Shown here one piece after another: positions 1 through 35,452 of a DNA stretch of 35,452 bases; within the stretch, counting starts at the first letter, position 1, and every line of letters starts with the position of its first letter. The translations under genes and the position numbers were made by a program. Source of the stretch: Escherichia coli (GTDB lineage Bacteria > Pseudomonadota > Gammaproteobacteria > Enterobacterales > Enterobacteriaceae). The notes under the pieces were generated by a model, which had not been told where the DNA came from, ran no database searches, and saw nothing but the letters and a program-made list of their open reading frames with translations. The stretch is taken from assembly GCF_003334305.1 (NCBI RefSeq), contig NZ_QOWS01000033.1; one strand, 5' to 3'.

Positions 1-14
1 TTGGTTTAGGAGAA
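1..14. repeat. Left crossover site of the invertible tail-fibre segment; only one half-site plus the centre is visible at the window edge
   Basis: TTGGTTTAGGAGAA is the reverse complement of 1585-1598 (TTCTCCCAAACCAA) with 13/14 matches. On both copies it encodes the shared peptide (V)GLGE. Confidence 0.6.
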
Positions 15-497
15 GGCTCTGCATTACCGGTTGGGGTGCCTGTTCCGTGGCCTTCAGCCACTCCGCCAACAGGCTGGCTGAAATGCAATGGTGCGGCTTT
101 TTCTGCTGAAGAATACCCGGAACTGGCAAAGGCTTACCCGACCAATAAATTGCCTGATTTACGTGGTGAGTTTATTCGTGGCTGGGATGATGAACGTGGT
201 GTGGATAGTGGGCGAACTCTGCTTTCATCGCAAGGAGATGCTATTCGAAACATTACTGGCGGTTTTGGTCAGTTGCGCGTAAACAGCGAAATTAATGCAA
301 TTGTCGATGTTCAAAGTGTGAGTGGGGCTTTTTACGGAGGTACCTCAGTCCGGAATAACATCAATGTGTCTATGACATACGCTAATGACCGAAAAATCCG
401 ACAAGATGTTCACTTCTCGGCGGCAAATGTTGTTCCAACAGCAAATGAAAATCGTCCACGTAACATCGCCTTTAATTATATTGTGAGGGCCGCATGA
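1..497 (+). CDS. Tail fibre protein gpH, C-terminal variable (receptor-binding) part; 5' end outside window
   Basis: The frame is open from base 3 (..GLGEGSALPVGVPVPWPS..). It has a tail-collar-type motif PTGWLKCNGAAFSAEEYPELAKAY..LPDLRGEFIRGW. The stop overlaps the start of the Tfa gene (ATGATGA). Confidence 0.85.
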   Translation, partial: GLGEGSALPVGVPVPWPSATPPTGWLKCNGAAFSAEEYPELAKAYPTNKLPDLRGEFIRGWDDERGVDSGRTLLSSQGDAIRNITGGFGQLRVNSEINAIVDVQSVSGAFYGGTSVRNNINVSMTYANDRKIRQDVHFSAANVVPTANENRPRNIAFNYIVRAA

Positions 498-1102
498 TGA
501 ATAAAGCTGTATTAAATAGCAAACTCATTGCCATAAAAGCGGGAGACATTATCATTTATAATTATGATGGTGAAACGCGGGAATATATTTCTACATCAAC
601 TGAATATCTCGCTGTCGGCGTCGGTATCCCGGCATGTTCTTGTTTAGATGCTCCGGGCTCAAACAAAGCTGGTTATGCAATTTGTCGTTCTGTAGATTTA
701 AACTCATGGGAATATGTGCCAGACCATCGCGGTGAAGTTGTCTATAGTACCGAAACGGGAGATACCAAAGAAATCACAGCTCCGGGTGATTACCCTGAAA
801 ATACAACCATTATCGCCCCATTAACGCCATACGATAAATGGGATGGTGAGAAATGGGTGACCGATACTGAGGCACAGCATAGCGCCGCAGTAGACGCGGC
901 AGAAGCACAGCGTCAGTCACTGATTGATGCTGCAATGGCTTCCATCAGTCTGATTCAGCTGAAATTACAGGCCGGACGGAAGTTGATGCAGGCAGAAACA
1001 ACCCGGCTTAACGCCGTGCTGGATTACATTGACGCGGTGACGGCAACAGATACCAGCACCGCGCCTGATATTATTTGGCCTGTATTCCCTGAGACTGATT
1101 AA
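494..1102 (+). CDS. Tail fibre assembly chaperone (gpG / Tfa family)
   Basis: 202-aa ORF directly coupled to H. Typical Tfa sequence (..YNYDGETREYI..WEYVPDHRGEVVYSTETG..PLTPYDKWDGEKWVTD..). Confidence 0.9.
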   Translation: MMNKAVLNSKLIAIKAGDIIIYNYDGETREYISTSTEYLAVGVGIPACSCLDAPGSNKAGYAICRSVDLNSWEYVPDHRGEVVYSTETGDTKEITAPGDYPENTTIIAPLTPYDKWDGEKWVTDTEAQHSAAVDAAEAQRQSLIDAAMASISLIQLKLQAGRKLMQAETTRLNAVLDYIDAVTATDTSTAPDIIWPVFPETD

Positions 1103-1331
1103 CCTCAATTAGTATTGGTTCGCCTTTCTCATTAATTGTTAGCTCCATGCCCTGAGGAATTTCTGTCATAGTAAAAAACCAGTTGTCCTCCGGTAATTCA
1201 ATAGCCCCGGTCACGTCATGAAGACCGGGGATTACTTCAGTCAAAGTAACTGGATTAAACAGGCGCACAATAAACCCTCCAGGAAAAAGCATTTGATGAT
1301 GGTCTGCCGTCGTACATCTGGCAGCGGGCAT
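1071..1331 (-). CDS. Small ORF in the inverted half of the cassette; possible alternative tail-fibre chaperone (start uncertain, internal ATG at 1292)
   Basis: It occupies the position where Mu/P1/e14-type cassettes carry the second chaperone (U'). It is only 73-86 aa, has no convincing SD, and overlaps the upstream cassette ORF and the convergent end of G. Confidence 0.3.
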   Translation of the reverse strand: MPAARCTTADHHQMLFPGGFIVRLFNPVTLTEVIPGLHDVTGAIELPEDNWFFTMTEIPQGMELTINEKGEPILIEVNQSQGIQAK

Positions 1332-1599
1332 AAAAGCCGGTATTTGTTACCTGATCATCCACGATCATTGAAACATGAACATTATTAGGTGTGCTCTCGT
1401 AATCCGTTCTTATTCTTTCCGCGATACTGATAAAACGTGAAAGTTTAGGCAGTGCAATTGGGTAAACAACTTTAGCCAGTCCATTATCATTAGATCCACC
1501 GGTTCCAAATACTTCTATTGCACCGTCTGACCAGCGTATCCATGCACCATTGGCATTAGCTCCTCGCTGAATGACATATCTGGCTTCTCCCAAACCAAC
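1255..1599 (-). CDS. Silent alternative tail-fibre C-terminal cassette (Hv'), expressed only after inversion
   Basis: The minus-strand frame reads ..VGLGEARYVIQRGANANGAWIRWSDGAIEVFG..FSWRVYCAPV*. It begins at the same VGLGE joint as the expressed copy. The GxW..W.DG..(Q/V)xG...F.W pattern is typical of phage fibre tip domains. The ATG at 1638 lies outside the invertible segment and is probably not used. Confidence 0.7.
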   Translation of the reverse strand, partial: VGLGEARYVIQRGANANGAWIRWSDGAIEVFGTGGSNDNGLAKVVYPIALPKLSRFISIAERIRTDYESTPNNVHVSMIVDDQVTNTGFYARCQMYDGRPSSNAFSWRVYCAPV

Positions 1600-1610
1600 G
1601 TTTAAGAAAA
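1585..1610. repeat. Right crossover site (gix/hix/cix/pix-like 26-bp site)
   Basis: TTCTCCCAAACCAACGTTTAAGAAAA has two imperfect 12-bp half-sites around a central AA. About 19/26 bases match the hix-type sequence TTCTTGAAAACCAAGGTTTTTGATAA as I recall it. It is inverted relative to bases 1-14 and sits just upstream of the invertase gene. Confidence 0.7.
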
Positions 1611-1665
1611 TGCAGAGGTAACAGCTAACTGGCATCATCTCCGGTTTTTATTCAGGGGGATGATC

Positions 1666-2232
1666 ATGCTTATTGGCTATGTACGCGTGTCAACAAATGA
1701 CCAGAACACCGATTTGCAACGTAATGCACTGAACTGCGCGGGATGTGAGCAGATTTTTGAGGACAAAATCAGTGGCACTAAGTCCGACAGACCGGGGCTG
1801 AAAAAACTACTCAGGACACTATCGGCAGGAGACACGCTGGTTGTCTGGAAGCTGGACAGGTTGGGGCGCAGTATGCGGCATCTTGTTACGCTGATAGAAG
1901 AGTTGCGCCAGCGTGGTGTGAATTTCAGAAGCCTGACTGACAGTATTGATACCAGTACCCCAATGGGTCGTTTCTTTTTTCATGTCATGGGTGCCCTGGC
2001 TGAAATGGAACGCGAACTGATAGTTGAACGTACCAGGGCAGGGCTGGCTGCAGCTCGTGCCAAAGGCAGAGTAGGTGGACGCCGTCCTAAGTTGACCACC
2101 GAACAGTGGGCACAGATTGGGCGTTTACTCGAGGCCGGAGAATCAAGACAGCGTATTGCACTGATTTTTGATGTAGGCGTTTCTACCATTTATAGAAAAT
2201 TTCCGGCAAATAAGATCAATGAATCCCCCTGA
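1666..2232 (+). CDS. Serine DNA invertase, Pin/Gin/Cin/Hin family
   Basis: MLIGYVRVSTNDQNTDLQRNAL..GDTLVVWKLDRLGRSM..MGRFFFHVMGALAEMERELIVERT..GGRRPKL..STIYRKF is near-identical in pattern to Pin/Gin. The ORF track starts 2 codons earlier (1660), but family members start MLIGY. Confidence 0.95.
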   Translation: MLIGYVRVSTNDQNTDLQRNALNCAGCEQIFEDKISGTKSDRPGLKKLLRTLSAGDTLVVWKLDRLGRSMRHLVTLIEELRQRGVNFRSLTDSIDTSTPMGRFFFHVMGALAEMERELIVERTRAGLAAARAKGRVGGRRPKLTTEQWAQIGRLLEAGESRQRIALIFDVGVSTIYRKFPANKINESP

Positions 2233-2280
2233 ATCAGCATTATGTTGATTATCCCTGCAAGCAGACAAATACCGTTATTT

Positions 2281-2298
2281 TGTGTGAATAACGACACA
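2281..2298 (+). promoter_or_regulatory. Candidate Ogr-dependent late promoter element (TGT-N12-ACA dyad) for the FI-FII-E-T-U-D operon
   Basis: TGTGTGAATAACGACACA fits the TGT-N12-ACA dyad described for P2/186/P4 late promoters. It lies 77-94 nt upstream of the FI ATG. Confidence 0.5.
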
Positions 2299-2374
2299 AC
2301 TGCGCTTAGCTGTTTGTCAGGCACAATCACTTCAACATAGGGCGAAGCCTAATCCAATCAGGAGGTTCGCCACT

Positions 2375-3547
2375 ATGGCTCAGGATTACCACCACGGGGT
2401 GCGCGTTGTTGAAGTCAACGAAGGCACCCGATCTATTACCACGGTGAGCACCGCCATCGTGGGTATGGTCTGCACGGGCGATGATGCCGATGCAAAAATG
2501 TTTCCTCTTAATAAACCCGTGCTGATCACTGATGTGCTGACTGCCAGCGGTAAAGCGGGTGAGTCAGGTACTCTGGCCCGTTCGCTGGATGCCATCGCTG
2601 ACCAGGCAAAACCCGTGACCATTGTTGTGCGTGTGCCGCAGGGTGAAACGGAAGACGAAACCACGACCAATATCATCGGCGCAGTGACTGCTGAAGGTAA
2701 AAAAACAGGTATGAAAGCCCTGTTATCTGCCCAGTCACAGCTCGGCGTTAAACCGCGCATTCTCGGCGTGCCAGGCCACGACACCAAGGCGGTAGCTACT
2801 GAGTTGCTGAGCGTGGCGCAAAGCCTGCGTGGATTTGCTTACCTGTCAGCGTATGGCTGCAAGACAGTGCAGGAGGCGATCACTTACCGCGAAAACTTCA
2901 GCCAGCGCGAAGGGATGCTGATCTGGCCTGACTTTACTGGCTGGGACACGGTGCTGAATGCCGAAGCAACGGCATATGCCACCGCCCGTGCGCTTGGTCT
3001 GCGCGCCAAAATTGACGAGCAGACCGGATGGCACAAAAGCCTGTCCAACGTGGGCGTGAACGGTGTCACCGGAATTTCTGCAGATGTGTTCTGGGATCTG
3101 CAGGACCCGGCAACCGATGCAGGTCTGCTGAACCAGAACGACGTCACCACGCTTGTGCGTAAAGACGGTTTCCGCTTCTGGGGTTCCCGCTGCCTGAGTG
3201 ATGACCCGCTCTTTGCCTTCGAAAACTACACCCGCACGGCGCAGGTGCTGATGGACACGATGGCAGAAGCACACATGTGGGCGGTGGATAAACCGCTTAA
3301 CCCGTCGCTGGCCCGCGACATTATCGAAGGTATCCGCGCCAAAATGCGCAGCCTGGTCAGTCAGGGCTATCTCATTGGTGGTGATTGCTGGCTGGATGAG
3401 TCGGTGAACGACAAAGACACGCTGAAAGCCGGAAAACTCACCATCGACTACGACTACACGCCAGTGCCGCCACTTGAAAACCTGATGCTGCGTCAGCGCA
3501 TCACCGATCAGTACCTGGTGAATTTCGCCAGCCAGGTCAGCGCGTAA
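2375..3547 (+). CDS. Contractile tail sheath protein (gpFI)
   Basis: 390-aa ORF preceded by AGGAGG. The sequence [13 protein letters not shown].. is the characteristic P2 FI-type N-terminus, and the position in the operon fits. Confidence 0.95.
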
Positions 3548-3556
3548 GGGGACAAC

Positions 3557-4072
3557 ATGGCATTACCACGCAAATTAAAACACCTGAACCTGTTTAACGA
3601 CGGGAACAACTGGCAGGGGATCGTTGAGTCGCTGACGCTGCCGAAATTTACCCGCAAATATGAGAAGTATCGCGGCGGCGGAATGCCGGGTGCGGTGGAT
3701 GTGGATCTGGGGCTTGATGACAGTGCGCTGGACACAGAATTTTCCATTGGTGGTACTGAATTGCTGCTGTTTAAACAGATGGGTAAAGCCACGGTGGATG
3801 GCATCCAGCTGCGCTTTACCGGCTCTATTCAGCGTGACGATACCGGGGAAGTGCAGGCCGTGGAGCTTGTCGTGCGTGGACGTCACAAAGAAGTGGATTC
3901 CGGCGAGTGGAAGACGGGCGAAAGCAACACCACCAAAGTGACCAGTACCAACAGCTACGCGAAGCTGACCATCAATGGTGAGGTGCTCTATGAAGTGGAC
4001 CTTATCAACATGGTGGAAATTGTGGACGGTGTGGACCTGATGGAAGCGCACCGCAACGCCCTCGGCCTCTGA
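3557..4072 (+). CDS. Tail tube protein (gpFII)
   Basis: 171-aa ORF 10 nt after FI. MALPRKLKHLNLFNDGNNWQG.. is a P2 FII-type sequence. Confidence 0.95.
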   Translation: MALPRKLKHLNLFNDGNNWQGIVESLTLPKFTRKYEKYRGGGMPGAVDVDLGLDDSALDTEFSIGGTELLLFKQMGKATVDGIQLRFTGSIQRDDTGEVQAVELVVRGRHKEVDSGEWKTGESNTTKVTSTNSYAKLTINGEVLYEVDLINMVEIVDGVDLMEAHRNALGL

Positions 4073-4126
4073 TATATCTGAACGGCGCGGGATACCGCGC
4101 CAGAACCCAATTGACAGGACAGCAAA

Positions 4127-4429
4127 ATGAGCGATAAGCAGACTGAAAAGACCATTCAACTGGATACCCCCATCAAGCGCGGTAAAACAGAAATCACCGA
4201 AATTGTGCTGCGTAAACCGCAGTCCGGTGCGCTACGCGGTACACGCCTGCAGGCCATTATGGATATGGATGTAAACGCGATGATGACCGTGATCCCCCGC
4301 ATCTCCAGTCCGGCACTGACTGCACAGGAAATTGCAGAGATGGACCCGGCAGATCTCACTGCCATGTCGGTTGAGGTTGTCACTTTTTTGTTGAAGAAGT
4401 CGGTGCTTGCCGGTTTACCGACAGCCTGA
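4127..4429 (+). CDS. Tail assembly chaperone gpE
   Basis: 100-aa ORF between the tube and tape-measure genes. It contains the slippery site near its 3' end. Confidence 0.9.
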   Translation: MSDKQTEKTIQLDTPIKRGKTEITEIVLRKPQSGALRGTRLQAIMDMDVNAMMTVIPRISSPALTAQEIAEMDPADLTAMSVEVVTFLLKKSVLAGLPTA

Positions 4430-4563
4430 CGGTTGACGATCTGGTGGCAGATATCGCCACCATTTTTCACTGGCCGCCATCCGTTACTGACGTTATGCCG
4501 CTGACCGAAGTGCTGGAATGGCGGTATAAAGCGATTCAGAGAAGCGGGGCCAACGATGAGTGA
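4127..4563 (+). CDS. gpE+E' frameshift-extended tail chaperone (join 4127..4389, 4389..4563)
   Basis: Hand translation of the -1 frame after the heptamer gives VEEVGACRFTDSLTVDDLVADIATIFHWPPSVTDVMPLTEVLEWRYKAIQRSGANDE*. The TGA at 4561-4563 overlaps the T start. Confidence 0.8.
4384..4390 (+). other. -1 programmed frameshift slippery heptamer T TTT TTG
   Basis: TTTTTTG sits in the frame T.TTT.TTG of gpE, the same heptamer reported for P2 E/E+E'. The -1 frame stays open to 4563. Confidence 0.8.
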
Positions 4564-7500
4564 TAACAACCTGCGTCTGCAGGTCATTCTTAATGCGGTT
4601 GACAAGCTCACCCGCCCATTTCGATCTGCGCAGGCCAGTTCAAGAGAACTGGCTGCTGCTGTCAAAAAATCCCGCGATGCAATAAAGCAGCTTGATCAGG
4701 CCGGGAGCAGTCTGGACAGCTTCCGAAAGCTGCAGGCAGAAAATCAGAAATTAGGCGACAGGCTGAACTATGCCCGCCAGCGTGCAAATTTGCTCAGTCA
4801 GGAACTGGGAGCGATGGGGCCGCCTTCGCAACGTCAGGTTGTTGCTCTGGGCCGTCAACGGCTGGCTGTTCAGCGCCTGGAAGAACGCCAGAAAAAGCTG
4901 CAGCAGCAGACGGCGCTTGTGCGTGCTGAACTGTACCGGGCGGGAATTTCTGCGAAAGACGATGCGGGAGCAACTGCCCGTTTAGCCCGTGAAACATCAC
5001 GTTATAACCAGGAACTTTCGAAACAGGAGGCGCGGCTGAAGCGACTGGGGGAAGCTCAGCGCAGGATGAATGCAGCGCGTGCCAGTTATGCCCGTTCGCT
5101 GGAGGTGCGTGATCGTATTGCAGGTGCCGGAGCCACCACCACGGCTGCAGGGCTGGCAATGGGTGCGCCAGTGATGGCGGCAGTAAAAAGCTATACCAGC
5201 ATGGAAGATGCCATGAAAGGTGTGGCAAAGCAGGTCAATGGTCTGCGTGACGATAATGGCAACCGCACTGCACGTTTTTATGAAATGCAGGATGCCATCA
5301 AGGCTGCCAGCGAACAGTTGCCGATGGAAAACGGTGCGGTGGACTTCGCTGCACTGGTTGAAGGTGGTGCGCGCATGAACGTCGCAAACCCTGACGACAG
5401 CTGGGAAGATCAGAAACGTGACCTGCTGGCCTTCGCCAGTACGGCAGCAAAGGCGGCAACAGCCTTTGAGCTGCCAGCGGATGAACTGTCAGAAAGTCTG
5501 GGGAAAATCGCCCAGCTCTACAAAATCCCCACCCGCAATATTGAACAGCTCGGTGATGCGCTGAACTATCTGGATGATAACGCCATGTCGAAAGGGGCAG
5601 ACATCATTGATGTGATGCAACGTCTGGGCGGTGTGGCTGACCGTCTGGATTATCGTAAAGCGGCGGCGCTGGGTTCCACCTTCCTGACACTGGGCGCTGC
5701 GCCGGAGGTTGCAGCCAGTGCAGCAAACGCGATGGTGCGTGAATTGTCCATTGCCACCATGCAAAGCAAGAGTTTCTTTGAAGGGATGAATCTGCTGAAA
5801 CTCAATCCTGAAGTGATTGAAAAGCAGATGACGAAGGATGCGATGGGAACCATCCAGCGCGTGCTGGAGAAGGTAAACGCGCTGCCGCAGGACAAGCGCC
5901 TGTCTGCCATGACTATGTTGTTTGGTAAAGAGTTTGGCGATGACGCGGCGAAACTGGCAAACAACCTGCCGGAACTGCAGCGTCAGTTAAAACTGACAGC
6001 GGGCAATGATGCGCTTGGCTCCATGCAGAAAGAATCCGACATTAACAAGGATTCACTTTCTGCGCAGTGGTTGCTGGTCAAAACCGGAGCGCAGAACACC
6101 TTCAGCAGCCTGGGCGAAACGCTGCGCCAGCCGCTGATGGATATTCTGTACACGGTGAAAAGCGTCACGGGGGCGTTGCGTCGCTGGGTGGAAGCTAACC
6201 CGGAACTGACAGGCACACTGATGAAAGCATCGGCTGTTGTGGCTGCGGTTACCGTCGGCCTCGGCACCTTAGCGGTGGCGCTGGCTGCAGTGCTGGGGCC
6301 GCTGGCAGTGATCCGTCTGGGATTCTCTGTGTTGGGTATCAAAACGTTATCTTCCGTTACGGCAGCAGTAACTCGAACCAGCAGCGCGTTGTCCTGGCTG
6401 GCTGGCGCACCACTGGCACTGCTGCGACGCGGGCTTGCTTCATCGGGCAACGCCGCAGGTTTACTTACTGCGCCGTTGTCGTCTTTGCGCCGCACGGCAT
6501 CACTGACGGGAAATGTCCTGAAAACTGTAGCAGGTGCGCCGGTTGCACTTTTGCGGTCTGGATTATCCGGTTTACGTGCGGTTGCTGTGATGTTTATGAA
6601 TCCACTGGCAGCACTACGCGGCGGGCTGGCTGCCGCAGGCACGGTGCTGCGAGTACTGGCATCTGGTCCACTGGCGATGTTGCGCGTTGCCCTGTATGCC
6701 GTATCTGGTCTGTTAGGTGCTCTGCTCAGTCCGATAGGTCTTGTGGTTACTGCACTGGCGGGTGTGGCACTGGTTGTCTGGAAATACTGGCAACCCATCA
6801 CCGCATTTCTCGGTGGCGTGGTGGAAGGATTCAAAGCGGCGGCAGGTCCCATCAGTGCAGCGTTCGAACCGCTTAAGCCTGTGTTCCAGTGGATTGGTGA
6901 CAAAGTGCAGGCGCTGTGGGGCTGGTTTACTGATCTGCTGACGCCCGTTAAGTCGACTTCTGCCGAACTGCAGAGCGCAGCGGCAATGGGGCGACGATTC
7001 GGGGAGGCACTGGCGGAAGGGCTGAATATGGTCATGCATCCGCTGGACTCCCTGAAATCCGGCGTTTCCTGGTTGCTGGAGAAGCTCGGCATTATCAGTA
7101 AAGAGGCCGCAAAGGCAAAACTGCCGGAAAGCGTGACGCGTCAGCAACCTGCGACGGTGAATGCAGACGGTAAAGTGATGATGCCATCGGGTGGTTTTCC
7201 GTCATGGGGATATGGCTTTGCGGGGATGTATGACAGCGGCGGCTATATCCCGCGCGGGCAGTTTGGCATCGTCGGTGAAAACGGGCCGGAAATTGTTAAC
7301 GGCCCGGCAAATGTGACCAGCCGGAGAAATACAGCTGCACTGGCTGCCGTTGTTGCCGGAATGATGGGCGTTGCTGCCGCGCCTGCAGAGCTTCCACCGT
7401 TGCACCCTTTGGCACTTCCCGCGAAAGGCGGCGAAGCGATGGTGAGTCGTGCAGCCACTGTGCCGCCCGTTCAACGGATTGAGGCACCGATGCAGATCAT

Positions 7501-7633
7501 CATTCAGACGCAGCCAGGACAAAGTGCGCAGGATATTGCGCGGGAGGTGGCCCGCCAGCTTGATGAACGTGAACGCAGGCTGAAGGCAAAAGCCAGGAGT
7601 AACTACAGCGATCAGGGGGGATACGACGCATGA
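4556..7633 (+). CDS. Tail tape measure protein (gpT)
   Basis: 1025-aa ORF with a coiled-coil N-terminus and a central hydrophobic repeat block. Its position after E/E' fits. Confidence 0.95.
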   Translation: MSDNNLRLQVILNAVDKLTRPFRSAQASSRELAAAVKKSRDAIKQLDQAGSSLDSFRKLQAENQKLGDRLNYARQRANLLSQELGAMGPPSQRQVVALGRQRLAVQRLEERQKKLQQQTALVRAELYRAGISAKDDAGATARLARETSRYNQELSKQEARLKRLGEAQRRMNAARASYARSLEVRDRIAGAGATTTAAGLAMGAPVMAAVKSYTSMEDAMKGVAKQVNGLRDDNGNRTARFYEMQDAIKAASEQLPMENGAVDFAALVEGGARMNVANPDDSWEDQKRDLLAFASTAAKAATAFELPADELSESLGKIAQLYKIPTRNIEQLGDALNYLDDNAMSKGADIIDVMQRLGGVADRLDYRKAAALGSTFLTLGAAPEVAASAANAMVRELSIATMQSKSFFEGMNLLKLNPEVIEKQMTKDAMGTIQRVLEKVNALPQDKRLSAMTMLFGKEFGDDAAKLANNLPELQRQLKLTAGNDALGSMQKESDINKDSLSAQWLLVKTGAQNTFSSLGETLRQPLMDILYTVKSVTGALRRWVEANPELTGTLMKASAVVAAVTVGLGTLAVALAAVLGPLAVIRLGFSVLGIKTLSSVTAAVTRTSSALSWLAGAPLALLRRGLASSGNAAGLLTAPLSSLRRTASLTGNVLKTVAGAPVALLRSGLSGLRAVAVMFMNPLAALRGGLAAAGTVLRVLASGPLAMLRVALYAVSGLLGALLSPIGLVVTALAGVALVVWKYWQPITAFLGGVVEGFKAAAGPISAAFEPLKPVFQWIGDKVQALWGWFTDLLTPVKSTSAELQSAAAMGRRFGEALAEGLNMVMHPLDSLKSGVSWLLEKLGIISKEAAKAKLPESVTRQQPATVNADGKVMMPSGGFPSWGYGFAGMYDSGGYIPRGQFGIVGENGPEIVNGPANVTSRRNTAALAAVVAGMMGVAAAPAELPPLHPLALPAKGGEAMVSRAATVPPVQRIEAPMQIIIQTQPGQSAQDIAREVARQLDERERRLKAKARSNYSDQGGYDA

Positions 7634-8115
7634 TGATGGTGCTGGGATTGTACGTGTTTATGCTGCGCACCGTGCCGTATCAGGAGCTGCAGTATCAACG
7701 CAGCTGGCGACATGCGGCAAACAGCCGGGTAAACCGACGTCCGTCCACGCAGTTTCTGGGACCGGACAACGACATGCTGACGCTTTCCGGTGTTCTTATG
7801 CCGGAGATAACAGGTGGCAGGCTGTCGTTGCTGGCACTGGAGCAGATGGCAGAACAGGGGAAAGCATGGCCCCTGATTGAAGGCAGCGGCACGATTTATG
7901 GCATGTATGTGATTGAGGGACTGAATCAGACTAAAACGGAGTTTTTCCGCGACGGTATGCCGCGCCGGATTGAGTTCACCCTGTCGCTCAAACGGGTGGA
8001 TGAATCCCTGTCCGATATGTTCGGTGATCTCAGTGCGCAACTGAATAATCTGCAGGAAACGGCAACGTCTGCCTTAAGCGATATCAGTAAAACGGTGGGA
8101 GGGCTGCTGTCGTGA
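7630..8115 (+). CDS. Tail protein gpU
   Basis: 161 aa, ATGA overlap with T. MMMVLGLYVFMLRTVPYQELQ.. is a P2 gpU-type sequence. Confidence 0.9.
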   Translation: MMMVLGLYVFMLRTVPYQELQYQRSWRHAANSRVNRRPSTQFLGPDNDMLTLSGVLMPEITGGRLSLLALEQMAEQGKAWPLIEGSGTIYGMYVIEGLNQTKTEFFRDGMPRRIEFTLSLKRVDESLSDMFGDLSAQLNNLQETATSALSDISKTVGGLLS

Positions 8116-9212
8116 ATTTCAGCTCTGAACTGCTTAACAAAAGCAACAAAACTCCGGCATTCAGCATCAGTATTGAGGGCAGGGATATCACTACTGTGCT
8201 GGATAACCGCCTGATGAGTCTGACTCTGACGGACAATCGGGGCTTTGAAGCAGACCAGCTTGATCTGGAGCTGGACGATGCCGACGGGAAAATCGTGCTG
8301 CCGCGCCGTGGTGCGGTCATTACGCTGGCGCTGGGCTGGAAGGGGCAGCCGCTTTTCCCGAAAGGGGCATTCACGGTGGACGAGATTGAACACACTGGCG
8401 CACCGGACCGCCTGACTATCCGGGCGCGAAGTGCTGATTTTCGGGAAACGCTGAATACCCGCCGTGAAAAATCGTGGCACAAGACCACCATTGGGGAAGT
8501 GGTGAAGGAGATAGCCGCGCGGCACAAGCTGAAGATGGTACTGGGTAAAGACCTGTCGGATAAGCTCGTGGAGCATATAGACCAGACTAATGAGAGTGAC
8601 GGTAGTTTTCTGATGCGGCTGGCGCGCCAGTACGGTGCTATTGCGTCGGTGAAAAATGGCAATCTGTTATTCATCCGGCAGGGACAGGGCAAAAGTGCCA
8701 GCGGTAAACCACTGCCGGTGATCACTATCACACGTAAGGACGGCGACAGTCACCGCTTTACCCTGGCAGATCGCGGAGCCTATACGGGCATAATTGCCAG
8801 CTGGTTGCATACCCGCGAACCCGCGAAGAAAGAAAGCACCACGGTGAAGCGTAAGCGCAGGACTAAGAAGCAGAAGAAAGAGCCGGAAGCGAAGCAGGGC
8901 GATTACCTGGTGGGTACGGATGAAAACGTGCTGGTACTTAATCGCACTTATGCCAACCGGAGCAACGCTGAACGGGCAGCGAAAATGCAGTGGGAACGCC
9001 TGCAACGCGGCGTTGCGTCATTCTCGCTACAACTGGCGGAAGGGCGGGCAGATCTCTACACGGAAATGCCAGTGAAAGTCAGTGGCTTTAAACAGCCGAT
9101 AGATGATGCGGAATGGACCATTACGACTCTGACACATACCGTCAGCCCGGATAATGGTTTTACGACCAGTCTTGAGCTTGAAGTGAAGGTTGATGATCTC
9201 GAAATGGAATGA
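8112..9212 (+). CDS. Tail/late protein gpD
   Basis: 366 aa, GTGA overlap with U. The ..ISIEGRDIT..LMSLTLTDNRGFEADQLDLELDD.. motif is typical of gpD. Confidence 0.9.
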   Translation: MNFSSELLNKSNKTPAFSISIEGRDITTVLDNRLMSLTLTDNRGFEADQLDLELDDADGKIVLPRRGAVITLALGWKGQPLFPKGAFTVDEIEHTGAPDRLTIRARSADFRETLNTRREKSWHKTTIGEVVKEIAARHKLKMVLGKDLSDKLVEHIDQTNESDGSFLMRLARQYGAIASVKNGNLLFIRQGQGKSASGKPLPVITITRKDGDSHRFTLADRGAYTGIIASWLHTREPAKKESTTVKRKRRTKKQKKEPEAKQGDYLVGTDENVLVLNRTYANRSNAERAAKMQWERLQRGVASFSLQLAEGRADLYTEMPVKVSGFKQPIDDAEWTITTLTHTVSPDNGFTTSLELEVKVDDLEME

Positions 9213-9302
9213 TTCTTCACAATGGAGAACTTTTAAGTTTGAAAAATGGAATAATGCGATATCATTATTGTGAATTTAGCAAAAATGGGGAGAACTCGAA
9301 AA

Positions 9303-9521
9303 ATGATGATTTGCCCACTGTGTGGAAGTGCCGCCCATACTCGCAGCAGTTTTCAGGTATCTTCATTGACCAAAGAGCGTTACAACCAGTGCCAGAACAT
9401 TAACTGCAGCCATACTTTTGTTACCCATGAAACTTTTGTTCGTTCGATTGCAACGCCAAAAGAGTCAAATCCGGTTCAGCCGCATCCTCATAAATTTAAA
9501 CAGGTGGGTTTGCCGATTTAA
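9303..9521 (+). CDS. ogr: Ogr late-gene transcriptional activator (zinc-finger)
   Basis: MMICPLCGSAAHTRSS...KERYNQCQNINCSHTF has the Cys-X2-Cys...Cys-X4-Cys pattern of P2 Ogr. Starting at 9303 gives 72 aa. The ORF track start at 9270 and the ATG at 9285 are alternatives. Confidence 0.9.
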   Translation: MMICPLCGSAAHTRSSFQVSSLTKERYNQCQNINCSHTFVTHETFVRSIATPKESNPVQPHPHKFKQVGLPI

Positions 9522-9585
9522 ATGGCGACATAACTACATGATTTAAAACTATACTTTTCTATAAGTTGAGGTTAAATTAACAATG

Positions 9586-9762
9586 CCTGACGTTAGCGGG
9601 GATTTATCCCCACTCCGTAGATATGTAGTTTGTCGCTTTGCGACTGCGGACCGATTACCTGATTGCCATGTAATCGGACGCCGACTTGTTAAGCTTTCTG
9701 GGCTAACTGGTTGTTATTTTTTATTTAGTTAGGGCCATGCGCTTGCGCTAAGAGACGTCAGG
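9586..9762 (+). ncRNA. Candidate structured RNA upstream of the RT (retron msr/msd-like or DRT-type template RNA); ends not determined
   Basis: There is no credible ORF. A long-range helix pairs 9586-9598 (CCTGACGTTAGCG) with 9746-9751 + 9756-9762 (CGCTAA / CGTCAGG), leaving a 4-nt bulge. It encloses abutting hairpins at 9598-9611, 9614-9650, 9651-9677 (8-bp stem CCGATTAC/GTAATCGG) and 9701-9736. Folded by eye only. Confidence 0.45.
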
Positions 9763-9782
9763 TATCTATGGAGGAACAAGTT

Positions 9783-9956
9783 ATGGATACAAACGAACTT
9801 GGCTTAGTTAAGGCGCGTGTTGAACTGATCACCGCTATGCTCAAATGCGCAACCGCGTTTGTTGGCTTAGTTGGTGCGGTTTACGCCGTTCTTAACATGG
9901 CCTTCAACTACAACAATTTAACTCATGACAATAGAAGTTCAAAGGTGGGAAGATAA
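9783..9956 (+). CDS. Small hydrophobic protein (57 aa, one predicted TM helix), candidate effector/toxin partner of the RT
   Basis: GGAGGA at 9770-9775 lies 7 nt before the ATG at 9783. The sequence is MDTNELGLVKARVELITAMLKCATAFVGLVGAVYAVLNMAFNYNNLTHDNRSSKVGR, with a hydrophobic core CATAFVGLVGAVYAVLNMAF. Its 3' end overlaps the RT start by 32 nt. It could instead be part of the ncRNA. Confidence 0.5.
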   Translation: MDTNELGLVKARVELITAMLKCATAFVGLVGAVYAVLNMAFNYNNLTHDNRSSKVGR

Positions 9957-10698
9957 ATTTGAGATTAAGCCCGGGGTTTGGGTTTATGTCCCAAGCGTTG
10001 AGGCACGTAAAGTCGGAGGGAAGATACTTCAGGCTGTCAGAAACAAGTGGATTCCGCCACTCTATTTTTACCATCTAAGAACTGGTGGGCATCTTAAAGC
10101 TGCCAGATTACACTTAAAAAGTGATTTTTTTGCCGTTGTTGATATTAAACAATTTTTTCAGTCAACGAGCCGTAGTCGTATCACCCGTGATCTAAAGAGC
10201 TACTTCACCTATTCTCAAGCGCGGGAAATCTCAACATTTTCAACTGTAAGAAACTTGTCCCATAGTCCACATAAGCATGTCCTCCCTTTTGGTTTTGTTC
10301 AATCTCCAATACTTGCAACCCTCTGCTTAGATAAAAGTTATTTTGGTAGCTTACTACGCCGATTGAACAAACATCATGATCTCAAGCTAAGTGTGTTTAT
10401 GGATGATGTGATCATCTCGTCAAACGATTTGGCCCAATTACAAGCGGCTTACGACGAAGCACTAGTGGCAATGCGTAAATCTGGTTATCAAGCCAACATG
10501 AGTAAAACTCAGGCACCATCGTCAAAGATTAGCGTGTTTAATTTAACTTTGAGTAAGGGAGTTATGAAAGTCACATCTCAGAAAATGAGTGACTTCCTGA
10601 TTGATTTCTATTCAAGCAATTATGAGCCGCACAGAATAGGGGTCAAAAACTACGTCGAAGCTGTTAATCCAGGGCAAGCGAAACTCTTTAAGTTGTAA
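9925..10698 (+). CDS. Minimal reverse transcriptase (257 aa), retron/DRT-like, unclassified
   Basis: RT motifs seen in order: KVGGKIL (motif 1-like), FFAVVDIKQFFQSTS (motif A, Asp at 10141-10143), LPFGFVQSPILATLCL (motif B'), LSVFMDDVIISS (motif C, FMDD at 10396-10407), GYQANMSKTQ (motif D), ISVFNLTLS (motif E). Only ~50 aa follow motif E. Confidence 0.85.
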   Translation: MTIEVQRWEDKFEIKPGVWVYVPSVEARKVGGKILQAVRNKWIPPLYFYHLRTGGHLKAARLHLKSDFFAVVDIKQFFQSTSRSRITRDLKSYFTYSQAREISTFSTVRNLSHSPHKHVLPFGFVQSPILATLCLDKSYFGSLLRRLNKHHDLKLSVFMDDVIISSNDLAQLQAAYDEALVAMRKSGYQANMSKTQAPSSKISVFNLTLSKGVMKVTSQKMSDFLIDFYSSNYEPHRIGVKNYVEAVNPGQAKLFKL

Positions 10699-10767
10699 TT
10701 GCGATCGCATGTAGTAGCAACTGGGCTTGACTGAATGTCTGCCGCCATTTTGCCGCCACTACTAAAG

Positions 10768-10795
10768 AAAAAAGGGCTACGCTTTCACGTAACCC
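10768..10795 (-). terminator. Rho-independent terminator immediately after ssrA
   Basis: The minus strand reads GGGTTACG-TGAAAG-CGTAGCCC followed by TTTTTT. It begins 12 nt after the CCA end. Confidence 0.75.
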
Positions 10796-10806
10796 CTTGA
10801 TTTATT

Positions 10807-11169
10807 TGGTGGAGCTGGCGGGAGTTGAACCCGCGTCCGAAATTCCTACATCCTCGGTACTACATGCTTAGTCAGTCTTTACATTCGCTTGCCAGCTGCG
10901 GACGGACACGCCACTAACAAACTAGCCTGATTAAGTTTTAACGCTTCAACCCCAGGCAGGGCTTCCACGCGATCTCTTTTGGGTTTGACCTCTCTTGATC
11001 CCCGTCCTAAGAGCGGAGGCTAGGGAGAGAGGGCTCTAAGCAGGTTATTAAGCTGCTAAAGCGTAGTTTTCGTCGTTTGCGACTATTTTTTGCGGCTTTT
11101 TACGAGGCCAACCGCCCCTCGGCATGCACCTTGGGTTTCGCAAATCCCGTCGAATCCAGAATCAGCCCC
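10807..11169 (-). ncRNA. ssrA: tmRNA (SsrA), 363 nt
   Basis: The reverse complement reads GGGGCTGATTCTGGATTCGACGGGATTTGCG...GGTTCAACTCCCGCCAGCTCCACCA. The tag ORF GCAAACGACGAAAACTACGCTTTAGCAGCTTAA (ANDENYALAA*) is at 11080-11048. Confidence 0.98.
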
Positions 11170-11183
11170 AATGTGTAAAGGTA

Positions 11184-11192
11184 AGTATACCA
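11184..11192 (-). promoter_or_regulatory. Probable ssrA extended -10 promoter element
   Basis: The minus strand has TGgTATACT, ending 14 nt upstream of the mature 5' GGGG. This is consistent with a short RNase P-processed leader. The -35 is poor. Confidence 0.4.
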
Positions 11193-11383
11193 GATTTATG
11201 AGCGCCATGACCAGCCTCAATGGCGTTATCGTTAAAGATTTAGCACCCATGTAGCCTGATTTTTATTCGATTAAGCAATGGGATGGCAACATTTGTGTCG
11301 GATGTGATAGCCAATAAGATGTTCATTCGCGCCGCCGGAGAGGGAGGCGCGGTGAGGAACTGGTCAATAATTGGAGTGCAGGT

Positions 11384-11866
11384 TTAACGGTGGGCGTTTT
11401 TCATGATACGTGCTTTATCCACCTGCCATTCGCGTTCTTTGATATCTGAACGTTTATCGTGCTGTTTTTTACCTTTGGCGACGCCGATTTTCACTTTGCA
11501 CCAGGCATTTTTCCAGTACAGGGAGAGCGCCACTACGGTATAGCCTTCTCGATTGACGCGACCGTACAATGAGTCCAGTTCGCGTTGGTTGAGAAGTAAC
11601 TTGCGGGTACGGGTAGGATCGCACACCACATGCGTGGAGGCCACGGCCATTGGCGTGATGTTAGCGCCAAACAGAAATGCCTCTCCGTCACGCAGAAGGA
11701 CGTAGCTGTCGCTGATATTGGCTTTTCCTGCGCGCAGGGATTTAACCTCCCAGCCTTGCAGGGCAAGTCCCGCTTCGAACTCTTCTTCGATAAAGTATTC
11801 GTGACGGGCGCGCTTGTTAAGCGCGATGGTCGCTGAACCAGGTTTATGTGCTTTTTTCTTCGTCAT
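11384..11866 (-). CDS. smpB: SsrA-binding protein SmpB
   Basis: The 160-aa sequence [45 protein letters not shown].. is recognised. It lies adjacent to ssrA. Confidence 0.98.
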
Positions 11867-11997
11867 AAGCGTCGTGAATCATCGGTAATCTGAAATCGAA
11901 AACACCCCATATCAATCCTGCGGGGGACAAGGCTCTATCTTAGCATGAACCCGATGTTACCCAGCGCCGGGATAGCGTTTTTTTTACAGCAGGATAA

Positions 11998-12474
11998 ATG
12001 ATATTATTTGTTGGATTTTTGTTGATGGAAATTGTTATGCCTCAGATTAGCCGGACCGCACTGGTACCCTACAGCGCGGAGCAAATGTATCAGTTAGTGA
12101 ATGACGTTCAGTCTTATCCTCAGTTTTTGCCGGGTTGTACCGGAAGTCGGATTCTGGAGTCCACTCCTGGGCAGATGACTGCGGCGGTAGATGTCTCTAA
12201 GGCTGGGATCAGCAAAACGTTTACTACCCGCAACCAGTTGACCAGTAACCAAAGTATTCTTATGAATCTGGTGGATGGGCCGTTCAAGAAATTGATTGGT
12301 GGATGGAAGTTTACGCCGCTGAGCCAGGAGGCGTGTCGTATCGAGTTTCATCTCGACTTTGAGTTTACCAATAAGTTGATTGAACTCGCCTTTGGTCGCG
12401 TGTTTAAAGAGCTGGCGTCTAATATGGTCCAGGCTTTTACGGTTCGTGCGAAAGAGGTTTACAGTGCCAGGTAA
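11998..12474 (+). CDS. ratA: RatA/PasT (SRPBCC, ribosome association toxin-annotated protein)
   Basis: The 158-aa sequence is recognised (..[34 protein letters not shown]..). The true start may be the internal MPQISR. Confidence 0.9.
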
Positions 12475-12754
12475 AATTGCCGTTGAGGTGGCTTATGCGC
12501 TACCTGAGAAGCAGTACCTGCAGCGCGTGACGCTGCAGGAGGGCGCGATGGTTGAAGAAGCTATTCGCGCCAGTGGCTTGCTGGAATTGCGTACCGATAT
12601 CGATTTAACTAAAAACAAAGTCGGCATTTACAGCCGTCCGGCAAAACTAAGCGATAGTGTGCATGATGGCGATCGGGTGGAGATTTATCGCCCTCTCATT
12701 GCCGATCCGAAAGAGCTTCGCAGGCAACGAGCAGAAAAATCAGCGAATAAATAA
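12464..12754 (+). CDS. ratB: RatB (YfjF, UPF0125)
   Basis: A GTG start at 12464 overlaps the ratA stop and gives 96 aa, (M)[26 protein letters not shown]... The ORF-track start at 12380 lies inside ratA. Confidence 0.85.
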
Positions 12755-12761
12755 CAGACAG

Positions 12762-12790
12762 AAAAAAGGTGCTCATTGAGCACCTTTTTT
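12762..12790. terminator. Bidirectional rho-independent terminator between ratB and bamE
   Basis: AAAAAAGGTGCTCATTGAGCACCTTTTTT has a GC stem flanked by an A-run and a T-run. Confidence 0.8.
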
Positions 12791-12815
12791 AACGTCTTTG
12801 AGAGCAACTTTATTA

Positions 12816-13157
12816 TTAGTTACCACTCAGCGCAGGTTTGTTATCAATATTGGTCAACACACCGCTACTGTTAAAGGTCAGCGTCAGCGTTTGCTGCGTT
12901 ACACCTTCATGACCTGGTTGCTGGCGGAAGACATAGAACCAGGTATTCGTACCAAATGGATCGGACATCAGCGGTGTACCCAATGCGTACGCAACTTGTT
13001 GTTGCGTCATGCCAACACGTATTTTGGATACGTCGTTAGCGGTCAGATAGTTCCCCTGGTTGATGTCAGGACGGTAAACCACTCGCTCCAGAGTGGAACA
13101 GCCTGCGGTCAACATCAATAGTACTGCTGCTGCAGCAGTCAGCGTTTTACAGCGCAT
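12816..13157 (-). CDS. bamE: Outer membrane assembly lipoprotein BamE (SmpA)
   Basis: 113 aa with lipobox LTAGC. The sequence is recognised. Confidence 0.97.
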
Positions 13158-13305
13158 AGTGATTTGATTCCTTTTCGGGCCCGAGCAGTACGTGGCTCAT
13201 CTGTAATATGCCGATGATAATAGACCTTTCATCACTTTAAAACCTTTTGCTTTCCGGTCTTACGGCGTTTTGCTGTTTACTCTGACCGTGAAGCAGGAAA
13301 AAAGT

Positions 13306-14967
13306 TTACGCTGCAAGCAGTTCTTTCGCATTCGCCAGTGTATTACGTGTGACTTCACTGCCACCAAGCAGGCGCGCCAGCTCTTGTAACCGCGCTTTTT
13401 TATTCAGGGATTGCATATGCGTTTCTGTCATCGCACCATCGGTTTCTTTGCTGACAAAATAGTGTTGATGACCACATCCCGCGACTTGTGGCAGGTGGGT
13501 AACACACATCACCTGAGTTGATTCGCCGAGTTGACGCAGCAGTTTGCCGACAACTGCCGCTGTTGGACCGCTAATACCTACATCCACTTCATCAAAAATC
13601 AGTGCCGGGGTTTCCATTTTACGCGCCGTGATGACCTGGATTGCCAGTGCGATGCGGGACAATTCACCACCGGATGCGACTTTGGCAATAGGCTGCATTG
13701 GCTGACCTGGGTTGGTGGTTACCCGAAACTCAATACGATCGGCACCGTCAGCGCCCAGGTGATGCTCGTCAAATTTAACATCGATCGTAAACTGCCCATG
13801 CGGCATTGAGAGCGCATGCATACTGTCGGTGATCAGCTGTGCAAGTTCTTCTGCATATTGCTGGCGTTGTTGGTGTAATGCGCGCGCGATTTCCAGTGCC
13901 TGCTGATGATGTTTCGTTACCGCCAGCGCAAGCGTTTCTTGTGAGTCGGCCTGATCGTCCAGTTGCTGCTGTTCTTCCAGTAGCGACTGGTAATACTGTG
14001 GCAATGCCTCAGGGCTGACGTGATGTTTACGTGCCAGCGAAATCTGTTTTGAGATGCGCTGTTCAAGTTCAAATAGTCGGTTGGGATCGAGATCCAGACG
14101 ATCGCAGTAGTGGCGCAGTTCATCGCTGGCTTCAGCAATCTGGATGGTAGCTTCTTCCAGCATATCAAGTACGCCGGACAGTTTGCTGTCCATGCCAATC
14201 AATTCGCTCACCAGTTGTTTAGCCGTGTAAAGCTGACTTTGCAGGTTTGCGTCTTCACCGTCGGCCATTAATGCCAATGCATTCTGGCTGGTGGTCAGCA
14301 ATTGACCGCTGTTCGCCAGACGTTTGTACTCTTCGTCGATTTGTTCAAACTCTCCGGGCTGCGGATTAAATTCGTTAAGTTCTTTTAATTGGTATTGCAG
14401 CAGTTCCGCACGGGCGGCGCGTTCCTGACTTAACTGTTGATGATGCGCGAGGTCACGGCAGCTTTGATGCCACAACTGATAACGTGCGGTCATTTCCTGC
14501 AGTAGAGAGGTTTCATTGGCATAGCCATCAAGCAGGAATTTTTGGTGCTCAGGTTTGGTGAGTAATTGATGAGCGTGCTGACCATGGATCTGAATCAGCA
14601 ACTGACCCAGTTCGCGCAGTTGTGACAGAGGAACAGCTGTACCGTTGATGAAACCACGGGAGCGACCATCGCTGCTGATCACTCGACGAAGCAAACATTC
14701 ATGCCCGTCTTCAAGCTGATTTTCTTCCAGCCAGCGCAGAGCCGCTGGCGTATCTTTCAGAGAAAAACGGGCGCACAGGTCAGCGCGAGCAGCGCCGGTA
14801 CGCACCATGTCGGCTTCAGCGCGACCACCGAGACAAAGACCGAGGGCATCTATTGCAATAGATTTACCCGCGCCGGTCTCGCCAGTTATTACGGTCATGC
14901 CGCTATGAAAATCAATCTCAAGCTCACGAACGATAGCAAAGTTGCTGATGGTCAGTTGTGCCAACAT
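13306..14967 (-). CDS. recN: DNA repair protein RecN
   Basis: 553 aa, [36 protein letters not shown].. (Walker A). SOS boxes lie upstream. Confidence 0.98.
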
Positions 14968-14975
14968 AGTCGTTT

Positions 14976-15035
14976 TCCTGTATGAAAAACCATTACTGTT
15001 ATTGTGTACAGTATAAACTGGTTTTATATACAGTA
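14976..15035 (-). promoter_or_regulatory. recN promoter region with three LexA (SOS) boxes
   Basis: CTG-N10-CAG boxes, plus strand: 14994-15013 TACTGTTATTGTGTACAGTA and 15016-15035 AACTGGTTTTATATACAGTA. A weaker box is at 14976-14995, TCCTGTATGAAAAACCATTA. Confidence 0.85.
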
Positions 15036-15052
15036 AAGAGGCTGGCGTAAAA

Positions 15053-15931
15053 TTAGAATAATTTTTTTGACCAGCCGAGCTTGGTGCTTAATGTGTTGAA
15101 ATAACTGTAATCTTTCGGATGAATCAGATTCAGATGGTAATCACAGCGACGAATCAGGACATCTTCACCTTCCTGAATCGGCAGTGCTATCTGGCTGTCG
15201 CAACTGATTTCCAGGTCGTTACGGCGATGCGAAAAACGCAGACGGATCGTGCTGCTGCTGTTTATGACCAGTGGTCGTGCTGACAACGTATGCGGGAACA
15301 TGGGCACCAGGGTAATCGCATCCAGAGAGGGGGTCAGAATAGGACCGCCTGCAGAGAGGGAATAGGCGGTGGAGCCTGTTGGCGTCGAAATAATTAGTCC
15401 ATCAGATCGCTGAGAAAACGCAAAGATCTCGTCGATATACACTTCGAACTCAATCATATGCGCCACTTTGCCTGGATGAAGCACCACTTCATTTATCGCG
15501 GTGCTGATGCGTTTCTGGCAATCTTGCTGACAGACTTGCGCTTCCAGCAAAAAACGTTTCTCGCTGATGTAGTGGCCTTCCAGCACATCGGCTAACTGTT
15601 GCTGGGCGTTATCGGGGTCAAGGTCAGTCAAGAAACCCAGGTTGCCACGGTTGATTCCAATAACTTTAATATCGTAACGGGCGAGTGTGCGCGCCGCGCC
15701 CAGCATATTACCGTCGCCACCAACGACTACCGCGAGATCAGCTAGTTGCCCAATCTCCGCGAGCGTGCCAGTTTTCACATTCTTCAGTTGCAGTTCGTGA
15801 GCGATTTGTTGCTCAACGATGACCTCGTAACCTTTTGTGCACAGCCAGCGGTAGAGCATTTCATGTGTTGTCAGTGCAGTAGGGTGCCGTGGGTGTCCCA
15901 CAATGCCAATACACTTGAAATGATTATTCAT
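15053..15931 (-). CDS. nadK: NAD kinase
   Basis: 292 aa, [17 protein letters not shown].., GGDGN motif. Confidence 0.97.
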
Positions 15932-15977
15932 TTTTCCGAGGTCCTTGTTGCGAAGATTGATGACAATGTGAGTGCTT

Positions 15978-16008
15978 CCCTTGAAACCCTGAAACTGATC
16001 CCCATAAT
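15978..16008 (+). promoter_or_regulatory. grpE sigma-32 heat-shock promoter
   Basis: CCCTTGAAA (15978-15986), 13 nt, CCCCATAAT (16000-16008). This matches the CTTGAAA-N13-15-CCCCATNT consensus. Confidence 0.85.
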
Positions 16009-16020
16009 AAGCGAAGTTAG

Positions 16021-16647
<627 letters not shown>

Positions 16648-16701
16648 TTTCTGTTTTCGTAATAATTCACGGCCCTGCATGCGAATGCAGGGCCGTTTTC
16701 G

Positions 16702-17988
16702 TTACTCCGCCACACTCTCGCGCAGCGGTTTCACAGGAAAAACTTTTACCTGCTTAATCATATTGTCCTGTACGTCGAGAATATCTATATCGTACTCGCC
16801 AATACGCACGCGGGTGCCTGCGACAGGGATCTCTTCCAGTGCCTCAAGAATGACGCCATTAACCGTGCGGGCATCATCTTCCGGTAGATGCCAGTTAAAG
16901 GCTTTGTTGATTTCCCGCACGTTGGCGGTGCCATCGATAATCACCGAACCGTCGTTTTGCGGCGTGACCTCTTCGGCAAGTGTTGGCGACATCGACGTAG
17001 TGAAATCGCCGACAATCTCTTCCAGAATATCTTCAACCGTCACCAGCCCCTGAATGTCGCCATACTCGTTGACGACCAGGCCGACTTTCTTTTTGTTGCG
17101 CTGAAACTTTACCAACTGCGTGCTGAGCGGCGTACCTTCCGGCACAAAATAGATCTCGTCCGCGGCGCGCAGCATGGTTTCTTTGGTGAACTCTTTTTTC
17201 TCCGACATCAACCGCCAGGCTTCACGTACTCGCAGCATACTGATGGCGTCGTCCAGCGAATCACGGTAGAGCACGATGCGCCCGTGAGGTGAGTGGGAGA
17301 GTTGGCGCAGAATCGATTTCCAGTCATCGTTGATATCAATACCGATAATTTCACTGCGCGGCACCATGATGTCATCAACGGTCATTTTTTCCAGATCGAG
17401 CACCGACAGCAGCATATCCTGATTGCGACGGGAAATTTGTGAGCGTGATTCGTGCACGATAGTGCGCAACTCTTCTTTGCTCAAAGAGCCGCTAACCACG
17501 ATATCGGTTTTGATACCCATCATGCGCATCAGCATACGGGTGATAGCATTCAGCAACCAGACCAGCGGCATCATCAAAATTTGCAGCGGAGCCAGCAGAA
17601 AACTACTCGGATAAGCGACTTTTTCCGGGTACAGCGCGGCAATGGTTTTCGGCAATACCTCAGCAAAAACCAGTACGACAAAAGTCAGCACACCAGTCGC
17701 AATTGCCACGCCCGCATCGCCGTACAAACGCATCCCAACAATAGTGCCGAGCGCGGAGGCAAGAATATTGACCAGGTTATTGCCGATTAACACCAGGCTT
17801 ATCAGGCGGTCTGGCTTACGCAGCAATTTTTCGACGCGTTTGGCCGAGCGATTACCCTGTTTCGCCATATGTCGCAGACGATAGCGGTTGAGGGTCATCA
17901 TTCCGGTTTCGGACCCGGAAAAATAGGCTGAAATGACCACCATGATGATCAGAATAATGATCAACGTAGTAGTAGAAATGTGTTCCAG
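16702..17988 (-). CDS. yfjD: CNNM/CorC-type inner membrane protein YfjD (DUF21-CBS-CorC_HlyC)
   Basis: The sequence is recognised. The ORF track begins at the TTG at 17964. An AAGGAG at 18000-17995 sits 6 nt before a CTG at 17988, which would give (M)EHISTTT.. and 428 aa. Confidence 0.85.
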   Translation of the reverse strand: MEHISTTTLIIILIIMVVISAYFSGSETGMMTLNRYRLRHMAKQGNRSAKRVEKLLRKPDRLISLVLIGNNLVNILASALGTIVGMRLYGDAGVAIATGVLTFVVLVFAEVLPKTIAALYPEKVAYPSSFLLAPLQILMMPLVWLLNAITRMLMRMMGIKTDIVVSGSLSKEELRTIVHESRSQISRRNQDMLLSVLDLEKMTVDDIMVPRSEIIGIDINDDWKSILRQLSHSPHGRIVLYRDSLDDAISMLRVREAWRLMSEKKEFTKETMLRAADEIYFVPEGTPLSTQLVKFQRNKKKVGLVVNEYGDIQGLVTVEDILEEIVGDFTTSMSPTLAEEVTPQNDGSVIIDGTANVREINKAFNWHLPEDDARTVNGVILEALEEIPVAGTRVRIGEYDIDILDVQDNMIKQVKVFPVKPLRESVAE

Positions 17989-18008
17989 GGGAAACTCCTT
18001 TTCTGGGT

Positions 18009-18800
18009 TTAGCTGATTAACTGCTGGACAATTCGGCTGCCGAAGTAGGCCAGTGTCAGGATGACTGCACCCGCAACGTTAAACCAGACGACACGGCGTC
18101 CACGCCATCCTTCATGATAATGTCCCCACAGCAGCACAATATAGACAAACCACGCCACGATAGAGAGCACGGCCTTGTCGATATTTTCCATGCTAAATAA
18201 GTTGTGCATGTAGAACAGGCCAGTGCAAAGCGTGAGCGTTAGTAGCACCACGCCAATCTGCGTGATGTGGAACATTTTACGCTCGATACTCATCAATGGC
18301 GGCATTTCTTGGTTAAACGCCAGCTTCTTGTTCTTCAGTTGGTAATCAATCCACGCCAGTTGTAGCGCGTACAGGGCGGCAATTATCAGCGTGGCATAGG
18401 AAAAGAGCGATAAGCCAATGTGCACCAGCATCCCAGGCGTTGCTTCCAGATGGGTGATGTATTCATTGGGCATGAAGGTCGCCAGCGCCAGGTTGATAAG
18501 CGCAAAGGCATAGACAATGGGTAGCAGCAACCAGCCACGATTGCGAGAAGCCACAATGGTCATTACCGTACAGATCATCAAACTGACCAATGAACCAACG
18601 TTCAGCAGGCTGAGGTTTTGTCCGCTATCACCGTCGGGCAGGATGCGGGCTTCCAGAGCGATTGCGTGGCAGACCAGCGCAATGACCGCAGAAATAATAG
18701 CCATGCGCCGCCAGCCGCCGTTTTTTTGCAGCAGACCGGGAACAATCAGCGCAAGACTGACGGAGTAGGCGACAAGCGCGAGCAGAGCAAAAACGGGCAT
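18009..18800 (-). CDS. ypjD: Inner membrane protein YpjD (CcmC/CcsA-like family)
   Basis: Polytopic membrane ORF. The start MPVFALLALVAYS (18800) gives 263 aa, as I recall for K-12. The longest ORF extends to 18875. Confidence 0.85.
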   Translation of the reverse strand: MPVFALLALVAYSVSLALIVPGLLQKNGGWRRMAIISAVIALVCHAIALEARILPDGDSGQNLSLLNVGSLVSLMICTVMTIVASRNRGWLLLPIVYAFALINLALATFMPNEYITHLEATPGMLVHIGLSLFSYATLIIAALYALQLAWIDYQLKNKKLAFNQEMPPLMSIERKMFHITQIGVVLLTLTLCTGLFYMHNLFSMENIDKAVLSIVAWFVYIVLLWGHYHEGWRGRRVVWFNVAGAVILTLAYFGSRIVQQLIS

Positions 18801-18966
18801 AGTGATGTCGACAGTTTGAGCAATAAGAAAGAGAAGCAGTATAGCGTCAGGTGAACGCTGCTCCAACCGTTGCATAACAACAAAGACGCCTTCATGTTAT
18901 ACTGCGGCAAAATACTGATGATGTGTCGCGATTGCGGCCAACCGTTTCCACCCCAGGCGAGAGACA

Positions 18967-20328
18967 ATGTTTGATAATTTAACCGATCGTTTGTCGCGCA
19001 CGCTGCGCAATATCAGTGGCCGTGGACGCCTCACTGAAGACAACGTAAAAGATACGCTGCGCGAAGTGCGCATGGCGCTGCTGGAGGCGGACGTCGCTCT
19101 GCCGGTAGTGCGTGAGTTTATCAATCGCGTAAAAGAGAAAGCGGTTGGTCATGAAGTTAATAAGAGCCTGACGCCGGGGCAGGAGTTCGTCAAAATCGTC
19201 CGTAACGAACTGGTTGCGGCGATGGGCGAAGAGAACCAGACCCTGAACCTGGCGGCGCAACCGCCTGCGGTCGTGCTGATGGCGGGCCTGCAAGGTGCCG
19301 GTAAAACAACCAGCGTTGGTAAACTCGGTAAGTTCCTGCGCGAGAAGCACAAGAAGAAAGTACTGGTGGTTTCTGCCGACGTTTATCGCCCGGCGGCAAT
19401 CAAACAGCTTGAGACGCTGGCAGAGCAGGTGGGCGTTGATTTCTTCCCTTCTGATGTTGGTCAGAAGCCGGTAGATATCGTTAACGCGGCGCTGAAAGAA
19501 GCCAAACTGAAATTCTACGACGTGCTGCTGGTGGATACCGCTGGTCGTCTGCACGTTGACGAAGCGATGATGGACGAGATCAAACAAGTCCATGCGTCGA
19601 TTAACCCGGTTGAAACCCTGTTTGTGGTTGACGCCATGACCGGTCAGGATGCGGCCAATACGGCAAAAGCATTCAATGAAGCGTTACCGCTTACCGGCGT
19701 AGTGTTGACCAAAGTGGACGGCGATGCCCGCGGCGGTGCGGCGCTCTCTATTCGTCACATCACTGGCAAACCGATCAAGTTTCTCGGTGTTGGCGAGAAA
19801 ACTGAGGCGCTGGAGCCGTTCCATCCGGACCGCATCGCGTCGCGTATTCTCGGCATGGGCGACGTACTGTCGCTGATCGAAGATATCGAAAGCAAAGTTG
19901 ACCGCGCGCAGGCAGAGAAATTAGCCAGCAAGCTGAAAAAAGGCGACGGCTTCGATCTCAACGATTTTCTTGAGCAACTGCGCCAGATGAAAAATATGGG
20001 CGGCATGGCTAGCCTGATGGGCAAGCTGCCGGGCATGGGGCAGATCCCGGATAATGTTAAGTCGCAGATGGACGATAAAGTGCTGGTGCGTATGGAAGCC
20101 ATCATCAACTCGATGACGATGAAAGAGCGCGCTAAGCCAGAAATCATCAAAGGTTCGCGTAAGCGTCGTATCGCTGCCGGTTGCGGTATGCAGGTGCAGG
20201 ACGTGAACCGCCTTCTGAAGCAGTTCGACGACATGCAGCGCATGATGAAGAAAATGAAGAAAGGCGGAATGGCGAAGATGATGAGAAGCATGAAGGGTAT
20301 GATGCCCCCAGGCTTCCCTGGTCGCTAA
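18967..20328 (+). CDS. ffh: Signal recognition particle protein Ffh
   Basis: 453 aa with GLQGAGKTT, DTAGR and a Met-rich C-terminal M domain. Confidence 0.98.
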   Translation: MFDNLTDRLSRTLRNISGRGRLTEDNVKDTLREVRMALLEADVALPVVREFINRVKEKAVGHEVNKSLTPGQEFVKIVRNELVAAMGEENQTLNLAAQPPAVVLMAGLQGAGKTTSVGKLGKFLREKHKKKVLVVSADVYRPAAIKQLETLAEQVGVDFFPSDVGQKPVDIVNAALKEAKLKFYDVLLVDTAGRLHVDEAMMDEIKQVHASINPVETLFVVDAMTGQDAANTAKAFNEALPLTGVVLTKVDGDARGGAALSIRHITGKPIKFLGVGEKTEALEPFHPDRIASRILGMGDVLSLIEDIESKVDRAQAEKLASKLKKGDGFDLNDFLEQLRQMKNMGGMASLMGKLPGMGQIPDNVKSQMDDKVLVRMEAIINSMTMKERAKPEIIKGSRKRRIAAGCGMQVQDVNRLLKQFDDMQRMMKKMKKGGMAKMMRSMKGMMPPGFPGR

Positions 20329-20473
20329 TCGGCCTGGCTTGTTTGCCATTTTGGCACCGGGATGTGCTCGTCATCCTCACGTACTGCGTGTACGCTCCGG
20401 TGACTGCGCGCACTCCGGCACCAAACTGGCTGCACCGCCGACGGCCTTTTACAGCAGAGTTAGCAACTGTTGA

Positions 20474-20825
<352 letters not shown>

Positions 20826-20843
20826 TCTGTCACGGTGGTCATG

Positions 20844-21392
20844 ATGAGCAAACAACTCACCGCGCAAGCACCTGTTGATCCCATCGTTTTGGGGAAAATG
20901 GGTTCGTCTTACGGTATTCGTGGGTGGCTCAGAGTGTTTTCTTCCACCGAAGACGCCGAAAGCATTTTTGACTATCAGCCCTGGTTTATCCAGAAGGCGG
21001 GTCAGTGGCAGCAAGTCCAGCTGGAAAGCTGGAAGCACCACAATCAGGACATGATCATCAAGCTGAAAGGCGTTGACGATCGTGATGCGGCGAACCTGCT
21101 GACGAATTGTGAAATTGTCGTGGATTCATCGCAGCTGCCTCAGCTTGAAGAGGGGGACTACTACTGGAAAGACCTGATGGGCTGCCAGGTAGTAACCACT
21201 GAAGGCTACGATCTCGGTAAAGTCGTCGATATGATGGAAACCGGATCTAATGACGTTCTCGTCATTAAGGCAAACCTGAAAGATGCGTTTGGTATCAAGG
21301 AACGTCTCGTACCGTTCCTCGATGGGCAGGTTATCAAGAAAGTCGATCTCACTACTCGTTCAATCGAAGTAGATTGGGATCCTGGTTTTTAA
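20844..21392 (+). CDS. rimM: 16S rRNA processing protein RimM
   Basis: [33 protein letters not shown].., 182 aa. Confidence 0.97.
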
Positions 21393-21422
21393 ACCACCGG
21401 ATAAACGGTAAAAGACGGCGCT

Positions 21423-22190
21423 ATGTGGATTGGCATAATTAGCCTGTTTCCTGAAATGTTCCGCGCAATTACCGATTACGGGGTAACTGGCCGGGCAGTT
21501 AAAAATGGCCTGCTGAGCATCCAGAGTTGGAGTCCTCGCGACTTCACGCATGACCGGCACCGTACCGTGGACGATCGTCCTTACGGCGGCGGACCGGGGA
21601 TGTTAATGATGGTGCAACCCTTGCGGGACGCCATTCATGCAGCAAAAGCCGCGGCGGGTGAAGGCGCAAAGGTGATTTATCTGTCACCACAGGGACGCAA
21701 GCTTGATCAAGCGGGCGTCAGCGAACTGGCAACGAATCAAAAATTGATTCTGGTGTGCGGTCGCTACGAAGGTATAGATGAGCGCGTGATCCAAACCGAA
21801 ATTGACGAAGAATGGTCAATCGGCGATTACGTTCTCAGTGGTGGTGAGTTACCAGCAATGACGCTGATTGACTCCGTTTCCCGGTTTATTCCGGGAGTAC
21901 TGGGACATGAAGCCTCGGCAACGGAAGATTCCTTTGCTGAAGGATTGCTGGATTGCCCGCACTATACGCGGCCTGAGGTGTTAGAAGGGATGGAAGTTCC
22001 GCCAGTGTTACTGTCGGGCAACCATGCCGAGATACGTCGCTGGCGTTTGAAACAGTCGCTGGGCCGTACCTGGCTTAGAAGACCTGAACTTCTGGAAAAC
22101 CTGGCTCTGACTGAAGAGCAAGCAAGGTTGCTGGCGGAGTTCAAAACGGAACACGCACAACAGCAACATAAACATGATGGGATGGCGTAA
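21423..22190 (+). CDS. trmD: tRNA (m1G37) methyltransferase TrmD
   Basis: 255 aa, [29 protein letters not shown].. Confidence 0.98.
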
Positions 22191-22228
22191 GCCCCCGAGA
22201 TATCAGTTTACCCAGGATAAGAGATTAA

Positions 22229-22579
<351 letters not shown>

Positions 22580-22609
22580 GATTTCGCTTAAGCGACATCC
22601 TGTTAAGAA

Positions 22610-22638
22610 GGGCTGGCCAATTGGCTGGCCCTTTTTTT
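22610..22638 (+). terminator. rplS operon terminator
   Basis: GGGCTGGCC-AATT-GGCTGGCCC (two G.U pairs) followed by T7. Confidence 0.8.
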
Positions 22639-22655
22639 ATCTGTTTGCTCGTGTT

Positions 22656-23138
22656 TTAAGGGGTAGTAATCACCACTGCGACGCGGCGGTTCTCGGCGCG
22701 GCCCTGGGCGGTCTTGTTACTGGCTATGGGATATTTTTTTCCTAAACCCTGTGTGGTGAGATTGCTGCGTGGAATTTGTCCACCCATAGCCCATGCATCG
22801 GCCACGACATTCGCCCGTTTCAATGATAAGCCTTCGTTGTAACTGTCTTCACCATAGTTATCGGTGTGTCCATCCATACGGGCATGTGTTAGCCCTGTCG
22901 AGGCCAATTTGGCTGCCATGGTTTGGATCTGTTGCTGGCTTTCCGGGAGCAATTTGTAGTCATTTTTTGCGAACAGAATGGCATCTGATAAGCCCAGCGA
23001 CCAGTCGCCGGCGGATTCAGTAAATCCATAAGATTGCATAGCGGCGACTTGCTCAGGAGTAAACTTTCCCTGAGGGGACTGGCAGCCAGTCAGTATTAGT
23101 GAGGTGAAAATCAGGGGTGCTACCAGGTGCTTTATCAT
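22656..23138 (-). CDS. yfiB: OmpA-family lipoprotein YfiB
   Basis: 160 aa, lipobox LTGC, OmpA-like C-terminus (NRRVAVV). Confidence 0.95.
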   Translation of the reverse strand: MIKHLVAPLIFTSLILTGCQSPQGKFTPEQVAAMQSYGFTESAGDWSLGLSDAILFAKNDYKLLPESQQQIQTMAAKLASTGLTHARMDGHTDNYGEDSYNEGLSLKRANVVADAWAMGGQIPRSNLTTQGLGKKYPIASNKTAQGRAENRRVAVVITTP

Positions 23139-23153
23139 ATCGATATATCCTTG

Positions 23154-24380
23154 TTATCTCACCAGCTTTTCGGCACGCTGGTGTTTGGCCTGATACATAT
23201 TGTGATCGGCAAGCTCTTGTAATTTTTCCGCAGAGGCGTGCTCAATGGTCATCGCGTAACCAATGCTTAATGTCATGGTGGTCTGATGGCCATTATGAAG
23301 ATCAAACGGGAGATTAAAGATTTGTGTCAGTGCTGAGCATATCTGCTGCACTTCAGATTCTGACTGTACATCATAGAGCACCATAGCGAATTCATCGCCG
23401 CCCAGGCGGTATGCTTTATGTCGCAGCCCGCCAAATTCAGCTAACCGTTTTGCGATTTCAATCAAGACCCTATCGCCCGTCGCATGACCCCAGGTATCAT
23501 TGATGTATTTGAAATTATCGCCATCAAGAAATAGTAACGCCGACGTTTTTCGGGCATCGGAATTGTTCATCAACGTGTTGATGCCGCTACGAAACGCTGC
23601 GCGGTTAGCCAGCCCGGTTAATGGGTCATGTAGCGCGGTACGTAGAAGCTGCGCATTTTTAGCCTGTAAACGAAGCTGCCACTCTTCCATTTCATCCAGC
23701 AGACTGTTGAAGTCGAGAGCGAAGCGGTGAAACTCAGCGATACGTTCTTCCGAAACTCGTCGGGAAAAATTGCGGTTGGAACGCACATCATGTACGACAT
23801 CGGTGATATTTTTCAGTGCTTCCACCAGGCCATTGTGCAAATGGCGGGTGAGGGTAATTGCGATTCCTGATGCCAGCAGAATACAACCGGTCAGTACGGC
23901 GAGCGAAAACCAGATAAAATGGCTGATTGAACTGTCGCGAGCGGTTAAGCGTACTTCGCCAATGGTTTCGCCATTGTGACGAATCGGCTGAATGATGGGG
24001 GCAGGGAAGAGCCAGTGGCTTATGAAATTGCTGAAAGTATCGCCTGGATCCTTACGGGTGTAATGCCAGGATGCCAGAATATTTTGCTGCTTATCACGTA
24101 CTTCTGCAGTTGAAAATTGCCCTTGCTGGCCCAGCGCTGCCAGTGTTTCAGTTGCTGCAGGGCCATCGGCAAAAACGACAGCTGCTTCCAGACTGTAAGT
24201 CATTGTTGCTGCTGTCAGTGCCAGGTTTTTTTGCGCGTACTGTTTCAGGGTCAGCACCGAGGTCACGGAAAGCAGCAACCAGATCAGCATCATAGTGATA
24301 AATATGCTGGTCATACTGATGTTGCGTAATGCTCTTTTAAACGTGGGGCGCTTATTAAGAGAATTATCGTTATCCATCAT
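23154..24380 (-). CDS. dgcN: Diguanylate cyclase DgcN (YfiN)
   Basis: 408 aa, TM-HAMP-GGDEF (RLGGDEFAM). Confidence 0.95.
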
Positions 24381-24888
24381 TTTTCTTCCGTGCGAGCATT
24401 AAGACATCCGGGTTGACCTTTACACCGCTACGCGATAAGGCATCCAGGTTTACGGCAAATCTGACGTCATTATTGTGGATGATCAGACAAAAGGCGCTAC
24501 CAATAATGCACTCGGTATTTTGTTCGGCAATTAATAATAACGCCTTTGACGGATATTGTTCGGTTAATTCCATCTGGAATGTCGGTGACTCGTTGCCAAA
24601 ATAAAAACCATTGCAGCCTGAAATCATCGCCTCTTGTTGAGTGTGAATGATGACAGGCAGATAAGGCAAAGATGTCGCGGCATTCTCTTGTAGGGCGGTA
24701 CTAAAACGTGAAGATGAAAAGATACATAACTTTGGTGGCCCTGATAGCGCAGGCCAGCGGGTGTAACTGACAATACCGGAAACCATCATACGCACGTTTT
24801 TCGCAACGTCAGAAGGCTCCTGAGCGAGTATTGGTGCTCCCGTCAGCAGGAGAATCAGAAGTAAGAACAGTCGGTGAGAAAAACGCAT
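24370..24888 (-). CDS. yfiR: Periplasmic DgcN repressor YfiR
   Basis: 172 aa with a signal peptide. It overlaps the dgcN start by 11 nt, as in the yfiRNB operon. Confidence 0.93.
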
Positions 24889-25037
24889 TCAGGGATCCCC
24901 ACCATCTTCGCTCGAAATGCATCGATATTTTTTCAGAATGCTCATTAAAATATCATTTTTTCATGCGATCGTCATCAATGTGAGAAATAAAACACAATGA
25001 GTAAAATCTTATGTTTAATTTATTTGTGGGGTTTTAA

Positions 25038-25403
25038 TTAATTTAATCGTATTGTGCTGGCATTTTCATCAGCCCCTTTTTGCCATACTTCATGCAGTTG
25101 GCTGGCATTTTCAACATTGTTGCAGCTGGCAGGAAAGCTTTTACCGGAAAGTCCCCGGGCATAAGTAAAATCGGTCTGGCAAGTTTTCTTTTGTCCTTCG
25201 GCATATCCTTTAAGGTATAGACCGCGATCCGCCTGTGAATCGCTAAATGCATCGTCATCTTTTATGGCGCTGCCCGATATCGCATCTTCCATACCAACAT
25301 CATACCAGTCGGTGCTGGTCAAGGTTGGCGCGTGAGTATAAGGATCAATCTGACATCCGCTAACCAGTAAAGCCAACAAGGGGGCGATAAACTTTTTCAT
25401 CAT
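25038..25403 (-). CDS. yfiL: Lipoprotein YfiL
   Basis: MMKKFIAPLLALLVSGC.., lipobox, 121 aa from the ATG at 25403, preceded by AGGAGAAAG. Confidence 0.85.
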   Translation of the reverse strand: MMKKFIAPLLALLVSGCQIDPYTHAPTLTSTDWYDVGMEDAISGSAIKDDDAFSDSQADRGLYLKGYAEGQKKTCQTDFTYARGLSGKSFPASCNNVENASQLHEVWQKGADENASTIRLN

Positions 25404-25449
25404 TTCTTTCTCCTTTTTCAAAGCATAGCGGATTGTTTTCAAAGGGAGT

Positions 25450-25556
25450 GTAAACTTATCTATACAGAAGTAAGGGTTGAAATCGCGACTAAATTGCCTG
25501 TGTAAATAAAAATGTACGAAATATGGATTGAAAACTTTACTTTATGTGTTATCGTT
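25450..25556 (+). promoter_or_regulatory. aroF promoter with TyrR boxes
   Basis: TyrR-box-like sites (TGTAAA-N6-TTTACA): 25450-25467 TGTAAACTTATCTATACA, 25502-25519 TGTAAATAAAAATGTACG, and a weak 25525-42 TGGATTGAAAACTTTACT. Putative -35 TTGAAA is at 25529-25534 and -10 TATCGT at 25551-25556. Confidence 0.65.
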
Positions 25557-25612
25557 ACGTCATCCTCGCTGAGGATCAACTATCGCAAACGAGCATAAAC
25601 AGGATCGCCATC

Positions 25613-26683
25613 ATGCAAAAAGACGCGCTGAATAACGTACATATTACCGACGAACAGGTTTTAATGACTCCGGAACAACTGAAGGCCGCTTTTCCATTGA
25701 GCCTGCAACAAGAAGCCCAGATTGCTGACTCGCGTAGAACCATTTCAGATATTATCGCCGGGCGCGATCCTCGTCTGCTGGTAGTATGTGGTCCTTGTTC
25801 CATTCATGATCCGGAAACTGCTCTGGAATATGCTCGTCGATTTAAAGCCCTTGCCGCAGAGGTCAGCGATAGCCTCTATCTGGTAATGCGCGTCTATTTT
25901 GAAAAACCCCGTACCACTGTCGGCTGGAAAGGGTTAATTAACGATCCCCATATGGATGGCTCTTTTGATGTAGAAGCCGGGCTGCAGATCGCGCGTAAAT
26001 TGCTGCTTGAGCTGGTGAATATGGGACTGCCACTGGCGACGGAAGCGTTAGATCCGAATAGCCCGCAATACCTGGGCGATCTGTTTAGCTGGTCAGCAAT
26101 TGGTGCTCGTACAACGGAATCGCAAACTCACCGTGAAATGGCCTCCGGGCTTTCCATGCCGGTTGGTTTTAAAAACGGCACCGACGGCAGTCTGGCAACA
26201 GCAATTAACGCTATGCGCGCCGCCGCCCAGCCGCACCGTTTTGTTGGCATTAACCAGGCAGGGCAGGTTGCGTTGCTACAAACTCAGGGGAATCCGGACG
26301 GGCATGTCATCCTGCGCGGTGGTAAAGCGCCGAACTATAGCCCTGCGGATGTTGCGCAATGTGAAAAAGAGATGGAACAGGCGGGACTGCGCCCGTCTCT
26401 GATGGTAGATTGCAGCCACGGTAATTCCAATAAAGATTATCGCCGTCAGCCTGCGGTGGCAGAATCCGTGGTTGCTCAAATCAAAGATGGCAATCGCTCA
26501 ATTATTGGTCTGATGATCGAAAGTAATATCCACGAGGGCAATCAGTCTTCCGAGCAACCGCGCAGTGAAATGAAATACGGTGTATCCGTAACCGATGCCT
26601 GCATTAGCTGGGAAATGACCGATGCCTTGCTGCGTGAAATTCATCAGGATCTGAACGGGCAGCTGACGGCTCGCGTGGCTTAA
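25613..26683 (+). CDS. aroF: DAHP synthase, Tyr-sensitive
   Basis: [30 protein letters not shown].., 356 aa. The ORF-track start at 25544 is upstream in the promoter/leader region. Confidence 0.97.
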
Positions 26684-26693
26684 GAGGTTTATT

Positions 26694-27815
26694 ATGGTTG
26701 CTGAATTGACCGCATTACGCGATCAAATTGATGAAGTCGATAAAGCGCTGCTGAATTTATTAGCGAAGCGTCTGGAACTGGTTGCTGAAGTGGGCGAGGT
26801 GAAAAGCCGCTTTGGACTGCCTATTTATGTTCCGGAGCGCGAGGCATCTATGTTGGCCTCGCGTCGTGCAGAGGCGGAAGCTCTGGGTGTACCGCCAGAT
26901 CTGATTGAGGATGTTTTGCGTCGGATGATGCGTGAATCTTACTCCAGTGAAAACGACAAAGGATTTAAAACACTTTGTCCGTCACTGCGTCCGGTGGTTA
27001 TCGTCGGCGGTGGCGGTCAGATGGGACGCCTGTTCGAGAAGATGCTGACACTATCGGGTTATCAGGTGCGGATTCTGGAGCAACATGACTGGGATCGAGC
27101 GGCTGATATTGTTGCCGATGCCGGAATGGTGATTGTTAGTGTGCCAATCCACGTTACTGAGCAAGTTATCGGCAAATTACCGCCTTTACCGAAAGATTGT
27201 ATTCTGGTTGATCTGGCATCAGTGAAAAATGGACCATTACAGGCCATGCTGGCGGCGCACGATGGCCCGGTACTGGGGTTACACCCGATGTTCGGCCCGG
27301 ACAGCGGTAGCCTGGCAAAGCAAGTTGTGGTCTGGTGTGATGGACGTAAGCCGGAAGCATACCAATGGTTTCTGGAGCAAATTCAGGTCTGGGGCGCTCG
27401 GCTGCATCGTATTAGCGCTGTCGAGCACGATCAGAATATGGCGTTTATTCAGGCTCTGCGCCACTTTGCTACTTTTGCTTATGGGCTGCATCTGGCAGAA
27501 GAAAATGTTCAGCTTGAGCAACTTCTGGCGCTCTCTTCGCCGATTTACCGCCTTGAGCTGGCGATGGTCGGGCGACTGTTTGCTCAGGATCCGCAGCTTT
27601 ATGCCGACATTATTATGTCGTCAGAGCGTAATCTGGCGTTAATCAAACGTTACTATAAGCGTTTCGGCGAGGCGATTGAGTTGCTGGAGCAGGGCGATAA
27701 GCAGGCGTTTATTGACAGTTTCCGCAAGGTGGAGCACTGGTTCGGCGATTACGCACAGCGTTTTCAGAGTGAAAGCCGCGTGTTATTGCGTCAGGCGAAT
27801 GACAACCGCCAGTAA
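26694..27815 (+). CDS. tyrA: Chorismate mutase / prephenate dehydrogenase (T-protein)
   Basis: 373 aa, [33 protein letters not shown].. Confidence 0.98.
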
Positions 27816-27822
27816 TAATCCA

Positions 27823-27855
27823 GTGCCGGATGATTCACATCATCCGGCACCTTTT
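27823..27855. terminator. Shared convergent terminator of tyrA and pheA
   Basis: GTGCCGGATGAT-TCAC-ATCATCCGGCAC is a perfect 12-bp stem, followed by CTTTTC. Confidence 0.85.
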
Positions 27856-27857
27856 CA

Positions 27858-29018
27858 TCAGGTTGGATCAACAGGCACTACGTTCTCACTTGGGTAACAG
27901 CCCAATACCTTCATTGAACGGGTAATTTCCCCTAACTCTTTCAATGCTTTTTGCATTTCCGCTGATTCAAGATTGGCCTGAATATCCAGATAAAACATCT
28001 CTTCCCATGGATTACCGTGAATCGGGCGTGATTCCAGACGGGTCATAATCAGATTGTGGTTGCGCAGCACCAGCAACGCTTCAACCAGCGCACCGGCTTG
28101 TTGCCCGGTCGCCATTAACAACGTCGTTTTCGCCGGAACCTGGTCAGACACGTTAATGGCTTTACGTGCCAACACCACAAATCGGGTGAAGTTTTGTTGC
28201 TGATTCGCTTCAATACGCTCCAGTACCTGCAAACCGTACAAAGTGCCGCCAGCTTCGCTTCCCAACGCAGCAACATGCGGTGATTTTGCCTGTGCAACCT
28301 TTTCCATTGCCGCAGACGTACTTTCGGTATATTCAATCTTCCAGTGAGGATAACGATTAAGGAATTTGCTGCATTGCTGGAATGGCTGCGGATGGCTGTA
28401 GACCGTATTAATGGTGGATAAATCAGTCGTGCCGGAGACCAACAAACAATGGTCGATAGTTAACGTCATCTCGCCAACAATCGACAAGCTGGTATGTTGC
28501 AGCAGATCGTAAACGTCGTTTATGGCACCGGAGCTGGTATTTTCAATCGGTACGACGGCATAGTCGGCCTGGCCGGTTTCCACCTGATTAAAAATATCGG
28601 CAAATTTGGCGCAGCCACTTTCAATGAATTGCTCAAAGTGACGGGCAGCATACTGGCGCGCCGCAAGATGGGAATAAGAACCTTTGGGGCCGAGAAAAGC
28701 GATGCGTGCTGAGTGCGGATTAATTTTATTGAGATGTTGCTGGAGCAAAGCCTGCTGAGTTAATACGGAATCTTCAATGATGAGCTGGAACAGGCGAGTA
28801 ATGTAATGGGCGTCCAGATGGTGCGCTTTACCGAGCGTAATTAATCTTTCCAGTAAATCGCGTTCACGATCAATATCTCGTACCGGGCGATGCGAGAGCA
28901 GTTTGGCTTTTCCTACCTCGACGGCCAATTCGCGCCGCTCTGCCAGTAATGCTAATAATTTTTCATCCAGCGCGCTGATTTTCTCTCGCAGCGCCAGTAA
29001 CGGGTTTTCCGATGTCAT
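27858..29018 (-). CDS. pheA: Chorismate mutase / prephenate dehydratase (P-protein)
   Basis: 386 aa, [35 protein letters not shown].. Confidence 0.98.
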
Positions 29019-29041
29019 AGTGTTGCCTTTTTGTTATCAAT

Positions 29042-29070
29042 AAAAAAGGCCCCCCGATTTGGGAGGCCTT
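29042..29070 (-). terminator. pheA attenuator terminator hairpin
   Basis: The minus strand reads AAGGCCTCCCAAATCGGGGGGCCTTTTTTA, between pheL and pheA. Confidence 0.85.
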
Positions 29071-29116
29071 ATTGTTCGTCTTCGCATTCTGTTTCACACG
29101 ACGAAACGCCTCCCAT

Positions 29117-29164
29117 TCAGGGGAAGGTAAAAAAGAATGCGAAGAAAAACGGTGTGTGTTTCAT
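29117..29164 (-). CDS. pheL: pheA leader peptide
   Basis: The minus strand reads ATGAAACACACACCGTTTTTCTTCGCATTCTTTTTTACCTTCCCCTGA, giving MKHTPFFFAFFFTFP*. It has seven Phe codons. Codon 4 is ACA (Thr), where I recall ATA (Ile) in K-12. Confidence 0.9.
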   Translation of the reverse strand: MKHTPFFFAFFFTFP

Positions 29165-29220
29165 GTTTGTTTCCTTAAGTGACTTTAGTACAGTACCCGT
29201 ACTGTTTTCACGCTGTCAAC

Positions 29221-29244
29221 AAAAAACGCGCCCGAAGGCGCGTT
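29221..29244 (-). terminator. raiA terminator
   Basis: The minus strand reads AACGCGCCTTCGGGCGCGTTTTTT. Confidence 0.8.
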
Positions 29245-29267
29245 GGCGATACACTCAATATAAAGGA

Positions 29268-29663
<396 letters not shown>

Positions 29664-29671
29664 TCAAAATG

Positions 29672-29687
29672 TGTGATGGGAATCTCA
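29672..29687. promoter_or_regulatory. Candidate CRP site upstream of raiA
   Basis: TGTGATGGGAATCTCA compared with TGTGA-N6-TCACA gives 9/10 core matches. It lies 63-78 nt upstream of the raiA ATG. Confidence 0.4.
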
Positions 29688-29832
29688 TAATTTTGTCACT
29701 TTTTGTCAACGAATCTTTTTTGTGAGAAATCGCAGGAAGAGGTGTTTTTTTACTTGAGGAATATCTCAAAGCGAGCCATATTTGATGAGATCGATAGTGA
29801 CTAAATCGCTTCAGTTTCACAACTAACAGAAT

Positions 29833-29859
29833 AAAAAAACGGCAGCTCAAGGGCTGCCG
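29833..29859 (-). terminator. bamD terminator
   Basis: The stem is CGGCAGC/GCTGCCG with a 6-nt loop. On the minus strand it is followed by T7. Confidence 0.75.
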
Positions 29860-29879
29860 TTTTGTATTTCAGGTTTCTG

Positions 29880-30617
29880 TTATGTATTGCTGCTGTTTGC
29901 GGCGATGATTTTCGCTACTTTTTCAGCTTGCGCATTCATCTGCATCTGACGGTATGCATTTTCCATCAGCGGCAGCGCATCACGCGTAGCCTGGGTATCC
30001 GGGTAGTCGCGCAACATTCCTTCTACGCGGTTAACGACGGCAACCCATGCGCCACGTTCTGTATAGTACTCGGCCACGGAGTATTCATATTTCGCCAGAC
30101 GATCTTTCAGGAATACCAGACGTTTGGTGGCATCGGTGGTGTACTGACTGTTTGGATAGCCGCGCACCAGTTTGGAAAAGTCACTAAACGCAGCTCGTGC
30201 ATGTTGAGGATCGCGATCGCTACGGTCAACGCCAAAGAACCCTTGCAGCGCACTGTCATCCAGCGCCATATTGGTCAGGCCACGCATGTACATGACATAA
30301 TCGATATTCGGATGGGTCGGGTTAAGGCGAATAAAACGATCGATGGCAGCCTGCGCTAACGGCAAATCGGCGTTTTTATAGTAGGCGTAGATGAGATCCA
30401 GCTGCACCTGCTGCGAATACGGACCAAACGGATAGCGATTATCTAACGCTTCCAGTTGCGTTATTGCCTGTCTCCAGTTACCGTCCTGCAGCTTTTGTTG
30501 TGCAGTCGCGTAAATTTCATTTGGCGGATTATCAGGTACTTCTTCCTTTGACCCCGAGCAACCCGCCAAAAACAGGCTTAGTGTGGCGGCTGCCACCAGA
30601 TATTTCATGCGCGTCAT
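29880..30617 (-). CDS. bamD: Outer membrane assembly lipoprotein BamD (YfiO)
   Basis: 245 aa, lipobox LAGC, TPR-like sequence recognised. Confidence 0.97.
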
Positions 30618-30751
30618 GACGTTTTGACTTTCCTCAAAATGTAATACGGGAGATTCTCTGTTCCTGCTCCCGGTTAAGACCAGCTACAATAGCACACTAT
30701 ATTAAACGGCAAAGCCGTAAAACCCCAACGATAAACGAAGAAGCAGTATAT

Positions 30752-31732
30752 ATGGCACAACGAGTACAGCTCACTGCAACGGTGTCCGAAAACCAACTCG
30801 GTCAACGCTTAGATCAGGCTTTGGCCGAAATGTTCCCGGATTATTCACGTTCGCGAATAAAAGAATGGATCCTCGACCAGCGCGTGCTGGTAAACGGCAA
30901 AGTTTGTGATAAGCCGAAAGAAAAAGTATTGGGTGGCGAGCAGGTTGCCATCAACGCTGAGATTGAAGAAGAAGCGCGTTTTGAACCGCAGGATATCCCG
31001 CTGGATATCGTCTATGAAGATGAAGATATCATCGTCATTAATAAACCGCGCGACCTGGTGGTACATCCTGGCGCGGGTAACCCGGATGGCACGGTACTGA
31101 ATGCGTTGCTTCATTACTATCCGCCCATTGCCGATGTACCGCGTGCGGGCATCGTCCATCGTCTGGATAAAGACACCACTGGCCTGATGGTTGTGGCAAA
31201 AACTGTTCCGGCTCAGACGCGTTTAGTCGAATCTTTGCAAAGGCGTGAAATTACTCGTGAGTATGAAGCGGTGGCAATTGGTCATATGACTGCTGGCGGT
31301 ACAGTAGATGAACCAATCAGCCGCCACCCGACCAAACGTACTCACATGGCGGTGCATCCCATGGGCAAACCGGCGGTCACTCACTATCGCATCATGGAAC
31401 ACTTCCGTGTGCACACGCGTCTGCGGTTGCGTCTGGAGACTGGACGTACGCACCAGATCCGCGTGCATATGGCCCATATCACTCATCCGCTGGTGGGCGA
31501 TCCGGTTTATGGTGGCCGTCCGCGTCCGCCAAAAGGTGCTTCGGAAGCATTTATCTCCACGCTGCGTAAATTTGACCGCCAGGCGCTACATGCAACCATG
31601 TTGCGTCTTTATCACCCGATCTCCGGCATCGAAATGGAATGGCATGCGCCTATTCCACAAGATATGGTGGAGCTGATTGAGGTGATGCGCGCCGATTTCG
31701 AAGAGCATAAGGATGAAGTGGACTGGTTATGA
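30752..31732 (+). CDS. rluD: 23S rRNA pseudouridine synthase RluD
   Basis: 326 aa, S4 domain plus the HRLDKDTTGLMVVAK catalytic motif. Confidence 0.97.
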   Translation: MAQRVQLTATVSENQLGQRLDQALAEMFPDYSRSRIKEWILDQRVLVNGKVCDKPKEKVLGGEQVAINAEIEEEARFEPQDIPLDIVYEDEDIIVINKPRDLVVHPGAGNPDGTVLNALLHYYPPIADVPRAGIVHRLDKDTTGLMVVAKTVPAQTRLVESLQRREITREYEAVAIGHMTAGGTVDEPISRHPTKRTHMAVHPMGKPAVTHYRIMEHFRVHTRLRLRLETGRTHQIRVHMAHITHPLVGDPVYGGRPRPPKGASEAFISTLRKFDRQALHATMLRLYHPISGIEMEWHAPIPQDMVELIEVMRADFEEHKDEVDWL

Positions 31733-32460
31733 GTAAGCTGATTGTCCCGCAGTGGCCGCTGCCAAAAGGTGTTGCGGCCTGTAGCTCTACTCGTATCGGC
31801 GGCGTGAGCTTGCCCCCGTATGACTCACTCAACCTCGGTGCCCATTGTGGCGATAACCCGGATCACGTTGAGGAGAATCGCAAGCGACTTTTTGCTGCGG
31901 GCAATTTGCCTTCTAAACCGGTCTGGCTTGAGCAGGTACACGGCAAAGATGTGCTTAAGCTTACTGGCGAACCTTATGCCTCAAAACGAGCTGATGCCTC
32001 TTATAGCAATACGCCTGGCACGGTTTGCGCAGTGATGACTGCCGACTGCCTCCCTGTGCTGTTTTGCAATCGAGTGGGAACGGAAGTCGCCGCCGCTCAT
32101 GCTGGCTGGCGTGGACTGTGCGCAGGCGTGCTGGAAGAGACGGTTTCCTGTTTTGCTGATAATCCGGAAAATATTCTCGCCTGGTTAGGGCCGGCAATTG
32201 GTCCACGCGCGTTCGAAGTGGGGGTGGAGGTTCGCGAGGCGTTTATGGCAGTAGACGCTAAAGCAAGTGCAGCTTTCATTCAGCATGGTGATAAGTATCT
32301 GGCGGATATTTATCAGCTTGCCCGGCAGCGTCTGGCGAACGTGGGTGTTGAGCAAATTTTCGGCGGCGACCGTTGTACATATACGGAAAATGAGACTTTC
32401 TTCTCTTATCGTCGCGACAAGACCACCGGTCGTATGGCAAGTTTCATTTGGCTGATATAA
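31729..32460 (+). CDS. pgeF: YfiH/PgeF (DUF152 polyphenol-oxidase-like, peptidoglycan editing factor)
   Basis: 243 aa, ATGA overlap with rluD. The sequence is recognised. Confidence 0.93.
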   Translation: MSKLIVPQWPLPKGVAACSSTRIGGVSLPPYDSLNLGAHCGDNPDHVEENRKRLFAAGNLPSKPVWLEQVHGKDVLKLTGEPYASKRADASYSNTPGTVCAVMTADCLPVLFCNRVGTEVAAAHAGWRGLCAGVLEETVSCFADNPENILAWLGPAIGPRAFEVGVEVREAFMAVDAKASAAFIQHGDKYLADIYQLARQRLANVGVEQIFGGDRCTYTENETFFSYRRDKTTGRMASFIWLI

Positions 32461-32521
32461 CCTAAAGAATCAAGACGATCCGGTACGCGTGATTTTCTTT
32501 TCACATTAATCTGGTCAATAA

Positions 32522-32551
32522 CCTTGAATAATTGAGGGATGACCTCATTTA
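32522..32551 (+). promoter_or_regulatory. clpB sigma-32 promoter
   Basis: CCTTGAAT (32522-32529), 13 nt, CCTCATTTA (32543-32551). Confidence 0.75.
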
Positions 32552-32589
32552 ATCTCCAGTAGCAACTTTGATCCGTTATGGGAGGAGTT

Positions 32590-35163
32590 ATGCGTCTGGA
32601 TCGTCTTACTAATAAATTCCAGCTTGCTCTTGCCGATGCCCAATCACTTGCACTCGGGCACGACAACCAATTTATCGAACCACTTCATTTAATGAGCGCC
32701 CTGCTGAATCAGGAAGGGGGTTCGGTTAGTCCTTTATTAACATCCGCTGGCATCAATGCTGGCCAGTTGCGCACAGATATCAATCAGGCATTAAATCGTT
32801 TACCGCAGGTTGAAGGTACTGGTGGTGATGTCCAGCCATCACAGGATCTGGTGCGCGTTCTTAATCTTTGCGACAAGCTGGCGCAAAAACGTGGTGATAA
32901 CTTTATCTCGTCAGAACTGTTCGTTCTGGCGGCACTTGAGTCTCGCGGCACGCTGGCCGACATCCTGAAAGCAGCAGGGGCGACCACCGCCAACATTACT
33001 CAAGCGATTGAACAAATGCGTGGAGGTGAAAGCGTGAACGATCAAGGTGCTGAAGACCAACGTCAGGCTTTGAAAAAATATACCATCGACCTTACCGAAC
33101 GAGCCGAACAGGGCAAACTCGATCCGGTGATTGGTCGTGATGAAGAAATTCGCCGTACCATTCAGGTGCTGCAACGTCGTACTAAAAATAACCCGGTACT
33201 GATTGGTGAACCCGGCGTCGGTAAAACTGCCATCGTTGAAGGTCTGGCGCAGCGTATTATCAACGGCGAAGTGCCGGAAGGATTGAAAGGCCGCCGCGTA
33301 CTGGCGCTGGATATGGGCGCGCTGGTGGCTGGGGCGAAATATCGCGGTGAGTTTGAAGAACGTTTAAAAGGCGTGCTTAACGATCTTGCCAAACAGGAAG
33401 GCAACGTCATCCTGTTTATCGACGAATTACATACCATGGTCGGCGCGGGTAAAGCCGATGGCGCAATGGACGCCGGAAACATGCTGAAACCGGCGCTGGC
33501 GCGTGGTGAATTGCACTGCGTAGGTGCCACGACGCTTGACGAATATCGCCAGTACATTGAAAAAGATGCTGCGCTGGAACGTCGTTTCCAGAAAGTGTTT
33601 GTTGCCGAGCCTTCCGTTGAAGATACCATTGCGATTCTGCGTGGCCTGAAAGAACGTTACGAATTGCACCACCATGTGCAAATTACTGACCCGGCAATTG
33701 TTGCAGCGGCGACGTTGTCTCATCGCTACATTGCTGACCGTCAGCTGCCGGATAAAGCCATCGACCTGATCGATGAAGCAGCATCCAGCATTCGTATGCA
33801 GATTGACTCAAAACCAGAAGAACTCGACCGACTCGATCGTCGTATCATCCAGCTCAAACTGGAACAACAGGCGTTAATGAAAGAGTCTGATGAAGCCAGT
33901 AAAAAACGCCTGGATATGCTCAACGAAGAACTGAGCGACAAAGAACGTCAGTACTCCGAGTTAGAAGAAGAGTGGAAAGCAGAGAAGGCATCGCTTTCTG
34001 GTACGCAGACCATTAAAGCGGAACTGGAACAGGCGAAAATCGCTATTGAACAGGCTCGCCGTGTGGGGGACCTGGCGCGGATGTCTGAACTGCAATACGG
34101 CAAAATCCCGGAACTGGAAAAGCAACTGGAAGCCGCAACGCAGCTCGAAGGCAAAACTATGCGTCTGTTGCGTAATAAAGTGACCGATGCCGAAATTGCT
34201 GAAGTGCTGGCGCGTTGGACGGGGATTCCGGTTTCTCGCATGATGGAAAGCGAGCGCGAAAAACTGCTGCGTATGGAACAAGAACTGCACCATCGCGTCA
34301 TTGGTCAGAACGAAGCGGTTGATGCGGTATCTAACGCTATTCGCCGTAGCCGTGCGGGGTTGGCGGATCCAAATCGCCCGATTGGTTCATTCCTGTTCCT
34401 CGGCCCAACGGGTGTGGGGAAAACTGAGCTTTGTAAGGCGCTGGCGAACTTTATGTTTGATAGCGACGAGGCGATGGTCCGTATCGATATGTCCGAGTTT
34501 ATGGAGAAACACTCGGTGTCTCGTCTGGTTGGTGCGCCTCCGGGATATGTCGGTTATGAAGAAGGTGGCTACCTGACCGAAGCTGTGCGTCGTCGTCCGT
34601 ATTCCGTCATCCTGCTGGATGAAGTGGAAAAAGCGCATCCGGATGTCTTCAACATTCTGTTGCAGGTACTGGATGATGGTCGTCTGACTGACGGGCAGGG
34701 GAGAACGGTCGACTTCCGTAATACGGTTGTCATTATGACCTCTAACCTCGGTTCCGATTTGATTCAGGAACGCTTCGGTGAACTGGATTATGCGCACATG
34801 AAAGAGCTGGTGCTCGGTGTGGTAAGCCATAACTTCCGTCCGGAATTCATTAACCGTATTGATGAAGTGGTGGTCTTCCATCCGCTGGGTGAACAGCACA
34901 TTGCCTCGATTGCGCAGATTCAGTTGAAACGTCTGTACAAACGTCTGGAAGAACGTGGTTATGAAATCCACATTTCTGACGAGGCGCTGAAACTGCTGAG
35001 CGAGAACGGTTACGATCCAGTCTATGGTGCACGTCCTTTGAAACGTGCTATCCAGCAGCAGATCGAAAACCCGCTGGCACAGCAAATACTGTCTGGTGAA
35101 TTGGTTCCGGGTAAAGTGATTCGCCTGGAAGTTAATGAAGACCGGATTGTCGCCGTCCAGTAA
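32590..35163 (+). CDS. clpB: Disaggregase chaperone ClpB
   Basis: [27 protein letters not shown].., 857 aa, with two Walker A motifs ([16 protein letters not shown]). The ORF-track start at 32578 is 4 codons upstream, over the RBS GGAGGAG. Confidence 0.98.
33034..33036 (+). other. clpB: Internal GTG start (Val149) for the short ClpB isoform
   Basis: A GTG at codon 149 is preceded by GGAGGTGAAAGC. Dual translation initiation of clpB is established for E. coli. Confidence 0.7.
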
Positions 35164-35169
35164 ATGATA

Positions 35170-35196
35170 AAACGAGCCCTTCGGGGCTCGTTTTTG
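35170..35196 (+). terminator. clpB terminator
   Basis: ACGAGCCC-TTCG-GGGCTCGT followed by TTTTTG. Confidence 0.85.
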
Positions 35197-35254
35197 TCTA
35201 TAAGTTAGACGGAAAAGACTATATTTAAGATGTTTTGCCTGAAAAATGAGCGAA

Positions 35255-35313
35255 CGATAAAGTTTTTATATTTTTCGCTTGTCAGGCCGGAATAACTCCC
35301 TATAATGCGCCAC
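35255..35313 (+). promoter_or_regulatory. rRNA operon promoter P1 with UP element (rrnG position in K-12)
   Basis: A/T-rich UP element GATAAAGTTTTTATATTTTTCG, then -35 TTGTCA (35279-35284), a 16-nt spacer, -10 TATAAT (35301-35306) and the GC-rich discriminator GCGCCACC. Confidence 0.9.
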
Positions 35314-35397
35314 CACTGACACGGAACAACGGCAAACACGCCGCCGGGTCAGCGGGGTTCTCCTGAGAATTCCGGCAGAGAAAGCAAAAATAAATGC

Positions 35398-35432
35398 TTG
35401 ACTCTGTAGCGGGAAAGCGTATTATGCACACC
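35398..35432 (+). promoter_or_regulatory. rRNA operon promoter P2
   Basis: -35 TTGACT (35398-35403), a 16-nt spacer, -10 TATTAT (35420-35425), followed by GCACACCCCGCGCC. Confidence 0.85.
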
Positions 35433-35452
35433 CCGCGCCGCTGAGAAAAAGC

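Follow-up and report, generated by a model that had tools for sequence, protein, structure and literature searches.

Organization of the locus

The window (the whole stretch of DNA that was analysed, 35,452 nucleotides of Escherichia coli contig NZ_QOWS01000033.1) contains a prophage tail module that adjoins ssrA. In the PGAP annotation of the identical sequence of E. coli A7 the tail genes follow the order V, W, J, I, H, G ... FI, FII, E, E', T, U, D, ogr. Compared with P2 itself and with Fels-2, this order is P2-like (Peduoviridae). FI starts at 2375. P2 carries fun(Z) in the interval between G and FI, and it is this interval that holds an invertase gene and an inverted cassette, the position which a sequence-only reading of the same DNA had correctly given. 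The following features were found:

1-14, plus strand: inner part of the left crossover site, i.e. the central dinucleotide TT (1-2) and the half-site GGTTTAGGAGAA (3-14); identified from the identical A7 sequence.
1-1598, no strand: invertible segment, 1.6 kb; exact reverse complement between otherwise identical loci.
3-497, plus strand: variable C-terminal part of an H-type tail fiber with a collar-domain tip, 164 residues plus stop; Pfam, phrog and e14 StfE matches.
494-1102, plus strand: TfaE-like tail-fiber assembly chaperone for the plus tip, 202 residues; Pfam Caudo_TAP and e14 TfaE matches.
1071-1268, minus strand: conserved 65-residue ORF after the alternative tip; homologues, dN/dS, phrog_5400.
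1255-1599, minus strand: alternative variable C-terminal fiber part, silent in the present orientation, 114 residues plus stop; fusion in an inverted genome, dN/dS, structural model.
1585-1610, plus strand: right crossover site TTCTCCCAAACC-AA-CGTTTAAGAAAA; sole consensus match in the window, 25/26 with the e14 right site.
1666-2232, plus strand: Din-family serine DNA invertase, 188 residues; Pfam, Gin structure, homologue identity.
1684-1755, no strand: predicted recombinational enhancer (Fis-binding, sis-type) in the 5' part of the invertase gene; homology to P1 cin.

The ends of the segment were set by the P1 convention, with crossover between bases 1 and 2 and between bases 1597 and 1598. 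Promoter and terminator scans of positions 1-2400 gave counts no better than those of shuffled sequence, so no invertase promoter was placed.

Crossover sites

The window opens on the first base of the central TT of the left site, and the earlier placement of the left crossover center at the first bases of the window therefore holds. The leftward extension that had been proposed was made in A7, which is 100% identical to window positions 1-9340. There the full 26-bp left site reads TTCTCACATACC-TT-GGTTTAGGAGAA, with the second half-site, TTCTCACATACC, lying just outside the window. The idea that the window is a circular phage contig, which would supply the left half-site from its other end, was rejected, because clpB and an rrn promoter region lie at the end of the window.

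When the window was searched with the Din-family consensus TTCTCNNAAACCNNGGTTTNNGAGAA, allowing up to 3 mismatches, positions 1585-1610 were the sole match in 35 kb (0 expected). Of the 14 bases at 1-14 (TTGGTTTAGGAGAA), 13 match the reverse complement of 1585-1598, and no other such pair exists in the window (0.02 expected by chance). This confirms the inverted hix/gix-like pair that had been read from the sequence. The AA at the center of the right site complements the TT on the left, as is needed for inversion. The left site is one mismatch from the Din consensus and the right site deviates at two positions. The deviations at conserved positions have precedents: ATACC for AAACC on the left is also found in Fels-2, and CGTTT for GGTTT on the right also in e14. 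The locus has the two inverted 26-bp sites, with matching central dinucleotides, that are typical of the Din family; the comparison covered the cix, gix, e14 and Fels-2 sites.

In the A7 interval that runs from the start of H to the invertase, only these two sites were detected at up to 4 mismatches, and the whole window contains one full site. A shufflon-like multiple-inversion system (of the p15B Min or three-repeat EPEC locus type) needs at least three sites and was rejected on this count. Both copies encode the same joint, as had been claimed, but the joint is not VGLGE: the common part is GLGE only. In the left copy, which is the expressed one, GLGE is preceded by Leu (CTT); a Val at this place is confined to the reading of the right site, which is unexpressed.

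Invertase and predicted enhancer

The invertase ORF spans 1660-2232. All homologues begin with MLIGY, which corresponds to 1666, so the gene start given by the earlier reading is right. The protein matches the Pfam families Resolvase (E 2e-53) and HTH_7 (E 1e-15), and residues 1-184 match the Gin structure 3UJ3 (E 3e-93). Across its first 180 residues, PinE shares 87% identity with it, the Fels-2 invertase 86%, Cin 79% and Gin 77%; Escherichia phage 500465-1 encodes an identical protein. Judged by these identities (77-87%), it is a member of the Gin/Cin/Pin/Hin group. The catalytic serine is kept (Ser9 in YVRVSTNDQ), and the gene is intact with a dN/dS of 0.07.

The residues K47/R48/K51 and Q151/R154/L155 of Hin were reported to be specific to Fis-dependent invertases and to contact Fis/enhancer DNA (PMC3798978). 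They are conserved here as K46/K47/R50 and Q150/R153/L154 (numbering one below Hin, with the offset read from the Gin alignment). Positions 1684-1755 align with nucleotides 19-90 of P1 cin, which are annotated as the enhancer in the P1 record. Among six invertases, identical-codon use is 0.81 in nucleotides 1-36 and 0.63 in nucleotides 73-108, versus 0.31-0.48 elsewhere. The predicted enhancer begins 86 bp from the right crossover point. The invertase is probably dependent on Fis and the enhancer.

Both orientations occur in near-identical genomes

Evidence for inversion comes from pairs of genomes. Two bovine isolates from Okinawa, OkiPb01678 (inverted) and OkiPb01712 (forward), are identical over 16,940 bp except that the segment is an exact reverse complement. 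The first and last differing bases correspond to window positions 8 and 1591. Because the pair differs by the exact segment inversion alone, the crossover is confined to the 7-bp TTGGTTT with its central TT. The inverted form predicted from the window was found in OkiPb01678 at 99.9% identity. In a second pair, DG341-1 and DG342-2 (from a chicken-isolate set, with chromosomes of equal length), which carries a 93% relative of the element, exact inversion of a 1,613-bp segment is the sole difference within 18,955 bp.

A census with matched 2,940-nt queries (coverage at least 80%) found 41 records in the forward and 29 in the inverted orientation, and several sets of sibling strains hold both. 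The search for both orientations suggested by the earlier reading therefore succeeded, down to the exact inverted form in an otherwise identical prophage. Its statement that the prophage can switch is supported, but the collar/Tfa orientation is not locked. The evidence for inversion at the central dinucleotide, as expected of the Din family, is comparative, not biochemical.

Assembly breaks point in the same direction. Short-read assemblies of other isolates have contig breaks at the very base with which the window starts, and Logan short-read contigs contain the segment alone, cut at TTGG...CCAA. The contig break at the window start is suggestive of a mixture of orientations among the source reads. 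A second copy of the constant part of H was considered as another cause of the left contig end and rejected, as A7 has a single matching place; an assembly-graph branch caused by mixed orientations is preferred. The window was assembled straight through the right junction, so any inverted subpopulation in the source reads was minor or was resolved by the assembler. From the position of the contig break and the near-identical relatives we infer that the source isolate itself switches.

It is very improbable that the element is a frozen relic whose orientation differences are old, or result from general recombination or from assembler choice. Such a relic would fit a window that shows one orientation and reads through the right junction, and the A7 prophage may be defective: in the 19 kb to the left of its portal gene the annotation has neither an integrase nor a replication gene, and IS3 copies are present. 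Assemblers can also mis-orient segments flanked by inverted repeats, and consensus artefacts do occur here, as in the A28 assembly, where the consensus of this same element is a chimera of its two orientations. However, two independent pairs, each with a forward and an inverted member, have flanks that are 100% identical over 16.9 kb and 19 kb, so these inversions are very recent. Long-read assemblies would not be confused by a shared repeat of only 7-15 bp. RecA-dependent recombination likewise needs a longer repeat than this. Both end points coincide exactly with the Din-type core, the invertase is intact and constrained, and the stand-alone segment contigs in short-read assemblies need both junction types among the reads.

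Window positions 1-2232 therefore very probably represent the right-hand three quarters of a two-state, invertase-driven tail-fiber switch in a P2/Fels-2-like prophage. The constant part of the fiber lies outside the segment, and two opposed variable parts, each with its own accessory gene, lie inside and are fused to it in frame as proteins of 514 and 463 residues.

The two cassettes

The expressed cassette is e14-like. Its tip matches Pfam Collar (E 4e-16) and phrog_523, tail collar fiber (E 1e-74). Its identity to e14 StfE is 64% overall and complete in the first 63 and last 14 residues. By sequence the tip also matches fiber structures in the PDB, namely the short tail fiber 9cuy (E 3e-27) and T4 gp37 and gp12. 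In A7 the tip is in frame with a 349-residue constant part, forming an H protein of 514 residues. The chaperone gene that follows matches Pfam Caudo_TAP (E 2.5e-30), is 88% identical to e14 TfaE and is named tfaE by PGAP in the identical genome. The collar-domain fiber end and Tfa chaperone that had been read in the plus-oriented half are borne out by the Collar and Caudo_TAP matches.

The minus-oriented half encodes an unrelated fiber tip, as also stated earlier, although the 65-residue ORF was not mentioned then. In the inverted genome the minus tip is fused in frame, giving a tail protein of 463 residues. Its dN/dS is 0.077 (against the DG342-2 copy). A sequence search against the PDB gave no match for this tip, and a Pfam Gp53-like_C match is weak and below the cut-off. 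An AlphaFold model (a monomer of the presumed trimer, pLDDT 81.5) matches the C-terminal foot of R1/R2 pyocin fibers (E 2e-4 to 8e-4, TM 0.56-0.62) and AP22 gp53. The minus tip is therefore predicted, on the model, to fold like the fiber foot of R-pyocins and AP22 gp53.

R-pyocins are P2-type tails. Their foot (PDB 6CL6, 6CXB) and AP22 gp53 (4MTM) are receptor-binding C-terminal domains that match the predicted fold, but their sequence identity to the minus tip is just 16-17%. As neither sequence nor predicted fold relates the two tips to each other, they probably recognize different receptors, so that inversion would change host range.

The 65-residue ORF starts with a GTG that overlaps the stop codon of the minus tip, and at its other end it shares 32 nt with the 3' end of tfa, which is encoded on the opposite strand. 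Its dN/dS is 0.11-0.21 (against the DG342-2 copy). It has 123 homologue clusters of approximately 57-65 residues across Enterobacterales; a Pfam domain was detected neither in the ORF nor in any of these clusters, which places it outside Tfa/Caudo_TAP. It matches phrog_5400, a family of unknown function, but covers only positions 1-66 of the 145-position profile. Truncation was considered and rejected, because the 123 clusters are equally short, phage S164 has the same short form and the dN/dS is low. Fold searches against the PDB and BFVD returned nothing significant; the best match was a 60-residue 'tail fiber assembly protein' of Pantoea phage LIMEzero (E 0.05, not significant). The ORF is presumed to be an accessory or assembly protein of the minus cassette.

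Across the four cassette genes and the invertase, dN/dS ranges from 0.07 to 0.21: purifying selection acts on all five. There is a small but appreciable chance that the minus cassette is an undescribed pair of tip and helper, in which a short, R-pyocin-like, lectin-like foot tip is combined with a conserved 65-residue beta protein that lacks Caudo_TAP and has no recognizable relative of known function. This protein might represent a minimal new class of factors that assemble or cap fibers. Another such reading is that the switch, if the prophage is defective, may serve the host as an anti-phage device of the e14 StfE2 type.

Proposed mechanism

In the proposed mechanism the late V-operon transcript would run through the part of the H fiber gene that lies just left of the window and encodes the constant N-terminal 349 residues, and then cross the left site into whichever cassette faces it. 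In the orientation as sequenced it would reach the collar-type tip (3-497) and then the TfaE-like chaperone (494-1102). After inversion it would reach the lectin-like foot tip (1599-1255) followed by the 65-residue accessory ORF (1268-1071). The inner half-sites encode the GLGE joint, which keeps both fusions in frame.

The invertase gene lies outside the segment. Like gin in Mu, it is placed 55 bp past the right site and points away from the segment. By analogy with its family, invertase dimers would bind the two 26-bp sites and be activated by the Fis-bound enhancer in the 5' coding region of their own gene. They would then cut at the central TT/AA, and one half of the tetramer would rotate by 180 degrees.

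Comparison with known inversion systems

The e14 P segment with PinE (a cryptic prophage of E. coli K-12) has the same layout of fiber constant part, cassette, inverted cassette and an invertase reading away. It also shares the right site (25/26), the TT/AA center and the TTGGTTTGGGAGAA core (PMC12529663), and its invertase is 87% identical. The plus cassette described here is the e14 'E' cassette (TfaE 88%; StfE 64% with identical ends). The e14 repeats TTGGTTTGGGAGAAGG were inverted experimentally by both PinE and PinQ (PMC12529663). Unlike the present element, e14 is what remains of a lambdoid prophage, and its StfP constant part is short, whereas a P2/Fels-2 H constant part and the Fels-2 left outer half-site are found here. 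The second cassette resembles StfP only weakly (26% over 72 residues), and the 65-residue ORF replaces TfaP.

Fels-2, a P2-like Salmonella prophage integrated at ssrA with its invertase between G and FI, has exactly the architecture seen here, with the order J, I, H, G, G', H', invertase, FI. Its H constant part is 75% identical, its left outer half-site TTCTCACATACC is identical, its invertase is 86% identical, and here too the prophage end lies beside ssrA. The Fels-2 center is TC/GA, in contrast to TT/AA, and both of its variable cassettes are unrelated. P2-like Salmonella prophages of the SopE-phi type presumably share the Fels-2 arrangement (invertase between G and FI, ssrA site).

The Mu G segment with Gin and the P1 C segment with Cin also combine a constant Sc with alternative Sv and Sv', each with an assembly gene, and have 26-bp sites of the same consensus. 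Mu shares the gene order as well. In both, the enhancer lies in the 5' part of the invertase gene, as predicted here, and in Mu the invertase likewise reads away from the right site at a distance of 54-55 bp. However, at approximately 3 kb (Mu) and 4.2 kb (P1) their segments are longer than the 1.6 kb found here, and the tips and chaperones are unrelated in sequence except for the Caudo_TAP C-terminal domain. The P1 gene cin points towards its segment and overlaps cixL.

In the P2-like prophage loci of EPEC E2348/69, inversion of tail-fiber segments was confirmed by sequencing and PCR, and both forms coexist in clonal cultures (Goldberg et al. 2014, PMC4272514). One of those loci has three repeats and four variants, in contrast to the two sites of the present element.

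A possible takeover of the switch by the host

If the prophage is defective, then its host range may never be exercised. The switch could then have been taken over by the host, with the alternative fiber fusion, or a by-product, being made by the cell and blocking the adsorption of other phages. The precedent is e14, whose crossover core and plus cassette are like those described here: inversion of the P segment by PinQ or PinE yields a StfE2 chimera that blocks T2 adsorption (PMC12529663). The A7 copy lacks recognizable early genes nearby, and a second probable defense gene, encoding a retron-type reverse transcriptase, is located at the prophage end. Nevertheless, the P2-type late gene set, from portal to ogr, is complete and conserved around the switch, as an element producing virions or tailocins needs. 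In other strains the same element is found at a different integration site, beside ybjL, as expected of a mobile phage. We give host takeover very little credence, and it would in any case add to a host-range switch, not replace it.

Significance

The tail-fiber switch described here is an ordinary working example of a well-known phage device. It has practical consequences for genome analysis: the element breaks short-read assemblies at a predictable base, it can corrupt a long-read consensus (strain A28), and its silent cassette is left annotated as 'hypothetical protein'. The element is also a mosaic. The H constant part and the left outer half-site are of the Fels-2 type, while the crossover core, the right site and one cassette are of the e14 type. 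This mosaic illustrates the exchange of cassettes at crossover sites between unrelated prophages.

Inversion of the segment between genomes

The features of the switch, in window positions, are as follows.
3-497, +: collar-domain fibre tip (expressed orientation)
494-1102, +: TfaE-like chaperone
1071-1268, -: 65-residue ORF (silent orientation)
1255-1599, -: alternative fibre tip (silent orientation)
1585-1610: right crossover site, TTCTCCCAAACC-AA-CGTTTAAGAAAA
Left crossover site, complete in E. coli A7: TTCTCACATACC-TT-GGTTTAGGAGAA
1666-2232: invertase

The predicted inverted sequence was built and searched against complete E. coli genomes. OkiPb01678 matches it at 99.9% over all 2,940 nt. 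The prophages of this strain and of OkiPb01712, which carries the forward form, are identical over 16,940 bp save for an exact reverse complement of the equivalent of window 1-1598. In this Okinawa pair the two sequences first differ at base 8 and last at base 1591, and the outer flanks diverge immediately outside TT. This leaves only the 7-bp TTGGTTT, which holds the central dinucleotide, as the place of the crossover.

A 93%-identical relative occurs in four chicken isolates, all with chromosomes of 5,067,659 bp; its orientation is forward in three of them and inverted in the fourth. The two loci compared, those of DG342-2 and DG341-1, show no difference across 18,955 bp save that 1,613 bp between perfect 15-bp repeats are exactly inverted. 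Sibling strains of opposite orientation are also found in 82.0311 / 82.0312, strains 61 / 64, SWYHX138.33gt / SWYHX138.261ft, and M7424 and M00057 versus M11957, and orientation differs among records of the E. coli W lineage. With matched 2,940-nt queries (coverage at least 80%), 41 records are forward and 29 inverted.

Crossover sites

The right site is the sole match to the Din consensus at up to three mismatches in 35 kb (none in shuffles). Bases 1-14 pair with it in inverted sense at 13 of 14 positions, the sole such pair in the window (0.02 expected). These consensus and repeat scans confirm the hix/gix-like site and its inverted partner described in the sequence-only reading, which had placed the other left half-site beyond the window. 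Leftward extension in the complete genome of A7 (NZ_CP028767; 100% identical to window 1-9340) recovered that half-site and with it the full left site. Window base 1 is the first T of its central dinucleotide. The centres are TT (left) and AA (right), so the sites are compatible for inversion; the hix centre is TT/AA. Only two sites lie between the start of H (the tail-fibre gene whose constant part is left of the window) and the invertase. A shufflon was therefore rejected, and the locus is a two-state switch.

Compared by sequence, the sites form a mosaic. On the left, the outer half-site is the Fels-2 one without a change; on the right, 25 of 26 positions agree with the right site of e14. 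e14 and P1 share the TT/AA centre, whereas in Fels-2 and Mu it is TC/GA. The joint, first read as VGLGE at both copies, had to be corrected to GLGE: the expressed left copy reads ...TYLGLGEG, and NVGLGE is found only at the unexpressed right site. The same NVGLGE artefact is present in e14 stfE.

Contig break at the window start

Two Logan short-read contigs of other isolates, 1,640 and 1,568 bp long and from unrelated runs (SRR18143845 and SRR6362195), contain the segment alone. Both begin TTGGTTTGGGAGAAG and finish CTTCTCCCAAACCAA, cut exactly at TTGG...CCAA. Among homologue clusters of the 65-residue ORF, about 20 have a longest contig of 1.55-1.72 kb. This pattern is expected of a de Bruijn graph with both orientations present: each segment end would have two neighbours (...ACC, contributed by H, and ...ACG, contributed by the right flank in reverse complement), so that the unbranched path would stop at the first shared base. 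The left end of the window is that same base. Both window ends (1 and 35452) are assembly-graph branch points, the right one in the promoter/leader region of an rrn operon. A repeat as the cause of the left break was rejected, as every part of the region is single-copy in A7. The likeliest cause is that a minority of the source reads carried the inverted form; because the right junction was assembled straight through, this is an inference. Switching in the source isolate is presumed. Stand-alone segment contigs of 1.57-1.64 kb are a usable signature for active switches of this type.

Over 9,044 bases, the element of the 'complete' E. coli A28 genome (NZ_CP028747) has a single difference from the window. 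At A28 6701-7001, ~300 nt of inverted junction are joined to the H constant part in place of window 1-296; no error occurs in the first 156 nt, and nine single-base indels lie in the remainder. The assembly then jumps to window 297 in forward sense, and the annotated fibre gene is truncated. This chimera is probably a consensus from reads of both orientations.

The two fibre cassettes

Pfam places Collar on the plus tip and Caudo_TAP on the next gene, in agreement with the proposed collar-domain fibre end and Tfa chaperone; overall, 4 of 5 coding assignments were confirmed by this check. The plus tip is e14 StfE-like (first 63 and last 14 residues identical, middle divergent) and its chaperone shares 88% identity with TfaE. 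For the collar region, the matches are a solved short tail fibre and gp37 and gp12 of T4.

The 114-residue minus tip has a Gp53-like_C match in Pfam below threshold only, and its relatives are confined to Enterobacterales. Most are annotated as hypothetical proteins of 126-127 residues, which is the unfused reading. Among deposited phages, a related minus cassette is found in Escherichia phage S164 only. The AlphaFold model (pLDDT 81.5, pTM 0.73) matches the C-terminal foot of R1/R2 pyocin fibres and AP22 gp53. These are carbohydrate-binding tips, so LPS binding is a reasonable guess for the modelled fold.

The 65-residue ORF, absent from the sequence-only reading, directly follows the minus tip and is translationally coupled to it. 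It is conserved, with invariant MRLFNP...W30 and F32, and Pfam, phrog and fold searches matched it to no family of known function. The ORF and tfa converge, overlapping by 32 nt on opposite strands (1071-1102). Its least conserved part is the last ~10 residues.

Measured against the DG342-2 copy, the minus tip has a dN/dS of 0.077 and the 65-residue ORF one of 0.11-0.21; Tfa stands at 0.20 and the invertase at 0.07. By this measure the 65-residue ORF is under purifying selection. The values are low in both cassettes, and therefore both orientations are maintained.

Invertase and predicted enhancer

The end of the ORF at 2232 and the MLIGY start of its homologues, at 1666, uphold the original limits of the invertase gene. 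Pfam finds Resolvase and HTH_7. Compared over its first 180 residues, the protein shares 87% identity with PinE, 86% with the Fels-2 invertase, 79% with Cin and 77% with Gin, and the Gin structure matches at E 3e-93. Escherichia phage 500465-1 has the same invertase, residue for residue, and several Peduoviridae records have a nearly identical one. Ser9 is kept, and so are the residues specific to Fis-dependent invertases according to McLean et al. (PMC3798978). His106, the counterpart of Hin H107, is wild type; in Hin, the H107Y mutation gives an activated enzyme (PMC4817059).

The P1 record annotates cin nt 19-90 as the enhancer, equivalent to 1684-1755 here. Across six invertases, identical residues use the same codon in 81% of cases at nt 1-36 and 63% at nt 73-108, against 31-48% elsewhere. 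This codon conservation suggests two DNA elements ~50 bp apart embedded in the coding sequence. The right crossover point and the first conserved block are separated by ~95 bp; in Salmonella, hixL and the proximal Fis site are about 100 bp apart (PMC3798978). Inversion here would presumably depend on Fis.

Setting of the locus

The window is an E. coli chromosomal contig. Gene names were taken from the PGAP annotation of A7 record NZ_CP028767.
1 to ~9,520: prophage part, right half of a P2-like tail module (fibre tip, Tfa, inverted cassette, invertase, FI, FII, E/E', T, U, D, ogr)
9270-9521: ogr
After ogr, before ssrA: small reverse-transcriptase locus
10807-11169, -: ssrA (tmRNA gene), directly past the ogr end of the prophage
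Beyond ssrA: smpB, then more chromosomal genes including bamE and recN, up to clpB

The P2 G-to-FI interval, checked against P2, does carry fun(Z) as had been stated. In Fels-2, ssrA likewise adjoins the prophage end. The near-identical prophage of the Okinawa strains and the 93%-identical relative of the DG strains adjoin ybjL, not ssrA.

In A7, no integrase, repressor or replication genes are annotated within 19 kb past the portal gene. The stretch left of the portal instead holds two IS3-family elements, one of them IS3-like, along with a hypothetical protein of 1,283 residues and ypjA fragments. The A7 prophage may be a late-gene-only remnant, possibly defective.

A TGT-N12-ACA dyad, which we take to be the form of Ogr/Delta activator sites of P2-family late promoters, is present at 2281-2298, 77-94 nt upstream of FI. 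If it is such a site, the F operon would still have a late promoter to itself, downstream of the point where the invertase was inserted. The annotated pF site of P2 is not closely similar to it in sequence.

Between ogr and ssrA, 9783-10698 (+) encodes a protein of 257 residues with a reverse-transcriptase domain; PADLOC matches it best to retron type VI RT (E 7e-18). A 57-residue ORF stands 5' of this gene, and the pair is at the prophage end beside the attachment site. Together they are probably an anti-phage cargo locus. None of the retron ncRNA families known so far was found in window 9200-11400.

Relation to known switches

A host-side role like that of e14 StfE2 (PMC12529663) may be considered for the switch, but nothing in the analysis supports it. 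Fels-2 has exactly the same architecture in the same place in the tail module, and e14 and Mu follow the same logic. Inversion within E. coli P2-like prophages has been shown by sequencing and PCR (PMC4272514), and both PinE and PinQ invert the e14 repeats that share this core (PMC12529663). Because these systems and published inversions match it, the switch adds a further example to a known type. Its inversion would presumably change the host range of the phage.

Follow-up and report, generated by a model that had tools for sequence, protein, structure and literature searches.

The window, that is, the whole stretch of 35,452 nucleotides of Escherichia coli DNA analysed here, contains a P2-family prophage in the tmRNA gene (ssrA). 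A replaceable slot between ogr and attP of this prophage holds a module of a structured RNA, a small peptide gene (SP) and a reverse transcriptase gene (RT), and we consider it probable (roughly 0.7) that this module functions in the manner of a type VI retron. Whereas the integration event and its terminator follow the textbook, the cargo is unusual and worth following.

The late (tail) module of the prophage occupies positions 1–9212 on the plus strand, and an identical prophage is annotated in strain C2. This module includes tail-fibre assembly genes, a Gin-type invertase gene (1660–2232; Pfam Resolvase) and the genes for the sheath FI (2375–3547), the tube FII (3557–4072), the tape measure (4556–7633), gpU (7630–8115) and gpD (8112–9212; Pfam Phage_GPD); Pfam Caudo_TAP was also matched in this region. 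The final conserved phage gene ahead of the cargo slot is ogr (9303–9521, plus), which encodes the 72-aa zinc-finger activator of the late genes (Pfam Ogr_Delta, 78 bits). The collinear order FI-FII-E-T-U-D, then ogr, with int, CI and the replication genes across att, is that of the P2 family (Peduoviridae). The initial annotation had proposed a P2-like prophage in the tmRNA gene, and the Pfam matches of gpD and ogr and the 95–98% identity of the tail operon to Peduoviridae phages agree with this. The tail operon and ogr are the same as those in phage Cartapus and Klebsiella phage 4LV2017 (Peduoviridae, Elveevirus), and in Cartapus the attP arm and the core are also the same.

The ssrA gene (10807–11169, minus) is intact, as had been annotated: both ARAGORN and Rfam detected a full-length tmRNA of 363 nt (tag ANDENYALAA, 295.8 bits) with a CCA end at 10807. 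Its last 45 nt (10807–10851, minus) are the att core, and they recur exactly at the far prophage junction (L001 5996–6040), beyond int and 35,432 bp distant. This junction was taken from strain C2 (L001), whose genome is 100% identical over 9209–11169 and whose int (L001 8526–9545) is located inside the att-bounded element. The duplicated ssrA 3′ segment that the initial annotation had expected at the far junction was accordingly found, and the RT cassette was located inside the att-bounded element, as it had supposed. The DNA located 3′ of the CCA end is all phage DNA. In this respect the earlier statement that the 3′ end of ssrA abuts prophage DNA is right, but the junction is a 45-nt stretch common to phage and host, within which the crossover point cannot be placed. 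Taken together, a P2-family prophage of the 186/Elveevirus type, 35.4 kb long and apparently complete, has inserted into the 3′ end of ssrA via a 45-bp core.

The conserved left arm of attP (10734–10806, minus), identified by the comparison with Cartapus and by a terminator scan, carries an intrinsic terminator. The region 10734–10851, in which this arm and the 45-bp core are combined, shows 95.8% identity to the corresponding DNA beside the core in the free phage Cartapus, and in that phage the terminator, the core and the int-side arm are contiguous. The ssrA terminator, composed of a 12-pair stem and a T run, starts 8 nt past the CCA end and extends from 10798 to 10771 (minus). Its assignment to the prophage side was correct, since it lies in the attP arm, but its position had been given as 10768–10795, about 3 nt off. 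As attP has a copy of the ssrA 3′ end together with the terminator, the tmRNA gene of the lysogen stays intact and receives its terminator from the phage. The proposal that ssrA 3′-end formation depends on the phage therefore holds for transcription termination, but it does not extend to the end itself: attP and attB do not differ within the 45-nt core, and the CCA belongs to the encoded sequence. The mature 3′ end of tmRNA arises through processing. That prophages supply the ssrA end is already known for elements at this site (PMC10107115), and the source for such elements is "Traffic at the tmRNA gene" (Williams 2003, as cited in PMC10107115). CP4-57 of K-12 and the Fels-2-type phages likewise show integration at the ssrA 3′ end, a duplicated end fragment, an element-supplied downstream flank and tandem arrays. 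Excision of CP4-57 is reported to delete T357 (PMC10107115); unlike this case, excision of the present prophage should leave ssrA intact, because the 45-nt repeat is exact.

The region between ogr and the attP arm (9522–10733, plus) is a replaceable cargo slot, with conserved flanks and unrelated contents in close relatives. The homology with Cartapus ends inside ogr (at about 9433) and restarts at 10734, and the GC content is 39–45% in the slot versus about 55% in the tail genes. The slot of Cartapus holds a 160-aa BRCT-like gene on the opposite strand, and that of 4LV2017 holds no gene, its attR being located 72 nt past ogr. The attP arm was found at ssrA in 238 of 5,426 complete E. coli genomes; among these arm-bearing genomes, the 160-aa BRCT-like gene fills the slot in 171 and the RT cassette in 28. 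The same cassette was also found downstream of ogr in K. michiganensis and in Kalamiella, where the carrier is a P2-like prophage at a tRNA-Met gene. A one-off insertion is ruled out, because relatives carry alternative cargo. The idea, put forward in the initial annotation, that the ogr-attP interval serves as an additional moron slot is supported by this survey. Its further statement that the cargo sits there rather than at the classical loci went too far: the slot is indeed filled, but this prophage has five further accessory ORFs at its gpA-Q (tin/old) locus, one of which encodes a DUF4145 protein weakly matching PD-T7-4. In addition, the att-int interval has two genes of no known function, which gave no PADLOC or NCBIfam match. 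The type of the cargo, a retron-like cassette, had not been identified in the initial annotation.

The first component of the cassette is a structured non-coding RNA, msr-msd-like in appearance, of about 190 nt with covarying end repeats (9580–9799, plus, by the extent of the covariance model R1). R1 matched 62 of the 83 loci, with one match each and always just upstream of the RT gene, and no match elsewhere was found in 901 kb on both strands. The z-score of the RNA fold is −3.2. A search of 9450–10850 against Rfam with a permissive threshold detected the tmRNA only, with no retron msr or other family, and a scan of the plus-strand interval that separates the RNA from ogr found no sigma-70 promoter. 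The ends of the RNA are closed by a helix, P1, in which the a2-like 5′ arm (9585–9593, plus), followed by TTAGC, pairs with the a1-like 3′ arm (9755–9763, plus), preceded by a near-invariant ATGCGC-NN-GCGC hairpin. In alignment A2, P1 is 97% paired and 6 of its 7 pairs are changed on both sides; the loci were chosen partly by end complementarity, which inflates the percentage paired but not the compensatory changes. The P1 layout recurs in 49 of the 83 loci, and conserved hairpins are located at 9598–9611, 9632–9644 and 9739–9748 (plus). The TAG after the 5′ arm (9594–9596; T15, A16 and G17 of the alignment) is invariant, and in many members its G lies within hairpin 1; judging from the sequence, G9596 is a candidate priming G. 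The layout of a retron RNA is thereby found here: inverted repeats pair the ends, the 5′ arm is directly followed by a conserved TAG(C/G), and the interior contains hairpins and a long variable middle.

A second helix, P2, involves the ribosome-binding site of SP. Its anti-Shine-Dalgarno arm (9613–9622, plus) pairs with a 3′ arm (9764–9773, plus) that overlaps the SP Shine-Dalgarno sequence GGAGGA (9770–9775). The P2 columns shift register in both MAFFT and model-based alignments (49%, at best 75% paired), and for this reason a per-sequence comparison of cognate and permuted partners was used in place of column counting. The cognate helices have a mean length of 8.5 bp, as against 6.3 bp for the permuted partners, and none of 20,000 permutations gave a value as high. 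The P2 arm overlaps the Shine-Dalgarno sequence in 37 of 42 family members. P1 and P2 cross each other, and the folds in which one or the other is forced are close in predicted energy. A riboregulator in the form of a cDNA acting in trans, which has been proposed for Vpa2, was considered and rejected: copies of the anti-Shine-Dalgarno or Shine-Dalgarno arm above background were not found in the msd region, nor was any repeat through which a cDNA could act in trans. In several carriers IS421 is inserted inside the RNA, which indicates that the module is dispensable and possibly costly.

The second component, SP, is a 57-aa hydrophobic peptide with VLNMAFNY near its end (9783–9956, plus, from the RefSeq start at 9783); a longer ORF from 9768 is less likely. 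Its best 19-residue hydropathy window is 1.94, and no PADLOC or NCBIfam match was obtained for it. An equivalent ORF is present in about 70 of the 83 loci, and the NY motif is conserved, with the N and Y codons varying synonymously. The third component is a compact RT of 257 aa with a catalytic FMDD (9925–10698, plus; Pfam RVT_1, 77 bits), whose gene shares its first 32 nt, read in the +1 frame, with the end of SP. Members of the RT family have an invariant DD and a length of about 255 aa (alignment A1). Most of their genes lack a Shine-Dalgarno sequence of their own and start inside the SP end, and the syntheses of RT and SP are therefore probably coupled.

The RT family comprises 550 protein clusters and is represented at 145 or more species-level loci, among them a chromosomal copy that is very common in K. 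pneumoniae. The trio of RNA, SP and RT recurs across Proteobacteria, and no third conserved gene was found within 2 kb across the family loci. In the phage and plasmid collections, the RT was confined to a few plasmids and to 13 near-identical records of K. pneumoniae prophages. The family carries no annotation beyond "reverse transcriptase domain-containing protein", and it is missed by the defence profile libraries tested. The AlphaFold model of the RT (pLDDT 94.8) was compared with the PDB using Foldseek: the top 17 matches were all retron RTs (TM 0.65–0.76), among them Ec86 (E = 1.9e-14, TM 0.73). The Ec86 RT was also the sole match in a sequence search of the PDB, with an E-value of about 1e-3.

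From these sequence features and by analogy, the cassette is read here as a new retron variant whose logic is closest to that of type VI. In the proposed mechanism, the RT would take the cassette RNA as template and primer, and SP would be a toxic effector that stays untranslated while the RNA is in the P2 conformation. Phage infection would shift the RNA or its reverse-transcribed product, upon which SP would be made; the infected lysogen would then abort the infection, and the host population of the prophage would be protected. Such a defence role is suggested by analogy and by the prophage cargo context. A more specific possibility, put forward tentatively, is that the cassette represents an unclassified, widespread and minimal retron-like family (an RNA, a 40–60-aa peptide and an RT of about 255 aa, with no HTH gene), in which P1, as the priming duplex, and P2 would exclude each other. 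The RNA would then act as a single switch that ties the onset of reverse transcription to the synthesis of the toxin and, via the gene overlap, of the RT. PADLOC, NCBIfam and Rfam do not recognise the cassette family.

It is less easy to accept, but conceivable, that the cassette is a divergent type VI sub-lineage that lost its HTH antitoxin/regulator gene and is no new type; we regard this as rather unlikely. Type VI retrons have the order ncRNA-SP-HTH-RT, with a toxic, small hydrophobic SP and a Shine-Dalgarno sequence sequestered in the RNA (10.1101/2025.10.22.683967; 10.64898/2026.04.27.721009). The order RNA-SP-RT, the similarly compact RT and the hidden Shine-Dalgarno sequence are common to both, an HTH call is missing for about 22% of the type VI entries that were originally compiled, and the Vpa2 SP has 55 aa and an aromatic C-terminus (10.64898/2026.04.27.721009). 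The PADLOC retron RT models all gave 40–73 bits, and RT_VI was the best model, with near full-length coverage, for both the window RT (63 bits) and the K. pneumoniae homologue; the best score in the family was 73 bits. However, the type VI control, which is one genuine Bacteroides plasmid RT, scored 279 bits on RT_VI and exceeded 100 bits with most of the other type models, and it surpassed the cassette RT family on nearly every other retron model. The pairwise identity is 28%, over 155 residues only, and SP directly overlaps the RT gene. HTH-like neighbour ORFs occur in at most 4 of the 83 loci, which indicates a family-wide absence of the HTH gene and not a recent loss.

The RT could also be non-retron in its mechanism, in which case the RNA would be the scaffold or template of another product, for example a concatemeric or homopolymer cDNA like those of the DRT2 and DRT9 systems, and SP would act as a downstream effector or membrane anchor. 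Retron RTs are marked by NAXXH in region X and VTG in RT7 (PMC7736814). Neither signature is kept in the cassette family: the former is altered to A-(A/L)-x-x-H, with A59 and H63 invariant, and the latter to VFN, with F205 and N206 invariant. The HMM scores are generic: at the member level, none of the 13 retron types gave a type-specific profile match (PADLOC, NCBIfam), the NCBIfam retron model reaching 49.5 bits against a cut-off of 235. DRT9 and group-II-like RTs are also among the fold matches. Nevertheless, the leading fold matches are exclusively retron RTs, the RNA has the retron layout, and the UG/DRT models scored lower still (33 bits or less), so that this mechanism appears improbable. 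Finally, the cassette might serve the phage or itself in place of host defence, either as a toxin-antitoxin-like addiction module that stabilises the prophage or by regulating lysogeny or excision from its place beside att, but this is very improbable: the hydrophobic peptide under RNA-mediated translational repression resembles type I toxin-antitoxin systems, the module sits at the prophage edge and the IS insertion inactivates the RNA in several strains, but a P2-type gpD is recognisable upstream only in the window and in 3 of the 82 other loci (L016, L055 and L063; ogr in two), which means that the module is not tied to the life cycle of this phage, and related RNA-SP-RT systems have been shown to defend against phages (10.1101/2025.10.22.683967).

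If the reading as a retron-like module of the type VI kind is true, the cassette is one of the smallest retron-like systems and adds a class to prophage-encoded immunity, which is undercounted by current surveys. As a working defence module, it would offer a clean case of an RNA structure gating a toxin, and possibly a compact RT for retron-based editing.

As for the location, the slot only refines the published hotspot maps of P2, in that the ogr-attP side is named and delimited. [quoted passage not shown] These regions, together with gpA-Q (tin/old) and Z/fun, are likewise small, with conserved anchors and a fast turnover of unrelated cargo between phages that are nearly identical. Compared with them, the present slot is delimited to the base (from about 9433/9522 to 10733), and its occupancy was counted in E. 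coli. The retrons Ec67 and Ec86 reside in 186-related prophages, Ec73 resides in a P4-like element, and the Abi-P2 RT is located at the Z/fun locus. These modules occupy the cos-proximal (tin/old) or Z/fun locus, not the ogr-attP interval; the RTs fall within retron or Abi types that are already classified, and the effectors are larger. The cassette resembles them in being an RT module carried as accessory cargo of a P2-family element and expected to exclude other phages.

The closest likeness is to the type VI retrons (Retron-Vpa2, Retron-Sen3 and Retron-Eco12), in which a structured RNA is likewise followed by a hydrophobic peptide gene and a compact RT gene, the RNA is closed by inverted repeats, and the ribosome-binding site of the peptide is sequestered in the RNA. 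The type VI peptides are toxic, and by analogy SP may be so; Vpa2 and Eco12 form little or no msDNA at rest. Differences are seen as well. One is that a Cro/C1-type HTH gene lies between SP and RT in type VI, whereas such a gene is neither present in the cassette nor conserved in its family. Another concerns SP, which is shorter than the cl2075/2760/3272 peptides (75–79 aa), carries an NY motif not shared with them and runs directly into the start of the RT gene. In addition, both NAXXH and VTG are altered in the RT, and RT_VI gives 63 bits as compared with 279 for the one genuine member used as control.

The DNA to the left of ssrA is that of a P2-family phage: its tail genes are 95–98% identical to those of Peduoviridae phages, and it carries gpD (8112–9212) and ogr (9303–9521). 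On the minus strand at 10807–11169, ARAGORN and Rfam both called a complete tmRNA gene (363 nt, 295.8 bits), which encodes the tag peptide ANDENYALAA and ends in CCA at 10807; smpB (11384–11866) is found just past it. The whole element was read in strain C2, at the matching prophage locus L001 (30,621 is subtracted from an L001 position to obtain that in the window). There, the 45 nt at the 3′ end of ssrA (10807–10851 in the window) are repeated exactly at L001 5996–6040, and the att repeat unit is 35,432 bp. Thus, the duplicated ssrA fragment sought at the far junction exists, the reverse transcriptase (RT) cassette (9522–10733) is inside the att-bounded element, and the initial annotation was right to describe a P2-like prophage in the tmRNA gene with ssrA intact. 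In the host flank, Rfam also gave a Phe leader and the RyfD sRNA at 29040–29165 and 32471–32609, both ordinary E. coli features.

The ssrA terminator was likewise said to lie on the prophage side of the junction. It does, at a position about 3 nt from the one first given: a 12-pair hairpin and a T run occupy 10798–10771 on the minus strand, 8 nt after the CCA end. In the isolated phage Cartapus (Elveevirus), the 73-nt arm carrying this terminator (10734–10806 in the window), the 45-bp core and the int-side arm, the same arm as that at the far prophage junction, are all contiguous, so the terminator is a fixed part of attP in this lineage. The claim that formation of the ssrA 3′ end depends on phage sequence therefore holds for transcription termination, which in the lysogen uses phage DNA, but not for the core, which is identical in phage and host. 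For elements that integrate at the 3′ end of ssrA or of a tRNA gene, a phage-supplied terminator is the usual arrangement. Since the att repeat is exact, intact ssrA should return upon excision, in contrast to CP4-57, whose excision is reported to lose a single base (PMC10107115). A CP4-57-type integrase gene with its own terminator adjoins the far att copy on its other side (L001 4601–5830); the ssrA site thus carries a tandem array of two or more elements. A 77-nt segment (10745–10821, the arm and the first 15 nt of the core) also has a further match in some E. coli genomes (H56–H61), at a position without annotation that might belong to a related phage integrated elsewhere.

At least 80% of 9209–11169 is present in 28 of 5,426 complete E. 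coli genomes, several at 100% identity. The C2 element contains int, CI, cII, fil, a replication gene, portal, terminase, capsid, lysis and tail genes, followed at the right end by ogr, a small ORF, the RT gene and ssrA. The same prophage is recorded in K. pneumoniae, and the element therefore crosses genera. These K. pneumoniae records comprise 13 phage records (OK490395 and 12 others) whose RTs are 99.2–99.6% identical, and 12 of the 13 stop about 109 nt past the RT gene.

The interval between ogr and attP was proposed to serve as an additional moron slot, and the comparison with relatives bears this out: the flanks are conserved, while the contents differ. Homology to Cartapus breaks off inside ogr (about 9433) and returns at 10734, and the GC content falls from about 55% to 39–45% across 9200–10800. 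In Cartapus, phage 500465-1 and one E. coli record, the slot holds an opposite-strand gene of 160 aa with a weak BRCT match; in Klebsiella phage 4LV2017, attR lies 72 nt past ogr and the slot is without a gene. Among the 238 complete E. coli genomes in which the arm is joined to ssrA, 171 carry the BRCT-like gene and 28 the RT cassette. The cassette also follows gpD-ogr in K. michiganensis and Kalamiella, and since a tRNA-Met gene adjoins it in Kalamiella, the same slot is used by phages of another integration site.

Other loci of the prophage are also variable. Between the far att copy and int lie two genes of 397 and 375 aa (L001 6154–8529) without a match in Pfam, NCBIfam or PADLOC; Cartapus holds a different gene, of 401 aa, at this place, which makes the int-att side a second variable slot. 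The gpA-Q locus of the C2 prophage, the classical tin/old position, carries five accessory ORFs (L001 15796–18210), one of which encodes a DUF4145 protein that weakly matches PADLOC PD-T7-4 (26 bits). At the Z/fun position, a Gin-type DNA invertase gene (1660–2232) adjoins oppositely oriented tail-fibre assembly ORFs; this region (1071–2232) is the usual invertible host-range segment, not defence cargo. Since the gpA-Q locus is also filled here and other P2 hotspots have been published, namely a third variable region, which lies between CI and a tail protein (10.1101/2024.10.15.618418), and an int-att hotspot (PMC13586616), the moron slot is a modest advance only, refining the published maps.

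The RT (9925–10698, 257 aa) is an RVT_1 protein with an FMDD catalytic box. It belongs to a tight family of proteins of about 255 aa with an invariant DD, which comprises 550 clusters in the protein collection, every one named only "reverse transcriptase domain-containing protein". In alpha-, beta- and gammaproteobacterial genomes that represent their species, the family has 145 loci. The AlphaFold model (pLDDT 94.8) resembles retron RTs, which account for all of the best 17 PDB fold matches. The family scores 40–73 bits on every PADLOC retron RT model, whereas the one type VI RT used as a control, a genuine member from a Bacteroides plasmid, reached 279 bits on RT_VI and exceeded 100 on most models of other types; the window RT shares 28% identity with it over 155 residues. 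The retron RT signatures NAXXH and VTG (PMC7736814) are replaced by A-(A/L)-x-x-H and VFN. By sequence, the RT belongs to none of the retron types.

The region between ogr and the gene of the small peptide SP is structured (fold z-score −3.2), and its layout is constant in the family: a 5′ arm of 7–11 bp runs into TAG(C/G), and two hairpins come next, of which the second is short (GTCAC-NNN-GTGAT). Beyond a variable middle lie the near-invariant hairpin ATGCGC-N2-5-GCGC, the 3′ arm, and finally the Shine-Dalgarno (SD) sequence and ATG of the peptide. The helix closing the RNA ends, P1 (9585–9593 with 9755–9763), was 97% paired in a plain MAFFT alignment of 47 sequences, a percentage inflated because the loci were picked partly by end complementarity; six of its seven pairs change on both sides, and sliding the partner column left 32–41% paired. 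A helix of this type occurs at that place in 49 of the 83 family loci examined, as against about 3% expected by chance. A covariance model built from the alignment matched 62 of the 83 loci (about 15 of them absent from the building set), exactly once in each and in every case immediately upstream of the RT; it matched nothing else in 901 kb on both strands.

A second helix, P2, joins an internal segment to the SD-side arm (9613–9622 with 9764–9773); in 37 of the 42 family members compared, the SD and the 3′ arm of P2 overlap. Cognate P2 arms form 8.5 bp on average against 6.3 for permuted arms, and none of 20,000 permutations scored as high. P1 crosses P2, and the 3′ arm of one directly adjoins that of the other. 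Once hairpin 1 has formed, the linker seems not long enough for the two helices to coexist, and the folds forced to P1 or P2 differ by a mean of only about 1.5 kcal/mol. At least 5 of the 20 E. coli carriers listed have IS421 inside hairpin 1 (target 9599–9610; about 702–2040 in the carrier locus L093), where it cuts off the 5′ arm and TAGC from the remaining module. Because its RNA is disrupted in these carriers, the module is dispensable without harm, and it may be costly.

SP (57 aa, from 9783 by the RefSeq start) follows a GGAGGA SD and overlaps the RT start. An equivalent ORF was found in about 70 of the 83 loci; its product has a single hydrophobic helix and ends in a conserved (N/S)MAFNY. 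It is coding because its N and Y codons vary synonymously. The RT gene starts inside the end of the peptide gene (9925–9956 in the window), and 51 of 59 loci have it in the +1 frame; the peptide stop lies at a median of 29 nt inside the RT gene, and an SD-like motif precedes the RT gene in only 10 of the 59. The overlap and the paucity of RT SD motifs suggest that the RT is translationally coupled to the peptide, which would be surprising for a peptide that acts as a repressed toxin. In a chromosomal K. pneumoniae copy by umuDC (L003 5783–6909), the peptide and RT are fused in frame (302 aa); this fused form is very common (about 7,800 collection blocks), and the RNA model matches upstream of it. 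No third conserved gene was found within 2 kb of the cassette, and HTH-like ORFs occur in only 4 of the 83 loci.

The initial annotation is thus correct as written and mostly ordinary: neither the kind of prophage, nor its site, nor the way in which the target gene is preserved is new. The moderate interest comes from the unclassified retron-like cargo. The cassette has the anatomy of a retron, with an RT, a small effector and an adjoining RNA whose ends inverted repeats close. The literature searched names neither an HTH-less family of this kind nor a "type XIV". By analogy, and from the position in a prophage cargo slot, we infer that the module would defend the lysogen against other phages. 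Type VI retrons encode a small hydrophobic toxin on the template RNA and keep it in check by RNA structure, and in Vpa2 and Eco12 msDNA is scarce at rest (10.1101/2025.10.22.683967; 10.64898/2026.04.27.721009). Type VI retrons are the nearest described logic to the module, which differs from them in being without an HTH partner, in its RT sequence and in its peptide. We therefore file it as one that would work like a type VI retron, without assigning it to that type; its RT may yet be a divergent type VI branch.

Follow-up and report, generated by a model that had tools for sequence, protein, structure and literature searches.

A compact retron-type cargo element with a small hydrophobic protein in a P2-like prophage of Escherichia coli

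What is carried between ogr and the tmRNA gene in this Escherichia coli prophage? The window, that is the whole stretch of DNA analysed here, comprises 35,452 nt of contig NZ_QOWS01000033.1 (RefSeq assembly GCF_003334305.1) and contains a slot that is flanked by P2 D and ogr at one end and by ssrA at the opposite end. The ogr gene (Pfam Ogr_Delta, 6.7e-22) has its stop at 9521, and ssrA, the tmRNA gene, occupies 10807-11169 on the minus strand. The original prediction placed between them a cargo cassette that combines a structured RNA with a small hydrophobic open reading frame (ORF) and a short reverse transcriptase (RT). The cassette is cargo in a variable slot, running from ogr to the attachment site, of a P2-like prophage at ssrA; in phage Cartapus, a different gene occupies the equivalent slot.

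The predicted parts are all present, and one of them had to be redrawn. Behind ogr lie 261 nt without a credible ORF, and the region folds better than its shuffled versions (z = -3.4 for 9522-9790 and z = -4.6 for 9522-9990, with no shuffle equal to either). A structured RNA does occur 3' of ogr, but the functional molecule covers about 190 nt (~9586-9773, plus strand) and not the whole 245 nt proposed. A 49-aa ORF at 9583-9732, which has no NCBIfam, Pfam or PADLOC match, was set aside as spurious. The small ORF, here called SP (9783-9956, plus strand; WP_000380485.1, a “hypothetical protein” in RefSeq), encodes 57 aa and has the strong Shine-Dalgarno (SD) sequence described for it, GGAGG at 9770-9774, 8 nt ahead of the ATG. 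It shares 32 nt with the RT ORF (9925-10698, plus strand; 257 aa, WP_000151541.1). The spacer from the RT stop to the tmRNA gene, put at about 100 nt, measures 108 nt. The last 73 nt of the sequence searched (10734-10806) form the attR-side junction of prophage and ssrA and are common to 773 E. coli records; the full cassette is found in 28. A terminator-like hairpin at 10771-10798, located on the minus strand 3' of the end of ssrA, is boundary and lies outside the retron unit. The lower GC content relative to the tail genes was also borne out (0.40-0.44 over 9100-10750 vs 0.53-0.61 in 7000-9000), the drop beginning already within ogr.

The spacer immediately 3' of ogr (9522-9585, plus strand) is unconserved among relatives. 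It probably holds the cassette promoter, a weak placement because a consensus scan of this spacer gave no plus-strand promoter; many relatives have, by eye, a TGnTAnnnT-like (extended -10) motif 7-10 nt 5' of a1, the first arm of the RNA. A stem of 9524-9539 with 9623-9636 can form in the long fold, but it is confined to the window and, being unconserved in relatives, was left out of the element.

The RT matches Pfam RVT_1 (2e-21), and its D73, Q126-S127-P128 and D160-D161 (FMDD motif) do not vary within the family, in line with the core motifs first read in the overlapping ORF. When the family profile is compared with the PDB, retron RTs are the best matches, with retron Ec86 at the top (3e-12, over Ec86 residues 59-296). 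The 17 top Foldseek matches of an AlphaFold2 model (pLDDT 95.6) are likewise retron RTs, with query TM-scores of 0.66-0.77; those of Ec86, Ec83, Eco7, Eco8 and Eco2 outrank every other RT class, and DRT9 and G2L4 RTs come next. The top PADLOC models are retron RT models too, except for a CRISPR-associated RT model in second place. PDB profile, Foldseek and PADLOC therefore all place the protein in the retron RT lineage, with a complete retron RT fold and, at the sequence level, an intact active site. The RT had been called unusually short. The RT profiles of types VI (279 positions) and X (272 positions) are indeed longer, but only modestly, and 257 aa is normal for the family, which forms 284 clusters at 50% identity (E <= 1e-30) and in which the best 150 representatives listed are mostly ~245-270 aa long, with some shorter fragments. 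A second profile search, of a 5.8-billion-protein set, returned family members only among those listed. Two other kinds of RT were considered and rejected: a diversity-generating retroelement, as positions 1-12000 hold no template/variable direct repeat, and a group II intron maturase, with TIGR04416 at 23 bits against a cut-off of 300 and no Rfam intron RNA.

The RNA was delineated with a covariance model, R1, which matches the window at 9582-9781 (67 bits, E 1e-11). It also finds 58 of 79 genome loci, 51 of 56 viral loci and all three Klebsiella loci (112 loci), and its matches in relatives are always on the plus strand, immediately 5' of the small ORF. Alphaproteobacterial members are too divergent for R1, and the same helices are seen in them by eye only. 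An Rfam scan of 9300-11200 (E <= 10) detected the tmRNA and gave no match in the cassette.

All elements of this RNA are on the plus strand. It starts with a1 (CCUGACGU, 9586-9593), the 5' arm of a terminal inverted repeat, which pairs with the 3' arm a2 (ACGUCAGG, 9755-9762). UAG follows a1 (9594-9596), and across 46 distinct RNAs its columns A14 and G15 are invariant, with T13 kept in at least 90%. Between the arms are two short conserved hairpins, SL1 (9598-9611) and SL2 (9632-9644), the pairing of the latter covarying like that of a1/a2, and a long hairpin (~9645-9683) that varies in sequence and length, is flanked by conserved blocks and is likely the msd. Further 3' are a UUAGUU box (9725-9730) and, next to a2, a conserved GCGC hairpin (9739-9748). 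The molecule has the make-up of a retron non-coding RNA: a1/a2 closure, short msr hairpins and a long msd-like hairpin. In canonical retrons the branching guanosine sits at the 3' end of a1, and by analogy G9596 is a candidate branching (priming) guanosine.

How is SP connected to this RNA? The answer lies in a helix that crosses a1/a2. Seven of the eight a1/a2 pairs have changed on both sides, and cognate a1/a2 duplexes have a mean of -15.9 kcal/mol vs -10.0 kcal/mol for non-cognate ones, with none of 5000 permutations as good. Over the whole tested structure, 94.4% of cells are paired vs 28-41% with a slid partner, a value matched by 0 of 500 shuffles. An msr strand, the anti-SD (CUCCGUAGAUA, 9613-9623), pairs with 9763-9773 in the strand immediately 3' of a2 that bears the SP SD (UAUCUAUGGAGG, 9763-9774), and this is a second covarying helix. 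It comprises 11 contiguous pairs in the window, one of them G-U. Because variable spacers put the MAFFT alignment out of register in this region, the helix was tested free of alignment, by comparing cognate with non-cognate duplexes; the means are -14.8 and -10.3 kcal/mol, and again 0 of 5000 permutations are as good. Since this helix crosses a1/a2, the RNA either forms a pseudoknot or switches between two states of almost equal energy: when 9584-9800 was folded under constraint, the a1/a2 state came to -69.1 kcal/mol and the anti-SD/SD state to -68.5 kcal/mol. The ribosome-binding site of SP is sequestered within the retron RNA by this covarying helix. That the peptide is controlled by the RT and its RNA was part of the original prediction, and the occluded SD lends support to the idea.

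SP itself has a polar or basic N-terminus, a single long hydrophobic helix and a conserved ...MAFNY motif; Y43 is invariant in the family and N42 almost so. Its maximal 19-residue Kyte-Doolittle mean is 1.94 (family median 1.77), and it has no Pfam, PADLOC or NCBIfam match. An iterated HMM nevertheless finds SP at the equivalent position in 126 of 136 loci, with five matches elsewhere among 20,492 ORFs, and in six further loci SP is fused in frame to the RT, bringing the count to 132 of 136. The fusions occur in at least three unrelated lineages, namely Klebsiella pneumoniae (302 aa, a form very common in that species), Kistimonas and a Desulfobulbales MAG, and these natural fusions show that both proteins work together. 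In the 79 genome loci, SP is the only neighbour conserved up to 2.8 kb from the RT. The SP gene is co-localised in the manner of a retron effector gene, with a putative effector role, and SP is probably the effector.

Two features of this gene pair sit less easily with a gated, free toxin. The RT start overlaps SP and has no visible SD of its own, which counts against gating of SP, as it lies inside a gene whose translation would be blocked. The fusions, for their part, could make SP an RT subunit or membrane anchor.

The family is widespread. RNA, SP and RT recur in the same order in ~130 independent loci of alpha-, beta- and gammaproteobacteria and viral contigs, which puts the three-part arrangement far beyond chance. 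Carried by P2-like phages, the cassette moves among E. coli, Klebsiella and Salmonella, with 99.2-100% identity. The family is borne by 56 IMG/VR viral contigs, often at contig ends, and a tblastn search of phage records gave 13 near-identical Klebsiella prophage records only. The RT is identical to the Salmonella Typhi STY2879 protein, whose gene was present in 22 of 22 S. Typhi isolates of one study (PMC4409374).

So, is the cassette a retron? Its RT sequence and fold matches, the covarying a1/a2 with UAG and the co-occurrence of the three parts make it a retron-type unit. The label rests on fold, RNA architecture and gene order, since curated family models score low or tied; no NCBIfam retron model reaches its cut-off (best 49.5 bits vs 235). 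A compact module of RT, non-coding RNA and small effector, of the retron/DRT kind and carried as prophage cargo, had been proposed for this locus, and is supported by the profiles, by the RNA hallmarks and by homologous loci, in which the upstream RNA and the small ORF are both retained. The earlier statement that no described type could be assigned also holds, as no PADLOC or NCBIfam type model claims the RT; judged by these models, the family falls outside every retron type described in either collection.

Among canonical retrons, Ec86 (Eco1) is the best match in sequence and structure and shares the RT fold, and a1/a2 enclosing msr hairpins and a long msd hairpin, with UAG after a1, is the canonical layout as well. 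Sen2 has its effector gene between the non-coding RNA and the RT, where SP is found here. However, the cassette RT is missing ~58 N-terminal and ~24 C-terminal residues relative to Ec86 and has VFN in place of the canonical VTG motif. The cassette effector is a peptide of 40-60 aa, whereas canonical retrons (Ec86/Eco1, Sen2) use an enzyme, and the msr doubles as an SD-occluding element, unlike theirs. Type IV retrons (Ec48/Eco6) also combine an RT with a membrane-type effector and suggest membrane damage as an abortive-infection output. Their effector has two transmembrane segments, whereas SP consists of one short helix and its gene precedes that of the RT, and RT_IV is not among the best PADLOC models for the cassette RT.

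Could the cassette instead be a type VI retron (ncRNA-SP-HTH-RT) minus its HTH gene, working like Retron-Vpa2 or Retron-Sen3? Type VI retrons (Retron-Vpa2, Retron-Eco12, Retron-Sen3; Mestre et al. 2020 classification) have the same order of msr-msd RNA, small helical hydrophobic protein and RT, an SP ribosome-binding site base-paired in the retron RNA, and an RT that is short too (the 279-position profile), and they also occur in P2-like phages (KS5 gp44/gp45). In Vpa2, the RNA sequesters the ribosome-binding site of SP, whose translation is derepressed by msDNA (bioRxiv 10.1101/2025.10.22.683967); the SP of Retron-Sen3 is a toxin (bioRxiv 10.64898/2026.04.27.721009). Type VI SPs have been sorted into clusters cl2075, cl2760, cl3272 and cl3897, the HTH is of Cro/C1 type (cluster 2_1), and ~22% of catalogued type VI entries are without it. 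For each of the 38 family members tested, RT_VI nominally ranks first among the PADLOC models. Yet RT_VI gives the window RT 63 bits, while a true type VI RT, phage KS5 gp44, scores 260 bits along the whole profile, and RT_I-B practically ties with RT_VI (best E in the family 1.9e-24 for RT_VI, 4.6e-24 for RT_I-B); the models of the sister types, RT_IV and RT_V, are not among the top models shown. The Cro/C1 HTH gene of type VI has no counterpart: across 79 genome loci no HTH is conserved next to the RT within 2.8 kb, and none of the 136 loci has room for a gene between SP and the RT, which adjoin or overlap. The HTH_VI model picks up the control protein, KS5 gp45, at 117 bits. Overlap or fusion of the two genes is itself unlike type VI. 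By eye, the C-terminal helices of the Sen3 SP (DIAIRAVSNLTDW) and of family member L075 (DIVIKAVSYDRRY) look alike, but hhalign rejected this likeness, giving the SP family and three cl2075 SPs a profile-profile probability of 0.6%, with no detectable homology. [quoted passage not shown] We consider a type VI retron without its HTH unlikely. Retron-Eco12 is set apart here by its description as an SP-HTH-RT type, not by sequence comparison.

Alternatively, SP could be no toxin and instead serve the RT as an N-terminal subunit that anchors it to the membrane or regulates it; any defence output would then come from the cDNA itself or from an unlinked host factor, on the pattern of DRT systems that have no effector. 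The in-frame fusions fit this reading, as do the family-wide overlap of SP stop and RT start, which suggests coupled synthesis, and the rank of DRT9 and G2L4 RTs just behind retron RTs in the fold search. Known retrons, however, also fuse effector domains to their RTs (types I-C, VII-A1, XI and XII, by PADLOC model names), and SP-RT fusion is therefore no argument against an effector role. UG/DRT models score far below retron models (RT_UG33 33 bits; Drt3a 17.6 bits vs a cut-off of 200), the a1/a2 + UAG architecture is retron-specific, and toxicity is proven for type VI SPs of about this size, which leaves an RT subunit distinctly improbable. The classic design of hok- and tisB-type toxins is a small hydrophobic peptide whose SD is occluded by leader fold-back, and type I toxin-antitoxin systems (hok/sok, tisB/istR) resemble the cassette in their small hydrophobic peptide and in an SD occluded by long-range fold-back. 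With the SD helix supported, SP and its structured leader might form a type I toxin-antitoxin-like or superinfection-exclusion module that has its own 5' UTR fold as sole regulator, the RT being an unrelated or decaying passenger. We regard this as very improbable: in those ~130 loci, from three proteobacterial classes, the RT is found together with SP and the RNA, its catalytic residues are invariant and its length is constant, and the leader bears the retron-type a1/a2 and UAG and, as the template RNA of a retron, comes obligatorily with an RT. Unlike type I systems, no antisense RNA is evident: the one promoter-like site that a consensus scan gave on the minus strand (9575-9548) is directed away from SP, none faces it, and no conserved antisense promoter was seen.

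A compact retron-type cargo element, in which RT-msDNA and RNA gate SP for abortive infection, is in our judgement the probable explanation of the cassette as a whole, and the best one. Its role is most likely that of a phage-defence switch; we infer msDNA production, toxicity and membrane targeting of SP, and phage defence. The RT would bind the msr hairpins, prime from the 2'-OH of G9596 and copy the msd from next to a2 to give msDNA. In the uninfected cell the msr would occlude the SP ribosome-binding site and SP would be harmless; the RT-msDNA complex may also bind SP. Phage infection would alter msDNA synthesis or stability, or the RNA fold, upon which SP would be translated or released, the membrane damaged and growth of the infected cell stopped. 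Such abortive infection would protect the lysogen population and the prophage. A bolder and less likely reading is a fourteenth retron type in which the RNA would itself be the sensor-gate, its msr forming a pseudoknot, or toggling, between a priming-competent a1/a2 state and one in which the SD of a membrane-active peptide toxin is occluded. Reverse transcription of the intervening msd and subsequent removal of the template by RNase H might then physically detach the anti-SD from the toxin mRNA, and cDNA synthesis might directly license toxin translation without HTH or other accessory protein.

If the family is a new type, it adds a minimal two-protein retron to the 13 described, one that annotators using PADLOC v2 and NCBIfam leave uncalled. 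Its RTs of ~255 aa are the shortest retron-type RTs among those compared here, and for genome editing with retrons, so small an RT (257 aa) together with a template RNA of 190 nt would be an attractive pair. STY2879, a ‘Typhi-specific’ diagnostic target, is also present in E. coli and Klebsiella. The covariation is evidence that the msr of a retron can also gate the translation of its effector, and msDNA-controlled translation, so far known only from Vpa2, becomes testable in a simpler, HTH-less system.

The cassette (9522-10806) begins directly after ogr, which ends at 9521 (Pfam Ogr_Delta, 6.7e-22), and abuts the tmRNA gene ssrA (10807-11169, minus strand). The original prediction read it as a structured non-coding stretch, a small ORF with a strong Shine-Dalgarno (SD) sequence and an overlapping reverse transcriptase ORF with core motifs, all lower in GC than the tail genes, and these features were borne out. 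The non-coding stretch folds more stably than shuffled controls (z = -3.4 and -4.6), the 57-aa small ORF (SP, 9783-9956) has GGAGG upstream at 9770-9774, the 257-aa reverse transcriptase ORF (RT, 9925-10698) overlaps it by 32 nt, and GC is 0.40-0.44 across 9100-10750 vs 0.53-0.61 in the tail genes. Of 5426 complete E. coli genomes, 28 carry the 1285-bp unit, which was called identical, with 99.7-100% nucleotide identity in those listed. The RefSeq gene order in strain C2 is tail tape measure, gpU, gpD, ogr, a 57-aa hypothetical protein, RT (labelled 'reverse transcriptase domain-containing protein'), ssrA, smpB and ratA. Given tail genes and ogr on one side and ssrA on the other, the cassette forms the final cargo segment of a P2-like prophage inserted at the 3' end of ssrA.

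The interval from the RT stop to the 3' end of ssrA contains a 12-bp terminator-like hairpin (10771-10798), which carries a run of Ts on the minus strand and a T-rich segment on the plus strand. It comes from the prophage side of the junction and may be a terminator for both ssrA and the retron operon. In the P2-like phage Cartapus (OV696611, L141), the slot between ogr and attP holds an oppositely oriented gene for a 160-aa 'putative exonuclease', and a protein with a RES domain (NAD+-binding) is encoded between attP and the integrase (cargo at 2968-3450 and 3738-4943), so both attachment-site flanks look like cargo slots.

A pattern-plus-tblastn scan of 185,579 species genomes found relatives in 148, from which the best 79 loci fetched were analysed. 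They span the gamma-, beta- and alphaproteobacteria, with Mariprofundus, Desulfobulbales and a handful of MAGs from other phyla. Viral contigs from IMG/VR added 56 loci; many of these contigs are 33-37 kb long and carry RT at one end. In almost all loci, the small ORF runs up to the RT start or past it. With an iterated HMM, SP was found beside RT in 126 of 136 loci, with five matches elsewhere among 20,492 ORFs, and in-frame SP-RT fusions explain six of the ten loci seemingly lacking it; the anticipated co-occurrence of small ORF and RT is thus upheld. Within 2.8 kb, no other gene family is conserved across the 79 genome loci (the largest remaining cluster is found in 7 of them) and there is no HTH gene. 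Full SP-RT units of proteobacterial-type sequence in a Candidatus Roizmanbacteria MAG (L010) and an Anaerolineae MAG (L051), classed as CPR and Chloroflexota, may reflect either contaminated bins or horizontal transfer.

Fusions were noted in L042, L063, L104 and L113-L115, and at 4001-4909 in the K. pneumoniae loci L138-L140. They occur naturally in at least three unrelated lineages, with the ...NY of SP joined directly to the Met of RT. The contig collection's index lists the K. pneumoniae fusion (302 aa) in 7802 blocks. Its locus is adjacent to umuDC, not inside a P2 prophage, and the retron-like RNA stops 2 nt short of the ORF. One of these genomes (L138, 78-1562) has another, unrelated RT gene (494 aa, RVT_1) 2.4 kb upstream of the mini-RT, and the pair may form a small defence island.

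SP combines a basic N-terminus with one long hydrophobic helix, shares a ...MAFNY-type motif across the family, and matches no Pfam family. Its maximal 19-residue hydropathy is 1.94 (family median 1.77), and values of at least 1.6 occur in 52 of 77 non-redundant members. SP is likely, from its sequence, to be one membrane-inserting or strongly amphipathic helix.

As expected for a reverse transcriptase, the 257-aa protein matches Pfam RVT_1 (2e-21) and, weakly, PADLOC models, with retron RTs leading and a CRISPR-associated RT second. The polymerase site is intact (invariant D73, Q126-S127-P128 and D160-D161). RT_VI scores 63 bits and RT_I-B 54 bits for the window RT, and the two are near-equal across 38 family members (best 1.9e-24 and 4.6e-24). 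No NCBIfam model came near its cut-off (retron_St85_RT, 49.5 bits vs 235). Searching all PDB sequences with the family profile placed retron RTs on top, Ec86 first (3e-12, Ec86 residues 59-296 aligned). An AlphaFold2 model built with 40 homologues (pLDDT 95.6, pTM 0.90) gave, in Foldseek, retron RTs for matches 1-17 (Ec86, Ec83, Eco7/Ec78, type I-A, Eco8 and Eco2; query TM-scores 0.66-0.77), followed by DRT9, G2L4 and group II intron RTs. UG/DRT, Abi, DGR and group II identities were ruled out by PADLOC/NCBIfam profile and repeat searches. We also rejected the idea of a fragment. The family comprises 284 clusters (50% identity, E ≤ 1e-30), and the best 150 representatives listed are mostly ~245-270 aa, with some shorter fragments. 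The model indicates that RT is a complete but trimmed retron-fold enzyme.

Retron msr-msd RNAs of the Ec86 type are bounded by terminal inverted repeats, carry a conserved G-containing motif directly behind a1, and combine short msr hairpins with a long msd hairpin that varies. Aligned upstream regions of the cassette family keep one architecture: the repeat arm a1 (CCYGRCG; 9586-9593 in the window) directly followed by an invariant UAG, the GC-rich hairpin SL1, a strand rich in pyrimidines, the hairpin SL2 (GUCAC-NNN-GUGAU), a segment of variable sequence and length, a UUGGUU box, a CAUGCGC-loop-GCGCUAGG hairpin, the arm a2 (CGYCRGG; 9755-9762), and a purine-rich strand holding the SD, then the SP start. 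In a sequence-only MAFFT alignment of 46 distinct RNAs, seven of the eight a1/a2 pairs change on both sides, SL2 exchanges A-U and G-C pairs, and the GCGC hairpin is nearly invariant. Paired cells reach 94.4%, vs 28-41% with the 3' partner slid, and none of 500 shuffles attains the observed values. The derived covariance model matches 9582-9781 in the window, as well as 58 of 79 genome loci, 51 of 56 viral loci (outside its building set) and 3 of 3 Klebsiella loci, always on the coding strand directly upstream of SP, so the upstream RNA also proves to be kept. Alphaproteobacterial RNAs are too divergent for the model, and by eye show complementary changes (CCCUCGG with CCGAGGG; CCCCUAGC with GCUAGGGG). 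RNA, SP and RT are inherited together. By analogy, and with the support of covariation, the RNA features are the defining layout of a retron msr-msd; Rfam holds no family for this RNA. A 14-16-bp inverted repeat (9524-9539 with 9623-9636; GGCGACAUAACUACAU with AUGUAGUUUGUCGC) joins the sequence immediately downstream of ogr with the 5' half of SL2. The MFE fold of 9522-9990 contains this pairing, but relatives do not conserve it; it could disrupt the retron RNA in ogr read-through transcripts.

The strand after SL1 (9613-9623, CUCCGUAGAUA) is complementary to the SD-bearing strand after a2 (9763-9773, UAUCUAUGGAG), and the two co-vary between loci (CCUCAUC with GAUGAGG; CCUUUGACAUA with UAUGUCAAAGG; CCUCGACUC with GAGUCGAGG). 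MAFFT loses the register of this helix because spacer lengths differ, and it was tested alignment-free by comparing cognate and non-cognate duplexes. Cognate pairs average -14.8 kcal/mol vs -10.3 for non-cognate, with none of 5000 permutations as good (a1/a2, -15.9 vs -10.0 kcal/mol). This covariation marks out a helix that would occlude the SD. The RNA order a1, anti-SD, a2, SD makes the two helices cross, pointing to either a pseudoknot or alternative states. Best folds of transcript 9584-9800 are predicted to be near iso-energetic, as expected for a switch (-69.1 kcal/mol with a1/a2 enforced, -68.5 with anti-SD/SD). Even in the a1/a2 state, a small hairpin keeps part of the start codon paired. 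RT begins at 9925, within the SP gene and with no visible SD, so its synthesis may depend on SP translation, which fits poorly with complete SP repression.

So, is the cassette a type VI retron? By analogy it appears to work like a retron, and its operon logic most resembles type VI (ncRNA-SP-HTH-RT). However, the family has no HTH, a2 lies upstream of SP, and SP shows no detectable homology to the type VI SP cluster cl2075. Its visual resemblance to type VI SPs in the C-terminal helix was rejected (profile-profile probability 0.6%), and those SPs are clearly less hydrophobic (Sen3 1.03, Vpa2 0.71). As a positive control, the HTH and RT of the P2-like Burkholderia phage KS5 (PMC3091744) score 117 bits on HTH_VI and 260 bits on RT_VI over the whole profile; the window RT reaches 63 bits, so the type VI model does not describe it. 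On HTH content, RT model score, SP homology and a2 position, the cassette thus departs from type VI. Our literature search found no description of an HTH-less SP-RT retron.

Thirteen 'Klebsiella phage Kp48xx' records (OK490395 etc., 35,561 bp) carry the cassette at their extreme end with 99.5-99.6% nucleotide identity to the window, and the S. Typhi RT is 99-100% identical in protein. This near-identity points to recent spread of one P2-like phage over three genera. Salmonella Typhi STY2879, a LAMP/PCR target promoted as specific to Typhi (PMC4409374, PMC12942956), is the same protein as the window RT (9925-10698), and the papers we found naming it treat it solely as a diagnostic marker. Seven of eight published primers match the window exactly and the eighth has one mismatch, and the 90%-identity cluster includes 257-aa K. 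pneumoniae members on hundreds of contigs. On these sequence matches, STY2879 is therefore a mobile prophage gene rather than a species marker.

We propose that RT would prime on G9596 and copy the msd from beside a2, yielding msDNA. SP would be the effector toxin, kept silent by SD occlusion and perhaps also by binding to the RT-msDNA complex. Infection would alter msDNA level or integrity, or the RNA state, unleashing SP and causing abortive infection. Type VI retrons offer two experimental precedents: in Vpa2 a hybrid RNA sequesters the ribosome-binding site of SP, with msDNA relieving the repression of translation (10.1101/2025.10.22.683967), and in Sen3 a constitutive SP is neutralised post-translationally, the trigger being RecBCD inhibition (10.64898/2026.04.27.721009). 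Sequence comparison indicates that the cassette is a real, widespread and currently unannotated retron-type system of putative function, distinctive in its minimal composition and in the RNA gate on its putative effector.

What the first reader, a model, noticed from the sequence alone, without database searches (positions are those of the whole stretch)
9586..9762. Multi-hairpin RNA closed by a long-range helix, with a TTAGCG element where retrons carry the branching G
**Seen in the sequence**
- CCTGACG (9586-9592) pairs with CGTCAGG (9756-9762).
- TTAGCG (9593-9598) pairs with CGCTAA (9746-9751).
- Together they form a 13-bp closing helix with a 4-nt bulge.
- Inside it, four hairpins abut with almost no linkers:
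  - GGGGA-TTTA-TCCCC at 9598-9611.
  - An extended hairpin at 9614-9650, containing GTCGC-TTT-GCGAC.
  - CCGATTAC-N11-GTAATCGG at 9651-9677.
  - A hairpin with a U-rich loop at 9701-9736.

**Established knowledge**
- Retron msr-msd RNAs are closed by the a1/a2 inverted repeats.
- The priming 2'-OH guanosine lies directly at the end of that stem in a UAGC-like context.
- As I recall, Ec86 reads ..CCCTTAGCGAGAGG.. there.

**Inference**
- G9596 (or a neighbouring G) could be a branch/priming residue.
- The region 5' of the right arm could be the cDNA template.
- Unlike classical msd, I see no single long hairpin, so a non-retron template RNA (DRT-like) is equally possible.
Basis: partly seen in the sequence, partly recalled or inferred. 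Interest (0 to 1): 0.78.

Follow-up and report, generated by a model that had tools for sequence, protein, structure and literature searches.

The report
Retron-like RNA of a prophage RT module

Summary
The interval is a real, conserved non-coding RNA. A covariance model built from relatives finds exactly one copy per locus, just upstream of a homologous 250-265-aa reverse transcriptase (RT), in 78 of 100 sources (window 9584-9763, 71.6 bits).

**Confirmed.** The 7-bp closing helix (9586-9592 with 9756-9762) covaries strongly. So do hairpin P1 (9598-9611) and GTCGC-TTT-GCGAC (P2). UAG 9594-9596, containing G9596, is invariant.

**Not confirmed.**
- TTAGCG:CGCTAA clashes with a conserved hairpin, GCGC-loop-GCGC (P4).
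- The "extended hairpin" 5' strand is really an anti-Shine-Dalgarno segment (9613-9623). It pairs with 9763-9773, the ribosome-binding site of a conserved 57-aa helical protein (SP, 9783-9956) whose gene overlaps the RT gene.
- The U-rich-loop hairpin is not conserved.

A positioned -10 box puts the RNA 5' end at the helix.

**Classification.** The RT is retron-type by profile and fold but fits no catalogued type well. The best match is Type VI at only 63 bits, the VTG motif is replaced by VFN, and there is no HTH gene.

**Best reading.** This is an HTH-less, Type VI-like retron variant. Its RNA would serve as RT template/primer and as a translational lock on a small toxin. cDNA synthesis, the branch G and toxicity are untested.

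The parts
9573..9578 (+). -10-like promoter hexamer TAAATT. It would place the transcript 5' end at about 9584-9586.
   Evidence: A TANNNT motif starts 10-12 nt upstream of the covariance-model hit in 58 of 70 distinct loci. A TTGNNN motif lies at -35/-34 in 25 of 70. The generic promoter scan did not call it.
9584..9763 (+). Whole conserved non-coding RNA, as matched by the covariance model.
   Evidence: Model R1 scores 71.6 bits, E = 3e-14, and this is the only hit in the window. There is one hit per locus in 78 of 100 sources, always on the RT strand and just upstream of the SP and RT genes. No Rfam family matches.
9586..9592 (+). 5' arm of the closing helix (CCUGACG), analogous to retron a2.
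   Evidence: Pairs with 9756-9762. Covariation is shown, and the arms change together across clades.
9594..9596 (+). Invariant UAG. G9596 is the candidate priming or branching G.
   Evidence: T11, A12 and G13 are invariant in the 70- and 52-sequence alignments. In most relatives A and G pair inside P1. The role is inferred.
9598..9611 (+). Hairpin P1 (GGGGA UUUA UCCCC).
   Evidence: Present in the minimum-free-energy fold. The stem is kept in close relatives through loop changes and one stem change. The family-wide P1 is 77% paired, with 5 pairs changed on both sides, but its register is shifted in this clade.
9613..9623 (+). Anti-Shine-Dalgarno segment (CUCCGUAGAUA).
   Evidence: Forms an 11-bp duplex with 9763-9773 at -16.4 kcal/mol. 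Over 31 non-redundant loci, own pairings average -14.1 against -9.55 +/- 0.48 kcal/mol for permuted partners, with 0 of 5000 permutations as low.
9632..9644 (+). Hairpin P2 (GUCGC UUU GCGAC). The family consensus is GUCAC NNN GUGAU.
   Evidence: 98% paired with compensatory changes (AU 58/GC 16; CG 62/UA 6).
9651..9713 (+). Variable domain P3, made of P3a (9651-9677) and P3b (9682-9713). It is the candidate msd-like template region.
   Evidence: Both hairpins appear in the minimum-free-energy fold. P3a keeps its pairing through double changes in relatives. Length and sequence vary across the family, and some loci carry tandem repeats here.
9725..9730 (+). Conserved single-stranded motif UUAGUU (UUGGUU in most relatives).
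   Evidence: The flanking T pairs are invariant or nearly so in the alignments. The motif is visible in all clades.
9739..9748 (+). Hairpin P4 (GCG CUUG CGC), followed by UAAG.
   Evidence: The GCGC/GCGC stem is 99.7% paired and almost invariant among gamma- and beta-proteobacterial members. It changes in a compensatory way in distant loci, for example GUGCC/GGCAA and GCAC/GUGC.
9756..9762 (+). 3' arm of the closing helix (CGUCAGG), analogous to retron a1.
   Evidence: Pairs with 9586-9592.
9763..9774 (+). Shine-Dalgarno strand (UAUCUAUGGAGG) of the SP gene, sequestered by 9613-9623.
   Evidence: GGAGG at 9770-9774 lies 8 nt upstream of ATG 9783.
9783..9956 (+). SP gene: a 57-aa protein predicted as one long helix, with an invariant Asn-Tyr.
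   Evidence: Annotated by PGAP. A homologous small ORF overlaps the RT start in nearly all loci. Profile hits are all 'hypothetical' with no Pfam domain. The AlphaFold2 model has a helix over residues 3-54, pLDDT 76.8.
9925..10698 (+). Reverse transcriptase gene, 257 aa.
   Evidence: Pfam RVT_1, E = 2e-21. Retron RT profiles score best. The AlphaFold2 model has pLDDT 95.3, and the top 17 fold matches in the PDB are retron RTs.

Best explanation
**What it is**
The interval is the non-coding 5' part of a single transcript. That transcript starts at about 9584-9586 from its own promoter and continues into a small-protein gene (SP, 9783-9956) and an overlapping reverse-transcriptase gene (RT, 9925-10698). 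Together they form a compact retron-like module. It lies at the right end of a P2-like prophage, between ogr and attR at ssrA.

**RNA anatomy**
- A 7-bp helix closes the RNA.
- Inside are an invariant UAG, hairpins P1 and P2, a variable hairpin domain P3, a conserved UUAGUU motif and hairpin P4.
- The segment between P1 and P2 pairs with the Shine-Dalgarno sequence of SP.

**Proposed mechanism**
1. The RT recognises the conserved elements.
2. It uses the closing helix, and a nearby G such as G9596, to prime cDNA synthesis on the P4-to-P3 part. The product would be roughly 100-110 nt.
3. The same RNA keeps SP untranslated.
4. A trigger such as phage infection changes cDNA synthesis, RNase H cleavage or the RNA fold. 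This frees the Shine-Dalgarno sequence, and the helical SP is made and harms the cell (abortive infection).

**Shown here**
- Conservation, covariation and promoter position.
- Shine-Dalgarno pairing.
- Strict RNA-SP-RT linkage.
- Retron-type RT fold.

**Inferred**
- That cDNA is made, and which nucleotide primes it.
- That SP is toxic.
- That the module defends against phage.
For: - **One RNA per locus.** The covariance model gives one hit per locus in 78 of 100 sources, always just upstream of the SP and RT genes.
- **Helices covary.**
- **Positioned promoter.** A -10 box sits at a fixed distance in 58 of 70 loci.
- **Anti-SD:SD duplex covaries.** Own pairings average -14.1 against -9.55 kcal/mol for permuted partners, 0 of 5000 permutations as low. 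The duplex covers a purine-rich SD-like motif in 30 of 31 loci.
- **Two competing folds.** The closing-helix fold and the SD-sequestered fold are nearly equal in energy (-69.1 against -68.5 kcal/mol in the window). The minimum-free-energy fold picks one or the other about equally across the family, 32 against 33 of 70.
- **SP-RT overlap.** SP and RT overlap in nearly all loci.
- **No third gene.** No third gene recurs in 74 loci.
- **Retron-type RT.** Retron profiles are the best match for 38 of 38 members. A family profile against solved structures finds retron RTs first, and so does the fold search.
- **Published precedent.** Type VI retrons show the same logic. They have the order ncRNA then SP, a sequestered SP ribosome-binding site, and msDNA-dependent derepression (bioRxiv 10.1101/2025.10.22.683967; bioRxiv 10.64898/2026.04.27.721009).
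Against: - There is no experimental evidence for a transcript, cDNA, branch, toxicity or defence.
- The retron VTG triplet is VFN, with an invariant Asn where retrons have their most conserved Gly.
- The UAG is paired inside P1 in most relatives.
- This clade has no single long msd hairpin.
- The Type VI RT profile scores only 63 bits, barely above types I-B and IX.
- The HTH partner that represses reverse transcription or neutralises SP in studied Type VI retrons is absent.
- No direct repeat links the anti-SD segment to the presumed template, so the riboregulator idea proposed for Retron-Vpa2 does not transfer.
- The closing helix and the SD helix cross topologically, with a linker of only 0-4 nt. 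Whether they coexist as a pseudoknot or alternate is unresolved.
Confidence: 0.6

Rival explanations
1. The RNA is a purely cis-regulatory leader. It would act as a translational attenuator, or as an RT-binding operator, that sets SP and RT expression. It would not be reverse-transcribed.
For: - The Shine-Dalgarno sequestration covaries.
- Two nearly equal-energy folds exist.
- The RT start has no Shine-Dalgarno sequence of its own and overlaps SP, so the leader controls both genes.
Against: - About 150 nt of conserved structure lies far from the Shine-Dalgarno sequence (P2, UUAGUU, P4, the closing helix, UAG). That is more than a simple attenuator needs.
- The terminal inverted repeats match the retron layout, in which the RNA is the template (PMC7736814).
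- The characterised retron RTs use a cognate adjacent RNA as template.
Confidence: 0.15
2. The RNA is a template for a non-retron, DRT-like mode of cDNA synthesis with no 2'-5' branch. Examples would be protein-primed or 3'-OH-primed synthesis, or repetitive or rolling synthesis.
For: - VTG is replaced by VFN.
- This clade has no long msd hairpin.
- The variable domain carries tandem repeats with changing copy number in relatives.
- SP has an invariant Tyr.
- DRT9 appears among the fold matches (rank 18).
Against: - The best UG/DRT profile (UG33, 5.7e-9) is far weaker than about 20 retron profiles.
- The top 17 fold matches are retron RTs.
- The closing helix plus an adjacent conserved G is the retron arrangement.
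Confidence: 0.17
3. The interval encodes the 49-aa ORF 9583-9732, and the hairpins are incidental.
For: An ATG-initiated ORF spans the interval.
Against: - Indels of 1, 4 and 9 nt break the frame in 80%-identity relatives.
- Substitutions preserve base pairs, not codons.
- The ORF has no family match.
- The likely transcription start is at or after its ATG.
Confidence: 0.01
4. The interval is a phage P2 element, such as the ogr terminator or attP-arm protein-binding sites, unrelated to the RT.
For: It lies between ogr and attR.
Against: - The same RNA accompanies the RT in non-P2 contexts across gamma- and beta-proteobacteria, in loci whose flanks differ.
- No terminator-like site is called in it on the + strand.
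Confidence: 0.01

Closest known systems
Type VI retrons (Retron-Vpa2, Retron-Eco12, Retron-Sen3)
   Same: - Gene order: structured ncRNA, then a small helical protein (SP), then the RT, on one transcript.
- The SP ribosome-binding site is buried in the RNA structure.
- The RT is short.
- The Type VI profile is the best-scoring RT profile.
- Mechanistic precedents: msDNA-dependent derepression of SP translation in Vpa2, and an SP toxin in both Vpa2 and Sen3.
   Different: - There is no Cro/C1 HTH gene. SP overlaps the RT gene directly.
- The RT scores only 63 bits on the Type VI profile, and nearly the same on I-B and IX.
- SP is about 45-60 aa with an invariant Asn-Tyr. Homology to the Type VI SP clusters could not be tested, because no sequences were available.
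- The closing helix ends before SP. In Vpa2 the inverted repeat wraps around the SP coding region.
- There is no direct repeat of the Vpa2 kind.
Canonical retron msr-msd RNA, e.g. Ec86/Eco1
   Same: - Terminal inverted repeats close the RNA.
- Short 5' hairpins are followed by a variable hairpin domain.
- A conserved G lies just after the 5' repeat.
- The window even shares the hexamer TTAGCG with Ec86 at that spot.
- The RT fold is retron-type (TM-score 0.73-0.77).
   Different: - The RT is only 23% identical to the Ec86 RT.
- VTG is replaced by VFN, and NAXXH reads AxxxH.
- This clade has no single long msd stem.
- The RNA also sequesters the effector's Shine-Dalgarno sequence.
- The effector is a 57-aa peptide, not an enzyme.
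- No Rfam family matches.
DRT2/DRT9-type defence RTs with an upstream ncRNA template (UG/Abi family)
   Same: A compact RT with a structured upstream ncRNA. The variable region carries repeats in some relatives.
   Different: The RT is closer to retron profiles than to UG profiles. DRT9 is only fold rank 18. This module has a closing helix and a small effector gene.
Abi-P2, the RT in the variable locus of P2-like coliphages
   Same: An RT carried as cargo by P2-like prophages and linked to phage exclusion (PMC9122126; PMC11077055 abstract).
   Different: Abi RTs are described as template- and primer-independent (PMC11077055 abstract); that they are larger and sit in another prophage locus is from my own knowledge. 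Here the RT is retron-type, with a cognate RNA and SP, and lies between ogr and attR.

Membership tests
Retron (Mestre et al. 2020 definition) | The RT belongs to the retron / retron-like RT lineage. | tested here: met
   All 38 family members match retron RT profiles best. A family profile against solved structures finds retron RTs first (E = 5e-12, against 5.6e-5 for group II intron RT). The top 17 fold matches are retron RTs. Scores are nevertheless low for every individual type.
Retron (Mestre et al. 2020 definition) | [quoted passage not shown] | tested here: not met
   The alignment to the Ec86 RT puts VFN opposite VTG. F205 and N206 are invariant in the family.
Retron (Mestre et al. 2020 definition) | [quoted passage not shown] | tested here: inconclusive
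   H63 is invariant and aligns with the H of the Ec86 NATPH. The N position is Ala59.
Retron (Mestre et al. 2020 definition) | A cognate ncRNA next to the RT, closed by terminal inverted repeats, with 5' hairpins and a variable stem-loop domain. | tested here: met
   Covariation is shown. The model finds one hit per locus.
Retron (Mestre et al. 2020 definition) | A conserved branching G at the end of the 5' repeat, which primes through its 2'-OH. | tested here: inconclusive
   The invariant UAG, with G9596, lies 1-2 nt after the 5' arm. In most relatives it is paired inside P1. The chemistry cannot be tested here.
Retron (Mestre et al. 2020 definition) | Production of msDNA, an RT-dependent single-stranded DNA. 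| not testable with these tools
   This needs RT immunoprecipitation or PAGE and sequencing, with a catalytic mutant as control.
Retron (Mestre et al. 2020 definition) | An associated effector gene that co-evolves with the RT. | tested here: met
   A homologous SP ORF overlaps the RT start in most loci (111 of 135 by a search that required the NY motif; also visible in the motif-free ORF listing). Its function as an effector is untested.
Type VI retron | The RT falls inside the Type VI lineage (RT clade 3). | tested here: inconclusive
   RT_VI is the top PADLOC profile for the window RT, and gives the lowest best E-value among the 38 family members, but reaches only 63 bits (best family E = 1.9e-24). 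That is close to RT_I-B (3.7e-22) and RT_IX. No phylogeny with true Type VI sequences was possible.
Type VI retron | A Cro/C1-type HTH protein encoded between SP and RT (about 78% of members; the antitoxin or repressor in the studied cases). | tested here: not met
   SP overlaps the RT gene. No third gene recurs in 74 loci. The called genes around the exact SP are gpD, ogr, SP and RT only.
Type VI retron | A small helical SP encoded just downstream of the ncRNA, with its ribosome-binding site sequestered in the RNA structure. | tested here: met
   SP is 57 aa and predicted as one long helix. The SD:anti-SD duplex covaries. Sequence homology to the Type VI SP clusters was not tested, because no sequences were available.
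UG/Abi defence RTs (DRT) | The RT belongs to a UG or Abi clade. | tested here: not met
   The best UG profile (UG33, E = 5.7e-9) is weaker than about 13 retron-type profiles. NCBIfam Drt3a scores 17.6 bits against a cut-off of 200.
Any Rfam RNA family | A match to a curated covariance model. | tested here: not met
   No family reaches its gathering score in this interval. With E up to 10 only chance-level hits appear, on the opposite strand.

The most novel reading that the evidence does not exclude
The RT may not prime from an RNA 2'-OH at all. Instead the invariant tyrosine of the co-translated one-helix SP (the Asn-Tyr motif) would act as a protein primer. The closing helix and UAG would then only position the template. 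That would make this a terminal-protein-primed retron relative, and SP would become covalently linked to the cDNA.

A less radical version is that the RNA is a bistable or pseudoknotted switch, in which reverse transcription itself unlocks toxin translation without any HTH partner.
Probability: 0.07. Interest if true: 0.9.

Novelty: new variant of a known kind. Interest (0 to 1): 0.68.

Why it matters
- **An overlooked family.** It defines a large retron-like family. More than 500 protein clusters match at E <= 1e-10. The listed ones that carry a name are labelled only 'reverse transcriptase' or 'hypothetical protein' (one is mislabelled 'RNase P protein component'), and none is called a retron. 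The RTs score far below the cut-offs used in retron surveys (160 bits, lowest reference 114.5 bits).
- **A well-supported RNA.** The cognate RNA structure is backed by covariation across the family.
- **A minimal architecture.** The unit is RNA + about 50-aa peptide + about 255-aa RT, with no HTH. This makes testable the open question raised by Type VI retrons: how reverse transcription is coupled to translation of a small toxin.
- **Clinical relevance.** The module rides on P2-like prophages of E. coli and Klebsiella. It is 99% identical in protein to S. Typhi STY2879, which is used as a diagnostic target of unknown function.
- **Tool potential.** A 257-aa retron-type RT with a 180-nt RNA could interest developers of retron-based DNA production tools.

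Tried and rejected
**Readings tested and rejected**
- Rfam at gathering score and at E <= 10: nothing relevant.
- Coding reading of ORF 9583-9732: rejected because indels break the frame.
- TTAGCG:CGCTAA pairing: rejected because it clashes with P4 and P1 and is not kept in relatives.
- The U-rich-loop hairpin and the 'extended hairpin': not conserved.
- A Vpa2-style direct repeat between the anti-SD segment and the presumed template: longest common substring 5.19 against 4.83 in shuffles, so not supported.
- A third conserved gene or an HTH: none found in 74 loci.

**Approaches that failed or gave nothing**
- The generic sigma-70 scan missed the promoter. A positional analysis across the family found it.
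- An unrestricted duplexfold search for arms was uninformative, because it allowed long loops.
- A regex hairpin finder was noisy.

**Could not be done**
- Type VI retron sequences could not be obtained from supplements. A direct RT phylogeny and an SP comparison with Type VI were therefore not possible.
- A text search for the Ec86 hexamer context found nothing. It was verified on genome DNA instead.
Full report
**Context**

The window is an E. coli chromosome segment with the right end of a P2-like prophage. The features in order are:
- the tape-measure gene, gpU and gpD (8112-9212);
- ogr (9270-9521);
- the finding;
- a small ORF;
- a 257-aa reverse transcriptase (RT, 9925-10698);
- ssrA tmRNA (10807-11169, minus strand) and smpB.

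The 1285-bp stretch from ogr to ssrA is present, nearly identical, in 28 of 5426 complete E. coli genomes. It also lies at the very end of 13 Klebsiella prophage records.

The two heptamers CCTGACG and CGTCAGG are at the stated coordinates. They close the minimum-free-energy fold, which is -62.9 kcal/mol with z = -3.56.

The RT has many relatives of 250-265 aa (72 by single-sequence search). I fetched 133 homologous loci from genomes and viral contigs.

Sequence conservation in 80%-identity relatives starts sharply at CCTGACG and ends at CGTCAGG. A nucleotide profile still finds the element, full length, where the RT is only 45% identical.

A MAFFT alignment of 70 distinct loci, made without any structural input, gives these figures:
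- The six core pairs of the closing helix are 100% paired, with frequent double changes (AU 36/GC 33; UA 49/CG 19; CG 60/UA 10; CG 58/UA 11).
- The whole tested structure is 92.4% paired, against 29-41% when partners are slid.
- 0 of 500 shuffles reach it.

A covariance model then found one hit per locus in 78 of 100 sources. Every hit is on the RT strand, immediately upstream of the RT, and there are no hits elsewhere in 743 kb. The window hit is 9584-9763 at 71.6 bits. The resulting alignment is 90.5% paired, with 18 pairs changed on both sides.

Right:
- the closing heptamers;
- hairpin P1 (9598-9611);
- GTCGC-TTT-GCGAC (P2, 9632-9644), which is a family-wide covarying hairpin;
- CCGATTAC/GTAATCGG, supported by double changes in close relatives.

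Wrong or unsupported:
- **TTAGCG:CGCTAA.** CGC of CGCTAA is the 3' strand of a conserved hairpin, GCGC-loop-GCGC (P4, 9739-9748). This hairpin is almost invariant in most members and changes in a compensatory way in distant ones. Relatives read TTAGCC, TTAGCT or TTAGGC opposite an unchanged GCGCTAAG.
- **The 'extended hairpin'.** It is not conserved. Its 5' strand has another partner, described below.
- **The U-rich-loop hairpin.** It consumes the conserved single-stranded UUAGUU/UUGGUU motif and is not kept.

**New anatomy**

*Promoter.* In 58 of 70 distinct loci a TANNNT hexamer starts 10-12 nt upstream of the model hit, and TTGNNN sits at -35/-34 in 25 of 70. In the window the hexamer is TAAATT at 9573-9578. 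The RNA therefore probably begins at the 5' arm.

*Small protein.* A small ORF follows the RNA and overlaps the RT start in nearly all loci.
- In the window it is 9783-9956 (57 aa), served by GGAGG at 9770-9774.
- Asn-Tyr near the end of a long helix is invariant. My first search required that motif, but the unbiased ORF listing shows it too.
- AlphaFold2 predicts one long helix.
- All database relatives are 'hypothetical', with no Pfam domain.

*Shine-Dalgarno sequestration.* The segment between P1 and P2 (9613-9623, CUCCGUAGAUA) pairs with 9763-9773 (UAUCUAUGGAG), which contains the SP Shine-Dalgarno sequence. The duplex has 11 bp and -16.4 kcal/mol.
- The pairing is kept with different sequences in other clades: UCCGUAGAA/UUCUACGGA, CUCUCUGUAC/GUAUAGAGAG and CCUCAUCAA/UUGAUGAGG.
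- Over 31 non-redundant loci, own pairings average -14.1 against -9.55 +/- 0.48 kcal/mol for permuted partners, with 0 of 5000 permutations as low.

*Relation between the two long-range helices.* The closing helix and this helix cross (order a, b, a', b'), with only 0-4 nt between a' and b'.
- In nested folding they are alternatives of almost equal energy: -69.1 against -68.5 kcal/mol in the window.
- The minimum-free-energy fold contains one or the other in 32 and 33 of 70 sequences.
- Whether they form a strained pseudoknot or a two-state switch cannot be decided here.

*No third gene.* None recurs in 74 diverse loci. The flanks are integrases, phage tail genes or unrelated genes.

**The RT**

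- Pfam RVT_1 matches at E = 2e-21.
- PADLOC's best profile is retron RT_VI, but at only 63 bits, just above I-B, IX and II-A. All 38 aligned family members match RT_VI, whose best family E-value (1.9e-24) is only slightly below those of RT_I-B and RT_IX.
- NCBIfam retron models score far below their cut-offs.
- A family profile against solved structures finds retron RTs first: Ec86, Kva2, Eco8, Ec78, Ec67 and Ec83.
- The AlphaFold2 model (pLDDT 95.3) matches 17 retron RT chains before anything else, with TM-scores of 0.68-0.77.
- In the alignments to Ec86, the retron VTG triplet is VFN, with F205 and N206 invariant. NAXXH keeps only its His.
- A profile search finds 507 proteins at E <= 1e-10. 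The top 120 are all about 255 aa, and none is named a retron.
- A 2026 retron survey kept RTs of at least 160 bits on a general retron profile, with the lowest reference at 114.5 bits. If scores on that profile are similarly low, the survey would miss this family.

**Comparison with the literature**

Type VI retrons are the closest known system.
- They have the order ncRNA, SP, HTH, RT. The SP ribosome-binding site is buried in the RNA.
- In Retron-Vpa2, phage-induced msDNA is needed to translate the toxic SP, and the HTH represses reverse transcription.
- In Retron-Sen3, SP is made constitutively and the HTH neutralises it.

The present family shares the RNA-SP-RT order and the ribosome-binding-site sequestration. 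It differs in three ways:
- it lacks the HTH;
- its closing helix ends before SP;
- it shows no Vpa2-like direct repeat.

I found no paper that describes it. The same RT protein (99% identical) is STY2879 of S. Typhi, known only as a LAMP target of unknown function.

The locus reads TGCGCACCCTTA|GCGAGAGG, with TAAGGGTGCGCA downstream. Family-wide, however, only UAG is conserved.

**Most likely mechanism (inference)**

1. One transcript carries the RNA, SP and RT.
2. The RT binds the conserved core (UAG, P2, UUAGUU, P4).
3. It primes next to the closing helix and copies P4 through P3.
4. The anti-SD helix keeps SP silent.
5. A trigger that changes cDNA synthesis or stability, RNase H severing of the template, or the balance between the two folds releases the Shine-Dalgarno sequence.
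6. SP is made, and RT with it through translational coupling, and SP harms the cell.

Alternatives are a pure translational leader (0.15) and a DRT-like template with other priming (0.17). Trivial readings, such as a coding ORF or a P2 element, are rejected.

**Verdict**

This is a real, strongly supported structured RNA. It belongs to an uncatalogued, HTH-less, Type VI-like retron variant. The branch G and cDNA synthesis remain untested.

Noticed in passing
L116 vs L120, L117 vs L132, L089 vs L091, L126/L127 (variable domain of the homologous RNAs): The variable mid-domain carries short tandem repeats, for example GGGACTCCT units, ACTCACTGGG units and an extra TTACTGGGT. Their copy number differs between otherwise near-identical loci. 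This suggests slippage, or a region whose length is free to vary.
   Followed up: partly
L135 3001-4763; L137 3001-4811: In divergent SP-RT loci a UDG-family gene (PF03167) lies just downstream and an integrase upstream. In L137 the RT position holds only a 98-aa ORF.
   Followed up: no
window 9925-10698: The RT is 99% similar to S. Typhi STY2879, which is used as a 'Typhi-specific' LAMP target (PMC4409374, PMC12942956). The same module occurs in E. coli and in Klebsiella prophages. This is a possible specificity issue. The DNA-level identity to Typhi was not checked.
   Followed up: partly
window 9768-9785: The longest ORF for SP starts at ATG 9768 (62 aa). That ATG lies inside the Shine-Dalgarno helix and has no Shine-Dalgarno sequence of its own. 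ATG 9783 (57 aa, as in PGAP and in homologues) is the likely start.
   Followed up: yes
window 9905-9956: The RT start codon at 9925 has no obvious Shine-Dalgarno sequence and lies 32 nt inside the SP ORF. Overlaps of 4-80 nt are the rule in relatives. This implies that RT translation is coupled to SP translation.
   Followed up: partly
window 10734-11169: The prophage is integrated at the 3' end of ssrA (tmRNA, 10807-11169, minus strand). Window 10734-10806 matches att-proximal DNA of other P2-like phages. The same prophage end is also found next to a different chromosomal locus, an ABC transporter / AprE-like gene pair, in L141 and L142.
   Followed up: partly
window 29040-29165 (-) and 32471-32609 (+): A Phe leader and the RyfD sRNA were found by Rfam. 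Both are ordinary chromosomal features unrelated to the finding.
   Followed up: no
L059, L063, L064 and other alphaproteobacterial loci: These loci are missed by the covariance model. They still show a closing helix, for example CCCUAGCA/UGCUAGGG, in which UAG lies inside the arm, together with a GC-rich hairpin with changed sequence. The RNA family probably extends further than the model reaches.
   Followed up: partly

Follow-up and report, generated by a model that had tools for sequence, protein, structure and literature searches.

The Escherichia coli stretch of 35,452 nucleotides analysed here (contig NZ_QOWS01000033.1; hereafter the window) carries a gene for an unusually small reverse transcriptase (RT), which raises the question of whether this protein is a shortened copy, a minimal enzyme of a distinct lineage or one component of a larger system. 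The RT belongs to a module made up of an RNA, a small ORF (SP) and the RT gene, and hence it is not understandable alone. The reading favored here, which we hold to be reasonably probable, is that 9583-10698 forms a retron-type module of three parts (ncRNA, SP and RT) in which the RT primes on G9596 and SP is a regulated toxin. The features of the locus, with positions in the window, are as follows.

9583..9594, plus strand: a1, 5' strand of the inverted repeat that closes the ncRNA, with the core CCUGACGU at 9586-9593; pairs with a2
9594..9596, plus strand: UAG abutting a1 (U in 54/60, A in 60/60 and G in 60/60 aligned ncRNAs)
9598..9611, plus strand: msr-like hairpin 1 (GGGGAUUUAUCCCC), from the sequence and the minimum-free-energy fold
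9613..9624, plus strand: anti-Shine-Dalgarno (anti-SD) strand (CUCCGUAGAUAU), complementary to 9762-9773, overlapping the SP ribosome-binding site
9632..9644, plus strand: msr-like hairpin 2 (GUCGC-UUU-GCGAC), the equivalent of GUCAC-NNN-GUGAY in the family
9647..9714, plus strand: variable hairpin region, the presumed msd template body; sequence and length vary and the flanks are conserved
9726..9738, plus strand: 5' arm of helix H3 (UAGUU + AGGGCCAU), within the conserved 3' part of the msd; pairs with 9897-9910
9739..9748, plus strand: terminal hairpin GCGC-UU-GCGC beside a2, almost invariant in 60 sequences
9754..9765, plus strand: a2, 3' strand of the inverted repeat that closes the ncRNA, covarying with a1
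9762..9773, plus strand: SP ribosome-binding-site strand (GUAUCUAUGGAG), with the Shine-Dalgarno sequence (SD) GGAGGA at 9770-9775; partner of the anti-SD strand
9783..9956, plus strand: SP ORF, 57 aa, hydrophobic (MDTNELGLVKARVELITAMLKCATAFVGLVGAVYAVLNMAFNYNNLTHDNRSSKVGR), lying between the ncRNA and the RT
9897..9910, plus strand: 3' arm of H3 within the SP ORF, at codons M-A-F-N-Y and 14 nt before the RT AUG
9925-10698, plus strand: RT of 257 aa, compact and retron-type, by Pfam, family alignment, profile search, AlphaFold2 and Foldseek
10734..10810, no strand: attachment-site (att) core, which overlaps ssrA at its 3' end and bounds the prophage cargo on the right

The RT matched Pfam RVT_1 (E 2e-21; 77 bits against a cutoff of 29.6), and its length of 257 aa was as originally predicted. 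The motif assignments could also be confirmed. The motif A aspartate is D73 and FMDD occupies residues 158-161, with D73, D160 and D161 invariant in the family alignment, and the motif E-like ISVFNLTLS, which about 50 residues had been said to follow, was located at 202-210 with 47 residues remaining. In the profile alignment to the RT of Ec86 (Retron-Eco1), A59-A60-R61-L62-H63 of the KAARLH stretch (58-63) lay at the position of NAxxH, and VFN (204-206) lay opposite VTG; A59 and H63, as well as F205 and N206, are invariant across the compact RT family. The claim of 'almost no thumb' was not borne out, as the AlphaFold2 model (pLDDT 95.3) has a short thumb with three helices (218-230, 234-247 and 249-252) beyond the motif-E hairpins. 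Positions 13-250 of the family profile aligned with residues 59-295 of the 320 residues of the Ec86 RT; hence the shortfall is mostly at the N-terminus (∼46 residues), with only ∼20-25 residues lacking at the C-terminus. The family consensus at the catalytic site is YMDD or YVDD, YMDD being present in all relatives at 66-83% identity, while F158 is fixed only within a cluster of RTs from E. coli, Klebsiella and Salmonella. Judged from these alignments, FMDD is a local variant of the family Y(M/V)DD.

The length of the RT was found to be conserved among its homologues. At least 595 protein clusters matched it at E<1e-6, and at E<1e-30 the matches comprised 158 representatives of clusters formed at 50% identity; in both sets nearly all members were of 250-265 aa and aligned end to end with the window RT. 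The C-terminal consensus of the family, ...YVxSVNxxQA..., is present in the window RT, and the differences by codon position from relatives of ∼81% identity (40:23:94) indicate that the gene is under purifying selection. The earlier suggestion of a copy shortened near the att site is thus contradicted by a length kept across hundreds of clusters, an intact C-terminus and purifying selection. The hundreds of clusters span alpha-, beta- and gammaproteobacteria; the family is very common in Klebsiella pneumoniae and is present in prophages of E. coli and Salmonella Typhi. On this comparison, the RT is intact and has the full length of its family, a large one of compact (∼255 aa) RTs. That it is a decayed or truncated, functionless gene stranded at a prophage end, as its small size, FMDD in place of YxDD and its closeness to the att core might suggest, is scarcely credible, being ruled out by the length conservation over hundreds of clusters and the selection pattern and opposed also by the invariance of all catalytic residues, the fixation of FMDD throughout a widespread clade and the conservation of the RNA and SP alongside the RT.

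The module is cargo of a P2-like prophage, located between ogr and the ssrA attachment site. The RT gene ends 36 nt from the att core, a 77-nt sequence with 91-95% identity to those of other ssrA-integrating P2-like phages, and the tmRNA occupies 10807-11169 of the minus strand. The compact RT module was found on 56 IMG/VR contigs, and gpD/ogr preceded it even in one member whose RT identity was down to 42%. No further gene, HTH or other effector, was conserved beside the module in 81 loci; HTH ORFs occurred in only 7 of the 81, at varying positions and on either strand. A scan for promoters and terminators yielded nothing beyond chance for the module.

To place the compact RTs among known classes, sequence profiles and predicted folds were compared. 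In a profile search of PDB sequences, retron RTs filled rows 1-13 and accounted for 14 of the best 15, headed by Ec86 (E 4e-12 over nearly the full length). Foldseek with the AlphaFold2 model returned retron RTs as all of the top 18 matches (query TM-scores 0.67-0.77), and the DRT9 fold matches ranked lower than every retron RT. In sequence and in modeled fold, retron RTs are the nearest relatives of the family. This is in agreement with the HMM comparison, in which 31/31 family members scored better with retron HMMs than with UG/DRT or group II HMMs, PADLOC RT_VI being the top retron model for each member examined. The scores were low, with RT_VI at 63 bits on the window RT and retron HMMs overall at only 28-63 bits, compared with 235 bits for a genuine member of another PADLOC RT model taken as a benchmark. 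RT_VI was barely ahead of other retron models (best E in the family 1.9e-24, against 3.7e-22 for RT_I-B and 2.3e-21 for RT_IX). UG17 matched 28/31 members with a best E of 3.3e-15, against 1.9e-24 for RT_VI. With regard to the UG/Abi class (DRT1-DRT10, Abi-P2), the best UG model shown on the window RT was UG33 at 33 bits; the Drt3a model gave 17.6 bits against a cutoff of 200, and the group II intron RT/maturase model TIGR04416 gave 23 bits against a cutoff of 300. The low retron HMM scores count against the favored reading, as does the loss of the retron signature motifs, the compact family having AxxxH, VFN and Y/FMDD in place of NAxxH, VTG and YADD.

No retron or DRT model among the PADLOC, NCBIfam and Pfam sub-models claims the family, and PADLOC, NCBIfam and PHROGs label its RTs merely 'reverse transcriptase' or 'polymerase'. 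The best 120 matches listed in a profile search with the family were all family members, and tblastn of plasmids with the RT returned only family members and Ec67-type RTs. No earlier description of the family was found in the literature on retron types, DRTs and P2 hotspots. The originally predicted distinct minimal RT lineage therefore stands as regards a separate, unclaimed family; it is not supported as regards a missing thumb, the thumb being short, or as regards template clamping by the small protein. AlphaFold2 of a natural SP-RT fusion left the peptide undocked. Abi-P2 (UG/Abi class 1), said to have been described by Odegrip et al. in 2006 as an RT of the variable locus of P2-like phages, resembles the compact RT in being accessory cargo of P2-like coliphages. 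It represents another RT lineage; UG/Abi models reached at most ∼33 bits on the window RT. Abi-P2 is also much larger, is without an ncRNA or small ORF and occupies a different slot in the phage genome.

The region upstream of SP (9583-9765) encodes a structured ncRNA. A covariance model, R1, built from 15 loci with the window excluded, matched 60 of 81 sources, comprising the window and 80 genomic loci, as well as 25 of 42 viral loci, always on the plus strand and just upstream of SP; the match in the window spans 9580-9767 (33 bits, E 7e-5). R1 failed to detect the RNA in most alphaproteobacterial loci. Rfam over 9000-11500 identified the tmRNA only, and the ncRNA thus belongs to no curated family. 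Among 59 distinct sequences, 7/8 pairs of a1/a2 showed compensatory changes. For a1/a2 together with two hairpins, 96.9% of cells were paired, against 28-44% when slid, with double changes at 10 pairs. The stem of hairpin 2 is kept in 55-58 of 60 ncRNAs, with an AU-to-GC compensatory change in the clade of the window. Other loci also have a hairpin at the position of hairpin 1, for example GAUAGGC...GCCUAUC. The variable region 9647-9714 folds as two hairpins in the window (minimum-free-energy fold). Hence, the RT adjoins a structured ncRNA closed by a1/a2, with a conserved G 3' of a1, and on covariation and conservation its layout is that of a retron msr-msd. Retrons, as defined by Mestre et al. 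(2020), pair an RT with an msr-msd ncRNA. By analogy with retrons, G9596 is the candidate priming (branch) guanosine, whose 2'-OH would serve as primer, and templated synthesis would begin at the terminal hairpin 9739-9748.

The likeness to Retron-Eco1 (Ec86) thus comprises the top match of the RT by sequence profile and fold and an upstream RNA with a1/a2, the G of UAG beside a1, msr hairpins and a variable msd hairpin. In contrast to Ec86, the window RT is 63 residues shorter, ∼46 of them N-terminal, and has AxxxH for NAxxH, VFN for VTG and Y/FMDD for YADD; in place of a downstream enzyme, the candidate effector is a small peptide whose ORF separates RNA and RT, and the RNA forms two extra helices with the effector message. 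It is very improbable that the module is instead a non-retron, DRT-like system whose RT uses the RNA for protein-primed, repetitive or template-jumping synthesis without branched msDNA. The absence of NAxxH and VTG would fit such a system, and DRT2, DRT9 and DRT10 are reported to be ncRNA-guided RTs with unexpected chemistry. However, the UG/DRT models (UG33, UG17) fell below the retron models, the DRT9 fold matches lay beneath all retron RTs, and the closing inverted repeat, the invariant UAG, the msr hairpins and the variable hairpin form a retron layout.

SP, the second component, was without a match in Pfam, PADLOC, NCBIfam and PHROGs. A comparable ORF, encoding a basic N-terminus, then a helix of ∼30 aa and then ...NY, was present in 72/81 loci, and its substitutions by codon position (64:42:107; 76 synonymous and 92 non-synonymous codon changes) follow a coding pattern. 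An alternative in-frame start, ATG at 9768, is less likely. The invariant Asn-Tyr falls within helix H3, and a role in the RNA may therefore account for part of the conservation of the peptide. SP is fused in frame to the N-terminus of the RT in at least three lineages (Klebsiella/Pantoea, Serratia and one further), and the fused form of Klebsiella pneumoniae is very common, being indexed in 7802 blocks. Such fusions fit poorly with a freely released toxin. AlphaFold2 of a natural 302-aa SP-RT fusion modeled SP as a lone helix of low confidence (pLDDT 34-52), unpacked on the RT, and docking of SP on the RT was not obtained.

These fusions could be taken to mean that SP is a detached N-terminal module of the RT, acting as a membrane tether or oligomerisation helix and not as an effector, in which case the output of the module would be a different one or there would be no toxin. 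The shortfall of ∼46 N-terminal residues relative to the Ec86 RT points the same way, as does the lack of any other conserved effector gene nearby. We regard this as improbable, given that the helix in the fusion model is of low confidence and not packed on the RT, that SP is hydrophobic and the N-terminal region of Ec86 is not, and that the SPs of type VI retrons, similar in size and position, are toxins. Effector-RT fusions are, moreover, common among retrons (types I-C, XI and XII), and fusion is hence compatible with an effector.

Covariation showed that the ncRNA and the SP message are joined by two long-range helices. In the first, the anti-SD strand, a linker of the msr, pairs with the strand carrying the SP ribosome-binding site. 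The mean length was 7.70 bp for cognate helices and 5.69 ± 0.19 bp when the locus pairs were permuted, and 0 of 20,000 permutations reached as high a value; in most loci, 7-11 nt separate the end of the SD-side arm from the SP AUG. This helix crosses a1/a2, giving a pseudoknot, and the two could either coexist or alternate. The second helix, H3, comprises 13 bp in the window with C9905 bulged. Part 3a showed 5/5 pairs in 49/49 loci, with perfect covariation between an ncRNA base and the wobble base of the Asn codon (G:C 42, A:U 7, none mixed), and in part 3b 70.4% of cells were paired, against 34-45% when slid. The permutation test for H3 (6.67 against 6.19; 10/20,000) is weak because both arms are conserved in sequence, and position-anchored pair counts are the informative test.

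The SP ORF also overlaps the start of the RT by 32 nt, and no Shine-Dalgarno sequence precedes the RT start in 54/58 loci. Hence, translation of the RT seems to depend on that of SP, and a strict 'SP off' resting state cannot be complete. Programmed SP-to-RT frameshifting found no support, the RT frame being +1 in 62 loci and +2 in 11. Type I toxin-antitoxin loci (hok/sok, tisB/istR-1, zor/orz) encode small hydrophobic toxins whose ribosome-binding sites are sequestered by long-range pairing in the 5' leader. The compact module is similar in its toxin-sized hydrophobic peptide and in the pairing of the ribosome-binding site in its own leader; it differs in having no evident antisense RNA gene and in using as leader an RNA of retron type that is coupled to an RT, and no homology is claimed.

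The closest counterpart in organization is found in type VI retrons, which are operons of ncRNA, SP, HTH and RT in which SP is a toxin, its ribosome-binding site is buried in the ncRNA and the msd pairs with the region after SP (10.1101/2025.10.22.683967; 10.64898/2026.04.27.721009). The compact module shares with type VI members (Retron-Vpa2, Retron-Sen3 and Retron-Eco12) the order ncRNA, SP ORF and RT; a helical SP of ∼55-80 aa with a hydrophobic C-terminal core; an SP ribosome-binding site hidden in the ncRNA; and long-range pairing of the msd with the far end of the SP ORF, making RNA and ORF one 'hybrid RNA'. The hybrid-RNA arrangement is seen here in the SP of 72/81 loci, the anti-SD/SD helix and H3. 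Both groups also have small RTs (the PADLOC RT_VI profile has 279 positions), RT_VI being the top retron model; type VI RTs are placed in clade 3, with types IV and V. Unlike type VI, the compact module has no Cro/C1-type HTH gene between SP and the RT, and the RT start lies within its SP ORF. In the comparison with type VI, made through the PADLOC profile and published descriptions, RT_VI gave a weak 63 bits on the window RT; compact RTs have Y/FMDD where Vpa2 has YADD, and the catalytic DD lies at 160-161 in the window RT and at 193-194 in Sen3.

The module is probably a new retron variant, and its role is most likely that of an anti-phage system. The mechanism envisaged for the three-part module with a regulated toxin would follow the logic reported for type VI (Retron-Vpa2, Retron-Sen3) minus the HTH protein. 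The resting RNA fold would hold translation of SP off. The RT would prime on the 2'-OH of G9596 and copy the msd into single-stranded DNA, and cDNA synthesis together with RNase H action on the template would undo the long-range helices and thereby allow SP to be translated. The RT would probably be made then as well, as it is without a ribosome-binding site of its own. SP would act as a small membrane-active toxin that aborts infection. For the compact family as a whole, we infer msDNA with a 2'-5' branch, toxicity of SP and phage defence.

The same parts could be arranged as a classical toxin-antitoxin retron, in which SP would be constitutive and neutralised post-translationally by RT-msDNA, a phage factor that damages or titrates msDNA would free SP, and the helices would only set expression ratios. 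Most characterised retrons follow this logic, and Retron-Sen3 (type VI) produces SP and ssDNA constitutively; the overlapping SP and RT frames and the missing RT ribosome-binding site imply co-translation, and the SP-RT fusions imply physical association. This arrangement appears rather unlikely, as the antitoxin of Sen3 is the HTH protein, which is absent here, AlphaFold2 left the peptide undocked on the RT, and the strongly covarying helix over the SP ribosome-binding site argues for regulated translation of SP.

Beyond the regulated-toxin reading, we tentatively put forward as a possibility that the module represents an undescribed retron type in which the coding sequence of the effector is part of the reverse-transcription RNA. 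The stretch of template copied first is complementary to the SP codons M-A-F-N-Y, and the nascent msDNA would hence be a sense-strand copy of them, which could displace the message from the fold. Reverse transcription and SP/RT translation would then gate each other in an HTH-free feedback switch, and the SP-RT fusions would be its membrane-tethered form.

The compact RTs reveal a gap in detection, current tools missing the family despite its hundreds of clusters, and the ogr-att junction of P2-like prophages emerges as a cargo slot reused by diverse members of one defence-like family. If the module is a working retron, it would add one more type beyond the 13 of the current scheme, and its RTs (∼255 aa) would be among the smallest of the retron type, useful for retron genome editing where size counts. 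The 'hybrid RNA' logic of type VI would then run without an HTH protein, which would help to separate the role of the RNA from that of the HTH.

The ORF at 9925-10698 (plus strand) encodes a 257-aa reverse transcriptase (RT) with an RVT_1 domain (Pfam, E 2e-21). The motifs named in the original prediction were all located where it had placed them, i.e., D73 of motif A, the active site FMDD (F158-M-D160-D161), KAARLH (58-63), and ISVFNLTLS (202-210). Profile alignment with the solved RT of Retron-Eco1 (Ec86, 320 aa) put A59-A60-R61-L62-H63 on NAxxH and V204-F205-N206 on VTG, as had been proposed. Residues A59, H63, D73, P121, G123, Q126-S127-P128 (part of LPFGFVQSP), D160, D161, F205, and N206 were found to be invariant in the family of compact RTs to which it belongs. 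The active-site consensus of the family is YMDD or YVDD, with YMDD in relatives of 66-83% identity; F158 was fixed within the window's own clade, and FMDD is, as judged from the alignment, a local variant.

The small size of the RT had been ascribed either to a distinct minimal lineage or to a copy whose C-terminus was shortened near the att site. The latter is ruled out, since the 257-aa length is conserved in homologues: exhaustive phmmer search recovered 158 representatives of 50%-identity clusters (E<1e-30) of ~250-265 aa that matched end to end. A word-indexed search gave 72 clusters (33-100% identity, mostly 244-270 aa), and a profile search gave 595 clusters at E<1e-6. With one genome per species, 165 loci were found in gamma-, beta-, and alphaproteobacteria. 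Comparison of the RT gene with relatives of ~81% identity showed codon-position differences of 40:23:94; of the codon changes, 73 were synonymous and 49 non-synonymous. The AlphaFold2 model (pLDDT 95.3) showed three helices (218-230, 234-247, and 249-252) past the motif-E hairpins, so that the description "almost no thumb" does not hold. Family profile positions 13-250 matched Ec86 residues 59-295 of 320; hence, the small size comes mainly from ~46 missing N-terminal residues, the C-terminal loss being only ~20-25 residues. The proposal of a distinct minimal lineage was correct as to the lineage but covers only part of the story, as an RNA and a small ORF (SP) belong with the RT. Annotated copies of the window's exact RT clade (P0001 cluster) exist in Salmonella Typhi CT18 and thousands of Klebsiella contigs; many of these records cover just a 71-193-aa fragment, a sign of frequent mis-annotation or local disruption. 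The source record of another family member, P0041, names it "RNase P protein component", an evident mis-annotation.

Foldseek comparison of the AlphaFold2 model, a check suggested in the original prediction, returned retron RTs as the top 18 matches (query TM-scores 0.67-0.77), with G2L4, DRT9, group II intron, and DGR RTs ranked below. In a PDB sequence search, retron RTs (Ec86, Kva2, Eco8, Ec78, Ec67, and Ec83) filled the first 13 rows and 14 of the top 15. No curated model of PADLOC or NCBIfam claimed the RT: among the PADLOC models listed, which covered retron types I-A to XII and UG33, scores were 27-63 bits, with RT_VI best at 63, and NCBIfam retron_St85 gave 49.5 bits vs a cutoff of 235. 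RT_VI was also best for 31 family members (E 1.9e-24), with I-B (3.7e-22) and IX (2.3e-21) close behind. By comparison, an unrelated RT from a Klebsiella locus reached 235 bits with its matching PADLOC model. The retron-RT best matches and the weak curated-model scores mark the protein as an RT of the retron clade that falls outside the 13 defined types as captured by PADLOC/NCBIfam models, type VI being perhaps the nearest. The Klebsiella RT used for scale (494 aa, L081:78-1562), matched by the generic RT model, lies 2.4 kb upstream of an SP-RT fusion gene and is probably of the group II intron type.

The 230 nt from ogr to SP folded better than shuffled sequences (z = -3.2). The region is closed by an inverted repeat (a1/a2), CCUGACGUU/GACGUCAGG in the window, whose sequence varies across loci with complementarity kept (CCUGGC/GCCAGG, UCUUGGC/GCCAAGA, and CCCGGC/GCCGGG elsewhere). 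The elements in the window are as follows:
9583-9594, a1
9594-9596, U-A-G 3' of a1, its A and G present in 60/60 sequences
9598-9611, msr-like hairpin 1, then a linker
9632-9644, conserved hairpin GUCAC-NNN-GUGAY, here the compensated variant GUCGC-UUU-GCGAC
9647-9714, region variable in length and sequence, followed by conserved U(G/A)(G/A)UU
9739-9748, almost invariant terminal hairpin CCAUGCGC-loop-GCGCUAGG
9754-9765, a2
A covariance model built from 15 loci, leaving out the window and its close relatives, gave one match in each of 60 of the 81 sources, always on the plus strand and directly upstream of SP; the window matched at 9580-9767 (33 bits, E 7e-5). The model also matched 25 of 42 viral loci. 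In the 60-sequence alignment, 96.9% of cells were paired vs 28-44% with slid partners, and compensatory changes occurred in seven of the eight a1/a2 pairs. The element order is the msr-msd plan of a retron, and by analogy we infer G9596 to be the branch point, at which msDNA synthesis would be primed. In Enterobacterales, the RNA contains a U-rich run (UUGUUAUUUUUUAUUU) after the second variable hairpin (window 9684-9730), which most other loci lack; this looks like an intrinsic terminator or attenuator within the presumed template. Alphaproteobacterial loci L058-L080 have the RT and an SP with ...NY, and for their RNA the model gave weak matches in L060 and L068 and none in the others; they probably carry a divergent RNA requiring its own model.

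SP (57 aa, 9783-9956, plus strand) begins at ATG 9783 behind the Shine-Dalgarno sequence GGAGGA (9770-9775) and ends 32 nt inside the RT gene. SP-type ORFs were present in 72 of the 81 loci, with a basic N-terminus (often MKK...), a hydrophobic/amphipathic helix of ~30 residues, ...(M/V)(A)(F)NY, and a variable tail. SP is a coding sequence, since substitutions in related loci fell by codon position as 64:42:107 (76 synonymous and 92 non-synonymous codon changes) and both Asn and both Tyr codons occur. It had no match in Pfam, PADLOC, NCBIfam, or PHROGs. The SP stop mostly lies 3-99 nt beyond the RT start, where a Shine-Dalgarno sequence was absent in 54 of 58 loci; RT translation is thus probably coupled to that of SP. 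A conserved frameshift joining the two is unlikely, as 62 loci have the RT in frame +1 but 11 have it in frame +2. In-frame SP-RT fusions were found in at least three lineages:
L082:4001-4909, K. pneumoniae fusion, 302 aa, indexed in 7802 blocks
Pantoea fusion, a relative of the former
Serratia fusion, 309 aa
Metagenomic fusion, 316 aa
The K. pneumoniae fusion, an extremely common form, is chromosomal, not prophage-borne, and lies between umuDC and an SRAP gene; in its AlphaFold2 model, SP is one long helix not packed on the RT, predicted with low confidence (pLDDT 34-52), which speaks neither for nor against docking. The fusion ORFs of 302-316 aa, represented by L082 as well as P0019, P0254, and P0203, have the junction ...NIVPNY-MTLSMSTPSDWLHKFEIK....

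Besides a1/a2, two further long-range helices join the RNA to the SP message, making three. The linker just 5' of hairpin 2 (anti-SD) shows complementarity to the ribosome-binding region of SP immediately past a2; the window strands are CUCCGUAGAUAU (9613-9624) and GUAUCUAUGGAG (9762-9773). The variable part beside the GGAG core co-varies in both strands (CAUC/GAUG, UAUUC/GAAUA, GACUC/GAGUC, and UUAGAUC/GAUCUAAGG), and cognate helices averaged 7.70 bp vs 5.69 +/- 0.19 bp for permuted locus pairs (0/20,000 permutations reached the observed value). The helix crosses a1/a2, implying a pseudoknot or an alternation of two helices. In the SP start region (9762-9792), a second in-frame AUG is present at 9768, and GUAUCUAUGG pairs with UUAUGGAUAC, burying AUG 9783; this predicted local fold can be an alternative to anti-SD pairing in the window clade only. 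In helix H3, the conserved U(G/A)(G/A)UU and the 8 nt preceding the terminal hairpin pair with SP codons M-A-F-N-Y. In the window, 9726-9738 and 9897-9910 form 13 bp, C9905 being bulged, and the helix stops 14 nt short of the RT AUG. The 5-bp part was paired in 49/49 dereplicated loci; opposite the third base of the Asn codon, the ncRNA had G where that base is C (42 loci) and A where it is U (7 loci), with no mixed case. In the 8-bp part, 70.4% of cells were paired vs 34-45% with slid partners, and each position showed several pair types. As H3 covers the Asn-Tyr codons, part of the "invariant NY" of SP may be conserved at the RNA level. An RT starting beside a2 would copy the 5' arm of H3 first, so that cDNA synthesis should displace the SP message from the RNA fold.

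The window carries the right end of a P2-like prophage integrated at ssrA:
4556-7633, tape measure
7630-8115, gpU
8112-9212, gpD
9270-9521, Ogr/Delta zinc-finger gene (Pfam E 7e-22)
10807-11169, minus strand, tmRNA gene ssrA (296 bits), then smpB
Positions 10734-10810 are 91-95% identical to the att regions of further P2-like phages that integrate at ssrA. With ogr upstream and the att core downstream, the RNA, SP, and RT therefore occupy a cargo slot of ~1.2 kb. The 77 nt of 10734-10810, leading up to and into ssrA, enclose a terminator-like ssrA hairpin (10771-10798, minus strand), so that the tmRNA gene receives both its 3' end and its terminator from the prophage. Sub-threshold Rfam matches to permuted tmRNA (10629-10867 and 11048-11500; 28 and 34 bits vs a gathering score of 47) overlap the RT gene end and smpB and probably just reflect the real tmRNA match, not separate genes. 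The 1.29-kb stretch with the cargo slot recurs in 28 of 5,426 complete E. coli genomes and 13 Klebsiella phage records, with 99.5-100% identity. The family occurs on 56 IMG/VR viral contigs, many of 33-37 kb with the RT at the extreme end; gpD and ogr lay upstream in 16 loci and gpD alone in three more. RT identity was as low as 42% in one of the 16, and the presence of gpD/ogr even there indicates that the ogr-att slot is reused by diverse family members. When every ORF within 2.5 kb was clustered for the 81 loci, SP was the sole conserved neighbor; HTH ORFs occurred in seven loci at varying positions, and integrases near 10 and a relaxase family near four point to mobile elements.

Type VI retrons are organized as ncRNA-SP-HTH-RT operons; in Retron-Vpa2, the SP ORF is joined with msr-msd in a single "hybrid RNA" that represses translation of SP, a toxin, and msDNA made upon infection is needed for its derepression (10.1101/2025.10.22.683967). 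In Retron-Sen3, an inverted repeat connects the msd stem-loop to sequence past the SP ORF, HTH is the antitoxin, and RecBCD inhibition is the trigger (10.64898/2026.04.27.721009). The window module shares this RNA logic and gene order but differs, as compared via models and published descriptions, in that it has no HTH and its RT is barely recognized by type VI models. In literature searches, no HTH-less SP-RT family of comparable size turned up. The best-supported reading is that of a so far unclassified retron variant built along type VI-like lines, in which SP, the gene of a small hydrophobic peptide, is embedded in the retron RNA, coupled to a compact RT, and carried as prophage cargo; SP would be toxic, the switching would follow the order outlined for H3, and the module would have an anti-phage function.

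Follow-up and report, generated by a model that had tools for sequence, protein, structure and literature searches.

A conserved small protein gene between a retron-like RNA and a minimal reverse transcriptase in a P2-like prophage

The stretch of DNA analysed here, which we call the window, consists of 35,452 nucleotides from Escherichia coli (RefSeq assembly GCF_003334305.1, contig NZ_QOWS01000033.1). It is enterobacterial chromosome carrying a P2-like prophage that is integrated at ssrA. The prophage genes run from the tail tape measure gene (4556-7633) through gpU-like (7630-8115) and gpD-like (8112-9212) genes to ogr, which ends at 9521. Some 260 nucleotides of non-coding sequence then separate ogr from a small open reading frame (ORF), whose product we call SP, and this ORF overlaps the gene for a minimal reverse transcriptase (RT). 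The main features are collected in Table 1. SP is already present in RefSeq, where PGAP annotates it as the hypothetical protein WP_000380485.1.

Together a structured RNA of about 185 nucleotides, SP and the RT form a self-contained module of about 1.1 kb. It is carried as cargo at the ogr/attR end of the P2-like prophage, and it alone occupies the space from ogr to the ssrA attachment end. Cargo positions at the ends of prophages are typical sites of defence genes. The same 1.24-kb stretch is found in 33 of 5,426 complete E. coli genomes, with at least 99% identity in 29 of the 33, and in 13 Klebsiella phage records at 99.7-99.8% identity. A promoter scan found no sigma-70 consensus promoter on the plus strand 5' of the RNA. 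We also considered whether the module corresponds to Abi-P2 or to the known P2 defence hotspot and rejected this, as the hotspot of Rousset et al. is another P2 locus, and their account makes no mention of a retron at the ogr end.

Table 1. Coordinates of the module and its neighbour in the window
Feature	Position	Strand	Description
Retron-like ncRNA (msr-msd candidate)	9583-9765	+	Bounded by inverted repeats a1/a2; about 185 nt
a1 arm	9583-9594	+	ATGCCTGACGTT; directly followed by UAGC (9594-9597), candidate branching G is G9596
Anti-SD arm	9613-9624	+	CTCCGTAGATAT; about 30 nt 3' of a1; pairs with 9762-9773
Helix H-C, 5' arm	9726-9739	+	UAGUU + AGGGCCAUG; directly 5' of a conserved GCGC hairpin (9739-9748)
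a2 arm	9754-9765	+	GACGTCAGGTAT; pairs with a1
SD-containing arm	9762-9773	+	GTATCTATGGAG; 4-nt overlap with a2; covers GGAG of the SD GGAGGA (9770-9775)
Small ORF (SP)	9783-9956	+	ATG at 9783, stop 9954-9956; 57 aa; conserved Met1-Tyr43 (9783-9911)
Helix H-C, 3' arm	9896-9910	+	Inside SP, codons of (N)-M-A-F-N-Y; 15 nt 5' of the RT ATG
SP/RT overlap	9925-9956	+	32 nt; RT in +1 frame
Minimal retron-type RT	9925-10698	+	257 aa; FMDD catalytic motif; Pfam RVT_1 at 2e-21
tmRNA gene	10807-11169	minus	3' of the RT; then smpB

Relatives of the module were collected with a scan of one genome per species. This gave 80 loci with RTs at 33-81% identity, which are found in the gamma-, beta- and alphaproteobacteria and a few other taxa. 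Across the 80 loci no neighbour gene beside the RT is conserved other than SP, the sole conserved protein partner; therefore the module consists of the ncRNA, SP and the RT only. On a larger scale, a HMMER search of 1.84 billion representative sequences (E 1e-30 or better) showed the family to comprise at least 222 RT clusters (50% identity), in nearly all of which the RT is 250-265 residues long and starts exactly where the window RT starts.

The matches of this RT family to defence models in PADLOC and NCBIfam are modest (50-73 bits) and are mostly to models of retron RTs. The same is true of the window RT, for which the top PADLOC matches are retron RT models with scores of only 50-63 bits. 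RT_VI is the top PADLOC model for the window RT (63-73 bits) and for P0052, and not for L009, while its scores overall (52-73 bits) are close to those of the RT_I-B, RT_II-A and Cas-associated RT models. The sequences in the PDB that are nearest to the window RT are the retron RTs Ec86 (Eco1), Ec83, Ec78 (Eco7) and Eco8, and retron RTs are also ranked first by Foldseek (TM 0.6-0.68), so the same RT fold is shared with these nearest solved relatives. By these matches the RT belongs to the retron or retron-like lineage. Identification as a DRT2/Neo-type system was considered and rejected: the RT fits retron models, no UG2 or UG28 model is among the top PADLOC matches, and the DRT2 structure is 33rd in the Foldseek ranking, behind all of the retron RTs (DRT9 structures are ranked 19-20). 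The architecture of the ncRNA described below, with a1/a2 arms and a UAG motif, further rules this out. DRT2 and DRT9 are like the present module in being compact combinations of an RT and a ncRNA that require no classical effector gene, but their RTs are of the UG/Abi lineage and their RNAs do not have the a1/a2 and UAG architecture.

The ncRNA is predicted to fold with a 12-bp closing stem (z = -2.8), formed by the a1 and a2 arms. These arms are 7-12 bp long across the loci and are covarying: in a MAFFT alignment made without reference to any structure, 99% of cells pair and six of seven pairs have changes in both partners. Cognate and non-cognate combinations of the arms also clearly differ in pairing. 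In most loci a1 is followed by (G/A)(A/U)UAG(G/C). A search of Rfam found no family for the ncRNA, and only the neighbouring tmRNA was matched. The retron-like nature of the cassette is borne out by the retron RT matches, the covarying a1/a2 arms and the UAG(C/G) after a1; the arms and the motif are shared with the canonical retrons Ec86/Eco1, Ec83, Ec78/Eco7 and Eco8. Neither PADLOC 2.0 nor NCBIfam has a typed retron to which the system can be assigned. It is, on the lineage of its RT and the architecture of its ncRNA, a retron without a typed class. We found no description of the SP-RT system in the literature searched.

The features that had been noted at the 5' end of the small ORF and at its junction with the RT are as described. 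The Shine-Dalgarno (SD) sequence GGAGGA is located at 9770-9775 with a spacer of 7 nt to the ATG of SP. The RT ATG at 9925 gives 32 nt that are shared with SP, and no purine-rich SD precedes it (TACAACAATTTAACTC-ATG). Across the family an equivalent small ORF precedes the RT, ending shortly past the RT start, in 76 of 83 loci, and nearly all of these small ORFs have an ATG and a strong SD. The overlap is also family-wide, and ranges from 4 to 172 nt, with the RT in the +1 frame in 59 loci, in the +2 frame in 13 and in frame in one. The RT ATG invariably falls within the SP frame or at its end, and mostly has no SD ahead of it. Conservation in SP stops 0-10 codons ahead of the RT Met, and the tail past the Asn-Tyr is simply read-through of the overlapping frame. 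A programmed frameshift between SP and the RT is an unlikely account of this arrangement, given that the frames vary (+1, +2 and 0) and that no common slippery site was seen; in the window there is a stop in the RT frame 3 nt before the RT ATG.

The ncRNA and the SP gene are joined by two further covarying long-range helices. The first involves the ribosome-binding site (RBS) of SP. In the window CUCCGUAGAUAU, downstream of a1, is complementary to GUAUCUAUGGAG, which includes most of the SD. The position of this anti-SD arm is constant in most gamma- and betaproteobacterial loci, at 23-42 nt past a1, and the complementarity is kept despite sequence change between loci (e.g. UCCUCAUCAG/UUGAUGAGGA and CCUCUAUUC/GAAUAGAGG). 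A helix of at least 8 Watson-Crick bp can be formed in 66% of cognate combinations versus 6.6% of non-cognate combinations, with the caveat that P-values from cognate/non-cognate comparisons are inflated because the loci are related. In the alphaproteobacterial subgroup the anti-SD helix is not evident. Through this pairing with the ncRNA the SP RBS is predicted to be sequestered. This bears on the proposal that the peptide is kept silent by the RT or its cDNA, of which the sequence gives no sign: the only silencing visible in it is at the level of the RNA, through anti-SD pairing.

The second helix, H-C, surfaced in a general scan for complementarity between the ncRNA and the ORF, in which the overall signal was weak, and it was then tested separately. 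In this helix CAUGGCCUU pairs with 9731-9739 and AACUA with 9726-9730, and H-C is present in the RNAfold minimum free energy structure of 9575-9965 (391 nt). Six of the eight pairs in one segment of the helix change on both sides (alignment A11). Furthermore, in four sequences with a synonymous change of the Asn codon from AAC to AAU, the ncRNA position that pairs with it has changed from G to A. In the alpha group H-C extends over both the SD that the RT has there (AAGG, in the S-K-V codons) and the RT ATG, which itself overlaps the Tyr codon. Because its codons pair in H-C, the conservation of the N-M-A-F-N-Y motif of SP must be in part at the RNA level. The arms are encountered in the order a1, anti-SD, H-C 5' arm, a2, SD and H-C 3' arm, and therefore the three long-range helices (a1/a2, anti-SD and H-C) cross one another. 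Crossing helices of this kind would be either alternative conformers or pseudoknots. Controls in which the partner is slid, with 27-41% paired versus 93%, are free of the inflation by kinship that affects the cognate/non-cognate comparisons.

Translational coupling between SP and the RT had been suggested from the overlap in the window, and it is made plausible by the family-wide overlap, the mostly SD-less RTs and the covarying helix, which puts the 3' end of SP into a duplex just 5' of the RT start or, in the alpha group, over it. The sequence supports SP as a translated partner of the RT, and a structural dependence of RT initiation on the translation of SP. They also invite a simpler explanation, which is that the ORF matters only as a coupling upstream ORF: its translation would open up the structure over the RT start and thereby set the dosage of the RT, and the peptide itself would have no function. 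Such an ORF should look much like this one: its own SD is under RNA control, the RT that begins within it has no SD, and it contains the 3' arm of a covarying helix just 5' of the RT start. The coding evidence is against it. The median pairwise dN/dS of SP is 0.34, while the same nucleotides read in the shifted frames give 1.16 and 1.71; the homologous loci are therefore under purifying selection that acts on amino acids and is specific to the SP frame. SP also keeps its length and its layout, basic at the N-terminus and then a hydrophobic helix, across RTs that are only 33-45% identical. The C-terminal Asn-Tyr is invariant although the third position of the Tyr codon varies freely (TAT in 39, TAC in 34), and in-frame fusions of SP to the RT, described below, are tolerated. 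We consider a functionless peptide to be very unlikely, and on this evidence SP is a genuine conserved coding gene of the RT cassette, not a chance ORF.

The SP proteins of the family share a basic N-terminus (M-K-K-F-x-Y-R-L-V...), then one hydrophobic or amphipathic helix and an ending of L-L-N-M-A-F-N-Y, or L-S-K-V-V-N-Y in the alpha group. The distance from the Met to the invariant Asn-Tyr is 31-52 codons. A divergent E. coli copy in a prophage at another site (strain S171-1) also keeps the ORF open, but this copy is a mosaic and is therefore a weak witness alone. We found no match to SP in Pfam, PADLOC, NCBIfam or the PDB sequences, and a single insignificant match in PHROGs (E = 0.079).

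The window SP had been described as a single-pass membrane peptide with an amphipathic N-terminus, a hydrophobic core and a polar tail. The amphipathic N-terminus is present in the sequence, and so is the core, as an uncharged stretch of 22 residues (CATAFVGLVGAVYAVLNMAFNY). A polar tail is also found in the window SP, although past the Asn-Tyr neither its length nor its sequence is conserved. The transmembrane (TM) claim itself, which we assessed with simple scales, not TMHMM or DeepTMHMM, is marginal for the subfamily of the window and fails as a property of the family. The best 19-residue Kyte-Doolittle window of the window SP scores 1.94, and its position-independent Hessa-scale sum of about +1.9 kcal/mol is marginal. 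The family median of this sum is +4.1 kcal/mol, the median of the longest uncharged run is 13 residues, and many homologues have charged residues within the 'hydrophobic core'. One version of the effector idea is that SP is a holin-like or type I toxin-like peptide that acts by inserting into the membrane in a single pass. The long uncharged stretch and hydropathy of the window subfamily are in keeping with this, but the Hessa-scale sums given above are unfavourable here and more so in the family, only 11 of 76 homologues have 18 or more uncharged residues and there is no match in Pfam, PHROGs or PADLOC. Furthermore, by the positive-inside rule a basic N-terminus and one span would put a fused RT outside of the cell. 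It is improbable that SP works in this way.

The fusions deserve a fuller description. A Klebsiella cluster with 173 member sequences, found on at least 1,000 contigs, has SP and the RT joined in a single polypeptide of 302 residues. Further in-frame fusions are found in a 69%-identical relative of this cluster, a Serratia cluster (309 residues), a 306-residue cluster and a Kistimonas locus; three of the fusions were confirmed at the DNA level. The sister loci in Ewingella and Pantoea encode nearly the same peptide out of frame with the RT. Such fusions are rare, accounting for three of the 120 clusters listed at 90% identity and about two or three of the top 150 representatives.

These observations raise the possibility that SP is not an effector, but a detached N-terminal helical segment of a retron RT, kept as a separate chain through tight coupling, which docks on the 255-residue core. 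SP would then be needed for folding, ncRNA binding or priming, and killing or arrest would come from the cDNA product or a host factor. Canonical retron RTs (Ec86/Eco1, Ec83, Ec78/Eco7 and Eco8) are single polypeptides of 310-380 residues with an N-terminal helical region, whereas the RT here begins only with the first beta-hairpin, and the N-terminal place is taken by an ORF of its own that overlaps the RT gene. The RT family is about 50 residues shorter at the N-terminus than Ec86, an RT-only profile covers Ec86 residues 60-295, and an alignment of SP (Met to Asn-Tyr, 31-52 residues) plus the RT is collinear with Ec86 from residue 35. The natural fusions have the same order and junction, unconserved read-through past the conserved part of SP is what is expected after a split by frameshift, and the charged residues in the core of many homologues would suit an amphipathic docking helix. 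DRT2 and DRT9, defence systems that are described as consisting of an RT and a ncRNA only, illustrate that a separate effector protein is not obligatory. Against this, adding SP does not increase the score against retron RT profiles or retron RTs in the PDB (45.9 versus 48.7 bits), and an SP-only profile does not match the N-terminus of any retron RT. An AlphaFold2 model of a natural fusion leaves residues 1-49 unplaced (pLDDT 40-58), with only three sequences covering this region. Lastly, SP and the RT have stayed separate in about 97% of clusters, which span three classes of proteobacteria. We regard a split RT as the main alternative to an effector, with somewhat less weight.

The closest parallel for the module as a whole is with the Type VI retrons. 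These encode SP toxins of 55-79 residues with a hydrophobic core inside the retron RNA, and in their hybrid RNAs the SP RBS is sequestered and inverted repeats flank SP; for Retron-Vpa2 the msDNA has been found to derepress SP translation (bioRxiv 10.1101/2025.10.22.683967; 10.64898/2026.04.27.721009). A Cro/C1-type HTH gene adjoins the RT in about 78% of Type VI members, the SPs fall in clusters cl2075, cl2760, cl3272 and cl3897 or in a 'Large' lineage, and retron RT Types IV, V and VI are reported as one monophyletic group. Like Retron-Vpa2, Retron-Sen3 and Retron-Eco12, the present module has a small helical SP with a hydrophobic core directly after the msr-msd in the same structured transcript, an RBS that appears to be sequestered by the ncRNA, inverted repeats that tie the ncRNA to the end of the SP region and a short RT, for which RT_VI is the top-scoring PADLOC model in the case of the window.

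That said, the differences are considerable. Type VI systems have an HTH antitoxin, whereas no ORF of the Cro/C1 HTH kind is encoded here, either downstream of the RT or in the stretch from the ncRNA to the RT. SP and the RT are separated there, and overlapping and coupled here. The present RTs are shorter still (about 255 residues) and carry F/YMDD or YVDD, while the Retron-Vpa2 RT has YADD, and the score of RT_VI here is only 63-73 bits. No similarity to SP was detected in profile and database matches. In addition, the downstream arm of the flanking helix is located after the SP stop in Type VI, but inside the SP codons here. Type IV (Retron-Eco6/Ec48) offers a second comparison, as its sole accessory protein is a membrane or hydrophobic effector, a role that is putative here. 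The Type IV effector is larger, is encoded by a separate gene and has two TM segments, unlike the single helix of 31-52 residues found here, which is mostly not TM-like.

Our preferred reading, to which we would give a probability of roughly 40%, is by analogy with the Type VI hybrid RNAs: SP may be a protein effector or partner of the retron that is gated at translation and coupled to the RT. SP is the candidate for this role because no other conserved protein is available. In the resting fold the anti-SD helix would hold down the translation of SP, and RT initiation would occur only once ribosomes translating SP melt H-C, in which case the production of SP and of the RT would be linked, with a fixed order. 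The RNA could then be remodelled by reverse transcription, by RNase H processing or by a phage trigger so that more SP is made, again as in Type VI. SP would arrest or kill the infected cell through its hydrophobic helix, and the complex of RT and msDNA would restrain it.

Several of the observations above fit the effector reading poorly. The family does not keep a helix that could span the membrane, and the C-terminal motif owes some of its conservation to RNA pairing. No similarity of SP to any family was detected, RT_VI matches at only 63-73 bits, and the module lacks the HTH antitoxin seen in Type VI. In-frame fusions have appeared in several independent lineages, one of them an abundant Klebsiella cluster, and because of these a free SP peptide is not always made. 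A more specific form of the proposal is put forward only tentatively: the module may be an unclassified minimal retron of about 1.1 kb with a 255-residue RT, in which the sole effector is a peptide of about 45 residues encoded in the retron RNA and in which, among three crossing and covarying helices, one controls the SD of the peptide and another the RT start. This would make it a hybrid-RNA retron without the HTH antitoxin of Type VI. If this reading is true, helices that control both the SP SD and the RT start mean that RNA remodelling, through reverse transcription or a phage trigger for instance, would directly set the output of toxin relative to RT.

The family, with its alpha-, beta- and gammaproteobacterial members and at least 222 RT clusters at 50% identity, has been overlooked. 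If SP is an effector, then these are among the most compact retron defence modules found, and the principle of a toxin ORF embedded in retron RNA, recently described for Type VI, would extend to a system that has no HTH antitoxin. If SP is instead a detached segment of the RT, then the enzyme is an RT built from two chains, which is relevant to what a retron RT minimally needs and to genome editors based on retrons. The system also offers a clean model of how RNA folding may couple reverse transcription to the translation of a toxin and an RT. For annotators there is a further caution, that the conservation of a peptide motif such as N-M-A-F-N-Y can partly reflect RNA structure.

As a final observation, the small gene is mostly annotated as hypothetical across the family, or has been missed.

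The module of structured ncRNA, small ORF and RT is the final cargo of the P2-like prophage ahead of attR, and the prophage has its integration point at the 3′ end of ssrA. Thirteen unannotated records of Klebsiella pneumoniae phages, 35.6-46.7 kb long (e.g. OK490395.1; hits H26-H38), have this module at their right end too, with 99.7-99.8% identity. These records indicate, therefore, that the P2-like phage carrying it moves between Escherichia and Klebsiella. A homologue of the small protein labelled Bacillus thuringiensis (P0008) comes from a contig of only 249 bp, and probably reflects contamination, not an occurrence in Firmicutes.

Coordinates of features in and around the module (window positions unless a locus is named)
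Feature	Position	Strand	Remark
49-aa ORF	9583-9732	+	wholly inside the structured ncRNA
R-L-V codon region	9801-9812		equivalent codons in other loci at columns ~270-280 of the locus alignment A11
Terminator-like hairpin	10771-10798	-	probably the ssrA terminator
ssrA (tmRNA gene)	10807-11169	-	match of 296 bits; directly downstream of RT
smpB	11384-11866	-	beyond ssrA, downstream of RT
IS421 transposase insertion	L003 1852-2964		E. coli WP4-S18-ESBL-08 and 6 other genomes (hits H60-H66)

In seven E. coli genomes an IS421 transposase lies between the prophage gene ogr and the ncRNA, approximately 240 nt 5′ of the small ORF, an insertion that may separate the module from its promoter. There is also a second E. 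coli variant (L002), in which the prophage adjoins ybjL, not ssrA. When positions 3001-4240 of this locus are compared with 9520-10760 of the window, the two are near-identical across the ncRNA and over two thirds of the small ORF, counted from its start, whereas from position ~9860 on the identity is only about 70%. This drop therefore places a recombination breakpoint within the hydrophobic helix of the small ORF.

A second in-frame ATG at 9768 (M-E-E-Q-V, then the Met at 9783) falls within the SD-containing arm and would give a 62-aa product, but this ATG has no SD of its own in the window sequence; PGAP and the homologues prefer the start at 9783. The 49-aa ORF has no family matches and is most likely spurious.

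In the alphaproteobacterial loci (L063-L083) the ATG of the RT shares bases with the small ORF's Tyr codon (AAC UAU G), and the S-K-V codons form the SD of the RT (AAGG). Therefore, in these loci the conserved end of the peptide, the initiation signals of the RT and the 3′ arm of the covarying helix H-C are the same nucleotides.

The codons for a conserved R-L-V near the start of the small ORF are mostly CGC CUA GUU, with the rare codon CUA accounting for 28 of the 59 Leu codons aligned at this position. They are complementary to UAGGCG, the branch-site motif directly after the a1 arm, and this pairing may be a fourth RNA contact. In the subfamily to which the window belongs, these codons read GGC UUA GUU in place of CGC CUA GUU.
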